From Savitreella phatthalungensis (taxonomy: Eukaryota): a stretch of DNA of 64,000 bases. Shown here piece after piece: positions 1-64,000 of this stretch (its first letter is position 1; every line of letters starts with the position of its first letter). The notes under the pieces are model-generated. The model had not been told where the DNA came from and made no database searches. It worked only from the letters and a program-made list of their open reading frames with translations. Made by a program: the position numbers and the translations under genes. Where the stretch lies: contig AP039702.1 of assembly GCA_051599415.1 (NCBI GenBank), positions 124,001 through 188,000 on the forward strand. The letters are read 5' to 3'.

Positions 1-237
1 TACACACAGTACGATGACCGGGCTTCAAGCTCAATTGTAAAAATTCCAGAATAGCGTAGCATACTCATGCAGAAAGAAGTATGCACGCATTGACTGGATC
101 AAGCATACGTCGTTTCTGTACACCCTGGGTAATCGATAATCCTGACAGTCGCTGCGCGACACAGGAACCCCGACGACGGGATCAAGACAGATCGAGCTTC
201 AAGTCCGCTAATAGGAGCCATTCATCGCTGAACAGTT

Positions 238-1194
238 ATGGCAGATGCAGCTGAGGCTCCTGCAGTCCCCCAACACCAGCAACAGCAGGTCGATTTACGC
301 AGCGAGCCTTATAAGCAACAAGCCATTGCAGTTGGGCAGTTCCTACGACACCTGGCGGCCTTGAAGAACAAATCCGGAGTGCTTGATGGTAAGCGTGCGG
401 AGTATTTCAAGGGCAAGCACGCCCTGAGAGCGCTTCAGTCCGAGGCTTATGCGAAAGCCCAACGCAAGAATCCTCAGAATTTGCCGAAAGTCGACAGCCT
501 GCAGTCGGCCGGAGAAGTTATGCGGTTGCTGCCAATTCACTTGCTCGCCCTACGCGTAGACCTGCTCGAGAAGGAGAAGGTAAAAAGACCGGCGACTGGT
601 TCTAGCGCTCCCGCCAAGTCCTCACGCAAATTGCAGATCAATCGTCAGCAGGAAATCGCTGAGGACCATCACTATGTCTGGCTATTTGAGTACATCCCGC
701 TGACGACGAAGCTAGCGGGCTTTGGCTTGCTTCTGCTTGTTCTCAGCGTCATCATGTACCCGCTCTGGCCACCGAGAATGCGAGTTGGTGTTTACTATCT
801 CTCCTGGGGCGCGCTCGGCCTGGTCGGTCTCCTTTTTGTCATCGCAGTCTTCCGACTGATTCTGTTTGTCGTGACCCTGTTTGCAGTGCCGCCAGGCATC
901 TGGCTGTATCCCAACTTGTTCGAAGACGTTGGCTTCTTCGACAGCTTCAAACCGTTATGGGCATGGCACGAAGACAAGGCCGCCAAGAAGGCTGCTAAGC
1001 AGGCAAAACGTGAGGCAAAGCTGAAGAAACAACAGGCAAAGTCAGACGGAGCGCTAGAAACAGCCAGCCCTGGCGGAGCAGCTTCAGCTACTGCGCTGCC
1101 GAGCACATCAGTGTCACACAACACGGCTGGCGATGCCGCAACCACGACAGCAAGAGCAGCATACATTGAGGATGTCGATGAAGACGATGACTGA
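238..1194 (+). CDS. SEC62: ER translocation protein Sec62
   Basis: Motifs 'EYFKGKHALRAL', 'MYPLWP..MRVGVYYLS', 'PGIWLYPNLFEDVGFFDSFKPLW' and two TM segments are typical of fungal Sec62. Confidence 0.95.
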   Translation: MADAAEAPAVPQHQQQQVDLRSEPYKQQAIAVGQFLRHLAALKNKSGVLDGKRAEYFKGKHALRALQSEAYAKAQRKNPQNLPKVDSLQSAGEVMRLLPIHLLALRVDLLEKEKVKRPATGSSAPAKSSRKLQINRQQEIAEDHHYVWLFEYIPLTTKLAGFGLLLLVLSVIMYPLWPPRMRVGVYYLSWGALGLVGLLFVIAVFRLILFVVTLFAVPPGIWLYPNLFEDVGFFDSFKPLWAWHEDKAAKKAAKQAKREAKLKKQQAKSDGALETASPGGAASATALPSTSVSHNTAGDAATTTARAAYIEDVDEDDD

Positions 1195-1465
1195 GGTAGA
1201 AATCGAATGCATTTTTCAACCAGTTCGAAAAGTCTGCAAGAGACGCTTGTGGGCTCAATAAGTAAGCTAGACGCAGATCGGTATCAATCTCTCGCGTCGG
1301 CGGAAGGACAATTGAAGAGTCAAGATTGGCGTCAAAACTAGCCGCTATGGAGTGAACAAGCCAGGGCCATGCCAGTCCTCTTCCGAGTGCTCGCAGCGAT
1401 GGGATCTTCTGCAGTGCGGGGAGTTCGCTCTAAGGGCTCGAGATGGCACGTACTTCTACTAGGCT

Positions 1466-2704
1466 ATGTTGCGAGGTCCAATCAAATCGTTGACTTCGAA
1501 ATTATGCACGAGATTCGTCTTCATCATCTTGAAAATGTGCTATGACGCACTTGGAGGATATCAAGGCATGGTCGCCATGGATTTCTCTCACGTCGTTGTT
1601 GGCGGAGGATGTATCGGTCTAGCTACTGCTAGCCGATTGGCTAGATCGCATGGCTCGTCTAGTGTCCTGTTGATCGAGCGGCATTTAAACATCGGTATGG
1701 AGACGTCTTCGAGGAACTCCGAGGTTATTCACGCAGGTTTGTATTATCCAGTCGATTCTGTCAAAGCTCGCCTATGTGTGAAGGGTAAGAAAATGCTTTA
1801 CGACGTGCTCAGGAAGCAAGACATTCCACATCGTCAGACCGGCAAATGGGTCGTTGCACAAGATTCCAAGCAGGTGGAGTTCTTGAACTCGCTAAAGCAA
1901 AAGGCAGATGCATTAGGCGTTCCGACCCGCTTTCTGTCTTCGCGTGAATGCTCTGACAGAGAACCCGATATTAGATGCGCAGAGGCAGCGCTCGAGAGTC
2001 CGACAACCGGTATTATGGACTCTCATGGTCTAATGATGTATTTGCGGGGGCAGTTTGAGGAAGCTGGTGGAGAGATCGCTCTGGGAACAAGCGTACAGGC
2101 GATCGAGGCTCTTGGCCCGGGCAAAGGCTTCAGAATCACCACACAGCAGAGAAACGCGCCGAATGAGCCTTACACTTTCACCACCGAGAGTGTCATTAAC
2201 TCTGCAGGTCTGGCAGCTGCGCACATCAGCAATCTCGTTGTTCCAGAAGCTACTGGGCAGGAGCCCTTGAAGCTCTACTATGCCAAGGGGCAGTACTTCA
2301 GCTACAGTGGCAAAGTCCGACCATCACGATTGATCTACCCATGTCCGGAGGAAGGTCTTTCCGGGCTAGGCACGCATATGACGCTGGATCTTGGCGGTGG
2401 TGCAAGGTTCGGGCCTGATGTGACGTGGGTTGATAGTCCAAATGATCTTGAGCCAGACAAAGAGAGGCTGCAGGACGTCGTCAAGGCAGTCTCGACCTAT
2501 CTACCATCTCTTCAGCCAGATGAGCTGCAGCCAGCATACGCAGGCATCAGACCCAAGCTGAAACCGGCAGGTCAAGCGGCCAACGATTTCGTTATCAGAC
2601 ATGAGCCACAGCTGGAAGGCTTCGTCAACTTGCTGGGCATCGAGTCACCAGGATTGACGGCAAGCCTGGCAATCGCAGAAGAAGTAAGCGATCTCTTGAG
2701 ATAA
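1466..2704 (+). CDS. L-2-hydroxyglutarate dehydrogenase (FAD-dependent oxidoreductase, LhgO family)
   Basis: GGGCIG FAD-binding motif, 'ETSSRNSEVIHAGLYY', 'GLGTHMTLDLGG..RFGPD', 'YAGIRPK', 'NLLGIESPGLTASLAIA'. Start may be 1466 (presequence-like N-terminus) or 1568/1577. Confidence 0.9.
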   Translation: MLRGPIKSLTSKLCTRFVFIILKMCYDALGGYQGMVAMDFSHVVVGGGCIGLATASRLARSHGSSSVLLIERHLNIGMETSSRNSEVIHAGLYYPVDSVKARLCVKGKKMLYDVLRKQDIPHRQTGKWVVAQDSKQVEFLNSLKQKADALGVPTRFLSSRECSDREPDIRCAEAALESPTTGIMDSHGLMMYLRGQFEEAGGEIALGTSVQAIEALGPGKGFRITTQQRNAPNEPYTFTTESVINSAGLAAAHISNLVVPEATGQEPLKLYYAKGQYFSYSGKVRPSRLIYPCPEEGLSGLGTHMTLDLGGGARFGPDVTWVDSPNDLEPDKERLQDVVKAVSTYLPSLQPDELQPAYAGIRPKLKPAGQAANDFVIRHEPQLEGFVNLLGIESPGLTASLAIAEEVSDLLR

Positions 2705-2780
2705 TATGAGTATAATTCTAGATACCGATGATATAGGCACTTTCAATGATGAAGGACTGCCTTCTCAAAGGCAAACAAGG

Positions 2781-3824
2781 CTACCAGAATTGCTTGAGAG
2801 CATTGATCGTATCCTTGACTGCTGTATGAAGGTCGATGTAGTCCAGACCGAGAACTTGCCTGGATCGCTCGTTGGAGAGTCCTCCGGCAACATCAAATTG
2901 CGTTGCACCTGGACCCTTGTCTGAGACCTTGTGGTCAGGGAAGACTTCGCCAAGCGCTCTGACGACACCGGCCCACGAAGCCTGACCTGAGCTTGTGATG
3001 AATCGTTTCCCAGCGGCCTCCGGCTTCTCCAGTGCCAGGATATGGGCTTTTGCAACATCTCGCACATCGACATAGGCTTGCGCAGTCATCGGTGGCGGGA
3101 TGTCCGCATTGGGGTCCTTGAAGTACTTGAACAGTAGAGCGACAGACGTATTGATCGAGTCAACCGAGCTAATCTTGTGGATCGCAGGACCAAACACGAG
3201 CGGTGGGTTGATGACCGATAGAGTGAAATTTGGCTTCTTGTCATCGACAAATTTCCATGCGAGACGCTCCGCTGCATTCTTCGACGCCCGATATGCGGTG
3301 CCGGGTGGATAGTTCTTTGGATCCTTGCGGACTGTCTCCTCTGCGGCGTCGTTCCAGTCCTCTTCCGTATATGTGTGCTTCTCAGCAGGCTCGCCGTTCT
3401 TCGGAGGGCCGAATACGGCCGCGACGGATGAGGTAATGACAACATGCCTGACTGATGACGCCTTAAAAGCAGCGTTCAGCAAATTCTCTGTGCCCTTCGT
3501 TGCCGGGTCGATGAGATCTCGGTATGGATCTTCCTCCTTATTGTGGAAGGGGGAAGCGATATGAAGAATGCCGGCCGCGCCATCCACTTTGCCGTCGAAG
3601 ACGCCTGGCTGTACGAGATCCTCTGCCTGGACAAGTTCGAACTTGTCACCATATTCCTTGAAGATGGTTCGCAGGTGCTCCGCTTTGTCAGATCCGGTGT
3701 CACGAACTGTACCGCGGACGCGATAGCCCTTTTTCAAAAGCTGGTCAACAGCGTGTGAGGCAATGAATCCCGTGGCGCCGGTGACAAAGATCAGAGAGCC
3801 CGATGTTATCGTCTCGCCTGCCAT
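2781..3824 (-). CDS. NADPH-dependent aldehyde/methylglyoxal reductase (GRE2/dihydroflavonol-4-reductase-like extended SDR)
   Basis: 'VTGATGFIASH', 'HIASP', 'VVITSS', catalytic 'YRASK', 'YVDVRDVA.AH'. Confidence 0.9.
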   Translation of the reverse strand: MAGETITSGSLIFVTGATGFIASHAVDQLLKKGYRVRGTVRDTGSDKAEHLRTIFKEYGDKFELVQAEDLVQPGVFDGKVDGAAGILHIASPFHNKEEDPYRDLIDPATKGTENLLNAAFKASSVRHVVITSSVAAVFGPPKNGEPAEKHTYTEEDWNDAAEETVRKDPKNYPPGTAYRASKNAAERLAWKFVDDKKPNFTLSVINPPLVFGPAIHKISSVDSINTSVALLFKYFKDPNADIPPPMTAQAYVDVRDVAKAHILALEKPEAAGKRFITSSGQASWAGVVRALGEVFPDHKVSDKGPGATQFDVAGGLSNERSRQVLGLDYIDLHTAVKDTINALKQFW

Positions 3825-4669
3825 GATTCAAGATGATCGGGAGAACGGGTCTGAGAGAATGGTGTCACTTCTTACGAAACGCGCAAATTGCCCACCAGCA
3901 GTCGTTTATATAGGATATCTTGGATAGGCTGATTGATCGGTATGGAATGTGTTGTGGCCACCAAGGCAGTTGCGGTGCGGGTGCACAGGTGTATGGTAGC
4001 TCTAGTCGAATGATGCCATATAGGATCTCCAATGAAACAATCTGACTGCCTTAGTAAAACACAGAGGTCCCATCTCTCTATAGCTCTATCATATGCAATA
4101 AGGAAGCACAATTAATCAATTGACGTCACTCTATATCAATTTATATTTATAAGGTCGGTTGAAAAGTCCAAACGGAATTTGAAGCCTTCCTGCTTTCGAT
4201 TTGAGCAGCACACAGAATTGATCGTCAATTTAAGCTGCGATTAACATGACAACCGATTCTATTAAATTCCGCTGGGTACAACTCCTCCAGACTCAGCTCC
4301 ACTAAACCGGCCAGCTATGCACATTGACCAGCAGTCCGTTAACAAGTGGAAAAAAAGGCGAAGACGTCTCATAGATACACGTGCATGCAAAACAAGGACG
4401 GCGTTGGGGACTGCCTTGACATCGCAAAATCGTAGCGTTATGGCGACATCTGAAAGCCATCGATTCCAGATGATGCATTCCAATAGGACACATGAATCCG
4501 GCAATTGTGCCTAGAATCGTGATGAGAAGAGCGTCCTCGAATCAGGCTAGGTCAACGACCCGGACACATTCTATGAAGTCAAACCCTCTCACAGATTAGG
4601 GGCATGTTCCACATTCGTAGACAGTTTTACCTATAGAGCTTCCTTCACGTGCAACCTCGTCATGTCATG

Positions 4670-7600
4670 TTACAGCTGCTCTACGTCCTCCATCAGCATC
4701 GTCAATTGTGCCTCCATATTCCTCAATTCTGCGTTGTACTCCCGCTTGATGTCGTCAATCGACAGCAGTTTCCTCACAACGCCCACGTTTACTGCCTTCT
4801 CGCCAGACGTGCCTTCGTGCCTCTGACGTTTTGATTCAGGCTCGTCCTCTCCATCCTTTCGCCACTCGCGCGAGCCTACAATTATCCAGGCCTCCCTCTC
4901 GCTCATGCATCGAAGGATTGTCAGCACTGCCAAATAGTCTTCAGTAATTTCCAGATGATCGGCTGTGTTGAAGCCGTGCAGACGAGATCGGTTCTGTAAG
5001 GCCTGCAGACGTTGGTAGAGAATCGTCGCGGCCGCTCGTGGCTGTCCTCTGAGCATTCGCAGGCCAGACAAGAGCTTATGATATCTCGTCGGTGCTCGGA
5101 CATCGAGCATGCTCAGCGCCTGAACCTCAAGCTCCCGGTCGATCTCGTCAATCAGCTCAGGATCTGATACTGAGGTAAGCTCATGGGCATGGCCTTGCTC
5201 GCACAGGAGCTTAATCAGTGTCGCTAGTCGTGGTCGTCGCGCAGCTTCGTTCAATTCTGCGAGTGCCAGGAATGCATTGGAGTAATCCTGAGCACCCGCG
5301 GCGACTTCGAACAGTCGCGTATTAAGGAGGTCGTCCAGTTGTCCTCTGGCGTCTGCCGTCGAAGCGGTTGACAGAGAAGATGTGCGCGCAGCAAGACAAA
5401 GCTCGAGTGCTGCACTTGCGGAGCCCGCGTCGCTGCAGAGCGACGACGCGTGTAAGAAGAAAGCTTTGAGACTACTGCGATCCAAGCGATTTTGTAGAAA
5501 GCGTTCCGCTCTTGTGGCCTGCTCCTGAACGAGTCGCGGTGCTACACGACGCATCCCACGCGCTCCTTGTTCGGCGTTGCCCATCATAATTTCGCATCGG
5601 TGCACGAGATACTGTGCAAAGCACGACAAACCAGCGTACTTGCTTAGCTGCTGTACCAATCCACCTGCTTGATGATTGACCACTTGGACGAGAGCGTGCT
5701 CGATGAGGTTGCGATATGGTACCTCGTAATCGTACACATCACCTAGCGTACAGAAGAGATTGCCTTTCGTGGACGCCTTGGTATTATGCAGCCCGCCATC
5801 CGGCAGATCAATAGTCAGCAGGTCACGAACGAGGTGTAGCTGTCGCAGTTGCTCTTGCAAATCAGCAAATAGCTCTGCTGCACCTGGGTTGCCTTGTGCT
5901 GAGCACACGACACAGAAGCTCGCAAACTGTGCGACCGTGAGTGCCGTTGAGTTCGTAGCATCATGAATGGCATAGTAACCTGTAAGTCCCATGACACTCT
6001 CGCCTCCCTCTTTCAGCGATGGTCGTAGAAGCGGGACGAGCTCTTGGACGAGGGTTAGAGTCGATGAGGCCGAATCGAAGAGCGGCGACAAGCCGCGCCA
6101 CACGCTCGCGACAGAATCGATGCTGGAAAGGCGATCACCGGTCAAAAGCATTGCATCGGAGCAGCCCATAGTTTTGGCGGCTAGACTGCTCTCACGAAGC
6201 TCAGCCGCGATGGCTTGCCAGGCAAACGCTGCTCGCTGTGGATGCAAACGATTCAGAGCACGAGCGAACGCTTCGTAGCGGCCATCTCCCGACGACCATG
6301 AGCTCCCGTCATATCTGAGGACGCGATCGACAGCGACTGAAGGTGCAAGTAGCGAAATGGTCTCTGAACCAGCAACAAGACATTCGCCTGTGAACCGAGA
6401 ACGTACGAGTGTGTGTGGCTCACCTGCGATGGCGGTGAGCTCTTGACAAAGCTTTGCAAGCTGGATGAGCCTGCCACTGACGACTTCGTCTTCCTCGAGA
6501 ACGACAGCTGTACCATGTTGCTCGTCTCCGCGCCCGGACAGCTCACGAACGTGCGTCAGAAAGTATTCACGCATACTTTCTGGCGACTCTGGAACGCTGC
6601 TCGCCTCTGGCATGCAGCGAACGATAGCCTGACGAACGACATTGCTGGAGAACCGGTGCTCGGAAAAGACATGCTGGAGAAGCTGTTCAGTATTCAGTTC
6701 GGGAATAGCGCCACCGGGCTGCTGATGTGCCGTTTCCCAGGAATAATTGCCCATAGAACAATATGTGGCCGTCTGCACAAGAGCGCGAAGATCATCCTTC
6801 CATAGCACTGCGATTTGCGTGTCGCCGTTCTCTGGGACGTGTACTGTCATGTCGAACAGCCGCCAGAGTCCCTCGCCGGGCTCCCTCTGCATTAGCTCTG
6901 GTCCTTCAATCAATTCATCTCCACGCGTCTTGAAAAATTTGAAAGTGCCCGATTGTCGATGGTATATTAGCAGATGAGTGGCGGAGCCAGTCTCACAGAT
7001 CGCCATGTGGCCTTTCGCGCTCACATCCTCAAAGTGCTCTGGACGGCTTCCTGCCTTGTATACTGGAAGAGACGCGATCAGACGGCCTTGTTTGAGGTCC
7101 CATGTTTTCAGCACTCCATCGATTGTCAGTGTATAGAGACGACCGCGCGCTGCGGACGTACGCATCGAGATGACCGCATTGGGCGAGCGTCCGGACCACG
7201 GCAGCATGCTTCGGAGGGAATCAAAATATGTCGAATCGCTGAAAAGGTTCTCCTCGTAGCCCTTGTGGGTATTCGTCAGACGAAGCAGTCCTCCATCGCG
7301 TAGGGATATTACGATCGAAGTGGCCGACAGTACACACATTCCCAGTGGGCGTCTGATCTGGAAGGCTGTGGGCGTATACTCAGATATCCAGCCTGACTCT
7401 CGTGCTAGTGAGGGATTCTGTAAATGGGCTGGTGTGAGAATCATGGAAAAGAATTTGTCATTGGCGAGCAAGAGATGGACCAAGACATTACTGCTGTCAT
7501 CGTGAAGGCCCACGGCGATGATCCGTGAGCCACATTCAACAATTGTCGGAGCGTAATCGGTGTCTAGGCACATCAGTGTCAGCCGCGTCCCTCTCATGCG

Positions 7601-7804
7601 GTAAAAGATGGAGGGCAGCTGTTGTCGGAAATGTACTGAAGCCAACAGGTTGCTGTGATCTTCATCGTCCAGAAAGCCATATTCGTTCGTCTGCCTGGTG
7701 GCAAGGACTGTTGTTGGATGATCGTCCAAGGAGAGTTGACATCGGGATAAGCTCCATAGGCTCCTGCGAGCTCCAAGATCTCCCTGGATGGAGAGTCTCG
7801 TCAT
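4670..7804 (-). CDS. NUP120: Nucleoporin Nup120/Nup160 family
   Basis: About 1040 aa with a beta-propeller-like N-terminus ('LYTLTIDGVLKTWDL') and helical C-terminus ('YHKLLSGLR..RGQPRAAATILYQRLQAL', 'AWII'), as in fungal Nup120. Exact start uncertain. Confidence 0.8.
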   Translation of the reverse strand: MTRLSIQGDLGARRSLWSLSRCQLSLDDHPTTVLATRQTNEYGFLDDEDHSNLLASVHFRQQLPSIFYRMRGTRLTLMCLDTDYAPTIVECGSRIIAVGLHDDSSNVLVHLLLANDKFFSMILTPAHLQNPSLARESGWISEYTPTAFQIRRPLGMCVLSATSIVISLRDGGLLRLTNTHKGYEENLFSDSTYFDSLRSMLPWSGRSPNAVISMRTSAARGRLYTLTIDGVLKTWDLKQGRLIASLPVYKAGSRPEHFEDVSAKGHMAICETGSATHLLIYHRQSGTFKFFKTRGDELIEGPELMQREPGEGLWRLFDMTVHVPENGDTQIAVLWKDDLRALVQTATYCSMGNYSWETAHQQPGGAIPELNTEQLLQHVFSEHRFSSNVVRQAIVRCMPEASSVPESPESMREYFLTHVRELSGRGDEQHGTAVVLEEDEVVSGRLIQLAKLCQELTAIAGEPHTLVRSRFTGECLVAGSETISLLAPSVAVDRVLRYDGSSWSSGDGRYEAFARALNRLHPQRAAFAWQAIAAELRESSLAAKTMGCSDAMLLTGDRLSSIDSVASVWRGLSPLFDSASSTLTLVQELVPLLRPSLKEGGESVMGLTGYYAIHDATNSTALTVAQFASFCVVCSAQGNPGAAELFADLQEQLRQLHLVRDLLTIDLPDGGLHNTKASTKGNLFCTLGDVYDYEVPYRNLIEHALVQVVNHQAGGLVQQLSKYAGLSCFAQYLVHRCEIMMGNAEQGARGMRRVAPRLVQEQATRAERFLQNRLDRSSLKAFFLHASSLCSDAGSASAALELCLAARTSSLSTASTADARGQLDDLLNTRLFEVAAGAQDYSNAFLALAELNEAARRPRLATLIKLLCEQGHAHELTSVSDPELIDEIDRELEVQALSMLDVRAPTRYHKLLSGLRMLRGQPRAAATILYQRLQALQNRSRLHGFNTADHLEITEDYLAVLTILRCMSEREAWIIVGSREWRKDGEDEPESKRQRHEGTSGEKAVNVGVVRKLLSIDDIKREYNAELRNMEAQLTMLMEDVEQL

Positions 7805-8288
7805 CACGAGATTTAGAAGAGTCTCTCAGCACATATACCTGTATCCTGTGAGCTCAGACCTTCGCCGCGTCAAGCTAGTCTGAGGAGACCAGTCGTCTCG
7901 TGATGGCCTCCTTTCCAGGCTGTGAAGCTAAAGGGTGAAGAGAACCGAGAGCTGAGGATTCGTTGCTGAATCGTGCGCGTCTGTTGCTGAAGAGAATAGA
8001 TATGGCATTTTTTGTGCATCCACGCACATATGGATTCACTCGATCGAATGTGGTTGTGTGTATATAGAGCTAGAGGCAAGGAAAGTATCACGTGATTCAA
8101 TCATGGAAGCCACACCGTCATCAATTGACCGAATGGAAATGCTCACCCATGGTACGCTTGACTCATGCGCAATAAGCGTACGATCTCTAGAACCACCGTT
8201 CCGAAGGCTTTGGTGGGCTCACTTGGCTGTGGATCTTGCACAAGTCCGTCGATCGTCGTGTCATTTATCTGTCCGCCATCATTTGATC

Positions 8289-8714
8289 ATGGCAACAGAA
8301 TCCACAGAAGACGCAGACTATGCAGCATTCCTCAGCAGGAGTCAAGCTCAGTATGAGCGCGGGCAGAATCTTCAGGCTTCTACCGAGAAATATAGCGCCA
8401 AAACGCACGGACAAAGGATTGGCAGCAAAACACTGAGCTCAGAATCTGAAGAGGACTTTGTCAGCTTTAAGATCGAGGCGCATGACCACACGAGCTTCGC
8501 TTCAGCTCTGGGTGTGCCAGAAGATAGCTGCCAAAGTGTGCCTCTGTCGGAGTATGAAGATTTCACAGAAGTGCTGGATTACACGCGCTCACTGGGAGGT
8601 CGCAATGATCCAGTGGTATATGAGGTCACGCAAGGCACCAGAATTCATGTCTATATCGCTGTACGAGTGAAGGGCAAATGGGTCGGCGCCAAGAGCATCA
8701 AGATTGAGTCGTAA
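8289..8714 (+). CDS. Small uncharacterised protein with NuiA (nuclease A inhibitor)-like motifs, 141 aa
   Basis: Likely start ATG 8289 (MATESTEDADYAAFLS). 'LSSESEEDF' and C-terminal 'DPVVYEV...IHVYIAVRVKGKWVGAKSIKIES' resemble the NuiA pattern. The CDS is likely; the family assignment is inference. Confidence 0.65.
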   Translation: MATESTEDADYAAFLSRSQAQYERGQNLQASTEKYSAKTHGQRIGSKTLSSESEEDFVSFKIEAHDHTSFASALGVPEDSCQSVPLSEYEDFTEVLDYTRSLGGRNDPVVYEVTQGTRIHVYIAVRVKGKWVGAKSIKIES

Positions 8715-9309
8715 GCCGAGTTATGGTGAGCTCTGTGTCAAGACGTCTGTTTCTCTTGTTGCTTGAGCGAGCGTCTTGATGGCTGCAATTACCATTCCAA
8801 AATCTGAACGACTCCATGATGCCGGCAGCTCAGGCTGTAGTATCACGACAAGTCACTCCCGAGATGCTCTCCTGGTCAGGCACAAATGTGCCTTTCCTGC
8901 GCAGCCATGCAGATTCGTATGATGCGGTCGTTGCCCAGCACAACACACTCACAGAATACCGAGCTATTGATGACTTCGGCGCGCTGTCACTGCCGACATA
9001 TGCTTTGCTCCCATCAGCGAGCCGCCGCACGGACACGTGATTGCTAGTCTAATGACACGAATTTAGAAATGCAATTTAAGACGCGAATTAGTGAACACGA
9101 CAGTCAAATGTTAAAACGCTTCTCGGGAATATTTGGATTCCACTCAGTTGCCCTTGAGACACATTTCTACAAAGACGTTTGCGCCTGTCGTCGAGCTGCA
9201 ATACAAAGACCCTCTCGTCTTCTGAGATTGTCACCGAGCTGCAGCTGCTGCTTGAAGATACCTTACTGGAACTTGTACATCCGCTACGTCATCTGACTTT
9301 TGCGTTTGA

Positions 9310-12042
<2,733 letters not shown>

Positions 12043-12157
12043 CGCAACTCAGATAGCTCCGCTCACCTTGTGACTTTTCCTGATGTGCGGCACGACGATA
12101 TGGCAGACAGACAAATAAAAATCTTGTTCTCATACCGGGTAAATAGAAGGGTCTAAT

Positions 12158-13471
12158 TTAGAGGGGAAGTTCGAAGGAGATGCCGACGTCGATATCACGA
12201 GCCTGCTTGACGATTTTTGAGAGGTTGCAGACCTTCTGTGCTGCAGCGTCGAGTTCGTCCTCTGGGAAGAGCTTCATACCGGACTCCTGGATAAGCTTTT
12301 GGGCTTCTTGCTGCTTGGTGCCCTGGAGACGGACGACGATCGGGATAGTCAAGTTCATGTCCTTGACAACGGAGATGAGTCCCTGAGCGATGTGGTCACA
12401 CCGGACGATACCACCGAAGATGTTGACAAAGATGGCGGTCACCTTCGGGTCCTTGGTGATCAGACCGAATGCCTGAGCGATGGCCTGAGCGTTGGCTGAT
12501 CCGCCGACGTCGAGGAAGTTTGCAGGCTCACCACCATTCAGCTTGATGATGTCCATGGTAGCCATGGCGAGACCGGCACCGTTCACAAGGCAGCCAATCG
12601 AGCCATCGAGCTTGATGAAATTCAAGCCAACCTCGGACGCGACCACCTCATCAGGGTCCTCCTGCGTCTTGTCCCGTAGCTCAAACACCTGCGACTGGCG
12701 GAAGTCTGCGTTGTCATCGAAGCCAAACTTGGCATCCATGCACATCACCCGGTGGTCCTGTGTCTCTGCAAGCGGATTGATCTCGATCTGGGTCGCATCC
12801 TTCTCGATGAAGATCTGGTAGAGTGTCTTGAACGTCTTGGCAGCCTCTGCTCGGCAGACTTCCGGGAAGCCCATCTTGGTAGCGAGCTCGTCTGCCATAG
12901 CATCAGTCAGACCAACCTTGATATCGACTGGCATGGTGATGATGGCCGAGGGGTTCTCCTTCGCAACGTCCTCGATCGACATGCCTCCTTCAGAAGAACC
13001 AATGATCATAGGTCCCTGGACGGATCGATCCATCGTCATGGCGAGGTAGTACTCCTTCCGGAGATACTTGCGCTCGACGATGTAAACTGAGCTGCAGGGC
13101 TTTCCCGCTGCGCCGGTCTGCTTTGTGATGAGCTTCGCACCGATCATCTGCTCTGCAAACATAGCTGCCTCCTTTGGCGAGTTGACAATCTTGACTCCTC
13201 CCTTGAGACCATTGTCGAAGTGTCCCTTGCCACGTCCACCGGCCAGTACCTGCGCCTTGATCACAAGATCTTCTGAACCGATCTCCTCTGCGACCTTGAG
13301 TGCTTCCTCTGCGCTGTGTGCGACGGCACCCTTTGGCACGGGTAGGCCGTACTGACGAATCAGGTCTGCAGATTGGTATTCATGGATGGAGAGGTTCCGC
13401 TTCTGCTGACGAGTTGCAGCACGCTGGACCTGACGCGATAATGTCCTTGATGCTGCCCTGACTGAGAACAT
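12158..13471 (-). CDS. LSC2: Succinyl-CoA ligase beta subunit, mitochondrial
   Basis: Presequence 'MFSVRAASR...', 'LSIHEY', 'KAQVLAGGRGKG', 'CLVNGAGLAMATMD', 'NFLDVGG', 'NIFGGIVRCD'. Confidence 0.97.
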   Translation of the reverse strand: MFSVRAASRTLSRQVQRAATRQQKRNLSIHEYQSADLIRQYGLPVPKGAVAHSAEEALKVAEEIGSEDLVIKAQVLAGGRGKGHFDNGLKGGVKIVNSPKEAAMFAEQMIGAKLITKQTGAAGKPCSSVYIVERKYLRKEYYLAMTMDRSVQGPMIIGSSEGGMSIEDVAKENPSAIITMPVDIKVGLTDAMADELATKMGFPEVCRAEAAKTFKTLYQIFIEKDATQIEINPLAETQDHRVMCMDAKFGFDDNADFRQSQVFELRDKTQEDPDEVVASEVGLNFIKLDGSIGCLVNGAGLAMATMDIIKLNGGEPANFLDVGGSANAQAIAQAFGLITKDPKVTAIFVNIFGGIVRCDHIAQGLISVVKDMNLTIPIVVRLQGTKQQEAQKLIQESGMKLFPEDELDAAAQKVCNLSKIVKQARDIDVGISFELPL

Positions 13472-14474
13472 GATCAAGTGTAAGGCGAGAGAAAGTTGAA
13501 GCAGTGAGTAATATCTTGTCAAGTTTGACAATAGAGTTCAGACAGTCTGTCTGTCTGGCTGGTCAGTGGATGGGTGGGTGTATTGGTCGGTCCAGTGATA
13601 CAGTTCCGGAGTGAGTAGGGAAGAAGACTGTTGGCACGCGTGGGGGTTTGTGGGTGCATAGGTGGATGAAGTGAAAGTGAGTATGAGTGAGTGATCGAGT
13701 GGGTTTGTGGAAGGACGATGCAGCAGCTGGCAGTGAAAGATGGAGTTGAATGGGTAAACCCGTGTACGATCCAGTCAGGTATAAGATAGTAATGTTACAG
13801 TCTAATAAATCTGTGCATTTGTGGTACTGGATATTCCTAATTAATCCTATATGTAACACTTGATCCATTCTTAAATTCGATCCTTACCCAGCTGGTATAT
13901 ACATATGACTCTGAGACTACAGGATCTAGGCTACCAGAATAATTATACAGCTAGAGCTTTGGAAGAGTTCCTTCTTCTACCGCTGACAGTAGGAAGCTCA
14001 GACCTGTAGGCATCGGCGGGATTTCAAAGGACTTTCTCGGGCTAGACCAATTGCATATGAAATTGCCCGAGAGCTATTTTCTCCTGCAGTGAATCAGCCA
14101 AAGTAACTGGAGTCGAAGCGAGTTTGCCTAATTGAGTAATCCATTCTGGACAGGGAGAATCGAATATTCAGATGTATGATTGATTTGAATGAATTTCGTG
14201 GGTGATATCGGGAGGAAGAAGATATGCATTTGCATGCGCATGTGGGATCAGGTGAACGGCAGAGATAGTACATGTATACCGTGCAATTGTGCATATGCTT
14301 GCTCACATAGCCCTAGCTCTATAACCCGTTCTCGAAGACAGGCTTGCAGGACATGATTGACTATGCATAGTAATGCGCTCGATAGTCAGAGGAAGAAAGC
14401 AAATTAGTAATGAGCATTATCGCGAAACACTAAGAAATACACGATCTCAAAGGACAATCCTTGTCCTGTATTGC

Positions 14475-15530
14475 TTACGCAGCTGCAGCCTTTGCTTGCT
14501 GCTCTCCGTCCAAATGTTTGAATGCTTCCGCAGATTCGTTCGAGTCGACTGCCATGCTGTCAAACTCGCTCGTCACCATGCGCTCGAGCTTGGCTGCACG
14601 TGTTGGGGCGTTAATGCTGGATAGATCCATTTTGCGCTCGGGATTTGAGCCTGTAGCGGACTGAGACGACTGCGGGGGGAGTTCTGACTTCTGGGCGCTC
14701 CTGTCCGCTTCTGCGCGCTGCAGGACAGCCAGTGATTCTGAAGGATTCGGACCACTTCCCTGAACAAACTTGTATTGGCCGGACTGTGCTTTTGCTGACT
14801 CTGTACCTTCAGAGTTCTTTGCGCCCTGCTCGTTCTTCTCTTTCTGCTCTCGCATGTGTTCCAAGTAGCGCTGTGAGTATCTGACGCAGCCTTCTGGGTC
14901 GTTTCGAAGCTCAATGATCTGCTCCTGGTTGACGCGACGGTTGAGATCCTGCAGCTGGGCATCTGGGATCGTGCTTGCAAACAGCTTCAGCCCTGACATT
15001 CCGCTCCACTTCTTCATTGCGGGACTGACATTCAATGCCAACCTGAGCGGAAGGCTTGCCGCGTTCGGAATCATCTCGCTGACTGCCAGTGCATACAGTT
15101 CCGTGTCGAGTGAGGCAGCTGTGTGTGACTGGTACGGCGCAGCGAAGATGTGGCTGATCTTCCCGTCTCCCGTGCCTACGTAAGACGTCAAAATCATGTC
15201 TCTGACAGTCATTCTGCGAGCGCTGAAGTTTGGTCGAAGAGAAAAGAGCACATCAAGTGTACCAAGCCGATCCGCGTTGTCGATCGCCTGGAAGTATAGC
15301 TCTTCGAGTGAATGACTGTACACGATTTCCGACACAGCTTTGAAGTTTTTGTCAAAGACCTTATAATGCAGCAATGGCGAGTCCTTGAAGTGCTCATGGG
15401 TATTGCCAGTCGGCTGTGGAGCATACACTCCGCTTTCACCGCGCACTAGCTTGAGCGTCTCTTGTGCAGCCTCAACGGCTTTCCGCACAGTCGTGCTGTC
15501 AGATCTGGTCTGCGATGCTGACTTCTGCAT
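14475..15530 (-). CDS. Hypothetical protein, 351 aa
   Basis: Long ATG-initiated ORF with protein-like composition; no family recognised. Confidence 0.65.
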   Translation of the reverse strand: MQKSASQTRSDSTTVRKAVEAAQETLKLVRGESGVYAPQPTGNTHEHFKDSPLLHYKVFDKNFKAVSEIVYSHSLEELYFQAIDNADRLGTLDVLFSLRPNFSARRMTVRDMILTSYVGTGDGKISHIFAAPYQSHTAASLDTELYALAVSEMIPNAASLPLRLALNVSPAMKKWSGMSGLKLFASTIPDAQLQDLNRRVNQEQIIELRNDPEGCVRYSQRYLEHMREQKEKNEQGAKNSEGTESAKAQSGQYKFVQGSGPNPSESLAVLQRAEADRSAQKSELPPQSSQSATGSNPERKMDLSSINAPTRAAKLERMVTSEFDSMAVDSNESAEAFKHLDGEQQAKAAAA

Positions 15531-15995
15531 CTTTGTGTATGTCGCTGGTCGTCTCGCTTGCGGTACTGTCGCAGAGTCAATTCTGTCAGTCGTTTCTGGG
15601 AAGTTGTGGAGACGCTGTCAACGGTGAACCTTGGTGACCCTTGGGATCCTGTGGAGGGGAGGCTGGCTGTAGAATCAGAGGCGAGCGCGGGGTGCTTGAT
15701 TTTCCTTGGTAACTCCGAGCAAGTATATATTCTTGCATGAGGTCAATTGCTCTAACTCAATTGATCAGATCGATCAATGCCATCGGCCGATTGACGTCTC
15801 GAGTCCAAGCATGTGAAGGGGAATAAACACAATATCAATGAATGACGTAGTCTAGACATTAAATAATGGAGCTCAAAATGTCGATTTTCAGCATATATGA
15901 CTGCCTTTAAGTGTCAAAGCCTAAATTTCGCCAATCGAATGCACGTAGAGTGAGAAATACAATAATTCCTCACCACAAGCACGATTAGACATCTA

Positions 15996-16027
15996 AAGTC
16001 GAAACACGTAAAATTGATCACCTTTAA
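15996..16027 (+). repeat. Left terminal inverted repeat
   Basis: AAGTCGAAACACGTAAAATTGATCACCTTTAA; matches the reverse complement of 17884-17915 at 28/32 positions. Confidence 0.9.
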
Positions 16028-16104
16028 CTTCGCGCAGAAAATAAAGACGCGTCGAACACGTCACCACCTGCCTTCAGAGCAGCCTACTGCCTCCTACAGC
16101 GCCT

Positions 16105-17871
16105 ATGGACGCATTCTATCGCAAGGCATGCCTCCAGGCAGCCTTGAACCACTACGCTGCTTGAAGAGACGGCCAGAAACCGTCTCTTTGTGATGCTGCA
16201 GCAGAGTATAGCGTTTCACCCAGCACTTTGAGGCATCGGCTACTGAACGGCAATAGGACTGCCTCAGAGGCTGCCAGAGAGCGCCAAAAGCTGACAGAAT
16301 CACAGGAGAAGGCTCTGGTAGACATGCTGCACAGAAGGTCTGCAGTAGGCTATCCTATGACTCCTGGGGAGGTCACTAGCCTAGCAGACAAATTTTTTGA
16401 AGCTCGCGGCAGCACAGTGCACCTCGGAATGCGCTGGTTTCCTTCCTTCAAATTACGCCATCCTGACATCCACACAGTGCGCAGCAATTGCATCGACCAC
16501 AGCCGCATGTACGCGGTGGATTCAGCTACTGTGGAGGCCTATTTCAAGATCCTAGGCACCTATCTTCAAGGGGAAGCGATCCTGCCTGAGGATGTGTGGA
16601 ATGCTGACAAATCTGGCCTCATGATGGGCCGTTCCCAGTCCTCCCAGGTGGTGGTTCCACTGCTGCAGAAGGGTAAGAAGCGCGCTGTGGCAGCAGACAA
16701 TGGAGATCGCGAAAGAGTCAGCTGTATAGCCTGTGTTTCTGCTGCAGGTGCCCATTTACAACCAGTTCTGGTGTTCAGGCGCACTCAGGCGAAGAGGGAG
16801 GCCTGTGGAAAGGCTGTGGAGGCTGGGCTGGCGCCTCCTGACGAGGCAAAGTACCTAGGCACGCCTGGAAACGCTGTACGCGTGTTTCACTCGAAAAACG
16901 GCTTCCTCACGTCCCAGTTAATCGTCCAGTGGCTACAGGAGGTCTTCCTGCCTGCCACAGCACAAGATCCACCGAGGACGCGCGTCCTAGTGATCAATGG
17001 CGCCTGCGCTCACGCCACGCACAAGGTCATGTACGAATGCGCGAAAAATGGCGTCAAACTGGTTTATCTGCCTGCCCACAGCTCCCACCTCACACAGCCG
17101 CTCAACCTAGCCGTGTTCTCGCCTTTGAAGAACTACTATGGGCAGGCAGTGAAGGTACTCAGCCGCAGGCTAGCTGGCAGACCCTGGGGGCGCGAAGAAT
17201 TCATCTCGATCTTTCTCGGCGCCTGGCAGAAGGCGCTGAACCGCCAGAACATCACCTCTGGCTTCAGACAAGGAGGTATCTGGCCCTATGACCCACAGGC
17301 GGTGCGCCAAAGCGTGCTCTCCTACAACAATTCAGTCAAACCTGCCTCGGAAGCTGCGAAAAGGCCAGAAAGGCCTGCCTTGGCCACCCTGACCACTCAT
17401 GCAGCCAATACACTGCCCAAAACGGTCAAAGCGACACGCGCAACACTGCAGGCAGCTGGAAAAGAGCAATATGCAGTGCTAGAGCTAGCACTCGAAGAGA
17501 ACGCGCGAAAAGATCGCCTCATTGATGAACTTAGGACTACTGCAGAGCAGCTCCAGTTCATGATCGCCGATAGGGACGAGACTATAGCAGCCCTGCAGGC
17601 CAAGGCCTTGCGTCCTAGGGCAGCCTTCAAGGCACAGCAGCTGGCTAGAGGAGTGGACTGGCTAAAAAGCTTACTCGGCGAAGACTACACAGATATGAGG
17701 TGGCACTGGATCGCAGCAAAGGCGAGGGCTGCTAAAATCGAGCCTAGAGCATGGATAGAGGCACAGGACCAGGCTGCCTTACTTTCAGAGCTAGCGCTGG
17801 TGATTCCATTGAATAGCGAGCAATCTACGGAGAAGGTGTCTTCGAAGAGGCGACAAAAAAAACGTGTGTGA
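16105..17871 (+). pseudogene. Inactivated pogo/Fot1 transposase (HTH_psq + CENP-B-type HTH + DDE_1)
   Basis: ATG 16105 is in frame with ORF 16228..17871 but interrupted by TGA at 16162-16164. Motifs 'WNADKSG', 'VLVINGACAH', 'YLPAHSSHLTQPLNLAVFSPLK' match the family consensus (N.DETG, LL.LDGH.SH, QPLDV..F.PLK) with acidic residues lost. Confidence 0.92.
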
Positions 17872-17883
17872 AATTGATTAATC

Positions 17884-17915
17884 TTAAAGGTGATCAATTC
17901 TAGGTGTAGCGACTT
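17884..17915 (-). repeat. Right terminal inverted repeat
   Basis: Reverse complement AAGTCGCTACACCTAGAATTGATCACCTTTAA, followed by TA. Confidence 0.9.
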
Positions 17916-18852
17916 TAAATTTAAATTCAATTTAGTCGATATTCACACTTTGAAACTGATTTGGTGAAAAGCTAGTCAGATGCGGAACCATCACAGTTTG
18001 ACCGCCAAACTTGAGCAGGTAGCGCTTAAATGAAAACTGTGCAATATCAGCCGACATGCTCACTGTCGCGTTGTCAGTCAACGTGCATCTCTACTTTCTC
18101 CTCATCACGTCGCATTCATAGAGACCCTGGAGGCGTGGTTTTCCAAAGTGATCATCGTAATAAACGGATTGCAATCTCGGCTTCCACGGCACAGTTGTTC
18201 GAGCACATTCACTGGTAGACAGTTCCGAATAATGTGTTTTGCCGTGGCTTCTATGCTTGTGACTGACACAACATTCCGTTGTCAAGGATAGATGATGGTG
18301 GCGACAAGATGGACTTGACGTGAGTTCTACCACCGCTCGTCGTATGAAGTTCTACGCGATTTTTGGTTGATGGTGGATTGGTTGCAAAAGTGTCGTACTT
18401 GTCAAGCATCGAGCTGGTTGAGATTCTTCGATACGATTGCCACTTTCGTGCATATTCATTTGGCATCACATCATTTGTCAAGATTCCTTACCGCACTTGT
18501 CATGCAACGATCTGCCAAATCTGGCTCGTCATTCCAGCAACCACCAAAAACTCCTGAGTTCCTGGGGGAGATAAACTACCTTAAAGCCGCGCCTCATTAA
18601 CAAGCAGTGCGACAAGGATTCACAGCTTGTACCTCGTCTATGCCTCAATTGTCGCAGGTTCAGCACGGACCACGCGGCTTTCGAGAGTGATTGTGCCTGT
18701 CCTTAGGCGACTGTCGATGCATAACTCCACCGGTCTCGGTATCATAATCCTCTTCTGTGCGACGATTCTCATCTCCTAGCGCCAGTTGCGCGAATGTCAA
18801 ATCGAATCATGGTCCCATTCAACCACAGACCATTCGCCGAGCGCTGAATTAC

Positions 18853-20703
18853 ATGAAACAGTCATCCAGCCCTCACGCCAGCATCAGTAGCGTGCGCGGC
18901 CCTGGTGCACCCGAGCGCCGCGCCTCGCTAGCGGACGGGATTGAGCTGAAATCACAGAGTCCTCTCTCGCGCGACGCTGATCACAAGAACGCAGGAAAGC
19001 CACAAATCGATGCACTACCGGTCGCAGAGGGAGAATCTGCCATGGTGGTCGCTGAAGGTATAGCACAAGGATGCGACCTCTCGCAGATGACGGCGCGTGA
19101 TTCACAAGGCACGACCACTCCAGCCAGCGGCGTCATCTCACTGCACGAGAAGCTTACCAAAGCACAGAAGATGTCATTGACATTGCTAGTGGCGATCACA
19201 AGTACATTTTCGCCCATGTCAGCAGTCATGTATGTGCCAGCGATTCCCACGATCGCAAACGACCTCAATAAGAGTATCGCCGCTATCAATCTAAGTGTCA
19301 CTAGCTACATGCTCTTTCAAGGTGTCAGTCCATCTATCTGGGGCTCGTTGACAGATGTCCTTGGTCGGCGGCCAATCTATTTAATCACGTTCGTGGTTTA
19401 CCTGAGTGCTTGCCTCGGCCTAGCTTTCACCACTAATTACGCGGAGCTGATTGTTTTCCGCTGTCTGCAGTCAACAGGCTCAGCTAGTACAATAGCTATC
19501 GGTGCAGGCGTCATTGGCGACATAACAAACCGAAAAGAACGTGGTGGCTATATTGGAATCTATTCAGCCGGAACGCTCGTCGGCAATGCTATTGGTCCCA
19601 TCCTGGGTGGCATCTTTGCACAGACCGTTGGCTGGCATGGAATTTTCTACTTTCTTGTGGCAGCTGCAGGCTTATTCGCAATTTTGCTCCTCCTCATTCT
19701 GCCGGAGACGTTACCATCCAAGCGACCTGTTGCGGGCCAGGATCGAGTCAACATTCTGTCTCGTCCGCTGTTCCCGCTGATAGACACAACGATTGATCCG
19801 GCCTCTATTGTCATGCTTCCATCAGACCTGAAACGTCCAAAGGTAGATATCTTTGGGCCTATTCGGATCATGTTCCATTTGCAAGTGTTCCTCGGTCTGA
19901 CATTCACGGCACTGTACTATCTAGTGTGGCAAGCGTCATTGGTGGCGCTATCGTCGCAGCTGCAAAGACAGTATGGCTTCACCGAGATTCAGATCGGCTT
20001 GGCTTTCATCGCAAACGGCGTCGGTTCAGTGGCCGCATCACTCGTCACGGGGAAGATCCTCAATCACGATTACTTGGTTCAGAAAGCTGCGGAAGAGAAG
20101 ATCTTGAGGGAAGCAGAGCAGAAGAGGCAGGCGAAGCAGCAGACAAGCTTGGACGCTACTGACTCACATGCCAGTACAGGACCTCACGCTGGCCCAACAA
20201 GGTCGCGATCTGTGATCGAGGTTCAGAACATCGAGAAGGCGCGATTGAAGCGGATCCCGCTTGCAGCGCTGGTTTTTATCGGCACTGCGTTTGCATTTGG
20301 CTGGTGTCTTGAGACTCGGGCGTTTGTCGGCTTGCCAATCATTTGGACTTTCTGCATCAGTTTCTGCGCACTGATTGTCATGGCTTCCTTCTCAACCATC
20401 ATCGTAGACTGGTATCCAGGCTCGGGTGCAAGCGCTACAGCAGCGATGAACTTGGCGAGGTGCGTTCTCGGCGCTGGCGGTGTCGCCGTCGTCCAGCCGA
20501 TGATTGATCGTATTGGCGTTGGTTGGACCTTTAGCACCGGAGGGTTCATCTGCGTCGCTTGTCTACCGATGGTCTGGCTGATCGAGCGAATGGCCAGCAA
20601 TCGTTTAAAGCGTGCTGTGCGAGCAGCAAATGACACGGAGTGTGCTGACGCCAATCCAGCCAACGTACAGCAGCAGACGGAGTCGAGCAACATCAAGAAC
20701 TGA
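18853..20703 (+). CDS. MFS drug:H+ antiporter (DHA1/QDR-like)
   Basis: 'MYVPAIPTIA.DL', 'INLSVTSYMLFQG', 'DVLGRRP', 'GAGVIGDI...ERG', 'LPET', about 12 TMs. First ATG at 18853. Confidence 0.92.
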   Translation: MKQSSSPHASISSVRGPGAPERRASLADGIELKSQSPLSRDADHKNAGKPQIDALPVAEGESAMVVAEGIAQGCDLSQMTARDSQGTTTPASGVISLHEKLTKAQKMSLTLLVAITSTFSPMSAVMYVPAIPTIANDLNKSIAAINLSVTSYMLFQGVSPSIWGSLTDVLGRRPIYLITFVVYLSACLGLAFTTNYAELIVFRCLQSTGSASTIAIGAGVIGDITNRKERGGYIGIYSAGTLVGNAIGPILGGIFAQTVGWHGIFYFLVAAAGLFAILLLLILPETLPSKRPVAGQDRVNILSRPLFPLIDTTIDPASIVMLPSDLKRPKVDIFGPIRIMFHLQVFLGLTFTALYYLVWQASLVALSSQLQRQYGFTEIQIGLAFIANGVGSVAASLVTGKILNHDYLVQKAAEEKILREAEQKRQAKQQTSLDATDSHASTGPHAGPTRSRSVIEVQNIEKARLKRIPLAALVFIGTAFAFGWCLETRAFVGLPIIWTFCISFCALIVMASFSTIIVDWYPGSGASATAAMNLARCVLGAGGVAVVQPMIDRIGVGWTFSTGGFICVACLPMVWLIERMASNRLKRAVRAANDTECADANPANVQQQTESSNIKN

Positions 20704-21696
20704 ATTGTGGCACGACAGTGCGCAAGATACAACGTAGTCAAGACGAGCTCGGCGGACAGCGGAGCCAATCTCGAAAGCAACATACAAAGACACGAGGGCC
20801 AAAGATACTGGCAAAGGACAATGTGAACGACATATGAGGAAAAGAGACGAATACGAGCATTTTTTGGTAATATCATCTTTAAATATGTAATTTCGGCACA
20901 GCAATTTGTAGATCGTCGTTCGGCCATAATAGCATCTCGACATCGTGGCCTGCATCTTCTGGCGACATTCGGAAGCAGAGATGCAAGTGCAGATACAAGT
21001 ACACGTGTAATCAGTGCCTGACGAAATGCTCAACCCCGATGATCATGAAGTCATGATCTATATGTCGATAAACCACGGGACAAATGCGTGCTAGCATGAT
21101 GACTAGAGATCGTGGTTCGAATCGGCCTGAACCGATGGATATGTCCGACAGATCCGAAGGCGATCCGTTTGCTGTTGAGTACTTTGAACTCACTGAGCCA
21201 GGCACAGCACGGGATGCATGAGTCTGAGGTAGTCGCACGCTGCGCGGGTGAGGGTTGAGTGCTGCAGACAGGGACTAATGGGAGCGTGGAAGATGCGCGG
21301 GGCCGAGCCGAGGCCACCTCCCGAGCTCTCCAGGTTTTGCAGAAATCATACCTCGGATACACCTCGATCAGAAGAGACCGATGACGGAGAGCTTCCGAAT
21401 TCACAGCTGTTAGCTAGAATTAATTGAATATGGGTTCGGAGAAATCGGGCAGAGTTATGGACACATTCCATATGGATATTTATGCACGCTCAACCGATCA
21501 ACAGAACAATTTAATTACACCAAACAGCCGGAAGAACTGGCTTCTCGATTCAATGGAGAATTCTTGCACAGGAAAATGACAGAGCGAATGATGTATGTAG
21601 TATGATAGAGACGGAAGCTCCACACAATCTATTTCCAACATTCACTCCACCTACACCGACCTCCGGTCCTATCGAGTGAATTGGCCGATAGAGAAA

Positions 21697-21732
21697 ATTG
21701 ATATAAGCGAGAGCATTGATATAAGCGAGAGC
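21697..21732 (+). repeat. Perfect 18 bp tandem duplication (ATTGATATAAGCGAGAGC)x2
   Basis: Seen directly in the AT-rich region upstream of CAT2. Confidence 0.85.
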
Positions 21733-22314
21733 ATTAGCTTGATGTATCTGATCCTCAGAAATGTTCAAACAATAAGCATAGCTATAGGAAGTAAATCGGT
21801 GAATGTAAAGTAAATTTAGTTTTCTTGAATATTCAATTGAATTTAATTGCTTCTGATGGGCAACATCAACGACATTTGCGTGTGCGTACGATGACTGCTT
21901 TCCAATCTGTGAATGCTCCATGAATTGTATTGTATGCTGGCTCGACCTGATCAAACTCCAGACGGTCAAATCAAGGTCAGAATTTGTGCGGCTGTGGAGT
22001 GCATTGACTTCTAACTCATCTATCCATAACCATGGAAGGTCAACAGGATTCTGGAGTCCGAGTGAACAGGCGCCGACTCCGCACTCTCCCGTAACAGCCA
22101 TTCAGTCACTCACTCACTTACTCACGCACACCAACACACTCACCACCACTCCACTGGATCTACCCAGCAAGCGCTCTACGCACTCAAATCAGCACTCAGC
22201 TCCCTGTCTCCTCAAAGTCCACAACGTATAGATTCAGCTTTCGTCTCGACTCGACGTGCTCCAGGGGATAGTAGCACGTAGAATCATTCCCAATTGATCT
22301 CTTACGGTTGCCAT

Positions 22315-24210
22315 ATGCTCTCTAGACTGTCTGCAAGGTCTGCACTTCTGAGAACCTCTAGAATCATGGCACCAACCGCACAAGCCCAGAAACGCGCAAA
22401 CTCAGGCGTCCCAGCACCTTACAAGGAGGACTCCTCCAAAGGACCAATGCTTCGTTGGCAAGAGTCCTTGCCAAAGCTTCCAGTGCCACCGCTTGAGAAG
22501 ACAGCAGAACGATACATCAGGTCTCTGGAAGCGATTCTCAAGCCAGACGAGCTTGCACGCTCAAAAGAAGCCGTCGCAAAATTCCTCCAGACAGAAGGTC
22601 CAGAGCTTCAGCAAAAGCTGATCGAGCGATCAAAGCGACCGGACGTCAAGAATTGGTTGACGGAATGGTGGGACTACAACGCTTACATGGCTTACCGTGA
22701 CCCGGTCGTCATCAATGTTTCATACTTCTACTCCCACAAGGACGACAGGCAGCGTCGCAATAACGCAGCACGCGCTGCCGCGCTCTCTACAGCCGCACTC
22801 GCTTTCCGCAAGCAAGTCGTCGAGGGCACACTTGAGCCGGAATACATGAAGAAGTTGCCGATCTGCATGGACAGCTACCAGTACATGTGGAATTGCTCAC
22901 GTCTCCCGATCAAGGAGGCAGACTACGTCAAGAAGTACTCCTACGACGGCGACAACCAGTTCATTCTTGCCATGCGCAAGGGACGCTTCTTTAAAATTCC
23001 GCACGTTGGCAAGGACGGCAAGCAGCTTTCCACAGCCGACCTGCAGGCTCAGTTCGAGAAGGTTCTCGCTACTGCCACCGAGCCGGCCTCCACCCCAATC
23101 GGTGCTTTGACTTCAGAAAATCGCGACATCTGGCTCGCTGCCCGGGATGAGCTCGTGAAGGACTCTAAAAACGCCAAAGCGCTCGAGGACATTGAGAGGT
23201 CGTCCTTCGTCGTCTGCCTAGATGATGCAAAGCCCGCCACGTACGAAGACCGCGCGAGACAGTACTGGCATGGAGACGGCAAGAACAGATGGTACGACAA
23301 GCCGCTTCACTTCATCGTCAACGAGAACGGTACTTCGGGTTTCCTCGGCGAGCACTCAATGATGGACGGTACCCCGACCCATCGTCTCAACGACTATGTC
23401 TGCGGCGTTCTCAAGGCTGGCAAAGTCGACCATGGCGATGCAACCGCAAAATCAGACCTGTCGACACCCGAGGAGATCACCTTCAACACGACAGACGCAA
23501 CAAAGCAGCACGTGGCTGCTGCTGAGAAACAATTTGCAGAGGTGATCGCATCGCGCGACCTGCGTGTCATGAACTACCAGGGTTTCGGCAAGGGCCTCAT
23601 CAAGAAATTCAAGTCATCCCCGGACTCCTTCGTTCAGATGGTCATTCAGCTCGCATACTACAAGTTCTACGGCATCAACCGGCCAACTTACGAGTCTGCA
23701 GCTACTCGTCGCTTCCAGCACGGACGCACTGAAACGTGTCGTTCGGTCTCGAACGAGAGTGTGGCCTTCTGTGAGACGATGGAATCCGCAACCGCCTCAA
23801 ACGCTGACAAGATTGCCGCTTTCCGCGAGGCGATCAAGTCACACGGCGAGTACATCAACGCCGCCTCTGCAGGCATGGGCGTCGACCGTCACCTGTTCGG
23901 CCTCAAGCAGCTCCTTCCGAAGGGAGCCCCTGTCCCGGAAATCTACAAAGACCCGGCATACGCGTACAGCTGCAAGTGGTTCATCTCTTCCTCACAGCTC
24001 TCTTCAGAGCACTTCAACGGCTACGGTTGGGGCGAGGTCGTCCCGGAAGGCTGGGGCATCGCATACATGATCAACGAAGACTCGCTCAACTTCAACATCG
24101 TCTCCCGCAACCTCGGCTGTGACAAAATGCAACACTACCTCCGGGAAGCAGCAGACGACATGCGTGACGTCCTCTCTACCGAGCTCGCAGCACCAAAAGC
24201 CAAGCTATAG
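22315..24210 (+). CDS. CAT2: Carnitine O-acetyltransferase (mitochondrial/peroxisomal)
   Basis: 'LPKLPVPPL', 'NRWYDKP', catalytic 'EHSMMDG', 'TYESAATRRF.HGRTE', 'GVDRHLFGL'; N-terminal presequence and C-terminal PTS1 AKL. Confidence 0.96.
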   Translation: MLSRLSARSALLRTSRIMAPTAQAQKRANSGVPAPYKEDSSKGPMLRWQESLPKLPVPPLEKTAERYIRSLEAILKPDELARSKEAVAKFLQTEGPELQQKLIERSKRPDVKNWLTEWWDYNAYMAYRDPVVINVSYFYSHKDDRQRRNNAARAAALSTAALAFRKQVVEGTLEPEYMKKLPICMDSYQYMWNCSRLPIKEADYVKKYSYDGDNQFILAMRKGRFFKIPHVGKDGKQLSTADLQAQFEKVLATATEPASTPIGALTSENRDIWLAARDELVKDSKNAKALEDIERSSFVVCLDDAKPATYEDRARQYWHGDGKNRWYDKPLHFIVNENGTSGFLGEHSMMDGTPTHRLNDYVCGVLKAGKVDHGDATAKSDLSTPEEITFNTTDATKQHVAAAEKQFAEVIASRDLRVMNYQGFGKGLIKKFKSSPDSFVQMVIQLAYYKFYGINRPTYESAATRRFQHGRTETCRSVSNESVAFCETMESATASNADKIAAFREAIKSHGEYINAASAGMGVDRHLFGLKQLLPKGAPVPEIYKDPAYAYSCKWFISSSQLSSEHFNGYGWGEVVPEGWGIAYMINEDSLNFNIVSRNLGCDKMQHYLREAADDMRDVLSTELAAPKAKL

Positions 24211-24347
24211 ACCAAAAGCAAATTGCATTCGGCCTTCCAACCACGCATTCCGCTGCTCACACTATACAACTCTTTGACGTAAAATTGTGATTCTCCAATA
24301 CTCATTCAATTGTGCGTGTTCCATCTGAGTCCATGCTTACGGTGATG

Positions 24348-24600
24348 CTAGGCTGGATGTGATGCAATCGTGTTAGCCGCCTTGATATCGTGATCGCCAA
24401 GAGCCCTGATCTCCTGGAGGATCTGCCTATGTCGGACCTGCTGCTTCTCCGTCAAGTAGAAAGTGATAGCGCTCGGCAGCAGCGTCACCGGGAACGGCTT
24501 ATTCCACTTCGACGTCAATATCGCATCTCCACAAGTCAGTCTCACATCCAATCAACCGTCAGCCCTCTTCACTCCACTCACCCGTTATCCGCGACCACAT
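24348..24600 (-). CDS. Putative two-exon small protein, 65 aa (exons 24600-24582, 24526-24348)
   Basis: ATG, GTGAGT donor, CTGAC branch and a 55 nt intron restore the frame: MWSRITDAILTSKWNKPFPVTLLPSAITFYLTEKQQ... The acceptor is GAG, which is atypical. Confidence 0.4.
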
Positions 24601-24902
24601 CGTTTCACTCGATCGTGTCTGAGACGAGATCGTAAACGCACGAAGATAAAAAGTCGGCAGAAGTGTGGGGTGGGGAATGGGCGAAATTCGCGAGAGTGGC
24701 TTTCGTGATCGTCATTCGTCAGTCGTGGAGAAGATTATCCTAATTCCGTAATATCCGCTCTCCCCGGGCGAAAACAGAGCAAGAAATGAGTAGAGCATGA
24801 TGGTGCTGACATGTTTGTGTAAAATACGGTCTATAAGGTAGAAGCTACTGATACGATAAGTGTCGGTGAAAAGCAAAGGGAGCGTGCGCGGAGTTGCGCG
24901 AT

Positions 24903-26474
24903 CTAGTCCCTGTTGTACTGCGACTTGCGCCACGTGAGATAGAGGTCGTCCATGGGGAAGATGGTGGCGAAGATCTTGATGTCGTCGGAGGTTGGAGTGC
25001 GCTGGTGGTCAATGTCGTATTTCATGCATGCGAGACCTGCGGCAAGGGTCATGTGGAGCATCGCGTAGTTCTGACCGAGGCAGTGGTGAGGACCGACGCC
25101 GAAAGGCAGCCAGTTCTGTGCATGCTTGTCTGCGTCTCCGGTGATCCATCGCTCGGGTTGCCACGTGTTGGCGTCTGGGTATGCCTTCTCATCGTGGAGG
25201 GAGTCCCAGAACGAAGGGATGACCATTGCACCCTTTGGCACCGTGTACTCGGGCGAGACGGGGAAATCCTTCTTGGCCTCGTACGGAACCATGAGCACGG
25301 GCGGACGCATCCGCAATGTCTCGCGCACGCATGCTCGCGTAAAGACGAGCTTCTCAGCTGTCTCCAAGTCAAGCTCCTTCTCGGCATCGCCACCACGAAC
25401 GGCAAGGTTCTCTTCGCGCACTCTCGCAAAGGCTTCAGGCGTGTCGCACAGGTACTGGAACAGCCAGGAAAGTCCGGAAGAAGTGGCATCTTGAGAGGCG
25501 AACAGGAAGGAAAGCATGGTTTGGGAGATTTCCGAGTCGTCAAACTCACGAATTAGAGTCTGACCAGCAGCCTCCGACTTGTCCTTGCCAGAACGGGCGA
25601 ATTCGCGAGCGTCAATCATCTGCTTGATCCATGCATCGACCATGCAGTTCGGCTGCTTTCCAGCCTCCATTGCTGCGCGCGATTTTCCAGTGGCTTCGAT
25701 AAAGGCCTTCATCACAGTCTTGCGAGCCTCAATACCGTACCAGACCTTGGTATATGGAAGAGCGAGTGGGAAGTTGACGAGCTCGAGAGCGTCAGTGATG
25801 CGCCAGTAGTCATCAGAAATTTTGCGGATCTGCTCGTCAGCGATCCAGTACCCAAAAAAGGTCCTGCAAGAGACTGCGACGTTGAGATCGCGCAGCTGAG
25901 GCATGAATGGCTGAGAACCCTTCTCGTCTGTAAGCTTGACAAAGTCGCGGAAGTAGCGCTGGTAGACTTTGAACTGTTCAGGCAGGTAGAGAGCAAGCGA
26001 CGGGCGCGTGAATAGTGTGTTGAGTCCCTTGCGATACTCCACGTGAGCCTTGCCGTCAAGGAAGACCCAGTTGGTGCTCATGAGGACCTTCTTTCCGGCG
26101 TCGACGACGCACGGCTGGACGAAGGTCGGCGAGTTCAGAATCTTGCGGGAAAGGTCGCGGGTCGAGGCAATAACGACGAACTTGTGGAAGACTGAGACAC
26201 ACGAGAGTGCGCCGGAACGCCACTTACTCATGTATCCTTCCATCGTCGGATGCATCGAGTCTAGGAAAGCACCCATGAGAGGAATAGTCCAGGTAGGTCC
26301 AGCAATGACTCCTTTGCGTCGGCGATACCGCAACTGCTCTCCAACCAGAATCACCAAGACAGCTGTCAAAACAAGTGTCCAGCCATTGATGCCACTGAGA
26401 ACGTGATTGAACGCCTCAACGGCATTTCCACGCCGGAGCGTGTCAACGATGGACGACGAGTTGTCAAGAGCCAT
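24903..26474 (-). CDS. ERG5: C-22 sterol desaturase, cytochrome P450 CYP61
   Basis: 'LSCVSVFHKFVVIASTRDL', 'FLFASQDATS', 'ETLRMRPPVLMVPY', heme motif 'FGVGPHHCLG', 'IKIFATIFP'. Confidence 0.96.
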   Translation of the reverse strand: MALDNSSSIVDTLRRGNAVEAFNHVLSGINGWTLVLTAVLVILVGEQLRYRRRKGVIAGPTWTIPLMGAFLDSMHPTMEGYMSKWRSGALSCVSVFHKFVVIASTRDLSRKILNSPTFVQPCVVDAGKKVLMSTNWVFLDGKAHVEYRKGLNTLFTRPSLALYLPEQFKVYQRYFRDFVKLTDEKGSQPFMPQLRDLNVAVSCRTFFGYWIADEQIRKISDDYWRITDALELVNFPLALPYTKVWYGIEARKTVMKAFIEATGKSRAAMEAGKQPNCMVDAWIKQMIDAREFARSGKDKSEAAGQTLIREFDDSEISQTMLSFLFASQDATSSGLSWLFQYLCDTPEAFARVREENLAVRGGDAEKELDLETAEKLVFTRACVRETLRMRPPVLMVPYEAKKDFPVSPEYTVPKGAMVIPSFWDSLHDEKAYPDANTWQPERWITGDADKHAQNWLPFGVGPHHCLGQNYAMLHMTLAAGLACMKYDIDHQRTPTSDDIKIFATIFPMDDLYLTWRKSQYNRD

Positions 26475-27557
26475 GCGCGCCTGATAACGTCTGGGTTAGA
26501 CGACCTACTCCTCTTAATCTGGTGAGAAGTTGAGTATTGGGCGAAACCGCCACGAGGAATGTGACCCCGAGAGTAAGCAGCTGACAGACTGAGAGTCTTG
26601 CTGAGACGTCGACTGTGAGGCCCCGTGACAGGATAGGTCGGATGGATGTGTGATGGCCCTGGCGCGTGCTTCCGTTTCGGACAAACTAAGACAGGGCGCG
26701 TACTACGAAAGCAATGAGATTATTATACTATTGTCTCCAGATATTTTGATTAGATCTAATATATTACAAATTTTCCCAATATTTCATTCTCTTGAAATTT
26801 GGCCGTCGTGATTTTTGAACTGCCATAAATAGACCCTGTTCTAATCAATTGGAGTTTATTATTATACAGCATCTTATCCGCTTGGACAATTTGTAAGGTA
26901 GCAAGCACAAGCAAACTAATTTATGAAAAAGTCCGCAGTCAAGTTCAAGATTTGAAAGCACTGAAGTGGTACCACTGGAAACGCCACGAGCGCAATACAG
27001 CACAGCCTCAACCACGTGTAGGCACCTCACACCATTTTCCTCATGCATGCAATTGAATTGATCGATCGAACGCATGAATTCAGGTATTTCATTGAACAGT
27101 TTGTACACAAAGGGCGCCGTGCAACTTTAGCCGAGATTCGCCCGACAATACAGCCATGCAGCTTCAAAACCATCTATCCATGTGCATACCTCATGCAGTC
27201 AGCGCTCAACAGACAGGCTAAGGGCCATTCACCAATGCAGGATTAATGGGGTTTCCGATGTCATGGCTCAGTGTCACCTAATTGTTTCATTCCACGGTAT
27301 GTGACGTCGCGGAATACACTCAGAAGTAGATGAAGAGAATGTGGTATTCGTTCGGAGTAGTGAGACTACGGCACTAAAGAAGGATCACCGGTCGCTTCCA
27401 GGCTGCGAATTCTCTTGAAGAAACGGAGCGGTGGTTGGAAGTCGGGTAGGCGAAGGGGATAAAAAGGCACTAGTGGATAGTTGCGGATAGAGTAGAACAG
27501 GAGAAGGTATCGGATGCGGAGACTTAAAGGTCACTCGATCAGCTGGCCGCCCAGTTT

Positions 27558-28280
27558 CTAGACGTACTGAGCAGTCAGGTGGTAGGCAGCGCAGTTGGGG
27601 TTCTCAGTTGTCGTCTGGACACCGGAGAAGTCACGGTGGGTTCCGGTGAAGATGATCTGTCCGAAGGACGAGTCGGTACCGATGTTGCAGCCGTACCAGG
27701 TGTTCTCACCGTTGTACATCAGGTAGTTGGTGGCAGAGTCGATCGAGAAACCCTTCTGCGCCTGTGTCAGGTCGGCAATGTAGTTGCACTGCAGCTGCTG
27801 CTGAGGGTACGAGATCTCGCAAGCACGGCTGTACTGGTCGAAGAGCTGGCCGTTCTGGACGGAGAAGACAGACTTGATCGCAGCGTTCTTGTCCGAGTCA
27901 AAGTCGACGGCGGGGTAAGGAGAGTTGCACTGGATCTGGCCGTCCTTGATCTGACCGGCAGGCTTGACTGGGCAGGCCATGGTCCAGTTCTTCGGGGCGT
28001 CGGGCTTGCAGCCTGGCGGGAACTTCGGTGTAGGTGGCTTGTCCACCTTTCCTGGGCAGAGGTGGGGCAGGTCCCAGTTCCAGTTCTGAGGGTAAGGCCA
28101 GTTGTCGGGGCAGTTCTTCCATCCTGCAGGAGGCCATGAAGGAAGAACGGCACCGTGTGACCACCACCACTTGATCAAGAATGCCCAGAGACCGAGCGAG
28201 CCGGCGGTGGCCATGGGTGCTGCCATGACGACAGGGGTGAAGGCGCTAGTGGCCAAGACGGCGAGTGTGATGAACTGCAT
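27558..28280 (-). CDS. Secreted PIR/Cis3-like cell wall protein
   Basis: Signal peptide, one PIR-like repeat 'GQIKDGQIQ', and a C-terminal Cys-containing domain ('NGQLFDQYSR', 'GFSI', 'WYGC', 'C..YHL'); strong codon bias. Confidence 0.75.
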   Translation of the reverse strand: MQFITLAVLATSAFTPVVMAAPMATAGSLGLWAFLIKWWWSHGAVLPSWPPAGWKNCPDNWPYPQNWNWDLPHLCPGKVDKPPTPKFPPGCKPDAPKNWTMACPVKPAGQIKDGQIQCNSPYPAVDFDSDKNAAIKSVFSVQNGQLFDQYSRACEISYPQQQLQCNYIADLTQAQKGFSIDSATNYLMYNGENTWYGCNIGTDSSFGQIIFTGTHRDFSGVQTTTENPNCAAYHLTAQYV

Positions 28281-31200
28281 CGTAGTCGAGTGTGGAAAGC
28301 TTTGGAAGAGGAGAGCTTTGTGTGTTTCTTGTCGTTCTGATGGACGGACAGAACGGTCTTCTTATAGACGTCGTGGAGGACGAGGTCGGAGTGGTGCTCT
28401 GAATTCCCGGGGAGAAGACTCATCTCGATCCCGAGCTCAGATCGCTTTGTCGGTTCATCTGGAAGCCATAGGTCAAGCCCTCGTGGCACATGTTACGTGG
28501 TCTCGCCAGGGTTCGCGCGTATCGTCAAGCTCGCTGGCACGCATGCGCAGACGCAAGAGATCAAACAGGCGAGCACAGCAGTTTGAGAAATGTAAGAGTC
28601 CCACTCGGGTCAAGATGCCGGCGACGATCACGGAGGGCGAGTAGTCGAATTCCCAGCCGCGCGCCTCTGTCGTAGACTGCAGAGTGGGTTCGTGCCCGAG
28701 CAACGAACTTCTTCGCTTGGGCCCATGTCTTACAACTAAGGCATCAGAAAGAGGCATGAGCTTGCCCCTGCATGTCGATGTCTGAGTGCTGTTGCAGCTT
28801 CGGCTCTACATTGCCCTATTGGCTACTTTGCTTGACAGGTCAGCCATAACGGCAACCTGCATATGCTGGCTGCATACCTCATTCGGGCTGGACAAGTTAG
28901 AGAGTTGAATGACACTTTGGTGGTCTGTCAAATGATGCAAGACATCTCTGCAATGTTAATCGCTTCCGAGTTTGAAAGCATCTAGCCTGTAGGCTGCGTC
29001 TATGTTGAAGCCTCGCAGACTCCATGGCCCTCAGCAATTAGCTCAGTCTACAGTGTAAGACCCAAATTATCGGTAAGGTCAAATTTGTGTCTTAAATTTT
29101 CCGCCTGCGCCTGGGCCTAATTGAATAGTAGACTGCCGTCAGATTCATGAAACAGAGTCTCAGATGACGAAGCCACAGTTCATCAGGCTTTCAGCCCTTT
29201 TTTTCTTCTGAGTGTCCATCGATCCCCATGATTAGTATCAAGCTCTCAAGCTGAACATCCATTCCCGCAATTCAAAGAGCAATCAGTCGGCCCCGTACAA
29301 GACTGAAAAGAACATCTAGCAATAATCTATCTAGCTTGAAAGGTCTAGGTCAAACACCTATCAACTTCGCCCATAGGTCTCCATCGGACCGGTGAGCTGT
29401 CTTACCTTAACGAGCCATGGCGGTGCCCACGATCGGGAGGCTTCTTAAAAGTGTCCGCGTCATTATAGCTTTCACTGGTACTGGTAGGAGGTAAAGACTA
29501 CCTCAGTCAAGAATAGCAACTACATATCATCTGTTATGAGCAAGGAAAAGCTCGCAACCTTCCTCAGAGAACTATTGGGACGAGGCGCTTTAATAACACT
29601 ATACCCCGGACCAGCGTGCGTCCCATTTCATATGACAGATTCATCGTCTCATCGACTGCCTGTCAAACAGCTGTATGAAGATCGACGATGCAGCGGCGGA
29701 TTTGACGCACGCACGCACCTCTCTTGCATGTCGAAAGTCAAAGCGTTTGCATGACAAGCAGGGTCAAGCGTCGTTCTCTTAGAATAGAAGCTGTGCTGTT
29801 GCCTGCAGCACAGCTGTTGACTTGACTGTGAATCTATTGCCGTAGTATTCCATGTACCGCCGGCCCGCACCGCGTGATGATGGACATTGCTCGAGACCAC
29901 TGATTGGTATAGTGGGCACGGCACGTCCACAACGGAAAGCCGATTCCGCTGCACGACTCTCATCTGCCGCTGCACATGAGAGTGATAAAATCGAAAGCAA
30001 TTTCTTCCAAGCGGAATTTTGCTCGTGTTAGTGCTCTGGGTAAAATTACTCCTGTGTAGAACTACCAGAAACGATGATTTAAGGAAGCACTCAAAAGGAA
30101 AGAAAAAGGTATTTACCCGGATCCTGAACCCGATCGAGATTGTAAGTTGCTCTGGAGATCTCAGCCATCCAAGATTGGCGATGTCTCACTCGGTCTGTTT
30201 GCCATTTTTCGTAGATGCAAGCTTGTAGCCCCGGGGCTGGACTTCCGATGACTGTGGTAAAATCGAAGTGAGACACAAAGTAAGTCATTCTGACTTCGAG
30301 GTTAGAGACAAAGCAAGCCAGATGCAGTGTACGCTTCACGACTTTCAAGATCGAGATTCCAGTATCTCGGTTATTGCTACGAAGGCCTGGCTACCAATCA
30401 AATATTCCAGCACCTCGACTCAGCATCATTGTCATGTCGGCTGCTTCGGCTCTCATTTGGCTGGCTAGTCTCTTCTCATTCAGGATAGTAGTAGCCGTGA
30501 TAGTGGACATCATGGGCGGCTGCTCATTGACCTAGCTTTCATAGAGATGCAAACACGTTGCTCATCATCATAGCGTCCGCTGGATCAGCATTACATCGAC
30601 AAAGCAGATCGATGTCAAAGCTTCAACTTGTACCAAGCCTTTGATCATCTGTGCATGAATGAATTTTCCGACCTGAAGCACAAATGAGACTCCTTCATCC
30701 TGGCGGCATTTGGAATGTGCATCAGAACGGCAGCTATTTGGGTCTGAAGATCTCAACGTGCGTCAAAGCAATTCGCACATGCTAACAAGGGGACGATAAT
30801 CGCTCTTGGGCCCCTGTTGATAGGACCTTGTTGATATGACCTTGTTGATCAATGCACATTTCAGAACCATTTTGTTGGACTGGCTGATTCAAGAGTGGAT
30901 ACTTTGACTTTTGGGGCATCTTTAACCGACGGAAGGCATCAGGAAAAGGCTTTACCGTCTTCAGTTATGCTCAGCCCTTAAAATGCGGATTCATGATCAA
31001 GTGATGGATCTAGGCCCCACCGCGTGTACCGTTGATGCTTTGAAGGCCAGTGCGGAACGCCAGCCAATGCACAGCTCAAAAGAGCTTTGTTGGTAGAGAG
31101 GCTCGTGTGGGGCTCGTACGTAAATGTCTCAAGGTGGTGCTGGCAAAGCGTTCGCACGTGGTGGGGCGGTCACGATGACTCTTTGTGCACCACCGCCAGA

Positions 31201-31641
31201 GAACGTTTGGACGAAGTCCGCCGCAAAGTACAACCGCTCAGTATTGACGTAACTGCAGGCTTCTGACGCTGAGGCATTCGGCCTGCAGGATTGGCCTAAC
31301 TTCAGCCACCAGCACAGCGTCATGATGGCCGCAGGAGCTGGACCAAAATCAAGGCGAAATGTCACCCAAGCTGGGAAACCGCTTCGTTGAGTATTCCATT
31401 TGTTGTCAATGCGTGCAGGCACGCTGTTCAGCTGGCACATCCCTTGCAATCGATAACACGTAAAATTGTGCAGATTCTGGAATTGTGCAGAATCAAAGCA
31501 CCATCCACCACACATGTGGTTCTGTCATAGCTGGGCGAATGATAGCGTTGCGGAAGCTGAAGCCAGCTTTGGGTCGAGGGCTCAGACCTCGGCAAATATT
31601 GCATCGAAGCACTTGAGATCTCGATCATGCAATCATGCACG

Positions 31642-32169
31642 TCACCGTTTACCATTCTTTTTGGCCTTCTTGTAGAGATCGTACGGCGCGCCGGACCCAC
31701 GTGATATTCCTTTTCCATTCATAGACAACTTCAGTGACCGATCGTTCTTTCCTTTATTTGCTCCCTTCACGATGTCCTCTTCGTCTTCATCGCTGTAGCC
31801 TTCGCCAGTGTTACGCATGTGATGTTGTCGTTTGCGATCTCGCAGTTCCTCCTCTTTCTTGCGCTCGGCTATCTTACGCGACTTGTGGAGCAGCTGGCGC
31901 CGTAGCTTGAGGTCTTCTAGCGACATTCCCGAAGCCGCTCCTTGCTCGGACAATGACGATGCGCCTGGGTCCTGAAATCCCAAACCCGCTCGAGGACGAT
32001 TTGCAGGTGGTGGAGGAACGCTCTGAGTCTCCGGCTGCGTCATCGAGCTTGACTTATCAGCATCTGAGCCGGAAGCTGGTGGCAGCCAGCTCGCCACGAT
32101 GCTCCGAGCCAGAGCGATTGAGATGCCCACCTGCGCTTGTATTGTCTTAGATTCGTCTGAAATCCTCAT
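31642..32169 (-). CDS. Conserved fungal protein, DUF3245-like
   Basis: 'IALARSIVASWL', 'RPRAGLG', 'LRRQL' and a Lys-rich tail resemble the DUF3245 family. Confidence 0.6.
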   Translation of the reverse strand: MRISDESKTIQAQVGISIALARSIVASWLPPASGSDADKSSSMTQPETQSVPPPPANRPRAGLGFQDPGASSLSEQGAASGMSLEDLKLRRQLLHKSRKIAERKKEEELRDRKRQHHMRNTGEGYSDEDEEDIVKGANKGKNDRSLKLSMNGKGISRGSGAPYDLYKKAKKNGKR

Positions 32170-32526
32170 CGATCCAGTCGCGAGCTTGACCTCGTGCGAA
32201 AATCCCAGACACGCGAGTGCTATAATGACACTGGTCTGCCCGATACTACTTCATTCCCAGCCATGTAAGAGTTCCGGACGATCCCCGTCAGTCAAAACAA
32301 ATTTGTGTCAGCGATGTATTGTGTTGGACATACCAGACAATACGACAGATTCTCCACAATTGACACGTGCTACACGAATCAAACTCCACATAGACGACGA
32401 CGAGTGAGACCAGGACAGCGGTGCTTCAATAGTTCCTTATCCTGGAATATCTTGATCTTGAAGCATTCTTTCGTGTCTGTACTGGTGGATAGACTCCTAC
32501 AATGACCGTCGATACGCGTGCCGGAC

Positions 32527-35500
32527 ATGCTTAAGCGCTTTCAGGATACAATAAATTCTGGCTTGGCCACTGCGGCCGAGCAGGCCAAGGCGCGCAGCCA
32601 TTTCGCCGGCTCGAGCTCGCCACGCAATAGCACTTCGATTGAGCGGCCCTCTGCTACTGTAATAGCCTCTGCAAACGATCCAACAGCAGCGGACACTCAG
32701 GACGAGCAAGATGATGCAGACGGCGATGGAACGGAGCTGTCGGGCGCCAGAGACCAGCAGCTATCCGACAACATCAACGCAGCTGTCACAGCGACTGAGC
32801 TTCCTGTGGATGTGCGTAAGAAGCTCGCAAGACTCGACAAAATGGAAGATAAGTACCCCGCCCTCTTGAAGGCGTATCGCGGTCTACAAGGTGTCGAGGC
32901 GCAAGTAAAAGTGTTCGAGAAGGCACTGGCTGAGCTGACTGCTGCGAGCTCCATTGCTGATGTTGAAGCTTTCCAGCAGTGGGCTACGAATTCGACTCTC
33001 AAAGGCGACATGGCAATGGAGGAGCTCCGCAAGCAAGGCATCGAACTATCTAGCCTGCGCAGCGAGCTGGCGAGTAAAGATCAGCGAGTACAGGAACTTG
33101 AATCGACAGCTGCTAGTGCGCCAATTGCTGAAACTTCAAAACTGGAGGCGGATCTTGAAAGGCTGCGGAACGAGCTTGACTCCGTAGAATCAGACAGGGC
33201 AGGTGCTAAAGCGCGCGTTCAATCTCTGGAGAAATCTGTCTCCGAACTTCGAGACAGCCAGTCCGAGGCATTGAATAGCCAGCGTAAAGAGCTTGCTGCC
33301 AAGGATGCCGCACAGAAGCGCAAGATCAAAGAACTCACAGATCGTGTGGGCGAACTTGAGGCAGATCTGAGCAAGCGAAAAGACGAGCTGATAGCGCTGA
33401 AGGTCAAGCATGCGCAAGAGCTTCGAGGAGCAGCGGTCTCTAAGGATGTTGCGACTGAAACGAATGCAGTTGAGCAAGTCACTGAGCCCATCGACGAAGG
33501 GAAGCCTGAGCCCACAGAAAAGCTTAGCAAGAATCAGAAGAAGCGACAGAAGAAGAAAGCCGCAGGTGTGACCTCTGTCAAGACGACGGAAACTTTGTCG
33601 CCAGAGGAATCTGCCAAGAGCGTTCAAGCTCCATCGGCCGTGACGAATGGCTCCAGTTCGAGCTCGCATGACACACCGGCTAACTTGTCAGCACTACAGG
33701 CAGAGATAGATAAGCTGCGTATTGAGGCCGAGTTGCACAAGGAGGAGCGCGATAGACTGCAGACGCGACTCGGAAAGTCGCTACAGGATGCAGAATCCGT
33801 CGAGGAAATGCGTGATATGGTCAAGGAGGTTGGTGATGAGCTGGTCAATGCGAAGGAACGTATCCGCACTTTGACCGGTCAGCTCGAAGCAGCAAATAGC
33901 GCTGCGGCGTCAGCGTCGACGTCCTCGAAGCGAGATAACGCTGAGACGATTCGCGAGCGTGACGAATTGAAGCAGAAGCTGGAGCAAGCTGAGGCCGAGA
34001 AGAGCAGATTGGCGAAGGATCTTGAGATTGCGGAAAGTCTGTCTGCCGAGCGCTTCAAGGAGCTTTCCAAGCTCAAGGATCAGCATCGCCAGTACACAAG
34101 CGAGCTGTCGACACTGAAGACTGTCAACGGGGCTCTTCAAGGCGACAAGGAGGGTTTGGAAAGTAGATTGAAGTCTGCAGAGCAGCTTGCGCGAACAGCG
34201 GAGCGTAGTGACAAGGATAGACGTGACGAGGTCAATTCGCTCAAGACGCAGCTCGCGAGCAGGGAGAAAGAGTTGCGGGTCATTCAAAATGCTTTCAAGG
34301 AAGAAGAGCTGAAGCGGAAAGCCGAGGAAAGTCGAGCGACGACAGTGCGTGGAGAGATGAGCAAGATGCAAGATCTGCGGGACACTCTTACGCAAGCTAG
34401 AGATGATCTCACACGACAGCTATCGAACGTCAAAGCGGAACTGGAAAGATGCGAAAGCAAGCTATCCTCTTTGCAACAGCAGCGTGCTACATTACTACAG
34501 GAGCGCGATGCTGCACGTGAGGAGCTAGAGCTTGGCAGGGCGAAATTCGATTCTGCCAAGTCTCTGATGGAATCTCAGCACGAACAGACGCAGGACATGC
34601 AGCATCGCCTGCGCGAGGCTGAAGAAAGGCGAGATGTGGCCGAGGAGGAACTCGCAGAGTCGTCGAGACAATTGCGAGAGCGCGGGCGAGAAGCAGACAC
34701 ACTTCGACGTCTGCTGACTGAGCTTGAGGGATCGCTCGAGACACGTGTCCGAGAGATGCGGGAGCGGATGGAGGCTGCCTTCGCTGACCGCGACCGGGCA
34801 GAGGATGAGGCTGCAGCGGCTGGCAAGCGGCGTATGAGAGAGCTCGAGGGGCTCCAAGAAAAGCTCGTGGAGTCGGAGCGACAACATCGACGTCTTGACA
34901 ACGCCATGCAAGACAGCGATCGCAAAGCCTCCGAGCTACAGAGGCAGCTCGAGCAGATCCAACGCGAGAGAGAAGAGCGAGATGGCCGTCACGAAGAGCT
35001 TGTAGGCGCAGTCTCCGATTTGACGCGGTCCATGAAAGCTGCCGAGACACAAGTGACGAATCTTGAGCGTGAGCGCGACAAGCTCCGCGTCGGTCTCCAG
35101 GATGCCGAGCAGCAGGTCGATCGACTTCGTGCTGAACTTGATGGCAAAAACGACCTGATCGGATCTCTCCGTCAGCAACAACAACAACAACACCAACAGC
35201 CTGCTCCAATCACGGTCTCGACCCCACAACACCAGCAGCGTCAGCCATCCTTCTCTGTCGGATCTCCCATGAGTCCACGCGTGCGTCAGCAGCAAGAGGA
35301 GATTGGTAGTCCGACGCTCGGCCGCACTGCCTCGTTGCAAAGTGTGGCGCTGAGCGTCCACGAGGCAAGGTCGCCATTGACACAGCAACAGCAGCATCAC
35401 CAGCAACAACAAGCGGAAGTCGATCGAACCTACATCCGCAACATCCTCCTCCAGGTGCTCGACAACAAGGCAATGCGGCCCAAACTCGCGCCCGTCCTCG

Positions 35501-35559
35501 GCAAGCTGCTACTGATGGACAAGCAGCAGGAATCAACCTTCATGCGAGCGCTCAAGTAG
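32527..35559 (+). CDS. GRIP-domain coiled-coil golgin (Imh1-like)
   Basis: Long coiled coil, 'ELPVDVRKKLARLDKMEDKYP.LLKAYR', C-terminal GRIP-like 'DRTYIRNILLQ.L...L.PVLGKLL'. First ATG at 32527. Confidence 0.85.
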   Translation: MLKRFQDTINSGLATAAEQAKARSHFAGSSSPRNSTSIERPSATVIASANDPTAADTQDEQDDADGDGTELSGARDQQLSDNINAAVTATELPVDVRKKLARLDKMEDKYPALLKAYRGLQGVEAQVKVFEKALAELTAASSIADVEAFQQWATNSTLKGDMAMEELRKQGIELSSLRSELASKDQRVQELESTAASAPIAETSKLEADLERLRNELDSVESDRAGAKARVQSLEKSVSELRDSQSEALNSQRKELAAKDAAQKRKIKELTDRVGELEADLSKRKDELIALKVKHAQELRGAAVSKDVATETNAVEQVTEPIDEGKPEPTEKLSKNQKKRQKKKAAGVTSVKTTETLSPEESAKSVQAPSAVTNGSSSSSHDTPANLSALQAEIDKLRIEAELHKEERDRLQTRLGKSLQDAESVEEMRDMVKEVGDELVNAKERIRTLTGQLEAANSAAASASTSSKRDNAETIRERDELKQKLEQAEAEKSRLAKDLEIAESLSAERFKELSKLKDQHRQYTSELSTLKTVNGALQGDKEGLESRLKSAEQLARTAERSDKDRRDEVNSLKTQLASREKELRVIQNAFKEEELKRKAEESRATTVRGEMSKMQDLRDTLTQARDDLTRQLSNVKAELERCESKLSSLQQQRATLLQERDAAREELELGRAKFDSAKSLMESQHEQTQDMQHRLREAEERRDVAEEELAESSRQLRERGREADTLRRLLTELEGSLETRVREMRERMEAAFADRDRAEDEAAAAGKRRMRELEGLQEKLVESERQHRRLDNAMQDSDRKASELQRQLEQIQREREERDGRHEELVGAVSDLTRSMKAAETQVTNLERERDKLRVGLQDAEQQVDRLRAELDGKNDLIGSLRQQQQQQHQQPAPITVSTPQHQQRQPSFSVGSPMSPRVRQQQEEIGSPTLGRTASLQSVALSVHEARSPLTQQQQHHQQQQAEVDRTYIRNILLQVLDNKAMRPKLAPVLGKLLLMDKQQESTFMRALK

Positions 35560-35863
35560 TAGGCCGCGACGACTTGGCACGACGAACATGGATTCAGATT
35601 GCACTTTCACAGGCACGGGTGGGGAGAATACGGATTGTGATGCTCTGGAGTCTTGGAAATTGCATGTTCTTGGAACCTGTGAATGAGGTGACTGGGCGTA
35701 TAAGTGCGTCGATGTGCGTTCGCCGTGATGGCAGTCATGGTGAAGTGCGTGCAACTGAAATCGTGGATAGTTGAGAAAGGGAAAGGTGTGAAATTCATCA
35801 AATTTGTGCTATTGTGTGTTGCCGCAAAGTGGGTATCGGGTGTTCATCAGAATCTCCTACTCT

Positions 35864-36082
35864 TCAATGACCGCTGCGCGGGCAGGAGGAGCAGATGCAC
35901 TGACCTGTCCTGCATGCACAGGCGTTCACGTTCCCGCCGCAGGAGCAAGAGCTCTTTGTGATGTGGCCGCGAGTGGCATTGGCCCTTGGGCAGGAAGCGC
36001 AAACGCACTGTCCAGTCTTGCATGCGCACTGGGACTCGTTGCCCCTGCAGCCACAAGTCGTCGTCTCGATCTCAGCCACCAT
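35864..36082 (-). CDS. Metallothionein (72 aa, 14 Cys, two 7-Cys boxes)
   Basis: MVAEIETTTCGCRGNESQCACKTGQCVCASCPR...SCSCGGNVNACACRTGQCICSSCPRSGH; no aromatic residues; AAAATG start context; TATA-like element near 36213-36222. Confidence 0.85.
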   Translation of the reverse strand: MVAEIETTTCGCRGNESQCACKTGQCVCASCPRANATRGHITKSSCSCGGNVNACACRTGQCICSSCPRSGH

Positions 36083-36234
36083 TTTCTCTGTGAGAGTGTG
36101 TAGTAAAGGGTTGTTTGTCTTGGTAAGAGCTGCAGGCGGCTGGAATGTGCAGGTTCTAATTGATCGCTTTAGGGAGTGTATCACCTTGGTGGTCTAGAGG
36201 GTGGTGAACAGACTTATATATACGATCGTCCTTG

Positions 36235-36252
36235 GGAGAGAGAGAGAGAGAG
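36235..36252. repeat. (GA)n microsatellite upstream of the metallothionein TATA element
   Basis: Run of GA dinucleotides seen directly. Confidence 0.8.
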
Positions 36253-37472
36253 GTAAAGAGTCAATCAGTCGTTACCGGGAACAGCATGTGTGGAGTGATA
36301 TGCGCGCGGTTTTTGCGCTTGGATATGGAATTTTCCCGGCCAGGCGGGATGGAGGTAGCGTGGATGTTTGCGGGAGAATTGCGGTTGGTCAGGCGATCAG
36401 ATCATTTGTTCTTTTCAATTCGTAAATTACTGATCTTGAGTCAATTCTGCCTGACACTCATCATCTTGGAGCCGATTGTTCTCCATTCCCGATTTCTCTT
36501 CTTATCATCCACCAAAGATAGTCAGTGCCTCCGCAATAATAGCTCATCTCAAATCATGGACGATGCAAACACTTGAATTAGAAACAACGGTTCTGCAGTA
36601 CTATTAACTGACTCTGATCCTCTGAGAGCGCTCGCAATAATCACTCAACTACAGACTATTAGATCATAGAAATCTACGGTGGAAGAAAGCAGGTGAGCAG
36701 AATTAATACAACATCAGCTGATTATTAGCTCGCACAAAAGCCTCGTAATACAATTCAGCGAGGGTGGGGCAATTACCATTTTATAATACTGGCTGTATCA
36801 GGATCAGGTTGCCACACACAGAAAGCATCAATCATGTGCTCTCCTGCAGCAGTGTGGCAAATTTAGCGAGTCCTAAGCTTGGTCACCATCTCATGCCTGA
36901 CCAACTCTCATACGCTCAAGTCATCCTCGCCCATACGAGCTCAACATTACACAATCATCTATGATATCGCACCTAATGGGCTACGGGCTCTCTGAGCTCC
37001 CGTGTTGAGAGAATCATTCATCATGCGTCAGGTCAACCAGATTTCGGTGAGTCTATCGTCGTTGCTTGGCGAGTGAATCCACGATTGGATCACAATCGGC
37101 TCAATCAAAGTGTTACACGATACGTGCACCATTATTCGTCAATTCGTTCCGCTTCAAGGGTCTGTATCAACCAGGCGCGTGCAGGTTTTAAGAGCGCATG
37201 ACCGACCAAATGGTGATTGTGGTGCCCGGAAACCGCTGATGCACTCATCTGCAAACTCGGTGCGTGCCTCGCTTACCAAATACTCGTCAACGAGATTACC
37301 AAGAGATGACCTCGCGTGTAGGTGTAGTCGTGGTCGAAGAGACCGATACGACCCGATGTTCTCAAATTGCGTTGATTGCTCTTTTCTACATACATGAGTC
37401 TCAGCTAGTGCGTGGTGACCCTACACTTTTGTTGATCTGCTCCCGATTAGGCCCGATGTGCTTTACAAATCT

Positions 37473-38714
37473 CTACTCCGTCTTGACTTGCTTTGTTTCA
37501 GGTGCGCCTGAGGGTGGATCGTCTTGGCGAGGACGCTTGCGCTCGTTGTTGCGGTCGTTGAATTCGCGACCTCCACGTCCACCACGTCCACGTCCACGTC
37601 CGCCACGACCTCCGCGTCCACCCCTGCCGCCGCGACCACCGCCACCGAGATGACGAGGGCCGGCGTTGTTGGCACCGGTGGTGTTGCCGCCGTTCCTCTG
37701 CTGCTTCTGCTCCCTGAATGCATTGAAATTGCGCTTCTTGAAAGCCTTCGAGGAAGGAGGGAACGCTCCGCCGTACTGCTGCTCCTTCATTTCGATGTAA
37801 GCCTTCTTCGACATGGCCTCCAGTGGAATATCGCCGAATGTAGGCACTGTTGAGGCTGATGGTTGCCCGTCTCCAGCTGCAGCTGCTGCGCCTTCGCTTG
37901 ATTCCCCAGCCTCCGTCTTTGTCTCTGCAGGGAAGAGCGCGAGGAAATCCTGCTGCTCCTCGGTCGTGGCAAACTCGACAAAGACGCTGCCCTTGAACGT
38001 GCCTTCGTCCGTGCGGCGTAGACGGACGACCTTGACCGTGCCGAATTTGGCAAAGAACTGCTCGAGTTCTAGCTGGAGTGTCTTTGTCTCTGCCGGGAAC
38101 CCCTTGACGTAGACGCTGCGCTTCACAGGCGCGTTGTCGACGCTCGGCGGTCGCAATTCCGTCTTCCGCTTCACCTTCAGACCTTCCTCGTCCACATCCA
38201 ACTCCTCTGACTCCCGGAGCGCAGCGACCACGCTCTCATATGGAGCAAATCGGCGCATCCGCTTGAAGCTGCAGATTGTCTTCAGGTCAGCCCATCCCTC
38301 CCCGTTAGACGACACCATCGTGTAGAGGAACTTGTCGTGTGGCAGATTGGCATCGCTCAGATAGAACTCTACCTGCTTTCGGATCTCCGCAGGGTCGTCT
38401 GTTGTCTCGAGTGATGAAGGGTCGAATTTCTCTCCTCCAGGGTACTCGTTCGATGATTTCTTGCTGTCCTGGGCGTCAGAGCTGGCAGCGAGCGCAGACT
38501 GCTTCTCAGGGTCAGCTTGTGCCTTGATGGGGATGTCGTGTGGGACTTCAGCAGTGTTGGCAGCCTCTGTCACCTGCGGCTGGGCATCCTCCACCTTGAC
38601 GCTGTCGTTCTCCTGCTCGATTTGTGCTGCAGGCGCATCGTCTTCCGCCTTCTGCTCAGCCACGTGCTGCTCCAGCGGCTTCGTCTCCAGCTTCGTGTCG
38701 TCCATTGCGTCCAT
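37473..38714 (-). CDS. LHP1: La autoantigen homologue (La motif + RRM + RGG tail)
   Basis: 'IRKQVEFYLSDANLPHDKFL', 'ICSFKRMR', RRM 'RSVYVKGF' and 'FKGSVFVEF', RGG repeats. Start probably 38714 or 38705. Confidence 0.95.
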   Translation of the reverse strand: MDAMDDTKLETKPLEQHVAEQKAEDDAPAAQIEQENDSVKVEDAQPQVTEAANTAEVPHDIPIKAQADPEKQSALAASSDAQDSKKSSNEYPGGEKFDPSSLETTDDPAEIRKQVEFYLSDANLPHDKFLYTMVSSNGEGWADLKTICSFKRMRRFAPYESVVAALRESEELDVDEEGLKVKRKTELRPPSVDNAPVKRSVYVKGFPAETKTLQLELEQFFAKFGTVKVVRLRRTDEGTFKGSVFVEFATTEEQQDFLALFPAETKTEAGESSEGAAAAAGDGQPSASTVPTFGDIPLEAMSKKAYIEMKEQQYGGAFPPSSKAFKKRNFNAFREQKQQRNGGNTTGANNAGPRHLGGGGRGGRGGRGGRGGRGRGRGGRGGREFNDRNNERKRPRQDDPPSGAPETKQVKTE

Positions 38715-39038
38715 AGCTGTAGATAGATGTCGACTGTCTCGCGAAGATACAGCTGTCCCTGATATCATCGATCTGTTCCTGTCGGAGAGTTGATCTCTAA
38801 CTTGCAACTCGGGCGCGGAAACCCGTGCAAGATTTGCCCTGGACGCCACGCGCAGCCACAAATTGATTCCGCTCACATGCGATGCCAAATTGTCACGTGC
38901 TTCTCAACAGATGACCTCGAGTAAAGCCAGGCAGCCGTTAGTGCGAGTATATCTATGTAATATGTATATGATGCTGAATGCTAGATGCTTGGCAGATGAC
39001 TGTACATTATACGCGGAGATGTGATAAGAGCTTGTCGA

Positions 39039-40373
39039 TCATCGGCGCTTCTCTGCGAGTGCGCGATTTGCCAGCTCGGGCACTTCCGGTAGGGCATTCC
39101 ATCTTTTGAAGCCGTAGACAAAGGCCTGGGCAAGGAAGACCTGCATGCCTTGGTACAGGGACAAAGGGATGGTCAGGATGGCCTGGTCGAGTGGCGAGAA
39201 ATTGGAATACTGTGTGGTGATGAGCACAAGACCGACCGTGATGGATTTTGGTGGACCGCAAAAACACACGGCCGTGGTCTGACCGCGTGTGAGCCAGAAT
39301 GCATTGCGTGGGGCCCCTGGCATCCGACACAGCAGATACGCGATCAGTGTAAACAGCGGATAGAGTGCCAGGTTGAGGAAAACCACGAGCAGGATTGCCG
39401 AGGCAGGAAGCTTCTGATAGGCTTTTGACGCAAACGAGTCGCTGAATGAGGTCCACAAGAAGAGGAGCAGCATGACTGTCGCCACCTTTGGCAAGAAGAA
39501 TTTGCGCGAGGTTCGGTCGGCTCGCTCGCTGCCAGCAAGGTTACGAATGCATTGGCCCACGAACAGCGCGGCGTAGAGAGTCGGGCCGAAGTGCTCAAAG
39601 AGCTTGCGGTAGATAGTGCTGATCGACTGGGTTGGCCTCCCGACATCGAGTCCTAAGCTTGGTCGAAGCAGGAGCTGTACAAGAGCTGGACTGATCAAAA
39701 TCCCTGCAAGATTCCCGATCACGACTTCGGCTAAGCACGTGGCGTCGTTGCCACGTGACAGACGTGTGAATGTGATATTTGATGCGACCGTGGTTGGCGT
39801 ACAGACCATGATGATGATGCCGGCAAGAATGTTCTGAGGTACGCGATCTGGCGAGGGCTTTGCCGCGAGAATAATCTCAACGATCGCCAGTCCGATCAGC
39901 GGCGTGATGATGAAACTCATGCCCTGTGCATACAAATGTGCTTTCCATGATCTCAAGTTGCTGATGAGAATATCTGTGGGCATTGTGAAGCCTGCGATCA
40001 AGAAAATGATGGCGAGACCGCCATAGGCAAATGTCCATTGAGAAGCAAGATATCCACCATGCCTAGCCACATCAGGCGCCCAGTACGCAATCAACACAAC
40101 GATCAAGAATCCGAGCATGAACCATTGACCAGCAGCGACGGCGAGTGCGCGCCGCCATAGCGCGGATTCTGTGAGATCCTCATGTGCATGCTGCGATTTG
40201 CCTTGGCGCACGCCAGCCTCCTCATCAAGAAACGCCGTGGGAATGCGTTGTTGAGCTAGCGCAATAGGACGTGATGTTTCGTGCTTGCTGTCTGTCTTGT
40301 CATGGGCTGCATCGAGTCCTGGTGGGATGACTCCCTCCAGGTGAATTTCAGGTGTATGCTCAGTCGTGGTCAT
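39039..40373 (-). CDS. RCH1: SLC10A7/SBF-like sodium:bile acid symporter family (Rch1-like)
   Basis: 'QWFMLG', 'IIFLIAG', 'PTTVASNITFT', 'GN..GILISP', 'FCGPPKS...GL'. Confidence 0.85.
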   Translation of the reverse strand: MTTTEHTPEIHLEGVIPPGLDAAHDKTDSKHETSRPIALAQQRIPTAFLDEEAGVRQGKSQHAHEDLTESALWRRALAVAAGQWFMLGFLIVVLIAYWAPDVARHGGYLASQWTFAYGGLAIIFLIAGFTMPTDILISNLRSWKAHLYAQGMSFIITPLIGLAIVEIILAAKPSPDRVPQNILAGIIIMVCTPTTVASNITFTRLSRGNDATCLAEVVIGNLAGILISPALVQLLLRPSLGLDVGRPTQSISTIYRKLFEHFGPTLYAALFVGQCIRNLAGSERADRTSRKFFLPKVATVMLLLFLWTSFSDSFASKAYQKLPASAILLVVFLNLALYPLFTLIAYLLCRMPGAPRNAFWLTRGQTTAVCFCGPPKSITVGLVLITTQYSNFSPLDQAILTIPLSLYQGMQVFLAQAFVYGFKRWNALPEVPELANRALAEKRR

Positions 40374-41146
40374 GCGATCATTTTTCCACCCAGTACGTCA
40401 GCTCATCAAGCATATATGTAAAGCATATGGATGACGTGACGGTGACAGGATGGACGAAAGTGTGAGTCAAGGATGGGTGGGGGGACCACGCGGGTGTGCA
40501 CGAACTCGGGTATACCCGTTTTGACAAATTCGCTCTGACCTAGGTATAATACTGGATCAGCGCACATCGAGGGCCACTGTCTGGCAGATGTGCACATGGT
40601 TGACAGTCATACTGGCAAATCCTACCGAGCTTGATCGGGATCACCACACTCCCAAATCGAGCTAGCTAGTTTTCGACAATCTGAGGCAAGAGTGCCACGA
40701 CAAAATGCATCGATCATTATGCCAGACCGGGCTCTAGTACGGAATTACTGAGACTGCCGCACATGCACAACGGAATATGGATCCAATAAAGCTAGCAACA
40801 GCTCGAGGAGTCGACATATGCACATGCCAGATGATTTATATAGTGGCACACATGGACTTGATGCTGTATGCACATGATAGTCTTGCTCCCAGAGTCCGAG
40901 ACTTCAGGCTCTGCGGTGTTCTCTCCAGGTACAAGTGGTCTCGTAGACTACAAAATGGCGTGTGCTTTCCGACTGGCAAATCCTCTCCGGCATCCATTCC
41001 AATCTTTCGCTCTCCTCTGGTAGCAGCTGGATTTTCGCAGATGCTTCAGTTGCCTAGTGAGCATGATCCTTCGTTCCCAGCTCATCGACATAGGCTAGCG
41101 TGGCGACAAAGAAAGGTCCGCAGACGATGGCTATGATAGGTTAGTA

Positions 41147-41671
41147 TTACGTATTCCTTCTCTGCTGCAAATTTGCGAGCATGCCTGTGGACAACTTACT
41201 TGTGAACAAGACGATTGCGATAGACACTAGCGCCCTTGGACCTCTGCGCCGGAAGTTACGCTTGACAATATCCTTGGCAGGCTGCCAGTATTCGAGGGCG
41301 CTGAACTCGTACCACTCCTCGCATTGCCGGAAGCACAGACCGGCAGCTGCAGCGATGCTTGCAAATCCGAGGAGCCACTGCCACCATGAAGGAAGCAGAT
41401 ATGGTTTTTGAGCGAGCAAATACGCGTACCAGCTGGTCCAGTAGATTGCGATGAAGAAGTAACTGTACGCCAACATCTCTACATAGTCCTTTGGTGACTT
41501 CAAGTTCTCAGGCACTGCCTCACCCCAGTGCTGCGGATTTGTCGTGTTGCTAGAGAAAGGATTGAGTACATTGTTATTGCGCACGTTGGATTGAGAAGAC
41601 TTCTGATATCCTGGCGTTTGTGAGAAGCCGGTGGATTGTTGATAACCATAATCACGAGACATGCTTAGCAA
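41147..41671 (-). CDS. Hypothetical membrane protein, about 3 TMs
   Basis: 174 aa ORF with a polar N-terminus and three hydrophobic/aromatic segments. Confidence 0.6.
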   Translation of the reverse strand: MLSMSRDYGYQQSTGFSQTPGYQKSSQSNVRNNNVLNPFSSNTTNPQHWGEAVPENLKSPKDYVEMLAYSYFFIAIYWTSWYAYLLAQKPYLLPSWWQWLLGFASIAAAAGLCFRQCEEWYEFSALEYWQPAKDIVKRNFRRRGPRALVSIAIVLFTSKLSTGMLANLQQRRNT

Positions 41672-42352
41672 TATATTTCTCTTTCCTCGGGTACCAGATG
41701 TGCCTGTGGGGATAGACGCGAGATCTATATGGAGATTTAGGAGGATGCTGAAGTCTCTGGAGGTATTGACTGACCTGCCTTGTGTCTGACGAAGGGCCTT
41801 GTTGTTCTGGTTGGGAATTGACAGTCGACGTAGGAACGTGGAGGATCGTCCTGAATCGATTCAGTTTGTGTGATGTCAGCGATTGTGGCTACAACTTTGA
41901 GATTGATTCCGTTGAAATGATTTCTGGTGTGGCTGTGCTTGGTTGTTCTTTCCAGTTCCAGTTCAAATGTTTCTGTTCATGTTTATTGATATTTGAATGA
42001 ATCAGGCAACTGAGACTCTAGATTCAATTTCTCTACTTTTATTGGATCTCAATTTAGTCCTGTGACCATCGAATCTCCCATTTGGGTCTCTCTGCTTGAA
42101 ACTTCAGCTAAACTCAAAACATAAGCTCAAGCTAGTCAACTTTCACTCGCGTTTCAGCCTCCTGCGCCTTGGTAAACATCGCTTCCAAGAATAAACACTC
42201 GATCACTCTAGTGCACACAGCCCGATGCAGGGAGGGCGATCAAGACTCATATACTCAAAGGCTGGACGCTCGCCAAGCAATCATCCCAAAGCCAGCCAGA
42301 ATCAGACAAGCAGGATCACAGCAACAGACCGGGACTAACGTGGAGACAACAT

Positions 42353-42378
42353 AGAGAAAGAGAGAGAGAGAGAAAGAA
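42353..42378. repeat. GA-rich microsatellite
   Basis: AGAGAAAGAGAGAGAGAGAGAAAGAAA-like run seen directly. Confidence 0.75.
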
Positions 42379-42557
42379 AGGGTCTCATATCTAGCCCTGA
42401 CAACCACTCTACCTTGCACTGTCGCAATTCACACTCGCGTCCACATACTTGCCAATCTATATACTTTGCGCATATCTTGCAAGTCTCACATTGATCACCC
42501 TCTCACAGTCACATCCACGACCGCAACTATGGTGACGAGTAGGTCTCACGATGCGCA

Positions 42558-43811
42558 ATGAGTCCAAGCGATCACGGGACGCGACTAGTCCGACAAAGAA
42601 GTTACCTGCTGGACGACGTACTACACAATCTAGAGGGACGGCCTAGAACATCATCGCCGCGCCGACCTCTTGCTCTTCTTGGCAACTCATCTCCTCAAAC
42701 GCTCAACACGATGGCACCTCAGCTCAAAGCCAATCAGTCTGACTTTCACTTTGCAGTTCCTTCTCTGCCACCTGCAAAGCAAGCGCGACCACGGCTGACG
42801 AGTAAGAATTCAATGCTCTCCCTATGCGTGGAACGATCTCGGTCTCAGTCGCCACGCAAGCGCCGTCGAGTCGGGCAGAACGGTAGCGATGCTTCTAGCA
42901 TTCCCGGCGCCGACAGTGAAATTGAGGATGCCTTGTCACATGATTTTGACGAAATCGTCTCCTTCGATGCAGTTCTCGGCAAACAAGCGCAGATGCGCAC
43001 TGAGCCACTCGCTCCTATTCTTGCCCCGGCACTGGCAAAACCGACCTTGGCGACTACTGAGGTCAGCGTTGGCGCTAGAGGCATCGCCGACGCTCGAAGT
43101 TCACCTTCACAGCGCTTGGGCGAACCCTCGACGCCGCGCGTCCTGCCGCGTGCTCTGAGACCTGCGCGCAGTGCTGTTGATCTCCTCAGACAGTACACTC
43201 ATGAAATTGATCAGCGTGTACATAAACCCGAGGGCTATGCAGTCTTACAACATACACCTGACACTGGCGTCGAGAAGCATACACCTGGTTTCACCGTGCA
43301 TAGACGTCGCACTGACTTGCTCCGGACACCTGTGCTCGATCAAAGCTGCAGTGGTGGCAGTCGGCAGCATCACAATCCCAATGCAAGCAACGACGCGGAC
43401 AGTCCACTGGCACACCGACATGCGCCCGCGTTACGACACGCCAGGTCGCTCGGTGACGGGCTCGGCATTGATTTCGCCCAACTGGGCTCTCCTGAGCTGA
43501 CGAAGTCATTCGTCACTCCGACAAAGCGCGTTCATCCCCACGATCGTGCGACAGCACTTCTATCGCAGTGGTCTCCGCCAACGCCAGACTCCGTGGTCGA
43601 CGGCATCCATCGACGTCAAGCGATAGGCGGCAGCACAGGTTCTGCCGGTGCAGATGTCGCCAATCGATCACTGGACGTATTTCGTGGGGTTGGCACTGCC
43701 TTTATGTCCATGCTGGGATTCGCCGGTAGCAGCAGCCGTTCATCACGGCCACCGACATCGTCGATGACGCGTCATACACGTCTCAGAACGCCTCGCCGCG
43801 TCTATCGATGA
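42558..43811 (+). CDS. Hypothetical Ser/Pro/Arg-rich, probably disordered nuclear protein
   Basis: 417 aa ORF with many SP/TP sites and an NLS-like 'PRKRRR'; no family recognised. Confidence 0.7.
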   Translation: MSPSDHGTRLVRQRSYLLDDVLHNLEGRPRTSSPRRPLALLGNSSPQTLNTMAPQLKANQSDFHFAVPSLPPAKQARPRLTSKNSMLSLCVERSRSQSPRKRRRVGQNGSDASSIPGADSEIEDALSHDFDEIVSFDAVLGKQAQMRTEPLAPILAPALAKPTLATTEVSVGARGIADARSSPSQRLGEPSTPRVLPRALRPARSAVDLLRQYTHEIDQRVHKPEGYAVLQHTPDTGVEKHTPGFTVHRRRTDLLRTPVLDQSCSGGSRQHHNPNASNDADSPLAHRHAPALRHARSLGDGLGIDFAQLGSPELTKSFVTPTKRVHPHDRATALLSQWSPPTPDSVVDGIHRRQAIGGSTGSAGADVANRSLDVFRGVGTAFMSMLGFAGSSSRSSRPPTSSMTRHTRLRTPRRVYR

Positions 43812-43896
43812 GCTTGCTCAAGGCCAAACTCATTGTACATTATTTTAACGTAAGTTCTTGTTGTACATATCTCATATCTTCGTGCGAGCGGCAATC

Positions 43897-44961
43897 TTAC
43901 TGGTCATCCCTTGTGCGCTGCCGTGTCGGTCCTGAGAACATCGAATCCCTGGAAGTATCTTCATTCGCAAGATGCGTCCATCGTGTTGCGCCTCGCTTAC
44001 CGATGTCGTTGATGCTCCGTCGTTGCAAGCTTTTTGGTAGCCAAGACTTATTCCTGATCTCGCCCTCCACGAAACCCGCTCGACCTCCATCCTTACCACC
44101 ACCATCATCCTGAAAAAATGCTCCACGATGGTGATACTTCTGAAGGAAACCTTCACCAGCCTGCTCTTTGCGAGCCGCGATCTTCTCGTCGCGCTGCTTC
44201 GCCGCCTCGGCCGTCTCTTCTGCAAGCCTCTCTTCCTCCGGCATCGCCCTCCGTCGCTCGATCGCCTCACGCTCTTCCTCCCGTGCTGCCAACCTGTCGC
44301 GCTCTCGTTTGATCCGCAGCAGTTCTCGCAGCTTCCATCCTTCGTACTCCCCCTCGGGATCAAGCCCATCCGTATCATCAACCGACGACGCCAGTCCCGA
44401 GAACGTCGCTGCAGACGCCCGCACAGCCCGCTCGTGCCGAATGAATGACTCCAAGTACGTATGCTTGTCGATTACTCCCGCATCGTCGTACGACGAGCTG
44501 CTCAAACCGTTGCTGACAATCTGCCCTGTACCATCATGGCCGTCCTGCGCATCACCGCTGTCCGCTTCGAATTTACGCTTGAACACAGGGCGAGAAAGCA
44601 GGGCCTTCCTTCGGCGCTCATGCTCGTCGTCCTCCTCAGCTTCTTCCTCTTCCTCGCTCTCGTCATCGTCACTGTCGTCGTCCTCGGAAACCTCACTCAC
44701 GCCGTCATCCTCCTCATCCTCTTCATCCACCCCATCGTCCGTCGTTGCTGCGGCCTTGCGAGGTAGCTGCTTGCGCTGTTCTGCAGACAGGATTCCTCGG
44801 GTTGGCGGCGCGGGTACTGGGTCTACGGGGAGTGAGGTGGTTTCGGTATGGCGGAGTTCTGGTGGTCGCGGTACTGGTTCCTGAGGGTCATCGGTGTCGG
44901 ATGCAGACGTATCATCGACGGCCACCAGCTGCTGTCCTGGGAAGTACCGCCGGCGCGACAT
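43897..44961 (-). CDS. MFAP1: Microfibrillar-associated protein 1 / Spp381-like splicing factor
   Basis: 'RRYFPG', 'VDDTDGLDPEGEYEGWKLRELLRIKRER', 'FLQKYHHRGAFFQ', 'TRWTHLANEDT'. Confidence 0.93.
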   Translation of the reverse strand: MSRRRYFPGQQLVAVDDTSASDTDDPQEPVPRPPELRHTETTSLPVDPVPAPPTRGILSAEQRKQLPRKAAATTDDGVDEEDEEDDGVSEVSEDDDSDDDESEEEEEAEEDDEHERRRKALLSRPVFKRKFEADSGDAQDGHDGTGQIVSNGLSSSSYDDAGVIDKHTYLESFIRHERAVRASAATFSGLASSVDDTDGLDPEGEYEGWKLRELLRIKRERDRLAAREEEREAIERRRAMPEEERLAEETAEAAKQRDEKIAARKEQAGEGFLQKYHHRGAFFQDDGGGKDGGRAGFVEGEIRNKSWLPKSLQRRSINDIGKRGATRWTHLANEDTSRDSMFSGPTRQRTRDDQ

Positions 44962-45159
44962 CACGCCACAAAGCTCGCTTCAATGATCACGCCGAGTCTC
45001 AAGCAAGTCATGTCAGCCCACATATGTCTTGTCCTGAGACCGAGACAGGGCTATTTACATTCCGGCTCCACAAACCCCATGCAGATTTTACTTCAGCTAC
45101 GCCATGACACACGTGCTTTAGGTGGCTGTTGTACATATATAGCTGCGGTAAGGGAAGCT

Positions 45160-45735
45160 CTACTTGAGGACAGTGTGCCGGATTGGCATGTTCTTGTGCT
45201 GAGTAGAAGGTACAGTCGCTCTCGCGGCCGAAGAGGCCGCCCTTTGTCGCGTAGGCGATTGATGTTCTAGTGCAGCGGTGGAACGTGCCAGAGACGGCGT
45301 TGCGCCAGGTCTAGGAGCCGCAGGTCGATTGTCTCCTGCAGGTGTCGAGCGGCCGCTCGGAGAACATCCAGAGTCTTCTTCCACGCAGTGTCTGTAAGCC
45401 TCCTGAGCACGATATCCCCGCACTCTGTCGTAATCAGCAGTCCTGTGTATTCCTTTGTGCTTCAAGGTCGCTGTCGGAAGGGGCGTCGGGCCAGGTGCTT
45501 TGACAGCCGTGTATATCACGAGTGGCCGCGTTGCAGACTCAGACGAGCATGGCGTAGCCATCGCGATTTCATCGAGAGGCGGTGGTTCAAATGGCTCATT
45601 ATCGAAGAGCTTGTTGATCCAGATTTCCGGTCGACCTTCCGTTTGCTTACCGGGCCAAAGCCGAGCAAGGAGCCCCTTTGCTTGTGCCGAAGCCACTAGA
45701 AGAACGATGTTCATCAATAGCGTGCGCAGCAACAT
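45160..45735 (-). CDS. Hypothetical secreted protein
   Basis: Signal-peptide-like 'MLLRTLLMNIVLLVASAQA' followed by a Pro/Thr/Ala-rich mature region. Confidence 0.55.
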   Translation of the reverse strand: MLLRTLLMNIVLLVASAQAKGLLARLWPGKQTEGRPEIWINKLFDNEPFEPPPLDEIAMATPCSSESATRPLVIYTAVKAPGPTPLPTATLKHKGIHRTADYDRVRGYRAQEAYRHCVEEDSGCSPSGRSTPAGDNRPAAPRPGATPSLARSTAALEHQSPTRQRAASSAARATVPSTQHKNMPIRHTVLK

Positions 45736-45960
45736 GGCTGGCAACGTTGTCCTATTCTTGCGACAATCGTCAAGAAGAGTCAGACTTTATCAATCTGTCC
45801 GGCTGCCACGCTTCGACAGATATGAAACATGTGCGATGCCGTCGAGGTTCCTGTTGTTGCTGAGCTTGCAACATGACAAGTACCAGCTTGACACGCTCCA
45901 AGACTATGAGTGACGAGCATGAAACCTGTAGCTGTAGCAGAGGTCGCCTGCGTCCAGATC

Positions 45961-46416
45961 TCATAGTCCGTCCAAGAGCTCTCCAACAGGCTCTGGCCTG
46001 ATCCCGAAGTAAATCTTCTTTCGACAGACTTCCAGAACTTCGAGCTCAACCTCGCGTACCGGTGCTGTCTCAGCATCGATTGGATTATCCCCACAAGCTT
46101 CGACCGGCTTCCGCCGCAGCACGGCGATGGGTTTCTTGAGCGTGACAATTTTCCCTTCTAGCCGCTGGTAGCCGACGAGTAGATATATCTTGCCGTTGTC
46201 TTCCTGCACTAATTTGCCGAGTCTCCTCTCCGCATCATCCAGCTTGGCGATCGTGCCCTGGAGCTCTACGAAGCAGAGCTCGTTTGAGTCTGTCAGCCGA
46301 AAGAAGTGGCTGCCCGGACTACTTCCTTGGCTTGCTGCCGACTTCGCGTCCGATAGACCATTGATGGTCATCACCACTGGACGAGTATCACTCTCGTCAT
46401 CGTCGTAATGTGTCAT
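45961..46416 (-). CDS. CTF8: Chromosome transmission fidelity protein Ctf8
   Basis: 'VELQGTI', 'LGKL', 'LLVGYQRLEGKIVTLKKPIAVL', 'KKIYFGIRPEP'. Confidence 0.92.
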   Translation of the reverse strand: MTHYDDDESDTRPVVMTINGLSDAKSAASQGSSPGSHFFRLTDSNELCFVELQGTIAKLDDAERRLGKLVQEDNGKIYLLVGYQRLEGKIVTLKKPIAVLRRKPVEACGDNPIDAETAPVREVELEVLEVCRKKIYFGIRPEPVGELLDGL

Positions 46417-46756
46417 CCCCAATACAGGCCCGACCACCTCGGTAAGCCTGTCGCGCCTCCTCGACTTGTAAGGAACCGGATGACGGCACACAAATCGATT
46501 CCGGCCAAAGTGTTACACAGCGCTAGCTATTTTTGGCTGCCGGCTCCACCGATGATTGATCGATGAGTTCAGACGTATCCAAAGTTTCTGACGGCGTATG
46601 TTAGGCGACTGATAGCCAGTACGAGTCAGGTTGAATGTCAATCAAGCATTGACATGCCGAGATGCCTTTCCTCTGACGAATCTTCAGCTTCTGCTACTCA
46701 AGCGAGAGTGAGGTTACTTTGCATCAAAGACATCACGCCGCAAGGCCCAGCGCTGG

Positions 46757-48187
46757 ATGGCAGACTGCACCGATGATGTTGCGGGTCACGGCGGGATGAT
46801 CGATCTTCCCGAAGAACTTCTTCTAGAAATAGTCAAGCAGCTGGATCTGTTTGGTCTTCTCTCTTTTGCCCAAATTTGCAGACGCTTCCGAAGGCTGATC
46901 GCCACGGATACAGTGTCGAAAGACCTGCTCATCAAACGATTTAGATACACAGAGTACAACTTCCGGCACAAAGCCAGGCTAAGGCAAAATCAATTTGACG
47001 TACTTATCGACAATCTCTCGAGCTATGCTGCGCTTTATCACCGCAAGGCATTCGGGTATGCTGCCGCTTACCAAAGCGGTGGGCTTCCTGCGGCATATGC
47101 GGAAGATCTAGGGTTGACCCCACGACACGGCCATCGAGCGACAGTGTCCGGGCATCTCGTGGCATTCTGGTACTCTGGGAAGAGTATTGCGCAGGTATAT
47201 GACCTGCAACGCAACAAAGCCCTAGCAAGTTGCAAGCTGCCTGCAGGGTTGTTCATCAGGGAGTGTGTCTTTCGCGACCAGGAAGACCTGCTAGTCCTGA
47301 CGAGCAGATCATCTTCGCAAAGCGTGCTGAGCTACGACGTCGCGACGGGTGACCTCGCGGGAGTATTCAAGATGAAGTGCTCGGAGCTCATCAACATCTC
47401 CTACAAGTTTGGCTGGATTCTGTGTGATTGGGCGAAGAAACCGGACAATCGTCGTCTGATGACACTCATCCACTTCGATTCAGGGCTTTACGGGAGTGAA
47501 CGTGTGGACGTTCCAAGCGGTGAAATTCTACATTCGACTGTCGTCATGAAGTCATCCTCGGAAGACTACATATTTGCACCATTCTGCGTGGACGACTGGG
47601 ATAGTGGGCCTGTCTTATACGATTGTATCGATCGAAAACGACATCAACTTCGGCTATCTAGTCTCCCAAGATTTCAAAGATCGGATCAAATTTATGAGGG
47701 ATGGGCAGTCGAGAAAGAGTTGTCGACTCGCGAACTGGCAGATGAACGGCATAAGCTTGTGCCAGACCCTTGGTGGCAGGTGATGCCGACGCGGCTGCTC
47801 AGTGGTATCGACCTTAACTGTTCGATTTCGCTTGGTTGGCAAAGCGATGAGCACGCAAATCCACTGTTTGACATTGAAGAATCGGACGACATTGTCTCCA
47901 TCAACGCCGGACTCTACATCAAAGCATATGAGCCGAACACTCGGTGGATCGATCATCAACAGCCGGAAAAACCAACGGCCAATTTGTTTGATCAGGTCGG
48001 TCGACTGAGAGCACCGGGCGAAGGAGATAGCAGCGAACTTGTCTACTCGATGCTGCTCGCCTCGTACAGCTGGGTCGTCGTAGTTTACACGACAGGATTC
48101 AAGGCTTACAAGATTCATCGCCTGGGCGACTCAAATTTCCAACCCTCAAGGCCCGAGCTTGTGGAACGACCCAATGCCAGCAAATGA
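46757..48187 (+). CDS. F-box protein
   Basis: N-terminal F-box 'IDLPEELLLEIVKQLDLFGLLSFAQICRRFRRLI'; C-terminal region unrecognised and beta-rich. Confidence 0.85.
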   Translation: MADCTDDVAGHGGMIDLPEELLLEIVKQLDLFGLLSFAQICRRFRRLIATDTVSKDLLIKRFRYTEYNFRHKARLRQNQFDVLIDNLSSYAALYHRKAFGYAAAYQSGGLPAAYAEDLGLTPRHGHRATVSGHLVAFWYSGKSIAQVYDLQRNKALASCKLPAGLFIRECVFRDQEDLLVLTSRSSSQSVLSYDVATGDLAGVFKMKCSELINISYKFGWILCDWAKKPDNRRLMTLIHFDSGLYGSERVDVPSGEILHSTVVMKSSSEDYIFAPFCVDDWDSGPVLYDCIDRKRHQLRLSSLPRFQRSDQIYEGWAVEKELSTRELADERHKLVPDPWWQVMPTRLLSGIDLNCSISLGWQSDEHANPLFDIEESDDIVSINAGLYIKAYEPNTRWIDHQQPEKPTANLFDQVGRLRAPGEGDSSELVYSMLLASYSWVVVVYTTGFKAYKIHRLGDSNFQPSRPELVERPNASK

Positions 48188-49170
48188 GGCGTTACTTTGG
48201 ATGAAGGAATGTAAATAGCGGATGTACTTTGACATAGCTCTCTGGACGGGGCACATGTGGCATGCTCGCGGCAGGTACCCAACTGTGTGATATACCTGCA
48301 TAATTTCATCCTCCATCTGCGAGCGTCACCAAATGGACAGGTGCTGATCATTGTTCTCTCGTCGAGTTATGCAAATCTAATTGCAAAGGGGGAGCCAAGC
48401 CGTTGCAAGCGAGGGATGGAATTCTCCTACGAACCGTTGAAGCGATGGACTCGAATCAATGTCACAGTCAGCATAGGAGACGATACAGCTAAACATGATA
48501 GGGCCGTAGAACGAGGAAGTCATGGCCAGCAAGAGTCATCACATACCTGATAGACCGACCTTGTACACCTGAAAGGCAAACAGAATCTGTCCATGCATAC
48601 GTACTACTGAGTAGATCGATCCGCGCGGCAAACTTTGATTCTATAATTAGCGCCAAGCAAGTAATCTATCTGATCCACTCCACAAGCGTTGCCTGAAATA
48701 GATTTCAATCTGATTCGAGTGGTGACGATATTCTCTCGGCAAAAATGCTCAGTCAATCCACAGCAGCTGTAAATCCAGAGTAAAATTACCCACTCAAGCT
48801 CAAAAGTCAACAAGAAATCTATTCAGGCTGAAAGGTTTAGATGCCGTGGATGTTTGGTTCTCAGCTAAATTACTCATTTGACCAGAACTAATCAACCTGA
48901 GTTGTAATCTTTGAGCCTTACAAGTGGAACTTCAGTAAATGTCAATTTATTCACAGACCTCAGCGGCAGTAACCATAGTTTCAACTAAATCCACACCAAC
49001 CCACAAACTGTGCAGAAGAGATCTCTTGAGCGATATATGCATGCAAAGTAGTGTCAGTACTCTTCCATCTACATACTGCAGAGCTCCAGCTAGAGTAAAG
49101 TTAAGTTTACCCTTTGATTACTACGTGCACAGCAACTAATTCACAGATCATCAGAGCAACAACAATTACG

Positions 49171-49194
49171 CTGCACTGCACTGCACTGCACTGC
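49171..49194. repeat. (CTGCA)n pentanucleotide repeat, about 5 units
   Basis: ctgcactgcactgcactgcactgc upstream of the MscS gene. Confidence 0.8.
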
Positions 49195-49620
49195 CTAATA
49201 GTCAATCAACCACCGTCATCAGGGGTGGCATTCACATCCACATACAGTATATACCATCCTTTCTACCCATCATCCCTGACACATTCTTCAGCAAAGGTCC
49301 AAGTATTCACCCAAGATTGTATTCACTCGCTCGACTTGCCTGAAATCTAGACAAGCAGTCACAGTAACGAGGAGACGCAGTCAGTAGTCCACAAACAGCG
49401 TTGCACACAGGGTCGAGGGTAAGGAAGAATCAGGTCACGCACACGCAGTCGAGCTGCTAGATCCCCTGACAACCTCGTGAGCTTTCCGATACATCTCATC
49501 GGATCGTCATCCACGGTATTCTGACAAGCAGGTCACGAGATCACCATCGACCTCAGATCCACCATTTCATCCGAAAGCTCCTCCGGCCTTTCATCCTTCT
49601 GAATTCATCAAAATCCAGTC

Positions 49621-52485
49621 ATGTCCACGCGGCAGGACTTTGTGCAGCTCAGGGACCTGTCGCCCCCTTCCGGCTCATCAGGTACAGCATACATGCGCGC
49701 GTCCCTGGAAGACCAGTCCTTTGCCCACGATGCAGAGGACAACGAGTCACAGTCCCCAATCATTGGGGAAAAGTCCAATACGCTTGCACATGAGGCCATC
49801 CGGCGTGAGCTGACCCAACAGCAACCGCATCTCGGTCAGCCACCTGATGATGCATCAGGCGGTAAACCTGTACTCCGTCGCCGCAAAGCATGGCAGGATA
49901 CGCATGAACGCAAGCGTGTCACCCGTGCAGGACGCTTCTACCAGCGGATCATGGCCATGGGATTCATTCCACGATGGTTATCTATCATGATTCCGATCGC
50001 TATCCTTATCGCAGTTCCTATCATCGCTGGAGCATTTGAGCCACAATCGAAAATTGCTAATGTCAGGATCGTCTGGTTCTTTACCTGGATCGAAGCTGTC
50101 TGGCTCGGCCTCTGGGCAGCCAAGCTGGTTGCGAAGCTCGTCCCTTACATATTCCGCTTTGTGGTCTCTGTCGTATCAGCATCGACGGCGAAGTACGCCG
50201 CGGTCATCAAGGCATTGGAGTTTCCCCTAACACTCTTCCTCTGGTCAATCGTCTCACTCTCCACCTTCTCACCGATCATGACTCAAAATCCAACACAGCG
50301 AGCTGAGGGCGACACAAACTTCTCCCACTGGGAGTCGATTGTCGCAAAGATCCTGACTGCAGCCATGCTATCCTCAGCTGTCTATTTGGGAGAGCGGATT
50401 CTCGTACAGCTGATCGCCATACACTTCCACAAGACTCAGTATGACATGCGCATCACAGAGAACAAGTGGGCTGTCAACATGCTCGCTAAGCTTCTCGGTC
50501 ACTCGAGAGCAATGTTTCCACGTTTCGGTGGCGATTTTGATCAAGAGGATGCAATGATTGAGCCCGCTGCATTCGCGAGCCTCTCGCGCAGAGGCGGTCT
50601 GCTCGCACCTGACGTTGCACGTGGCGGCACTCGCTCGGCAGGTAACGTCACGCCGATGCAATTCGTTAACGGTGCCAGGCGCGTGTTTCAGGTCGGTGCA
50701 GGCCTGGTCGGCAATGTAGCACAAGAAGTGCGTGGCGACAAATTCAACGTGCCAGGCTCGCCTTATCAGATCGTTGTCGAGTCACTCCTTCACCAGCGTG
50801 CTTGCGAAGCACTTGCTCGTCGTATCTGGCTGTCATTCGTTCAGGAAGGAAACGAGGCTCTCCTACCGGAAGATATGCTCGATGTCTTTGGAGAGGGCAG
50901 CCGCGAGGATGCAGAGGCGGCATTCACTTACTTTGACGAAGACATGAATGGTGATGTCTCGCTAGACGAAGTTACCATGAAGATTCTGGAAGTCAGCAAA
51001 GAGCGCAAGGCCATCTCAGCATCACTCAAGGACGTCGATAGTGCTATCGAAAAGCTTCACAACGTCCTGCTTGTGATCGTTTTCATCATCAGCGTCTTCA
51101 TCTTCATCGCTCTCCTCGACACCAACTTCAAGACCCTGCTCGCTACATCTGCTACAACCCTGCTATCCCTGAGCTTCATCTTCGGTACCACTTGCCAGGA
51201 GATCATGGCCAGTCTGATCTTCGTCTTCATCAAGCATCCATTTGATGTCAGCGACCGCGTTGTCATCAACAACCTCCAGTATGTCGTTCAAGAGATGAAC
51301 CTCATGTTCACGATCCTAAAGCGCTCCGATGGCACACAAGTTCAGGCCCCAAACTCTCTGCTCAACACGCTGTTCATTGACAATGTCCGTCGATCTGCTG
51401 CAATGCTTGAGGTGGTCAGCGTTAGCGTCGACTTTGGCACATCGCTCGACAAGATCGAAGCTCTGCGTAATGAGATGCTTGACTTTGTTCAACGCGAAAG
51501 CCGCGACTTCCAGCGCAATTTCGACATTACGGTCGCAGACTTTGCTGATCTTGGTAAGCTCAAGCTCACCATGGCAATCAGCCACAAGAGCAATTGGCAG
51601 AACGATGCTCTTCGTGCGCAGCGACGCAACAAATGGATGTGCGCGCTCGCCCTAGCAATCAAGAAGCTCGAGATCAAGGCTGGAGGTCCATCTTCTGGCG
51701 ATCCTGCGAATCCCTTCGTCATCTCGCAGGTCGAGAGCAAGGCACTCCAAGCGACCGATCCATTTGCGACCCCAGCCAACACAGCCGGAGGATCTGGCCC
51801 ATCTCGCGCAGCTTTGGGCACTGACGCGATTGCTCCACCAGAGTATCGCATCGACACGACTCTCGGTGCCGGCGAACGACGTGACGAGGCCTTCGACGTG
51901 GACTTGCGCAGCGGAGGCGAGGCCGAGCGTCTGGAGGCTCGACTGCCGTTCACTATCCAGGAGGAAACCGATATTCTCCTGGCCGACGAAGAAGCTCGCG
52001 ACTCGCGCCGATCTGGAAGCGTTCGTCGCCGCGGCAATAGCAACCAGCAGGGTAATTCGTACCTGCCGCAATTCGTGAGTCCTGCAGCCGCGTACTCGGG
52101 CTACACTTCTGCCGCGCAAGATCTCCCCTCGAACGCGCAGCAACTCGATCCTGCTGGAAATGGCGTTGTCCGTACAGAGACCATGGGCTCAGTACGCTCT
52201 ACCGCCACAGGCAAGGCACGTACTGGCCGCCGAGGCAGTTCACAGCGCTCAAATTACCGCGAGGGCGCGGCGTATGGTGCGCCTTTGCGACAGGAAAATA
52301 GCGGGTCGTCGACCGCATACCGACGACCAGTCAATAACTCCCAAGAGCCACCTGTTATCCCGCCTGCCATCGTCCGCACAGTCCATGGCGGAGCGAACAA
52401 TGACAACATGGTCACCAATCCTGGCTACGCTCGTACGTCTGGAGCGAATGCCGGTCCTGGAGCAGGTGGCACCAATCGCATCTAA
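49621..52485 (+). CDS. Mechanosensitive channel, MscS family (Msy1/Msy2-like) with EF-hand
   Basis: 'ALARRIWLSF', EF-hand 'FDEDMNGDVSLDE', 'FIKHPFDVSDRV', 'QAPNSLLNTLFIDNVRRS', 'HKSNWQN'. Confidence 0.93.
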   Translation: MSTRQDFVQLRDLSPPSGSSGTAYMRASLEDQSFAHDAEDNESQSPIIGEKSNTLAHEAIRRELTQQQPHLGQPPDDASGGKPVLRRRKAWQDTHERKRVTRAGRFYQRIMAMGFIPRWLSIMIPIAILIAVPIIAGAFEPQSKIANVRIVWFFTWIEAVWLGLWAAKLVAKLVPYIFRFVVSVVSASTAKYAAVIKALEFPLTLFLWSIVSLSTFSPIMTQNPTQRAEGDTNFSHWESIVAKILTAAMLSSAVYLGERILVQLIAIHFHKTQYDMRITENKWAVNMLAKLLGHSRAMFPRFGGDFDQEDAMIEPAAFASLSRRGGLLAPDVARGGTRSAGNVTPMQFVNGARRVFQVGAGLVGNVAQEVRGDKFNVPGSPYQIVVESLLHQRACEALARRIWLSFVQEGNEALLPEDMLDVFGEGSREDAEAAFTYFDEDMNGDVSLDEVTMKILEVSKERKAISASLKDVDSAIEKLHNVLLVIVFIISVFIFIALLDTNFKTLLATSATTLLSLSFIFGTTCQEIMASLIFVFIKHPFDVSDRVVINNLQYVVQEMNLMFTILKRSDGTQVQAPNSLLNTLFIDNVRRSAAMLEVVSVSVDFGTSLDKIEALRNEMLDFVQRESRDFQRNFDITVADFADLGKLKLTMAISHKSNWQNDALRAQRRNKWMCALALAIKKLEIKAGGPSSGDPANPFVISQVESKALQATDPFATPANTAGGSGPSRAALGTDAIAPPEYRIDTTLGAGERRDEAFDVDLRSGGEAERLEARLPFTIQEETDILLADEEARDSRRSGSVRRRGNSNQQGNSYLPQFVSPAAAYSGYTSAAQDLPSNAQQLDPAGNGVVRTETMGSVRSTATGKARTGRRGSSQRSNYREGAAYGAPLRQENSGSSTAYRRPVNNSQEPPVIPPAIVRTVHGGANNDNMVTNPGYARTSGANAGPGAGGTNRI

Positions 52486-52588
52486 ACATGAATATTGGAC
52501 GACAAGTCCCTCGTTGGACCATTCGAGCACAACAGATAGCATCGGCAATGATGATGATACGCATTCGAGTCGTTGAGCGACTACTACC

Positions 52589-53572
52589 TCATGAGTGTGC
52601 CTTTGCAGTCTCCTCTTCCACTTTTTGTGCATCCTCCAGAGAAGCTCCAGACTTCTTACCCGTGCCTCCTTTGACGGCGCGTGCACCAAACAGCCTCGTG
52701 CCCACACGGACGGTGTCAGCGCCTTGCTTGATAGCGGCCTCAAAATCTTGTGACATTCCCATAGACAACTTGAGCTCGTCCTTCCAGCTCGCCCCATTCT
52801 GCAAGCGCAATTGTGCATCAGCATCGAGCGTCGCGGCCAGAGTGTCCCTCGCCTTAATGAGCGCAGTAAAGTCGCGATTTTCAGCAGGCCTGTCCTCACC
52901 GACAGCCCCGGAAGCGCTACTCTCGCCGAGCGACCCGATCGTCATCAATCCCACCAACCTCAGCGTCTCCGCAAGCCCATCTGACAGAACATGTCTAGCC
53001 AACTCTGCCAACGCCTCGTCCCCCTCCACCCCTGACTTCTCCGCCTCCCCAGACGTATTGACCTGCAGATACACCTCCAATCTACCACACCCAGGCTCAC
53101 GCTCTTTCAAAATCACCCTACCCTTGTGCAACTCTGTCGCCTTCTTGGCGCTATCGACTGTCTGGACACCTGCCAACGCACTGCCTCCCTCAAGCGCGAG
53201 CTGCTTGCACTTATTCGACTGCAGCCCACCGATGAACCACCACCTGATCTTCTCCTCCCCTGCCAGCAACCCACGCTTCACAAGCAACTCCTGCACATAG
53301 TTCTCCCCGAACCCGCACTGGCCAGTTCCCCTGTGCAGCGCGAGAATATCAGACGCAGGCTTCAACTTCGATACCGCAATCAGCTCTACCTCCCTCCCAC
53401 CAGCGCTATCGATCGCCTCGCGCACCGATCTCCAATTCTCCCGGAGCGTGTCAAGGCGATCGTCCGTGTACGTCAGCGAGGTCTCGTAGCCCGGTGGGGG
53501 TATTTCGGTGGATGTCGACATGGTACGGATGCAGCGGTAGAGAGAGGGTCGAGAGCAGATATGCCGTAGCAT
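52589..53572 (-). CDS. PLPBP: Pyridoxal phosphate homeostasis protein (YggS/PROSC/PLPBP)
   Basis: 'LIAVSKLKP', 'FGENYVQEL', 'FIGGLQSNK', 'QVNTSGE.EKSG', 'GLMTIG', 'LSMGMS.DF..AI..G...VRVG..LFG'. Confidence 0.95.
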   Translation of the reverse strand: MLRHICSRPSLYRCIRTMSTSTEIPPPGYETSLTYTDDRLDTLRENWRSVREAIDSAGGREVELIAVSKLKPASDILALHRGTGQCGFGENYVQELLVKRGLLAGEEKIRWWFIGGLQSNKCKQLALEGGSALAGVQTVDSAKKATELHKGRVILKEREPGCGRLEVYLQVNTSGEAEKSGVEGDEALAELARHVLSDGLAETLRLVGLMTIGSLGESSASGAVGEDRPAENRDFTALIKARDTLAATLDADAQLRLQNGASWKDELKLSMGMSQDFEAAIKQGADTVRVGTRLFGARAVKGGTGKKSGASLEDAQKVEEETAKAHS

Positions 53573-53787
53573 GGTCGCGGCTAGACGGATATAGGGCCTC
53601 GCGAGTGTGTGTGGTGTTGGACAGGTTGCCCCACATACACACACGCTCACACACACGAGCGCGAAAAAGATAAAATCAGGAATCGATGAGGTCATCGAGG
53701 TATTTACAATGCAGAATACACTCGTGTAATGAGGCGAGAATAATTATTCCATCATGATACAGAATGTGAAAGGTGCAAGGAGGTTGA

Positions 53788-55716
53788 CTAGTAGCCTGCT
53801 GCGTAGCCTCGCTTGCGCGGGTCGCTCATTGCGTAGAGTTTGCCATTCAGCTTCTCGACCGCTTGGATTTCGGACCTTGGTTGGCCTGCTGGGTACTGTT
53901 CTAGGATGTGGCCTTTCCGGAGAAGGCCGTCCTTGATGACGCGTGAGAGGTTGTCTTCGACTGAGACAACGTCCGGAAGGAGTTGATGGTGGACGCGTGG
54001 ACTCTCGATCGTCGTTCGCAGATCAAATCCCCAGTCAAGCCGTTTCACAATCGCCTCGAGTACAGCAGTCACAATCCGTGATCCGCCGCTTCCACCAAGC
54101 GACATCCGGACAGTCCCATTCTCGACCACGATCGTCGGTGTCTGGGAGGAGAGGGACCGCTTGCCTGGGGCAATGTAGTTGTAGATGGATGGTTCGAGGC
54201 CAAAGGCGTTGCGTGTGCCTGGGATGGAGAAGTCATCCTGCTCGTCGTTCAGGATGATGCCTGTCGTTGGTTCGAGTAGGCCCGAGCCGAAGATCAGATT
54301 GACGGTGGTGGTGATGCTGACAGCATTGCCTTCTTCGTCGATCGCTGAGATATGAGTCGTTCCGTGGTCTGCCACGCGCTCATACTTTGGGTTGTAATGC
54401 TGCCATGGGTGCGTGTATCCGTCAGAGGTGTTGCCCGCTGCAGATGACGCAAATTCACCACCCATCAGCTCTCGCTGACGATCGCGATTGTCCACAAAGA
54501 ATGGATCTCCCAGCTCGGTCCGGCCGGCTGCCATCCACTTCATCGCTTCGACAAGACGGTGGACACCCAGGACAGTGTGCCCTTCACGGTGTCCGAGTCT
54601 CTCGAGGATATTCAGTGCCTCGAGTAGGACGATGCCGTTCGATGGAGAGTCACATGTTAGGATATCGTACCTGCCGCGGTACGTGCCTTTCAGTGGCTCC
54701 TCGACACGTGCTTCGTAGTGCCGCATGTCTTCCATACTCAAGATGCCACCATGCTCACGTACAAAGGAGACAAGCGCGTGGGCAATTTCACCCTCGTAGA
54801 AAGCTTTGCTCCCGTGCTTGGCAATCTTCTGCAAAGTGTCTGCGAATGCCTCTCGCCGAAGTGTCTCGCCTGGCTTAAGAAGCTCTCCTGTAGGTGCAAA
54901 GATCTCTGCAAACGACGGCTCCGCCAGTAGCGGTCCGCCCCACAATTGCAATCTGTTGGCCAGTTCGAGTGGTGTCGCAATACCATTCCGAGCTATCCGT
55001 ATGCTCGGAGAGAAAAGTTTGTGCCATGCAAGCTTTCCGAACATCTTGTGAGCTGTCTCATATCCTCTAATCTCTCCGGGAACGCCGACAGAAAGACCTC
55101 CTCGCTTTGAGAGGGTCTGATTATGGTGATACATATTTTTGTGGGCTGCTGCAGGGGCAGTCTCTCTGAAATTGATGACCTTCGGCGGAACGGAGGTGTT
55201 GGCCGGTCTGTAGATCAAGAAGCCGCCGCCGCCGATGCCGGAGGAGAACGAATTGATGGTACCGATGCACAGAGCGGCTGCAATACCGGCGTCCATAGCG
55301 TTGCCTCCCTTTTTGAGGATCTTGACGCCTACCTTTGAGCACTCCTCGAGCTCTGTTGCAACGGCGCCGTGCGTGGCAACGACAAGGCCGTGAATGTCTC
55401 GCCATGGCCAGGCGACGAAGAAGATGACGGAAAGTGCGAGGATGATCAGGAGGAGAGCAATGCCGTACAGTGTCCTGCGCTTGTTGAATGCCGTGTCATC
55501 CTCGTCTTCATAACCCTCAGCAGCTAGTCTCTGTGCTTCCTCATCCAACTGACGATCTAGCAAGGGTGTCTGTTCATCTGCGCGTCGGCCTTCTGCGGCT
55601 GAAGTGTGCTGTGCAGAGCCAGAGGCGGGTGTACGCGCCTTTGGTCTTTTAGTACGAGAGGATGACTTTCTGCGATTTGGCGGCCGAGCTGCTTGGACCT
55701 CTGCCGGCATGGACAT
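53788..55716 (-). CDS. GGT1: Gamma-glutamyltranspeptidase (type II membrane, vacuolar)
   Basis: TM anchor, 'GGNAMDAGIA', 'SSGIGGGGF', 'FRETAP', autocleavage 'HGTTHIS', 'GGSGGSRI', 'SDPRK'. Confidence 0.95.
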   Translation of the reverse strand: MSMPAEVQAARPPNRRKSSSRTKRPKARTPASGSAQHTSAAEGRRADEQTPLLDRQLDEEAQRLAAEGYEDEDDTAFNKRRTLYGIALLLIILALSVIFFVAWPWRDIHGLVVATHGAVATELEECSKVGVKILKKGGNAMDAGIAAALCIGTINSFSSGIGGGGFLIYRPANTSVPPKVINFRETAPAAAHKNMYHHNQTLSKRGGLSVGVPGEIRGYETAHKMFGKLAWHKLFSPSIRIARNGIATPLELANRLQLWGGPLLAEPSFAEIFAPTGELLKPGETLRREAFADTLQKIAKHGSKAFYEGEIAHALVSFVREHGGILSMEDMRHYEARVEEPLKGTYRGRYDILTCDSPSNGIVLLEALNILERLGHREGHTVLGVHRLVEAMKWMAAGRTELGDPFFVDNRDRQRELMGGEFASSAAGNTSDGYTHPWQHYNPKYERVADHGTTHISAIDEEGNAVSITTTVNLIFGSGLLEPTTGIILNDEQDDFSIPGTRNAFGLEPSIYNYIAPGKRSLSSQTPTIVVENGTVRMSLGGSGGSRIVTAVLEAIVKRLDWGFDLRTTIESPRVHHQLLPDVVSVEDNLSRVIKDGLLRKGHILEQYPAGQPRSEIQAVEKLNGKLYAMSDPRKRGYAAGY

Positions 55717-57305
55717 GGAGCTGTCCAAGCGTCAATCGAATGAGCTAGTTCAAGACGTGCGTCACACTGGGCGTGCGCTGCAATGTGACAAAGAGAGCAC
55801 AAGAAGGTAATAACCGTTAAGGATACGGTAGGAGAGAATCTGGAAGGGGGTTTAGTATCTCTGTTGCCGTGGTGCGGGATGCTAATAAGATTGTTCTATA
55901 GTATCGATCTGGTGTGCATGGCCATACACTACACTGCATGAACATGATCAATCGATCGATCGAATGATTTGTGGATATGGATGCACGTCTTACATGCGAC
56001 TTACTTGAATTCGGTTTACCCGGTCGTTCGTATATGAATCTGTACAGTAGATTGAATGCACGTCAGAACTGAATTCCACAACCAGAAATCAGATCCAGAA
56101 GGCAGTATATATATAATCTATGAGATAGTATTGGACGCACGTGAGCATGAACTCTTACAAGAGCACACGTATACAGATCTTTAGCTTAATATTCTAGAGC
56201 ATTATTAAGCTACAGATCCTAGAGCATTATGTATTCACTCACTTGACACAGATACTATCCCTCCTAGGGCTAATTCGATCGATGACCTGCACACCCAGTC
56301 CTCTACCGAAGCCTTTGACAAGTGATGTTGTGATTGGTTATTCTGATGCAGTCATTTAAAGTGGCTTTATGCCATACCATTCGCTGTAGATGTCCAGTAT
56401 CAGCTTCAGCATCACTATTTCATGTAGTCATCCAATCACTATCAGTGCAAGTATGGAGGCTTTTGACGCTTCAGCTTCTCTCTCACAGAGTCAGAAGAAT
56501 GAAGATGTCATGGGGACGGAAATAGTACCTCAACTATGGAAACTAGAATTTCCGAAGAAGGATGAATAAGCTTCTTCCAATTGAGATCGACAATTTCAAT
56601 GTAAAAAGTTTTTCTTTCGAACTTTCTTTCATTCCGGTCGGCCACAGTAATTGTCATTCAGCCAAGGCCAATGCAAAGTATTTTGAACCTTTGCAGATTC
56701 AGGTTAGATTCCGTCTCGCGAGTGCCGAACTCTTGGGTCGGCCGCAGCAGCAAGAGCCCTCCAAGGTCAGTCATCATCACTACAATCAGCCACACTCACC
56801 AGAACCACTCAAGATTTGCATCTTTTAGCCAGTTAGCCTGAGTGGTTCTGCATACTGTTGAATACTCATGAGATTTCTGTAAACGATTTCTGGATGAGCA
56901 CAGCACAAAGCTTGAGACACTTAGTATTTCATTTCAAAGACGCCACAGCGGCAATTAGCAGTCAACTCCACCAGCAAGGTTGCGCCTACAGTCACTAAGC
57001 TCTCACTACAGGGTGATCTCTGCTCGAATTCACGCCCAGAACTGGGAAGTGAGCAAGTGCAAACTGAACTGGGAACGTGAGGCGAAGCTCTTTTTGAAAA
57101 ATGCGTCATCGGCAGTATCCCAATTCCTCTCAATCTAGAATGAATCGATCCGCGGCAATTCATACGCAGCTCAAATCACAACATCAGACCATCACCCAGA
57201 TCAGTCATTCACATTACTAACACACCGAGTACCCAGACAGCCATATAAGAACACTACAATTCTAGCATTCCGCAGTAACATCTTCACACAATACATACAC
57301 ACATC

Positions 57306-58634
57306 ATGACATCCTCAGATCCACGTTACGGCGACGATGAGCCTAGAGTCGACCAGGCAATTCTCGGCGAGCCAATCACTCTGCCATTCTCTGGCAAGGT
57401 GGCAAAGACGCGTTTCATGAAGGCGGCCATGACAGAACGTCTCTCATCATGGGACCAGCATGACCCTACAAAGCGTGGTACACCTTCAAAGACCCTCAAC
57501 CAGCTATACGAGGCATGGGGCAAGGATGCCTTCGGTATTATTCTCTCAGGCAATCTCCTCGTCTCTCCGATCGACCTCGAGGCACCAGGAAACATGGTCC
57601 TCTCACGTGACACCATGAGCGAAGAGAAGCTCGAGGCATTCAGAGAGCAGGTCAAGCTTGCAAAGGCAAATGGCTCGCTCTACATTGCTCAACTCTCCCA
57701 CGGCGGACGTCAGGTCGCCTCTATCGTGCGTGAGACCCCGGTTTCTGCATCAGATGTCAAGCTTGACGACCGCATGGGTCTCTCTTTTGGAAAGCCAGAG
57801 CCCCTCTCTCGCGAGGGTATTCGCAACGTCATTGACCAGTTTGCGTTTGCAGCAGAGCAGTGCCACGCTGTCGGATTTGACGGTATTGAGCTTCACTGTG
57901 CTCACGGTTACTTGCTCTCACAATTTCTCTCGCCGACCACCAACCTGCGTACGGACGAGTACGGCGGCTCGCTCGAGAACAGGTCGCGTATCCTGTTTGA
58001 AATTTACGACGAGATCAAGAAGCGCGTCAAGGATGACAGCTTCTCACTGAGTATCAAGATGAACTCTGTCGAATTCCAGGACAAGGGCTTCTCTTCCGAA
58101 GATGCTGTCCTCGTGGCCGAGAAGCTGGAGCAGGCTGGTGTCGACTTTATTGAATTGTCCGGCGGCACGTATGAGCAACTCGGCTTCAAGAAGCGCGAGT
58201 CGACTGTAAAGCGTGAAGCCTACTTCCTCGACTTTGCCAACATGATCCGACCAAAGCTGCAGAAGACAAAGGTCTTCGTGACTGGAGGATTCCGCAGCGG
58301 TCGTGCGATGGTGGAAGCTGTTCAGGAGAAGGCCACAGACGGTGTCGGACTCGGCCGTCCAGTCGCGAGTGACTTCACCCTCTGTGCCGACCTGATCAGC
58401 AACAAGGTCGCCGGCGCCAAGCAGGCCCTGATCGATGAGAATGACTTTGGCACCGGTAACGTCTTTGCCGGTACAGCTATGGCTCAGAAGGGTAGACGGG
58501 AGCGCACGTTCGACCTCAACAGCAAGCCGGACGTTGAAAAGTTCAGCCAGCACGTCCAGGAATTCTTCAAGAAGCAGGGCGAGGAGATGTCCAAAGGCAT
58601 CGTCTCGGCAGGCTACCCTGAAATCAAAGCTTAG
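57306..58634 (+). CDS. NADH:flavin oxidoreductase, Old Yellow Enzyme family
   Basis: 'KAAMTE', 'QLSHGGRQ', 'GFDGIELHCAHGYLLSQFLSP..N.RTDEYGGSLENR', 'ELSGGTYE'. Confidence 0.95.
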   Translation: MTSSDPRYGDDEPRVDQAILGEPITLPFSGKVAKTRFMKAAMTERLSSWDQHDPTKRGTPSKTLNQLYEAWGKDAFGIILSGNLLVSPIDLEAPGNMVLSRDTMSEEKLEAFREQVKLAKANGSLYIAQLSHGGRQVASIVRETPVSASDVKLDDRMGLSFGKPEPLSREGIRNVIDQFAFAAEQCHAVGFDGIELHCAHGYLLSQFLSPTTNLRTDEYGGSLENRSRILFEIYDEIKKRVKDDSFSLSIKMNSVEFQDKGFSSEDAVLVAEKLEQAGVDFIELSGGTYEQLGFKKRESTVKREAYFLDFANMIRPKLQKTKVFVTGGFRSGRAMVEAVQEKATDGVGLGRPVASDFTLCADLISNKVAGAKQALIDENDFGTGNVFAGTAMAQKGRRERTFDLNSKPDVEKFSQHVQEFFKKQGEEMSKGIVSAGYPEIKA

Positions 58635-59042
58635 ATCAGAGCACAAAAGTATGGAAGGTAAAAAGGATTATTAGAAGAACTAGAAGCACAGAACAGTCTA
58701 GACGATAAGAAACGCATGAACTGGACGAATTGAAGATGATCTCTGGAAGCCGTTGTCCCGTGCACGGTCCCAGGTATGAAGCTAAGTCTGTGCAGGATAT
58801 CCTCCTGTCTCCACGCATTCCGAATTCCCCCTGCATCATTTCGCGGCAGCCTGTGTGAGCATTTACGCGACTAGCCAATTTGATCTACAGCTCTGATTTC
58901 ATTCCGCTGACAGATGCACCAAATCGACCAAACGGCAATCGGCGACGACGAATTACCGCACAAAGGATAGGGAGTTTCTCCAGACCATTATCTATAACAA
59001 CGTCAGCGCCTAAGTATTGGTCACATCAATCGTCAGAGGACC

Positions 59043-59409
59043 ATGAGCACAGTAAGACTTTACGACTCAAGCCCTTCCCGAGATCTCTACTGACCTTCGA
59101 TCCTAGCCGTCAAACGTAGACACTGGCTACGGCAACGAAGCAGCAAATGTACCGGATTACTCCACTCTAGCTGAGCGCGAAGGAGGTGACCGCGAAGGTG
59201 CCTTTGTCTCGTCCACGTCACCACGTATCCCGCAGGGGATATCCGACGAGGACGAGGAGAACACGCCCTCACGCACACACCTGACTTCCGACGCAGCGAA
59301 CGCAGCGGCCTCGCTCGCCGATCAATCCGGCAGACCGGACATGCTCCGTGCTCCATCGAGCTACGCTGGTCGCGCTCCCACATCAGGAGACTACGAACGT
59401 ACGTCGTGA
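59043..59409 (+). CDS. Two-exon small hydrophilic protein, 103 aa (exons 59043-59051, 59107-59409)
   Basis: TATA-like element near 58993, ATG AGC ACA, GTAAGA donor, TACTGAC branch, TAG acceptor, then a 101-codon open frame. Not present in the ORF track. Confidence 0.7.
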
Positions 59410-59820
59410 TTCCGCAAGACTCCTCAATCCTACTTCCTCGACGATGCACGACCCCATAGACGACACGCCACACGTACCGACGCAGCACAGTTCGTTTTCA
59501 AATCTTTCACGCTGTCAAATCGCCCGCTCACTCTGCCGTCCTTCCCTCTCAGAGTTCTGTGTCAGTGGCATGCCATACATGATCATCACGTGGCCAACGT
59601 CCTCGTCCTGCTTGTGTCTGAACCTCGAAAGGCCCCACTCAAAGAATGTCCCTTCCAGACTGGACCACCAGCAGGCACAAGCACCGAGCGTCCACGGTGT
59701 CGGTATGTGCTGCCTGCTGGACTCTCTGGGTCGGAAAGTCGGAAGCGGAGTGACGATCAATCCCAGCGTGTTGTGTGATGAAGATGTGTGTGCTATCTCG
59801 TTATGGTTGACTGTGTCTCT

Positions 59821-60453
59821 ATGAATTCCACCATTATCTCGAGTGAAGCTGAAGACCCTTTGCATACACAAGCAGGCGGAGGCAGACACTGACTTTGTTT
59901 CGCCTTAGACGTCGATCTTGATGAACTCGACGTCTGCACCAAACTGCAATCACATCTGGACGCTTTCGGTACCCAGATGTACTCTTGTCTCCACTATCTG
60001 AACACACGCCACGATCTGAAGTCGTTCCCGCAACAGCCCAAAGCAGTGTATGTCCAGCTTCTCTGCTTCGTGTACTTGTTCTCAGCCTGCTGACCGAGCT
60101 TCCGCACACAGACTCACCGATCGGGATCCACTCCATCCTGCGTCACAAGCAGAATTCAACCAGAGCCTTACAGAACTCGCCCGAGACTTGACTTCACAGG
60201 TCAAGTTGATCGAAGCTCTTGCACTCAATCTGCCTGGTCGTGGTAGATCTCAGGAAGACCAGGAGGCAGAACTCCGGGAACTGCAGAAAGAGCTAGCTCA
60301 ACTTGCGAGCGCAAAAAAACAAGCCGTCGCTCGCAGAGACGATGTGTGCGATCAGCTTCAGAAAACCATCATTGCGTAAGTCACTTCTGATCGGACATTC
60401 ATGTTTCAGGCCATTCTAATATCACCAACAGATACGGTGCTCAGTTGCGGTGA
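59821..60453 (+). CDS. MED21: Mediator subunit 21 (Srb7), spliced
   Basis: Exons 59909-60047 ('DVCTKLQSHLDAFGTQMYSCLHYL') and 60112-60375 ('ELARDL...IEAL..NLPG...EDQ') joined by a GTATGT..CTGAC..CAG intron; last exon 60432-60453. First exon 59821-59842 is tentative (weak GTGAAG donor). Confidence 0.85.
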
Positions 60454-60496
60454 GAACGTTTGGGATTTGTTACCAGGTCCATCATGATTGTCTATG

Positions 60497-61375
60497 CTAC
60501 TCAGGCCGACGGTAGAGGGAGGATGCGCCAGCACCAGCCTGGTGTGATGGGAAGATGAGCTGTTCTGCAATGACGACGTTCTGCGGGCGAGAGAGCGCGA
60601 ACACAACAGCCTCTGCGATATCCTGCGGCGTGAGTGGCGTGACGCCCTTGTAGATTGCGTCCGCCTTGGCCTTGTCACCCCTCATCCGCACAACGCTGAA
60701 CTCCGTCTCGACCTGTCCGGGATCGACCTGCATCACCCTCACAGGCGTCGAGATCATCTCCTTCAGGAGCGACTTTGTGAATGCAGCAACGGCAGACTTC
60801 GTAGCACAGTAGATACTGCCGCCAGGGTACGGCTCTCTCCCTGCGATCGATCCAATGTTTAGCACGTCACCCTTACCGCGAGACAGCATCCCAGGAAGCA
60901 CCTTCTGCGTCAAGTGAATCAGTCCCAGCACATTCACACCGACCATCGACGCCACCTCCTCTGGCTTGATCTCACCGACCTTGTCATTCCCAAGCACGAA
61001 GCCTGCGTTGTTGACTAGCACGTCGATCTGTGCGAACTTGTCCGGCAGCGAGGCGAGCGCATTGTCGATCGCCCCTGTGTTTCCAACATCCATCGCCACA
61101 GTGTGCACCTCGACGTTCGACCCTGCACTTGCGAGCTCCCGAGCCAATTTGTCCAGCACATCCTTACGGCGGGCTCCCAGCACCAGCCGGATGCTCTCGC
61201 CCCGAGCCTGAGACACTAACTCCTCAGCAGTAGCCTTGCCAATACCACTAGACGCACCGGTGATCAAGTACGTCTTCCCACCAAGGCGTTTCGACACAGC
61301 ACTCATCTTGCGGATACTTTGTGTGCTTGTAACTGAAGATGAGATCGTTTGGGTGAATGCTCTTTTAAGGAGCAT
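60497..61375 (-). CDS. NADP-dependent 3-hydroxy acid dehydrogenase (YMR226C/YdfG-like SDR)
   Basis: 'ITGASSGIG', 'LVNNAG', 'GSIAGREPYPGGSIYCATK', 'PGQVETEFSVVR.RGD'. Starts at 61375 or 61306. Confidence 0.92.
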   Translation of the reverse strand: MLLKRAFTQTISSSVTSTQSIRKMSAVSKRLGGKTYLITGASSGIGKATAEELVSQARGESIRLVLGARRKDVLDKLARELASAGSNVEVHTVAMDVGNTGAIDNALASLPDKFAQIDVLVNNAGFVLGNDKVGEIKPEEVASMVGVNVLGLIHLTQKVLPGMLSRGKGDVLNIGSIAGREPYPGGSIYCATKSAVAAFTKSLLKEMISTPVRVMQVDPGQVETEFSVVRMRGDKAKADAIYKGVTPLTPQDIAEAVVFALSRPQNVVIAEQLIFPSHQAGAGASSLYRRPE

Positions 61376-61583
61376 ACACACAATGACCGGCTTGAGGCTC
61401 CGTGTCAAAGCATAGTCATGACGCTGCGTCACTCGGTCTCCGGTCGAGTGTATGCACAGCAGGTAATCCACATCGGTCGATCGATTAATATCGATTGACA
61501 ATTCCGGGGATACAGTATGTCAGAGTCAATCATTGAACGTACACGTGATTCCATTCATACTGTGAATATATATGAGGAGGAGA

Positions 61584-63094
61584 TTAGTAGAGTGACTGCA
61601 CGCGCAAGTACATCTTCAACGTCTCCATGTCCAACGACTCAGCATCAACTGACTCGACAATCGGAGTCGCTGACGTTTGTCTAGTATCTTGACTGTGAGA
61701 TTGTTGAAGATAGTGACTCAGCTTGCCTTGAAAGCTGAGCCAGAGCGCTTCGTCCGAGCAGATGAATCGGTGCAACTGTGCTTGTCCTGCAGCTGCCACG
61801 CGGATGGCAATCCCAAGAACAATCGGATCCGCTTGAGTGGTAGACTTGTCTTCAAACCCACCACGACGCCGAGCAGCCCGAGACCAAGTGTCGCGTCGGA
61901 TTCCCATCCACACAATCCTGTCACCTTCATCTTCATCATCGTCGTCAGTCTCTCCGCGACCACGGCGCTTACCCAATCGCTGTCTGTGGACTAGCCATGG
62001 GACCGTGATTGACTGAGCAAAATCCGTCAAGCAAGCAATTCCTTCTCCTTGACTCAAATTGTGTAGATCGAGCGCGTACGAGGCTCTTGCTGGCAGGCTG
62101 GCGGCAAGTGCTGGTGTCGTGGAAGCCCTTGCGAGAGCGTCAGGCAGCCTGCAAGGCAAGAAGCTCCAGACGAGTATCCAGCGCTTTGTGACGCCCGGCT
62201 GAAAGTCAGCTATCCCATAGCTCGTCACACCAACCTCTTTGAGCACCTCTACCAGTGCAACAACGCTTGAACTCTTCCCGAGCAACGTCGTGTACCACAT
62301 CGCCCCACCGCCACCATCCCGACACCGAACGCTCTCGTCGATCAAACGGCGTGTAAACCCAATCTCACCACCACCAGTCACAAGCTCGCAACTAGCAGCC
62401 TGCAGCTTGCCTCTGGGTCCTCTAGACTTCCGAGACTCAAGCTCGTCCATCTCGTTCTGGGAACTGTAGAAAGGCGGATTGCACATGGTGAATGTGAGTT
62501 GTCCGGGTAGATCGTGCATGCAAGCTAAGAACGGCTCATCAGCGGTCACTTTGTGGAGCGTGATTTGAGTCTGCAGACGATTGCGAGCGATACACTGCGC
62601 TGCGTGTGCGTGTGAGCGGTCGTCGGCTTCAGAGGCGTGGATATGCCATCCTGGATTCCGACGGGCCAAGAGCGCAGCGTAGACTGCATAGGCTCCTGTT
62701 CCGATGTCGAGTCCTGCGATTGACGATACAGGCAAATCAAGCACCGCTCTCGCAAATCCAACCAGGCACTCGATCCACCGCACGTAAGCCAGCCGGCTAG
62801 GCACCGTCGGGCACAGTCGATCTTCCACCAGCTCAATCTCGAGATCAAAATCACGTCGTAGTAAAACCTTCGTCACCAACCTTCCCACCAAACCATTCCC
62901 ACCTCCAAAATCCAGACGGCCTCGATCACCAGCACTACATCAACCGTCAGCATGAATACGCAGACAAGTAGAATTGGAGGTTGCTATGCATACAGGTCAC
63001 GGAGTTCCAGTTCTTCTTCTACCAGTTGGGCGAAATCCACAGGGGACGTAGCGTAATCAACATCACGAGCATGCAGCAGCCTCTGACGATCCAT
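61584..63094 (-). CDS. METTL16: U6 snRNA m6A methyltransferase (METTL16/Mtl16, RlmF/DUF890 family), two exons
   Basis: 'LCPTVPSRLAYV.WI', 'GLDIGTGA', catalytic 'MCNPPFY', 'GGEIGF', 'WYTTLLGK'. Exon 1 63094-62994 is joined by a 59 nt GTATGC..CTGAC..TAG intron (62993-62935). Confidence 0.92.
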
Positions 63095-63233
63095 CGATAG
63101 AGATGAAGCTCTCTAATAAGCATGGCAAGTCACTGACTCAAGCAACTCCAAGGACATGAAGATTCTTTGTAGACCTGTTCAAGAAAGGTGGTAGCATATC
63201 GTGCATCCACAGTCCTGTTGACGTTCGGTCTCG

Positions 63234-63345
63234 ATTCTAGAAATGAATTTCTAAGAACTTCTGGAAAATTCATTACAAATTCATGAATTTCATCTACAGT
63301 TTCTAATAATTCTGGAAATTTTGTAATGAAATTCTATGAATTTTT
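63234..63345. promoter_or_regulatory. Heat shock element cluster
   Basis: Perfect cTTCt-gGAAa-aTTCa at 63258-63272 plus several two-unit TTCnnGAA sites, upstream of the HSP110 gene. Confidence 0.8.
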
Positions 63346-63703
63346 CATCTAAATTATACATTTGGCAGATGCACGCAACGGTCACAGCCTCTGACACATG
63401 CGCCAGGATACACACTCACTGCTCACACGCAAACACACACAGGAAAAAAAGAGTTACGTCTACACAACCAAAGTCCTTACCACATAGACTAAAAAAGAGG
63501 GAGACTTCCATCTCTACGCTCATTCAATAATCAAAGGTCAACCAGGTGACTTTACCTCTAGACTTCAATCTCAGCATCCAGTCACATTCAAAAACTAGAC
63601 TGTCAGAGCACTCCTAACTCCCCTCGCATCACTTCTTCCCCTTCATCTTTCATCAGGAACGTAAACTTTTCATCGACCTTTACCCCTCAATCTACTGTTC
63701 GCC

Positions 63704-64000
63704 ATGTCTGTCGTCGGTATTGATCTCGGCTCGGCAACAACAGTCGTCGCAGTTGCACGCAACCGTGGTATCGACGTCATCACCAACGAAGTTTCCAACC
63801 GAGCAACACCTACCCTTGTCGGATTCGCTACAAAGAACAGGACACTCGGTGAGCCAGCAAAGACAAATGAGATCTCAAACTTCAAGAACACCGTCGGTCA
63901 GATGAAGCGTATCATTGGCAGGCGTGCAGACGACCCAGAAATCCTCGAGATCGAGTCAAAGTACATCTCTGCTCAGCTCGTCGATGCCGGAAACGGTCAG
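63704..64000 (+). CDS. SSE1: Hsp110 (Sse1/Pss1/Hsp88) chaperone, 5' part, truncated by window end
   Basis: MSVVGIDLGSATTVVAVARNRGIDVITNEVSNRATPTLVGF...; open to the window edge. Confidence 0.93.
   Translation, partial: MSVVGIDLGSATTVVAVARNRGIDVITNEVSNRATPTLVGFATKNRTLGEPAKTNEISNFKNTVGQMKRIIGRRADDPEILEIESKYISAQLVDAGNGQ

Follow-up and report, generated by a model that had tools for sequence, protein, structure and literature searches.

The closest described system is that of NuiA from Nostoc/Anabaena sp. PCC 7120 (PF07924; 2O3B chain B, 1J57), the inhibitor of the secreted nuclease NucA, in which Glu24 of the inhibitor is said to mimic the scissile phosphate, a finding reportedly made by Ghosh et al. 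in 2007. Excerpts of the published accounts state that the C-terminal Thr of NuiA (Thr135) coordinates the catalytic Mg2+ of NucA (PMC5587815, PMC2790893) and that the inhibitor competes with DNA (PMC5758888). Inhibitor and nuclease genes adjoin each other in this system: a convergent NucA gene lay within 3 kb of nuiA at 75 of 80 cyanobacterial loci, a sample kept from 121 confirmed loci that consists of close relatives of linked seeds and does not give a family-wide rate. Three of the five nuiA loci without NucA are truncated by contig ends; the remaining two (L011 and L049) have a full 3-kb downstream flank with no match to NucA and are possible orphan inhibitors. A eukaryotic parallel is EndoGI of Drosophila (3ISM), whose acidic residues, according to excerpts of PMC2790893, block the active site of EndoG, as in the role that we propose below; the same excerpts propose that EndoGI protects from EndoG that leaks or fails import, and hold that it arose independently of bacterial inhibitors. 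In S. cerevisiae, the EndoG-family nuclease Nuc1 undergoes programmed release from mitochondria into the cytosol in meiosis and attenuates cytosolic viruses (excerpts of PMC6697816). Among the matches listed in searches of titles and the beginnings of abstracts, with subscription journals outside their coverage, none described a protein that inhibits fungal Nuc1 or a NuiA-like protein in fungi.

Here we describe a NuiA-like protein of Savitreella phatthalungensis, a Taphrinales yeast. The gene lies in a stretch of 64,000 nucleotides, called the window:

8289 to 8714, + strand: gene of the NuiA-like protein, a single exon encoding 141 aa of PF23151 (net charge -7), matched once in the genome
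8103 to 8288, + strand: upstream in-frame extension, probably untranslated (start of a homologue, codon score, 4-base deletion in another strain)

Like NuiA, the protein is acidic and has no export signal; it shares with NuiA an SESE-type motif and a terminal hydroxyl residue in register, and NuiA is the best Foldseek match to its model. It differs from NuiA by an extra N-terminal helix and by the lack of the loop that carries D75/W76 in the cyanobacterial inhibitor. Whereas NuiA acts on secreted NucA, the target proposed here is the organellar, homodimeric Nuc1, and whereas nuiA adjoins its nuclease gene convergently, the fungal gene is flanked by Nup120 and MCM3 instead. EndoGI, a two-domain helical solenoid, is of an unrelated fold; the fungal protein is modelled as a single alpha/beta domain. 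The family is known at the level of sequence, and it is the function as a Nuc1 inhibitor that is newly modelled.

The 141-aa single-exon gene is genuine. Its reading frame is uninterrupted in translation from 8289 to 8714 on the + strand, and the codon log-likelihood of 8289-8711 is +0.065 per codon, against -0.23 to -0.74 in the other five frames and 0.08 to 0.25 in three held-out genes that served as yardstick. An upstream in-frame ATG at 8103 would give an open reading frame of 203 aa, a start that we rejected on three grounds: the closest homologue (P0002, 70% identical) begins at the same Met as the 8289 start; the extension 8103-8288 has a negative score of -0.244 per codon; and, as weak evidence from one low-depth contig, another strain carries a 4-base deletion at 8124, within the extension. 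The ATG at 8103 is therefore probably not used. An earlier note made from the DNA alone had described a protein of 141 aa with the segment LSSESEEDF, a particular C-terminal sequence and a terminal Ser, all of which we recovered: the segment occupies residues 49-57 and the protein ends in PVVYEVTQGTRIHVYIAVRVKGKWVGAKSIKIES followed by the stop, with Ser141 as its last residue. A helix motif given there as F.EVL....L is present as FTEVLDYTRSL, but with five residues rather than four between EVL and L. No hydrophobic signal segment was found in the 141-aa protein and no strongly hydrophobic N-terminus in any fungal homologue, which points to the cytosol or nucleus as the likely location.

By sequence, the protein is a divergent Taphrinales member of a catalogued fungal family. 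It matched the Pfam family PF23151 (NuiA_2, 'NuiA-like') with E=5.9e-9 and 36.7 bits over residues 7-137 (profile positions 2-152 of 154), and as this score exceeds the cut-off of 27 the resemblance goes beyond chance. The match is the single one in the genome. The best clusters in the ESM Atlas carry PF23151; their make-up is 98% eukaryotic, with Ascomycota in the majority. When 1.84 billion representatives were searched with phmmer, five matches were obtained at E<=0.001, and a five-row profile then recovered 42 fungal proteins out of 980 candidates limited to lengths of 73-251 aa. The named members of this set are ascomycetes only, including Protomyces, Taphrina, Dothideomycetes, Sporothrix and Geoglossum, and one bears the NCBI name 'Nuclease A inhibitor-like protein'. 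Removal of the eight longest proteins left an alignment of 34 rows, every one of which matched PF23151. Compared with other members of PF23151, our protein lacks the [DE][FW]D segment of 26 of the 42 homologues and has Asp in place of the motif Pro. The earlier note had spoken of an undescribed nuclease/inhibitor pair; this stands for the function, but the family itself is already in Pfam and one member has been named by NCBI. No function for PF23151 turned up in the literature searched, in which neither family identifier, PF23151 or PF07924, had a match.

In a gene tree of the 42 fungal proteins with 16 of the 80 cyanobacterial NuiA as outgroup, a design uninformative on any donor, the protein clustered with Protomyces and Taphrina (100/93), separate from Pezizomycotina. 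This topology fits steady vertical inheritance of the gene, and a recent horizontal transfer into S. phatthalungensis was rejected because the protein groups with its Taphrina and Protomyces orthologues. In a metagenome scan for the fungal gene neighbourhood, one locus was confirmed out of 182 pattern matches; none of its ORFs was recognised by eye as a nuclease, and there was no common synteny. None of 27 candidates was confirmed in a viral scan.

Relatedness to the cyanobacterial inhibitor, which the earlier note had put forward, is well supported by profile comparisons and moderately by the predicted fold. The single sequence is a poor probe: it missed PF07924 at E<=1, found nothing in the PDB, gave no hhalign match to the NuiA profile and had no match in NCBIfam. 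The fungal family as a profile behaved differently. PF07924 was matched by 22 of the 34 aligned homologues at E<=0.01, and in a search of the PDB with the 34-row, fungal-only profile the two NuiA sequences were the only matches at E<=10 (E 0.015 and 0.037). At E<1e-3 the fungal-only profile picked out 45 of the 80 NuiA ORFs from cyanobacteria, none other of 1759 ORFs being matched, and hhalign aligned the 34-row profile to five NuiA sequences with a probability of 93.7 and an E of 1.9e-7, both motifs being in register. With just five close rows the hhalign probability fell to 54%; the PDB search with a five-row profile returned ThreeFoil as its only match, which we discarded as spurious. A profile check thus succeeded with PF23151 and with the fungal family against NuiA, but not with the single sequence against PF07924, and on these sequence comparisons the protein is related to PF07924 without being a member of it. 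When residues 44-141 were searched in the ESM Atlas and PF23151 was set aside, all leads were below 0.9, the best being a cyanobacterial cluster with 14% PF07924.

The AlphaFold2 model, the single domain mentioned above, has a pLDDT that averages 71, rising to about 87 over residues 61-140 and falling to about 40-56 over residues 1-50. Foldseek ranked 2O3B chain B first, but at E 0.011 and TM 0.41/0.43, and in VIA-align the comparison with NuiA (Z 5.3, rmsd 3.7, 97 aligned) was tied with UL44 and Maf1. The model of the homologue P0031 gave the same first match with better values (E 4e-5, TM 0.50/0.58) and a VIA-align Z of 5.7 to NuiA, tied with Maf1. Identity to NuiA in the structural alignments is low, at 16-22%.

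Four elements of the protein concern us in what follows:

8310 to 8354, + strand: fungal-specific N-terminal helix, residues 8-22, D8-x-x-Y11-x-x-F14-L15, predicted to dock on a second patch of Nuc1
8439 to 8459, + strand: acidic motif S51-E52-S53-E54-E55-D56-F57, which registers with NuiA S23-E24-S25-E26-Y27-P28-F29 and places E52 at the Glu24 position
8637 to 8642, + strand: T117-R118 on a beta-hairpin, R118 being invariant in the 34-row alignment and predicted to contact Nuc1 R167
8703 to 8714, + strand: last three residues I139-E140-S141 with the stop, aligned by hhalign to NuiA V133-E134-T135

The functional motifs of NuiA are kept throughout the fungal set, as the earlier note had surmised for this one protein. 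The pattern S[ED][SA][DE]x[PD][FW] was found in all 42 proteins, with Glu or Asp at the Glu24-equivalent position in each; the Pro of the motif is near-invariant across homologues and is replaced by Asp only in our protein and P0002. All 42 likewise stop at Ser or Thr (41 of them in E[ST]), and the 80 cyanobacterial proteins all stop at Thr. Since the stop position is fixed though a local profile search tolerates extensions, these related and length-filtered rows suggest that a free C-terminus is required. Some of the best-conserved residues lie in the N-terminal helix, which the earlier note had overlooked: its DxxYxxFL signature is present in 42/42 fungal homologues versus 0/80 cyanobacterial NuiA, and the block has a pLDDT of about 50 in the monomer model, a low confidence when modelled alone. 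Conversely, the acidic-aromatic loop at NuiA D75/W76, present in 77 of the 80 cyanobacterial proteins, has no counterpart in our protein and its nine closest relatives; a loosely similar [DEH][WF][DN] segment occurs in 26 of the 42 fungal homologues.

A candidate target is encoded elsewhere in the genome, on a different contig and unlinked to the NuiA-like gene:

Contig C5, 278007 to 278924 (locus L002, 1348 to 2268), + strand: Nuc1, PF01223 profile match

This protein of 306 aa with an N-terminal hydrophobic segment is the one PF01223 (NucA/EndoG-family) nuclease found in the genome by an exon-by-exon scan, which can miss genes. The scan found none of the families PF14040, PF13930, PF13391, PF01844, PF07510 and PF04231 in this genome; each of these six nuclease families was matched in at least one control genome. 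Identity between Nuc1 and NucA is 32%, and in an alignment of 65 Nuc1 sequences out of the 120 matches listed every sequence keeps the NucA catalytic and basic residues (R103, D131, R132, H134, N166, R167, E174 and R178). Nuc1 ends in AKL, a tripeptide that is PTS1-like by the PTS1 consensus. Such an end ([SAC][KRH][LM]) occurs in 10 of the 120 Nuc1 homologues listed, Taphrina and Protomyces included, with nine within the 14 best-scoring and the tenth at rank 15; for comparison, one of 24 long ORFs of the window, a carnitine acetyltransferase-like gene, ends in this way. The sequences suggest a possible targeting of Taphrinales Nuc1 to mitochondria plus peroxisomes, and no paper on both PTS1 and Nuc1 was found among the matches listed. 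Fungal Nuc1 also has an invariant Cys288/Cys293 pair followed by a short tail (residues 288-301); excerpts of PMC6547421 describe a comparable C294/C299 hinge in human EXOG.

The pairing with Nuc1 was modelled, alignment-free, with ESMFold2, which folded the 141-aa protein together with two chains of Nuc1 (residues 46-306) and two Mg. The complex scored 0.93, 0.92 and 0.93 versus 0.63, 0.00 and 0.01 for controls, with at least 93% contact agreement between runs and a partner pLDDT of 86. In calibration, 51 of 78 solved pairs attained the score mark, versus 2 of 108 mismatched pairs (39 of 65 versus 2 of 126 for eukaryotes), counts that apply only roughly when a ligand is included. The prediction thus passes the complex check with the organism's own Nuc1 and, as a model, favours the EndoG/Nuc1-type partner that the earlier note had named. 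The unrelated control at 0.63 docked with 57 confident contacts and exceeded every calibration mismatch (0.34-0.59), which indicates that the Nuc1 dimer draws false partners.

Within the modelled complex, E52 contacts Nuc1 D131, R132, G133, H134 and N166; I139 contacts R167, N166, D131 and G162, with residues 140-141 within the interface; and T117 and R118 contact R167. Residues Y11, F14, L15, S18, Q21 and Y22 of the helix lie against Nuc1 L196, P197, T222, H223, V245, P247, A249, A266 and R269. Contacts with Mg do not appear in the output, and the model therefore carries no evidence for a contact between Ser141 and Mg. The predicted interface of 37 residues takes in twelve of the 16 positions that are most conserved (hypergeometric p 3e-5), which would explain the near-invariance of a helix seemingly detached in the monomer, with the reservation that the language model of ESMFold2 may itself prefer conserved residues at interfaces.

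Since NucA-NuiA (2O3B) and EndoG-EndoGI (3ISM) have both been solved, a passing score can reflect memory, and hence likeness rather than binding; the active-site docking in particular could have been memorised from 2O3B. For the helix contact the case is different. NuiA has no such helix, and the 75 cyanobacterial NucA differ from Nuc1 at 196, 197, 222, 223, 245, 266 and 269, so that this contact was likely not copied from 2O3B. The patch is kept in animal EndoG too, and its conservation is therefore no sign of co-evolution. The helix contact could also have been borrowed from another solved EndoG-family structure, for which the EXOG Wing is a candidate source (excerpts of PMC5418593 and PMC6547421). 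Nuc1 298 and 300-301 are part of the predicted interface, and the EXOG alignment reaches Nuc1 residue 296 only; in the model, the N-terminal helix of the inhibitor may sit where the EXOG Wing begins.

Taken together, these results make it probable, in our judgement, that the protein, descended from the NuiA family, acts in the cytosol or nucleus and inhibits Nuc1, the EndoG-family nuclease of the cell itself, by binding it at two sites. The NuiA-like core would plug the active site of Nuc1: in the model, Glu52 lies beside the DRGH motif and Asn166, which binds the metal, and the terminal IES lies beside Arg167/Asn166. A flexible linker would tether the fungal-specific helix, predicted to clamp L196/P197, T222/H223, V245/P247 and R269. 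By analogy with NuiA, the acidic loop would mimic the substrate phosphate, the terminal Ser would contact the catalytic Mg2+, and binding would block the cleavage of DNA and RNA. In a role like that of EndoGI, the inhibitor may protect cytosolic and nuclear nucleic acids from mis-sorted or released Nuc1.

Three other readings compete with inhibition of Nuc1. The NuiA fold and motifs may have been repurposed, the protein binding another metal-dependent enzyme or serving as a module for interactions that do not concern Nuc1; the low identity to NuiA, the similar Z-scores of Maf1, UL44 and PsbP/Mog1-type folds, the lack of linkage to a nuclease gene and the control that shows how the complex model can be fooled all speak for this. 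We nevertheless regard it as unlikely, given that both functional elements of NuiA are conserved in register with an invariant free terminal Ser or Thr, and that conservation is highest where the Nuc1 interface is predicted. Less probable again is a protein that binds Nuc1 with no tight block, in order to escort it, chaperone it or modulate it in part, for example in cytosolic transit or sorting. The bipartite model with its additional helix on a flexible linker and the missing D75/W76-type loop would suit such a role, as would the folded cytosolic pool that the PTS1-like end of Nuc1 would imply, and ICAD is a precedent for a chaperone that is also an inhibitor (excerpts of PMC2790893); against it, the modelled contacts fill the catalytic centre itself and the terminal Ser or Thr is retained in every homologue.

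The earlier note had left open whether the protein guards against leaked Nuc1 or against foreign nucleases, and it is the first of these options that we favour. Immunity to beta-beta-alpha-metal nucleases of bacteria or competing microbes, and not to the cell's own Nuc1, seems to us the most improbable of the readings, if by a narrow step. The bacterial relatives do inhibit a secreted nuclease and the active-site residues engaged in the model are common to bacterial enzymes, but the single genome match and the grouping with Protomyces and Taphrina fit vertical inheritance better than an arms race, and the conserved helix suits a patch of eukaryotic Nuc1/EndoG that is largely absent from cyanobacterial NucA.

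Returning to inhibition of the cell's own Nuc1, a broader proposal strikes us as evenly poised between holding and failing: that PF23151 comprises the missing fungal Nuc1/EndoG inhibitors, a NuiA of bacterial type kept at least since the split of Taphrinomycotina and Pezizomycotina, to which a helix was added that clamps the eukaryote-type nuclease surface, and which would set a threshold for released Nuc1 in cell death, meiosis or antiviral defence, in Taphrinales perhaps alongside a peroxisome-targeted pool of Nuc1. If inhibition is correct, a widespread uncharacterised fungal family would gain a function, a NuiA-type inhibitor would be seen to act on a eukaryotic EndoG, and fungal Nuc1 control would become testable by a two-protein assay with defined point mutants; modelled in this way, the 141-aa protein may be a fungal safety catch against a mitochondrial enzyme that cuts DNA and RNA.

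The surroundings of the gene agree with the earlier note's observation that the window holds no cognate nuclease, none of NucA/EndoG type having been recognised among its ORFs. By Pfam, the gene stands head-to-head with a Nup120/160 nucleoporin gene and has MCM3 downstream. The nucleoporin and NuiA-like genes share an intergenic stretch of 484 bases (window 7805-8288), possibly a bidirectional promoter. Among the 15 ORFs of the window covered by the Pfam scan, a DDE_1 transposase was the sole nuclease-type match, and it is unrelated. At E<=0.001 there was no Pfam match for the ORFs at 14475-15530 (- strand), 41147-41662 (- strand), 42558-43811 (+ strand) and 45160-45735 (- strand), the last of which starts with a signal-like hydrophobic segment. 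Two further features of the window are:

16324 to 17871, + strand: DDE_1 transposase, an intact ORF of 515 aa (Pfam)
27558 to 28280, - strand: protein of 240 aa whose N-terminus is signal-like, with a Trp/Pro-rich segment and, at the C-terminus, a PIR1-like domain

Follow-up and report, generated by a model that had tools for sequence, protein, structure and literature searches.

The element at positions 15996-17915 of the DNA stretch analysed here (64,000 nucleotides of Savitreella phatthalungensis contig AP039702.1, hereafter the window) is one member, now dead, of a repeated family of cut-and-paste transposons with a DDE_1 transposase, which we take to belong to the pogo/Fot1 type of the Tc1/mariner superfamily. 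Its damage is probably the outcome of ordinary decay with a modest CpG bias, rather than of a dedicated repeat-mutating defence. The original prediction had placed the locus in an early-diverging ascomycete, which a single-gene MCM3 tree supports.

The element is intergenic, lying between one gene and an MFS transporter gene in a small, gene-dense genome, and has both a TA target-site duplication and inverted ends. The duplication was read from the sequence at 15994-15995 on the left, where similarity among copies starts (15994 in three contigs of run X2, with loose ends), and at 17916-17917 on the right, where it ends (17917-17923, also loose ends, in runs X1, X2 and X3). The terminal inverted repeats run from 15996 to 16027 (plus strand) and from 17884 to 17915 (minus strand). 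A repeat finder set the arms at 15991-16027 and 17884-17920, 37 nt long and 86% complementary, and local alignment gave the same arms; the ends measure about 32-37 nt. The transposase frame lies on the plus strand at 16105-17871 (588 codons plus the final stop). It begins with an ATG at 16105, is interrupted once by an in-frame TGA at codon 20 (16162-16164), and then remains open for 568 codons to 17871, in agreement with the earlier statement that no frameshift is evident.

Pfam assigned residues 185-367 of the 568-aa frame to DDE_1 (PF03184; 1.7e-25, 90.1 bits against a cut-off of 22). The helix-turn-helix (HTH) region, of the Tc5/CENP-B type, matched weakly (HTH_Tnp_Tc5, 19.9 bits, under the cut-off of 22.2), and Pfam reported no HTH_psq match in the frame; the N-terminus lines up with the S-R-AA...STL..R motif of relatives. 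A protein search returned 12,759 relatives at E<=0.001, and the closest protein among 1.84 billion representatives is 64% identical. Searching at near-full length gave four matches, the best of which (P0001, 64% identical) lies on an unrelated ENA contig. Among Atlas clusters, the nearest contain Ascomycota proteins with DDE_1, HTH_Tnp_Tc5 and HTH_psq. The element resembles pogo/Fot1-type fungal transposons in its DDE_1 domain, the positions of its WN-DE-G, DG-SH and QPLD motifs, its terminal inverted repeats, its TA duplication and its many copies; it differs in having Asn at two catalytic Asp positions, Lys at the motif Glu, and a stop codon. We also considered a domesticated, catalytically dead CENP-B-like gene; the stop codon, the repeated copies, the inverted ends and the TA duplication led us to reject that reading.

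Several lesions disable the copy: the nonsense codon, the replacement of two of the three catalytic Asp residues and of the Glu beside the first, and that of an HTH Arg. The codons named in the original prediction are all present. GCT TGA, at 16159-16164, holds the stop. CTT TGT, at 16186-16191, places Cys (16189-16191) in an HTH column that is Arg in 20 of 24 relatives, presumably through CGT>TGT; an Arg-to-Cys change of this kind sits at a CpG by the genetic code itself. GAC AAA, at 16606-16611, keeps the first catalytic Asp and converts the next, near-invariant Glu to Lys; in the family alignment, all 39 relatives that have residues in these columns carry Asp and Glu, respectively. ATC AAT, at 16993-16998, replaces the second catalytic Asp with Asn (16996-16998; Asp in 39 of 40 relatives), and CTC AAC, at 17101-17106, does the same to the third, the Asp of QPLD (17104-17106; Asp in 40 of 40). 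P0001, the closest relative, retains IVDG and QPLD. Together with the conserved Glu and Asp columns, these motifs show that active-type relatives do not share the Asn and Lys residues, a possibility that the original prediction had asked to be checked. Judged from these columns, the family has a D-D-D catalytic triad, but the window copy, with D, N, N, is inactive.

The claim that each disabling change arose by a CpG transition holds in part. Every lesion is located in a TpG or CpA dinucleotide, with both strands represented, and the change at 17104 is confirmed by other copies: contigs with G, which encodes Asp, account for 867.8 of 1002.1 depth in X1 and 1182.7 of 1224.8 in X2, making CTC GAC>CTC AAC a private G>A change at TCGA. 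The CGA>TGA origin proposed for the stop at 16162 is unsupported, because the corresponding column is hydrophobic in 24 relatives (I6 Y5 V4 L4 C3 A1) and Arg is never among the listed residues; a 3-residue insertion relative to these proteins adjoins the stop codon. For 16162, 16189, 16609 and 16996, none of which is among the 40 of 430 variant places listed, we infer the ancestral bases. The three codon-position-1 G>A changes all follow a C, and the third-position C fraction in the frame is 0.297 (p about 0.026), a suggestive pattern, though one picked out post hoc. In the element, 2 of 23 Asp codons follow a C, compared with 238 of 696 in host ORFs (p 0.012).

The element belongs to a family that is repeated and diverged in the source organism. 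In run X1, summed contig depth was 49-55 in the flanks and 586-1476 inside the element, a quantity that does not equal copy number and is used here only to show repetition. The 191 X1 pieces comprise 69 that are at least 99% alike, 57 at 95-99%, 41 at 90-95% and 24 below 90%. Among the other copies there are 1-bp indels (16174, 16176 and 16545), and stretches of 107, 587 and 95 nt are skipped internally. Related copies also occur in runs of other organisms (22 pieces in X3, 7 in X5). An X3 contig joining 15862 to 17940 was considered as an empty site and discounted, its shorter side being 28 letters, below the 30-letter caution. Within the 64-kb window, blastn and tblastn found no second copy, and no other transposon domain was found in the 17 long ORFs or in the 41 of 44 short ORFs scanned from ORF-poor stretches. 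Searches at the DNA level found no more copies or relatives in metagenome_contigs, genome_contigs and viral_contigs, and no short protein fragments of the family were found at E<=1e-8 among 4143 candidates.

Comparison of the window copy with the others revealed a mixed mutation spectrum. Transitions and transversions numbered 221:100 in X1, 151:59 in X2, 150:76 in X3 and 38:15 in X5, ratios of about 2.0-2.6, and about one third of the variant places are transversions. Changes ran in both directions: in X1, a C/G in the window copy faced T/A in others at 139 places, and the reverse held at 82. The direction of individual changes was assigned by the majority of copies, and private changes were taken from the 40 of 430 variant places listed, so the estimate of the spectrum is coarse. 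The 28 private coding changes with majority support fall 8/9/11 over codon positions 1/2/3, a spread that speaks for neutral change in this copy. By the same majority rule, CpG sites hold 6 of 14 private GC>AT transitions under a strict count, or 7 of 15 otherwise, an excess of about 3-fold per site (odds ratio 3.1-3.6, p 0.04-0.017, from the 14-15 listed events). The listed CpG changes comprise seven transitions and one transversion (16536). An excess of CpG transitions is present, but within a mixed spectrum whose overall transition-to-transversion ratio is about 2.2.

A true RIP-like, homology-triggered mutator that favours CpG or TpCpG, of the sort proposed for Pucciniomycotina, is very improbable here. 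It would account for the TpCpG context of five of the seven listed CpG transitions (0.26 expected, p 0.015; strict count 4 of 6, p 0.04; both from the 40 of 430 places) and for the involvement of both strands (4 C>T, 3 G>A), and the canonical indices would miss a CpG/TpCpG process. Some Taphrinomycotina without canonical RIP also have RIP-pathway homologues, as passages of PMC7882544 report. Against such a mutator stand the transversions, indels and deletions described above and the 69 of 191 X1 pieces that are still at least 99% alike.

Base composition bears on the same question. Canonical RIP is recognised by TpA/ApT of at least about 0.89 together with (CpA+TpG)/(ApC+GpT) of at most about 1.03, with AT enrichment. 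The element has values of 0.85-0.89 and 1.55-1.63, and its GC content, 0.55, equals that of host ORFs; by the indices, by AT enrichment and by one-directional C>T/G>A change, the canonical signature is absent. The element also retains 99 CpGs, with 48 TCG/CGA views. TCG makes up 24% of the remaining CpGs in the element and 31% in the host, following the general share of C preceded by T (22% versus 27%), and there is therefore no specific loss of TCG. With a two-way mixed spectrum, indels and deletions, unchanged GC, negative indices and 99 CpGs left, the original proposal of RIP-like or CpG/TpCpG-targeted repeat mutation is not upheld.

CpG is nevertheless depleted in the comparison with host genes that the original prediction had asked for. 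Observed/expected (o/e) CpG is 0.66-0.69 in the element and 1.01±0.11 in 24 host ORFs (z -3.3), and the 1165 windows of equal size taken outside the element all score higher. The reduction is even across codon-position pairs (0.89/0.53/0.63 in the element, 1.26/0.90/0.99 in the host). Pooled non-ORF DNA is itself mildly CpG-depleted (o/e 0.86), and since the element, at 0.69, falls below this, something extra may act on the repeat. By hand count, about 99 CpGs are observed in the element against about 123 expected at the non-ORF level, a difference of about 2 SD. Five of 15 non-ORF segments lie at or below 0.76. The accompanying excess of TpG+CpA is weak (1.27 in the element, 1.20 in host ORFs, z 0.9).

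One possible, though doubtful, explanation is that host methylation of CpGs in transposon copies, followed by spontaneous deamination of 5-methylcytosine (5mC), depletes CpG and strikes catalytic codons after C by chance. The low CpG o/e relative to both ORFs and non-ORF DNA, its uniform drop over the three codon-position pairs and the roughly 3-fold transition excess would all follow. Host genes show no CpG depletion, so any methylation would be restricted to repeats, which portions of PMC13297926 give as the usual fungal pattern. DIM-2 and RID homologues in Saitoella complicata and Taphrina deformans are described in parts of PMC7882544, and UHRF1, DNMT4 and CDCA7F are reported from T. deformans in a section of PMC10538959; the same account is offered, in passages of PMC3318451, for the CpG transition excess of Agaricomycotina and Ustilaginomycotina transposons. 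On the other side, the excess is small and comes from 14-15 events, a third of the non-ORF host segments (5 of 15) are equally CpG-poor, the TpG+CpA gain is weak, and yeasts show CpG mutability without 5mC according to excerpts of PMC4704713.

Alternatively, the family could have brought a CpG-poor composition with it, through its own codon usage or from a former host after horizontal transfer, which we regard as distinctly unlikely. Majority letters restore about 6-7 CpGs and remove two at the listed sites, leaving the family consensus near 0.7; related copies occur in the runs of other organisms (X3 and X5), a 64% identical protein lies on an unrelated contig, and the element is unusually rich in GpC and CpT/ApG. 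However, the GC content matches that of the host exactly, and private CpG losses are directly seen on the window copy. As a separate observation, the weak TpG+CpA gain is also compatible with the family having inherited a CpG-poor composition.

We therefore favour ordinary decay. In this proposed course of events, the copy would no longer have been under selection, and lesions would have built up neutrally. Point mutations would have followed a normal mix of transitions and transversions, with an excess of C>T/G>A at CpG of about 3-fold per site. That excess may have arisen by spontaneous deamination of cytosine or 5-methylcytosine rather than by enzyme-driven, repeat-induced hypermutation; 5mC deamination on repeats and methylation-independent CpG mutability fit the remaining CpG pattern equally well. 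Observations that run counter to ordinary decay are the element's CpG o/e below that of non-ORF DNA, the TpCpG context of five of the seven listed CpG transitions, and the scarcity of Asp codons preceded by C.

It is conceivable, but unlikely, that in this ascomycete clade, which lies outside both Pezizomycotina and Saccharomycotina, transposon copies are singled out for cytosine methylation or for a deaminating activity with a TpCpG preference, which would give a slow, CpG-restricted repeat mutation unseen by RIP indices. Should the CpG bias turn out to be specific to repeats and dependent on 5mC, transposon-directed cytosine methylation or mutation would extend to a deep ascomycete lineage; from that part of the tree, only gene homologues (Saitoella, Taphrina) have been reported so far, and no mutational footprint. 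Repeat-directed methylation or deamination, if true, would also explain why DIM-2/RID homologues are kept in some Taphrinomycotina without detectable RIP. On present evidence, this is a dead transposon copy of an ordinary kind, and the mutational biases general to yeasts could account for its CpG pattern. The locus is chiefly of value as a pointer to a multi-copy, moderately diverged family suited to genome-wide context analysis.

Among known systems, canonical Pezizomycotina RIP, which is CpA-biased, shares with the element the C>T/G>A nonsense and missense lesions in a repeated sequence; the element differs in its negative indices, mixed spectrum and lack of AT enrichment. RIP was reported to be undetectable in the three Taphrinomycotina genomes covered in sections of PMC7882544. 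The TpCpG hypermutation described for Pucciniomycotina, in passages of Horns et al. 2012 (PMC3318451), is similar in that transposons undergo CpG transitions, here with a 5' T in five of the seven listed. The element differs from the process in those passages by its small excess, frequent transversions, indels and reverse transitions and by the absence of specific TCG depletion, and its lineage, by the MCM3 tree, is an ascomycete one outside Pezizomycotina. Methylation-independent CpG mutability in yeasts (Behringer & Hall 2016, PMC4704713, which cites Zhu et al. 2014 and Farlow et al. 2015 on the subject) offers a further parallel. Portions of Behringer & Hall 2016 describe CpG sites in S. 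pombe as highly mutable despite the absence of 5mC, and TCG and CCG in S. cerevisiae as prone to C>T, the latter as cited there. The CpG changes in the S. pombe lines of those portions are mainly C>A, whereas the listed CpG changes of the element are mostly transitions; the yeast studies are of mutation accumulation, whereas paralogous copies were compared here. The likeness to the yeasts of PMC4704713, as far as its excerpts describe them, lies in a modest elevation of CpG mutation, TCG included, which in those yeasts occurs without detectable 5mC or repeat targeting.

The transposase frame at 16105–17871 begins with an ATG at 16105 and is interrupted by one internal TGA (16162–16164), followed by 568 open codons. 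Pfam analysis detected a DDE_1 domain in this frame (1.7e-25), with a Tc5-type HTH below threshold (19.9 bits vs. a cut-off of 22.2). With E ≤ 0.001 as the limit, HMMER found 12,759 relatives among 1.84 billion representatives. Even the nearest one, P0001, is just 64% identical; it comes from an ENA contig, is 416 aa long and is truncated at its N-terminus. The nearest Atlas clusters are ascomycete proteins with DDE_1, HTH_Tnp_Tc5 and HTH_psq. Two 37-nt inverted arms, 86% complementary to each other, lie at 15991–16027 and 17884–17920. In contigs of the public sequencing runs X1, X2, X3 and X5 aligned to 15001–19000, likeness among copies, as marked by loose contig ends, begins at 15994 and stops at 17917–17923, which places the element at 15996–17915 with a TA on each side. 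The arms, the TA and the DDE_1 frame mark it as a cut-and-paste transposon of the pogo/Fot1 type. The left neighbour of the element, a long ORF at 14475–15617 on the minus strand (380 aa), is without a Pfam match at 1e-5, as is the long ORF at 42543–43811 on the plus strand (422 aa).

The element belongs to a repeated, diverged family. In X1, the flanks are single long contigs at a depth of 49–55, while the pieces inside the element sum to a depth of 586–1476; since summed depth is not copy number, only repetition and divergence are claimed. The 191 X1 pieces comprise 69 that are at least 99% alike, 57 at 95–99%, 41 at 90–95% and 24 below 90%. Two further coded organisms have related pieces in their runs as well (22 in X3 and 7 in X5). 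No second copy was found within the 64-kb window, and no other transposon domains were detected in the 17 long ORFs and 41 of 44 short ORFs scanned there. In one X3 contig, 15862 is directly followed by 17940, so that 2077 nt including the element are missing; this may represent an unoccupied insertion site of a related organism, but the shorter side has only 28 letters. X2 is covered very unevenly, with a left flank contig (15001–15846) at depth 1163 and a right one (17889–19000) at 145; both flanks have a depth of about 50 in X1, a run of the same sample.

The original prediction held that CpG-directed transitions had killed the transposase, and its description of the lesions proved largely right. 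Numbering residues in the 568-aa frame and counting relatives with a given residue in each column, the NADKSG motif retains D148 (D in 39/39) and carries K149 at 16609 where relatives have E (39/39). N278 of VING (16996) and N314 of QPLN (17104) replace D (39/40 and 40/40), and a Cys in the HTH (16189) replaces R (20/24). The E/D/D columns are thus near-invariant, and P0001 retains IVDG and QPLD, so the N and K residues are not a trait of active relatives. G is the base at 17104 in the other genomic copies (867.8 of 1002.1 depth in X1 and 1182.7 of 1224.8 in X2), confirming a private G>A change within TCGA. Positions 16162, 16189, 16609 and 16996 do not occur in the variant rows listed (40 of 430), and we infer their ancestral bases. 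The three G>A changes at codon position 1 all follow a C (chance p about 0.026, with a third-position C share of 0.297), a suggestive, if post hoc, pattern. The proposed CGA>TGA origin of the stop gained no support: in 24 relatives this column holds hydrophobic residues (I6 Y5 V4 L4 C3 A1), it adjoins a 3-residue insertion in the window copy, and the precursor could equally have been TGG, TGY or TTA.

A change counted as private when the majority of other copies disagreed with the window copy at that site in X1 as well as X2, with counts resting on the 40 listed rows. Among these rows, 6 of 14 private GC>AT transitions fall at CpG, or 7 of 15 with 16489, giving a per-site odds ratio of 3.1–3.6 (p 0.04–0.017); five of the seven listed CpG transitions are in TpCpG context (0.26 expected, p 0.015). 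The 28 majority-supported private coding changes are spread 8/9/11 over codon positions 1/2/3, which is what drift gives in a dead gene. At 17467–17468 and 17474–17475, seven bases apart, the window copy has CA and most other copies AG, an odd repeated difference that could reflect either the alignment or a short conversion tract.

CpG o/e was 0.66 in the element ORF and 0.69 in the whole element, below the 1.01 ± 0.11 of 24 host ORFs (minimum 0.78; element z −3.3). None of 1165 equal-sized windows outside the element was as low (minimum 0.74). GC content is 0.55 in both element and host ORFs and therefore does not explain the difference. The reduction is similar over codon-position pairs (0.89/0.53/0.63 vs. 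1.26/0.90/0.99 in the host), and C-preceded Asp codons are rarer in the element (2/23 vs. 238/696 in host ORFs, p 0.012). Both this composition and the private transitions speak for some effect at CpG. Pooled non-ORF host DNA has a CpG o/e of 0.86 over 17.2 kb, with five of 15 segments of at least 600 nt at or below 0.76; by hand arithmetic the element lies about 2 SD below the pooled level, lower than non-ORF DNA but not in a separate class. The non-ORF stretches at 13538–14477, 41861–42542, 48185–49602 and 55732–57278 have a CpG o/e of 0.62–0.76 at a GC content of 0.44–0.46, with coding sequence near 1.0, hinting at genome-wide mild CpG decay of unconstrained DNA. The reciprocal gain of TpG+CpA is weak (1.27 vs. 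1.20 in the host, z 0.9), and 99 CpGs remain in the element. The TCG share of these (24% vs. 31% in host ORFs) merely mirrors the general T-before-C share (22% vs. 27%).

Over all variant places, transitions and transversions number 221:100 in X1, 151:59 in X2, 150:76 in X3 and 38:15 in X5. X1 transitions run in both directions, with 139 from C/G in the window to T/A in other copies and 82 in reverse. Other copies carry 1-bp indels at 16174, 16176 and 16545, deletions of 3 and 6 nt, and internal skips 107, 587 and 95 nt long. Canonical RIP indices are negative (0.85–0.89 and 1.55–1.63), with no AT enrichment in the element. This mixed spectrum, the indels, the neutral codon spread, the negative indices, the remaining CpGs, the weak TpG/CpA gain and the depletion of non-ORF DNA together argue against RIP-like hypermutation. 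The proposed CpG/TpCpG-targeted repeat-mutation defence lacks support, and a true RIP-like mutator is unlikely. The probable explanation is that a single copy from a repeated pogo/Fot1-type transposon family has undergone ordinary neutral decay, in which CpG transitions are modestly over-represented; repeat-restricted 5mC with deamination is a live but less likely rival.

The suggestion of an early-diverging ascomycete host gained support from a single-gene tree of MCM3 (9310–12042). Among the matches listed, the best named one is Saitoella coloradoensis (65% identical); Pezizomycetes and Pneumocystis are 59–63% and five environmental or Logan proteins 70–83% identical. The maximum likelihood tree used 25 rows picked by hand from 120 listed matches, none of which is from Taphrina, Protomyces, Neolecta or Schizosaccharomyces. 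The window and the five environmental or Logan sequences form a 100/100 clade, outside both a 100/100 Pezizomycotina clade and two Saccharomycotina rows; its placement relative to Saitoella and Pneumocystis is weakly supported (63/85). Judged from the window, the host genome is that of a gene-dense, intron-poor ascomycete.

Judged by titles and abstract openings, none of the papers listed by the literature search deals with repeat mutation biased to CpG in Taphrinomycotina. In three genomes of this group, van Wyk et al. 2021 (PMC7882544) report RIP as undetectable; they found homologues of DIM-2 and RID in Saitoella complicata and Taphrina deformans. For the latter, Funabiki et al. 2023 (PMC10538959) list UHRF1, DNMT4 and CDCA7F. 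TpCpG hypermutation has been described in Pucciniomycotina by Horns et al. 2012 (PMC3318451), who ascribe the plain excess of CpG transitions seen in other basidiomycetes to 5mC deamination. In S. pombe, CpG sites are highly mutable without 5mC (Behringer & Hall 2016, PMC4704713). The same authors recount that Farlow et al. found C>T enrichment at CpG in this species, and that TCG and CCG are prone to C>T change in S. cerevisiae. Given this mutability in yeasts without 5mC, an excess of transitions of about 3-fold at CpG, even at TCG, requires neither methylation nor repeat targeting.
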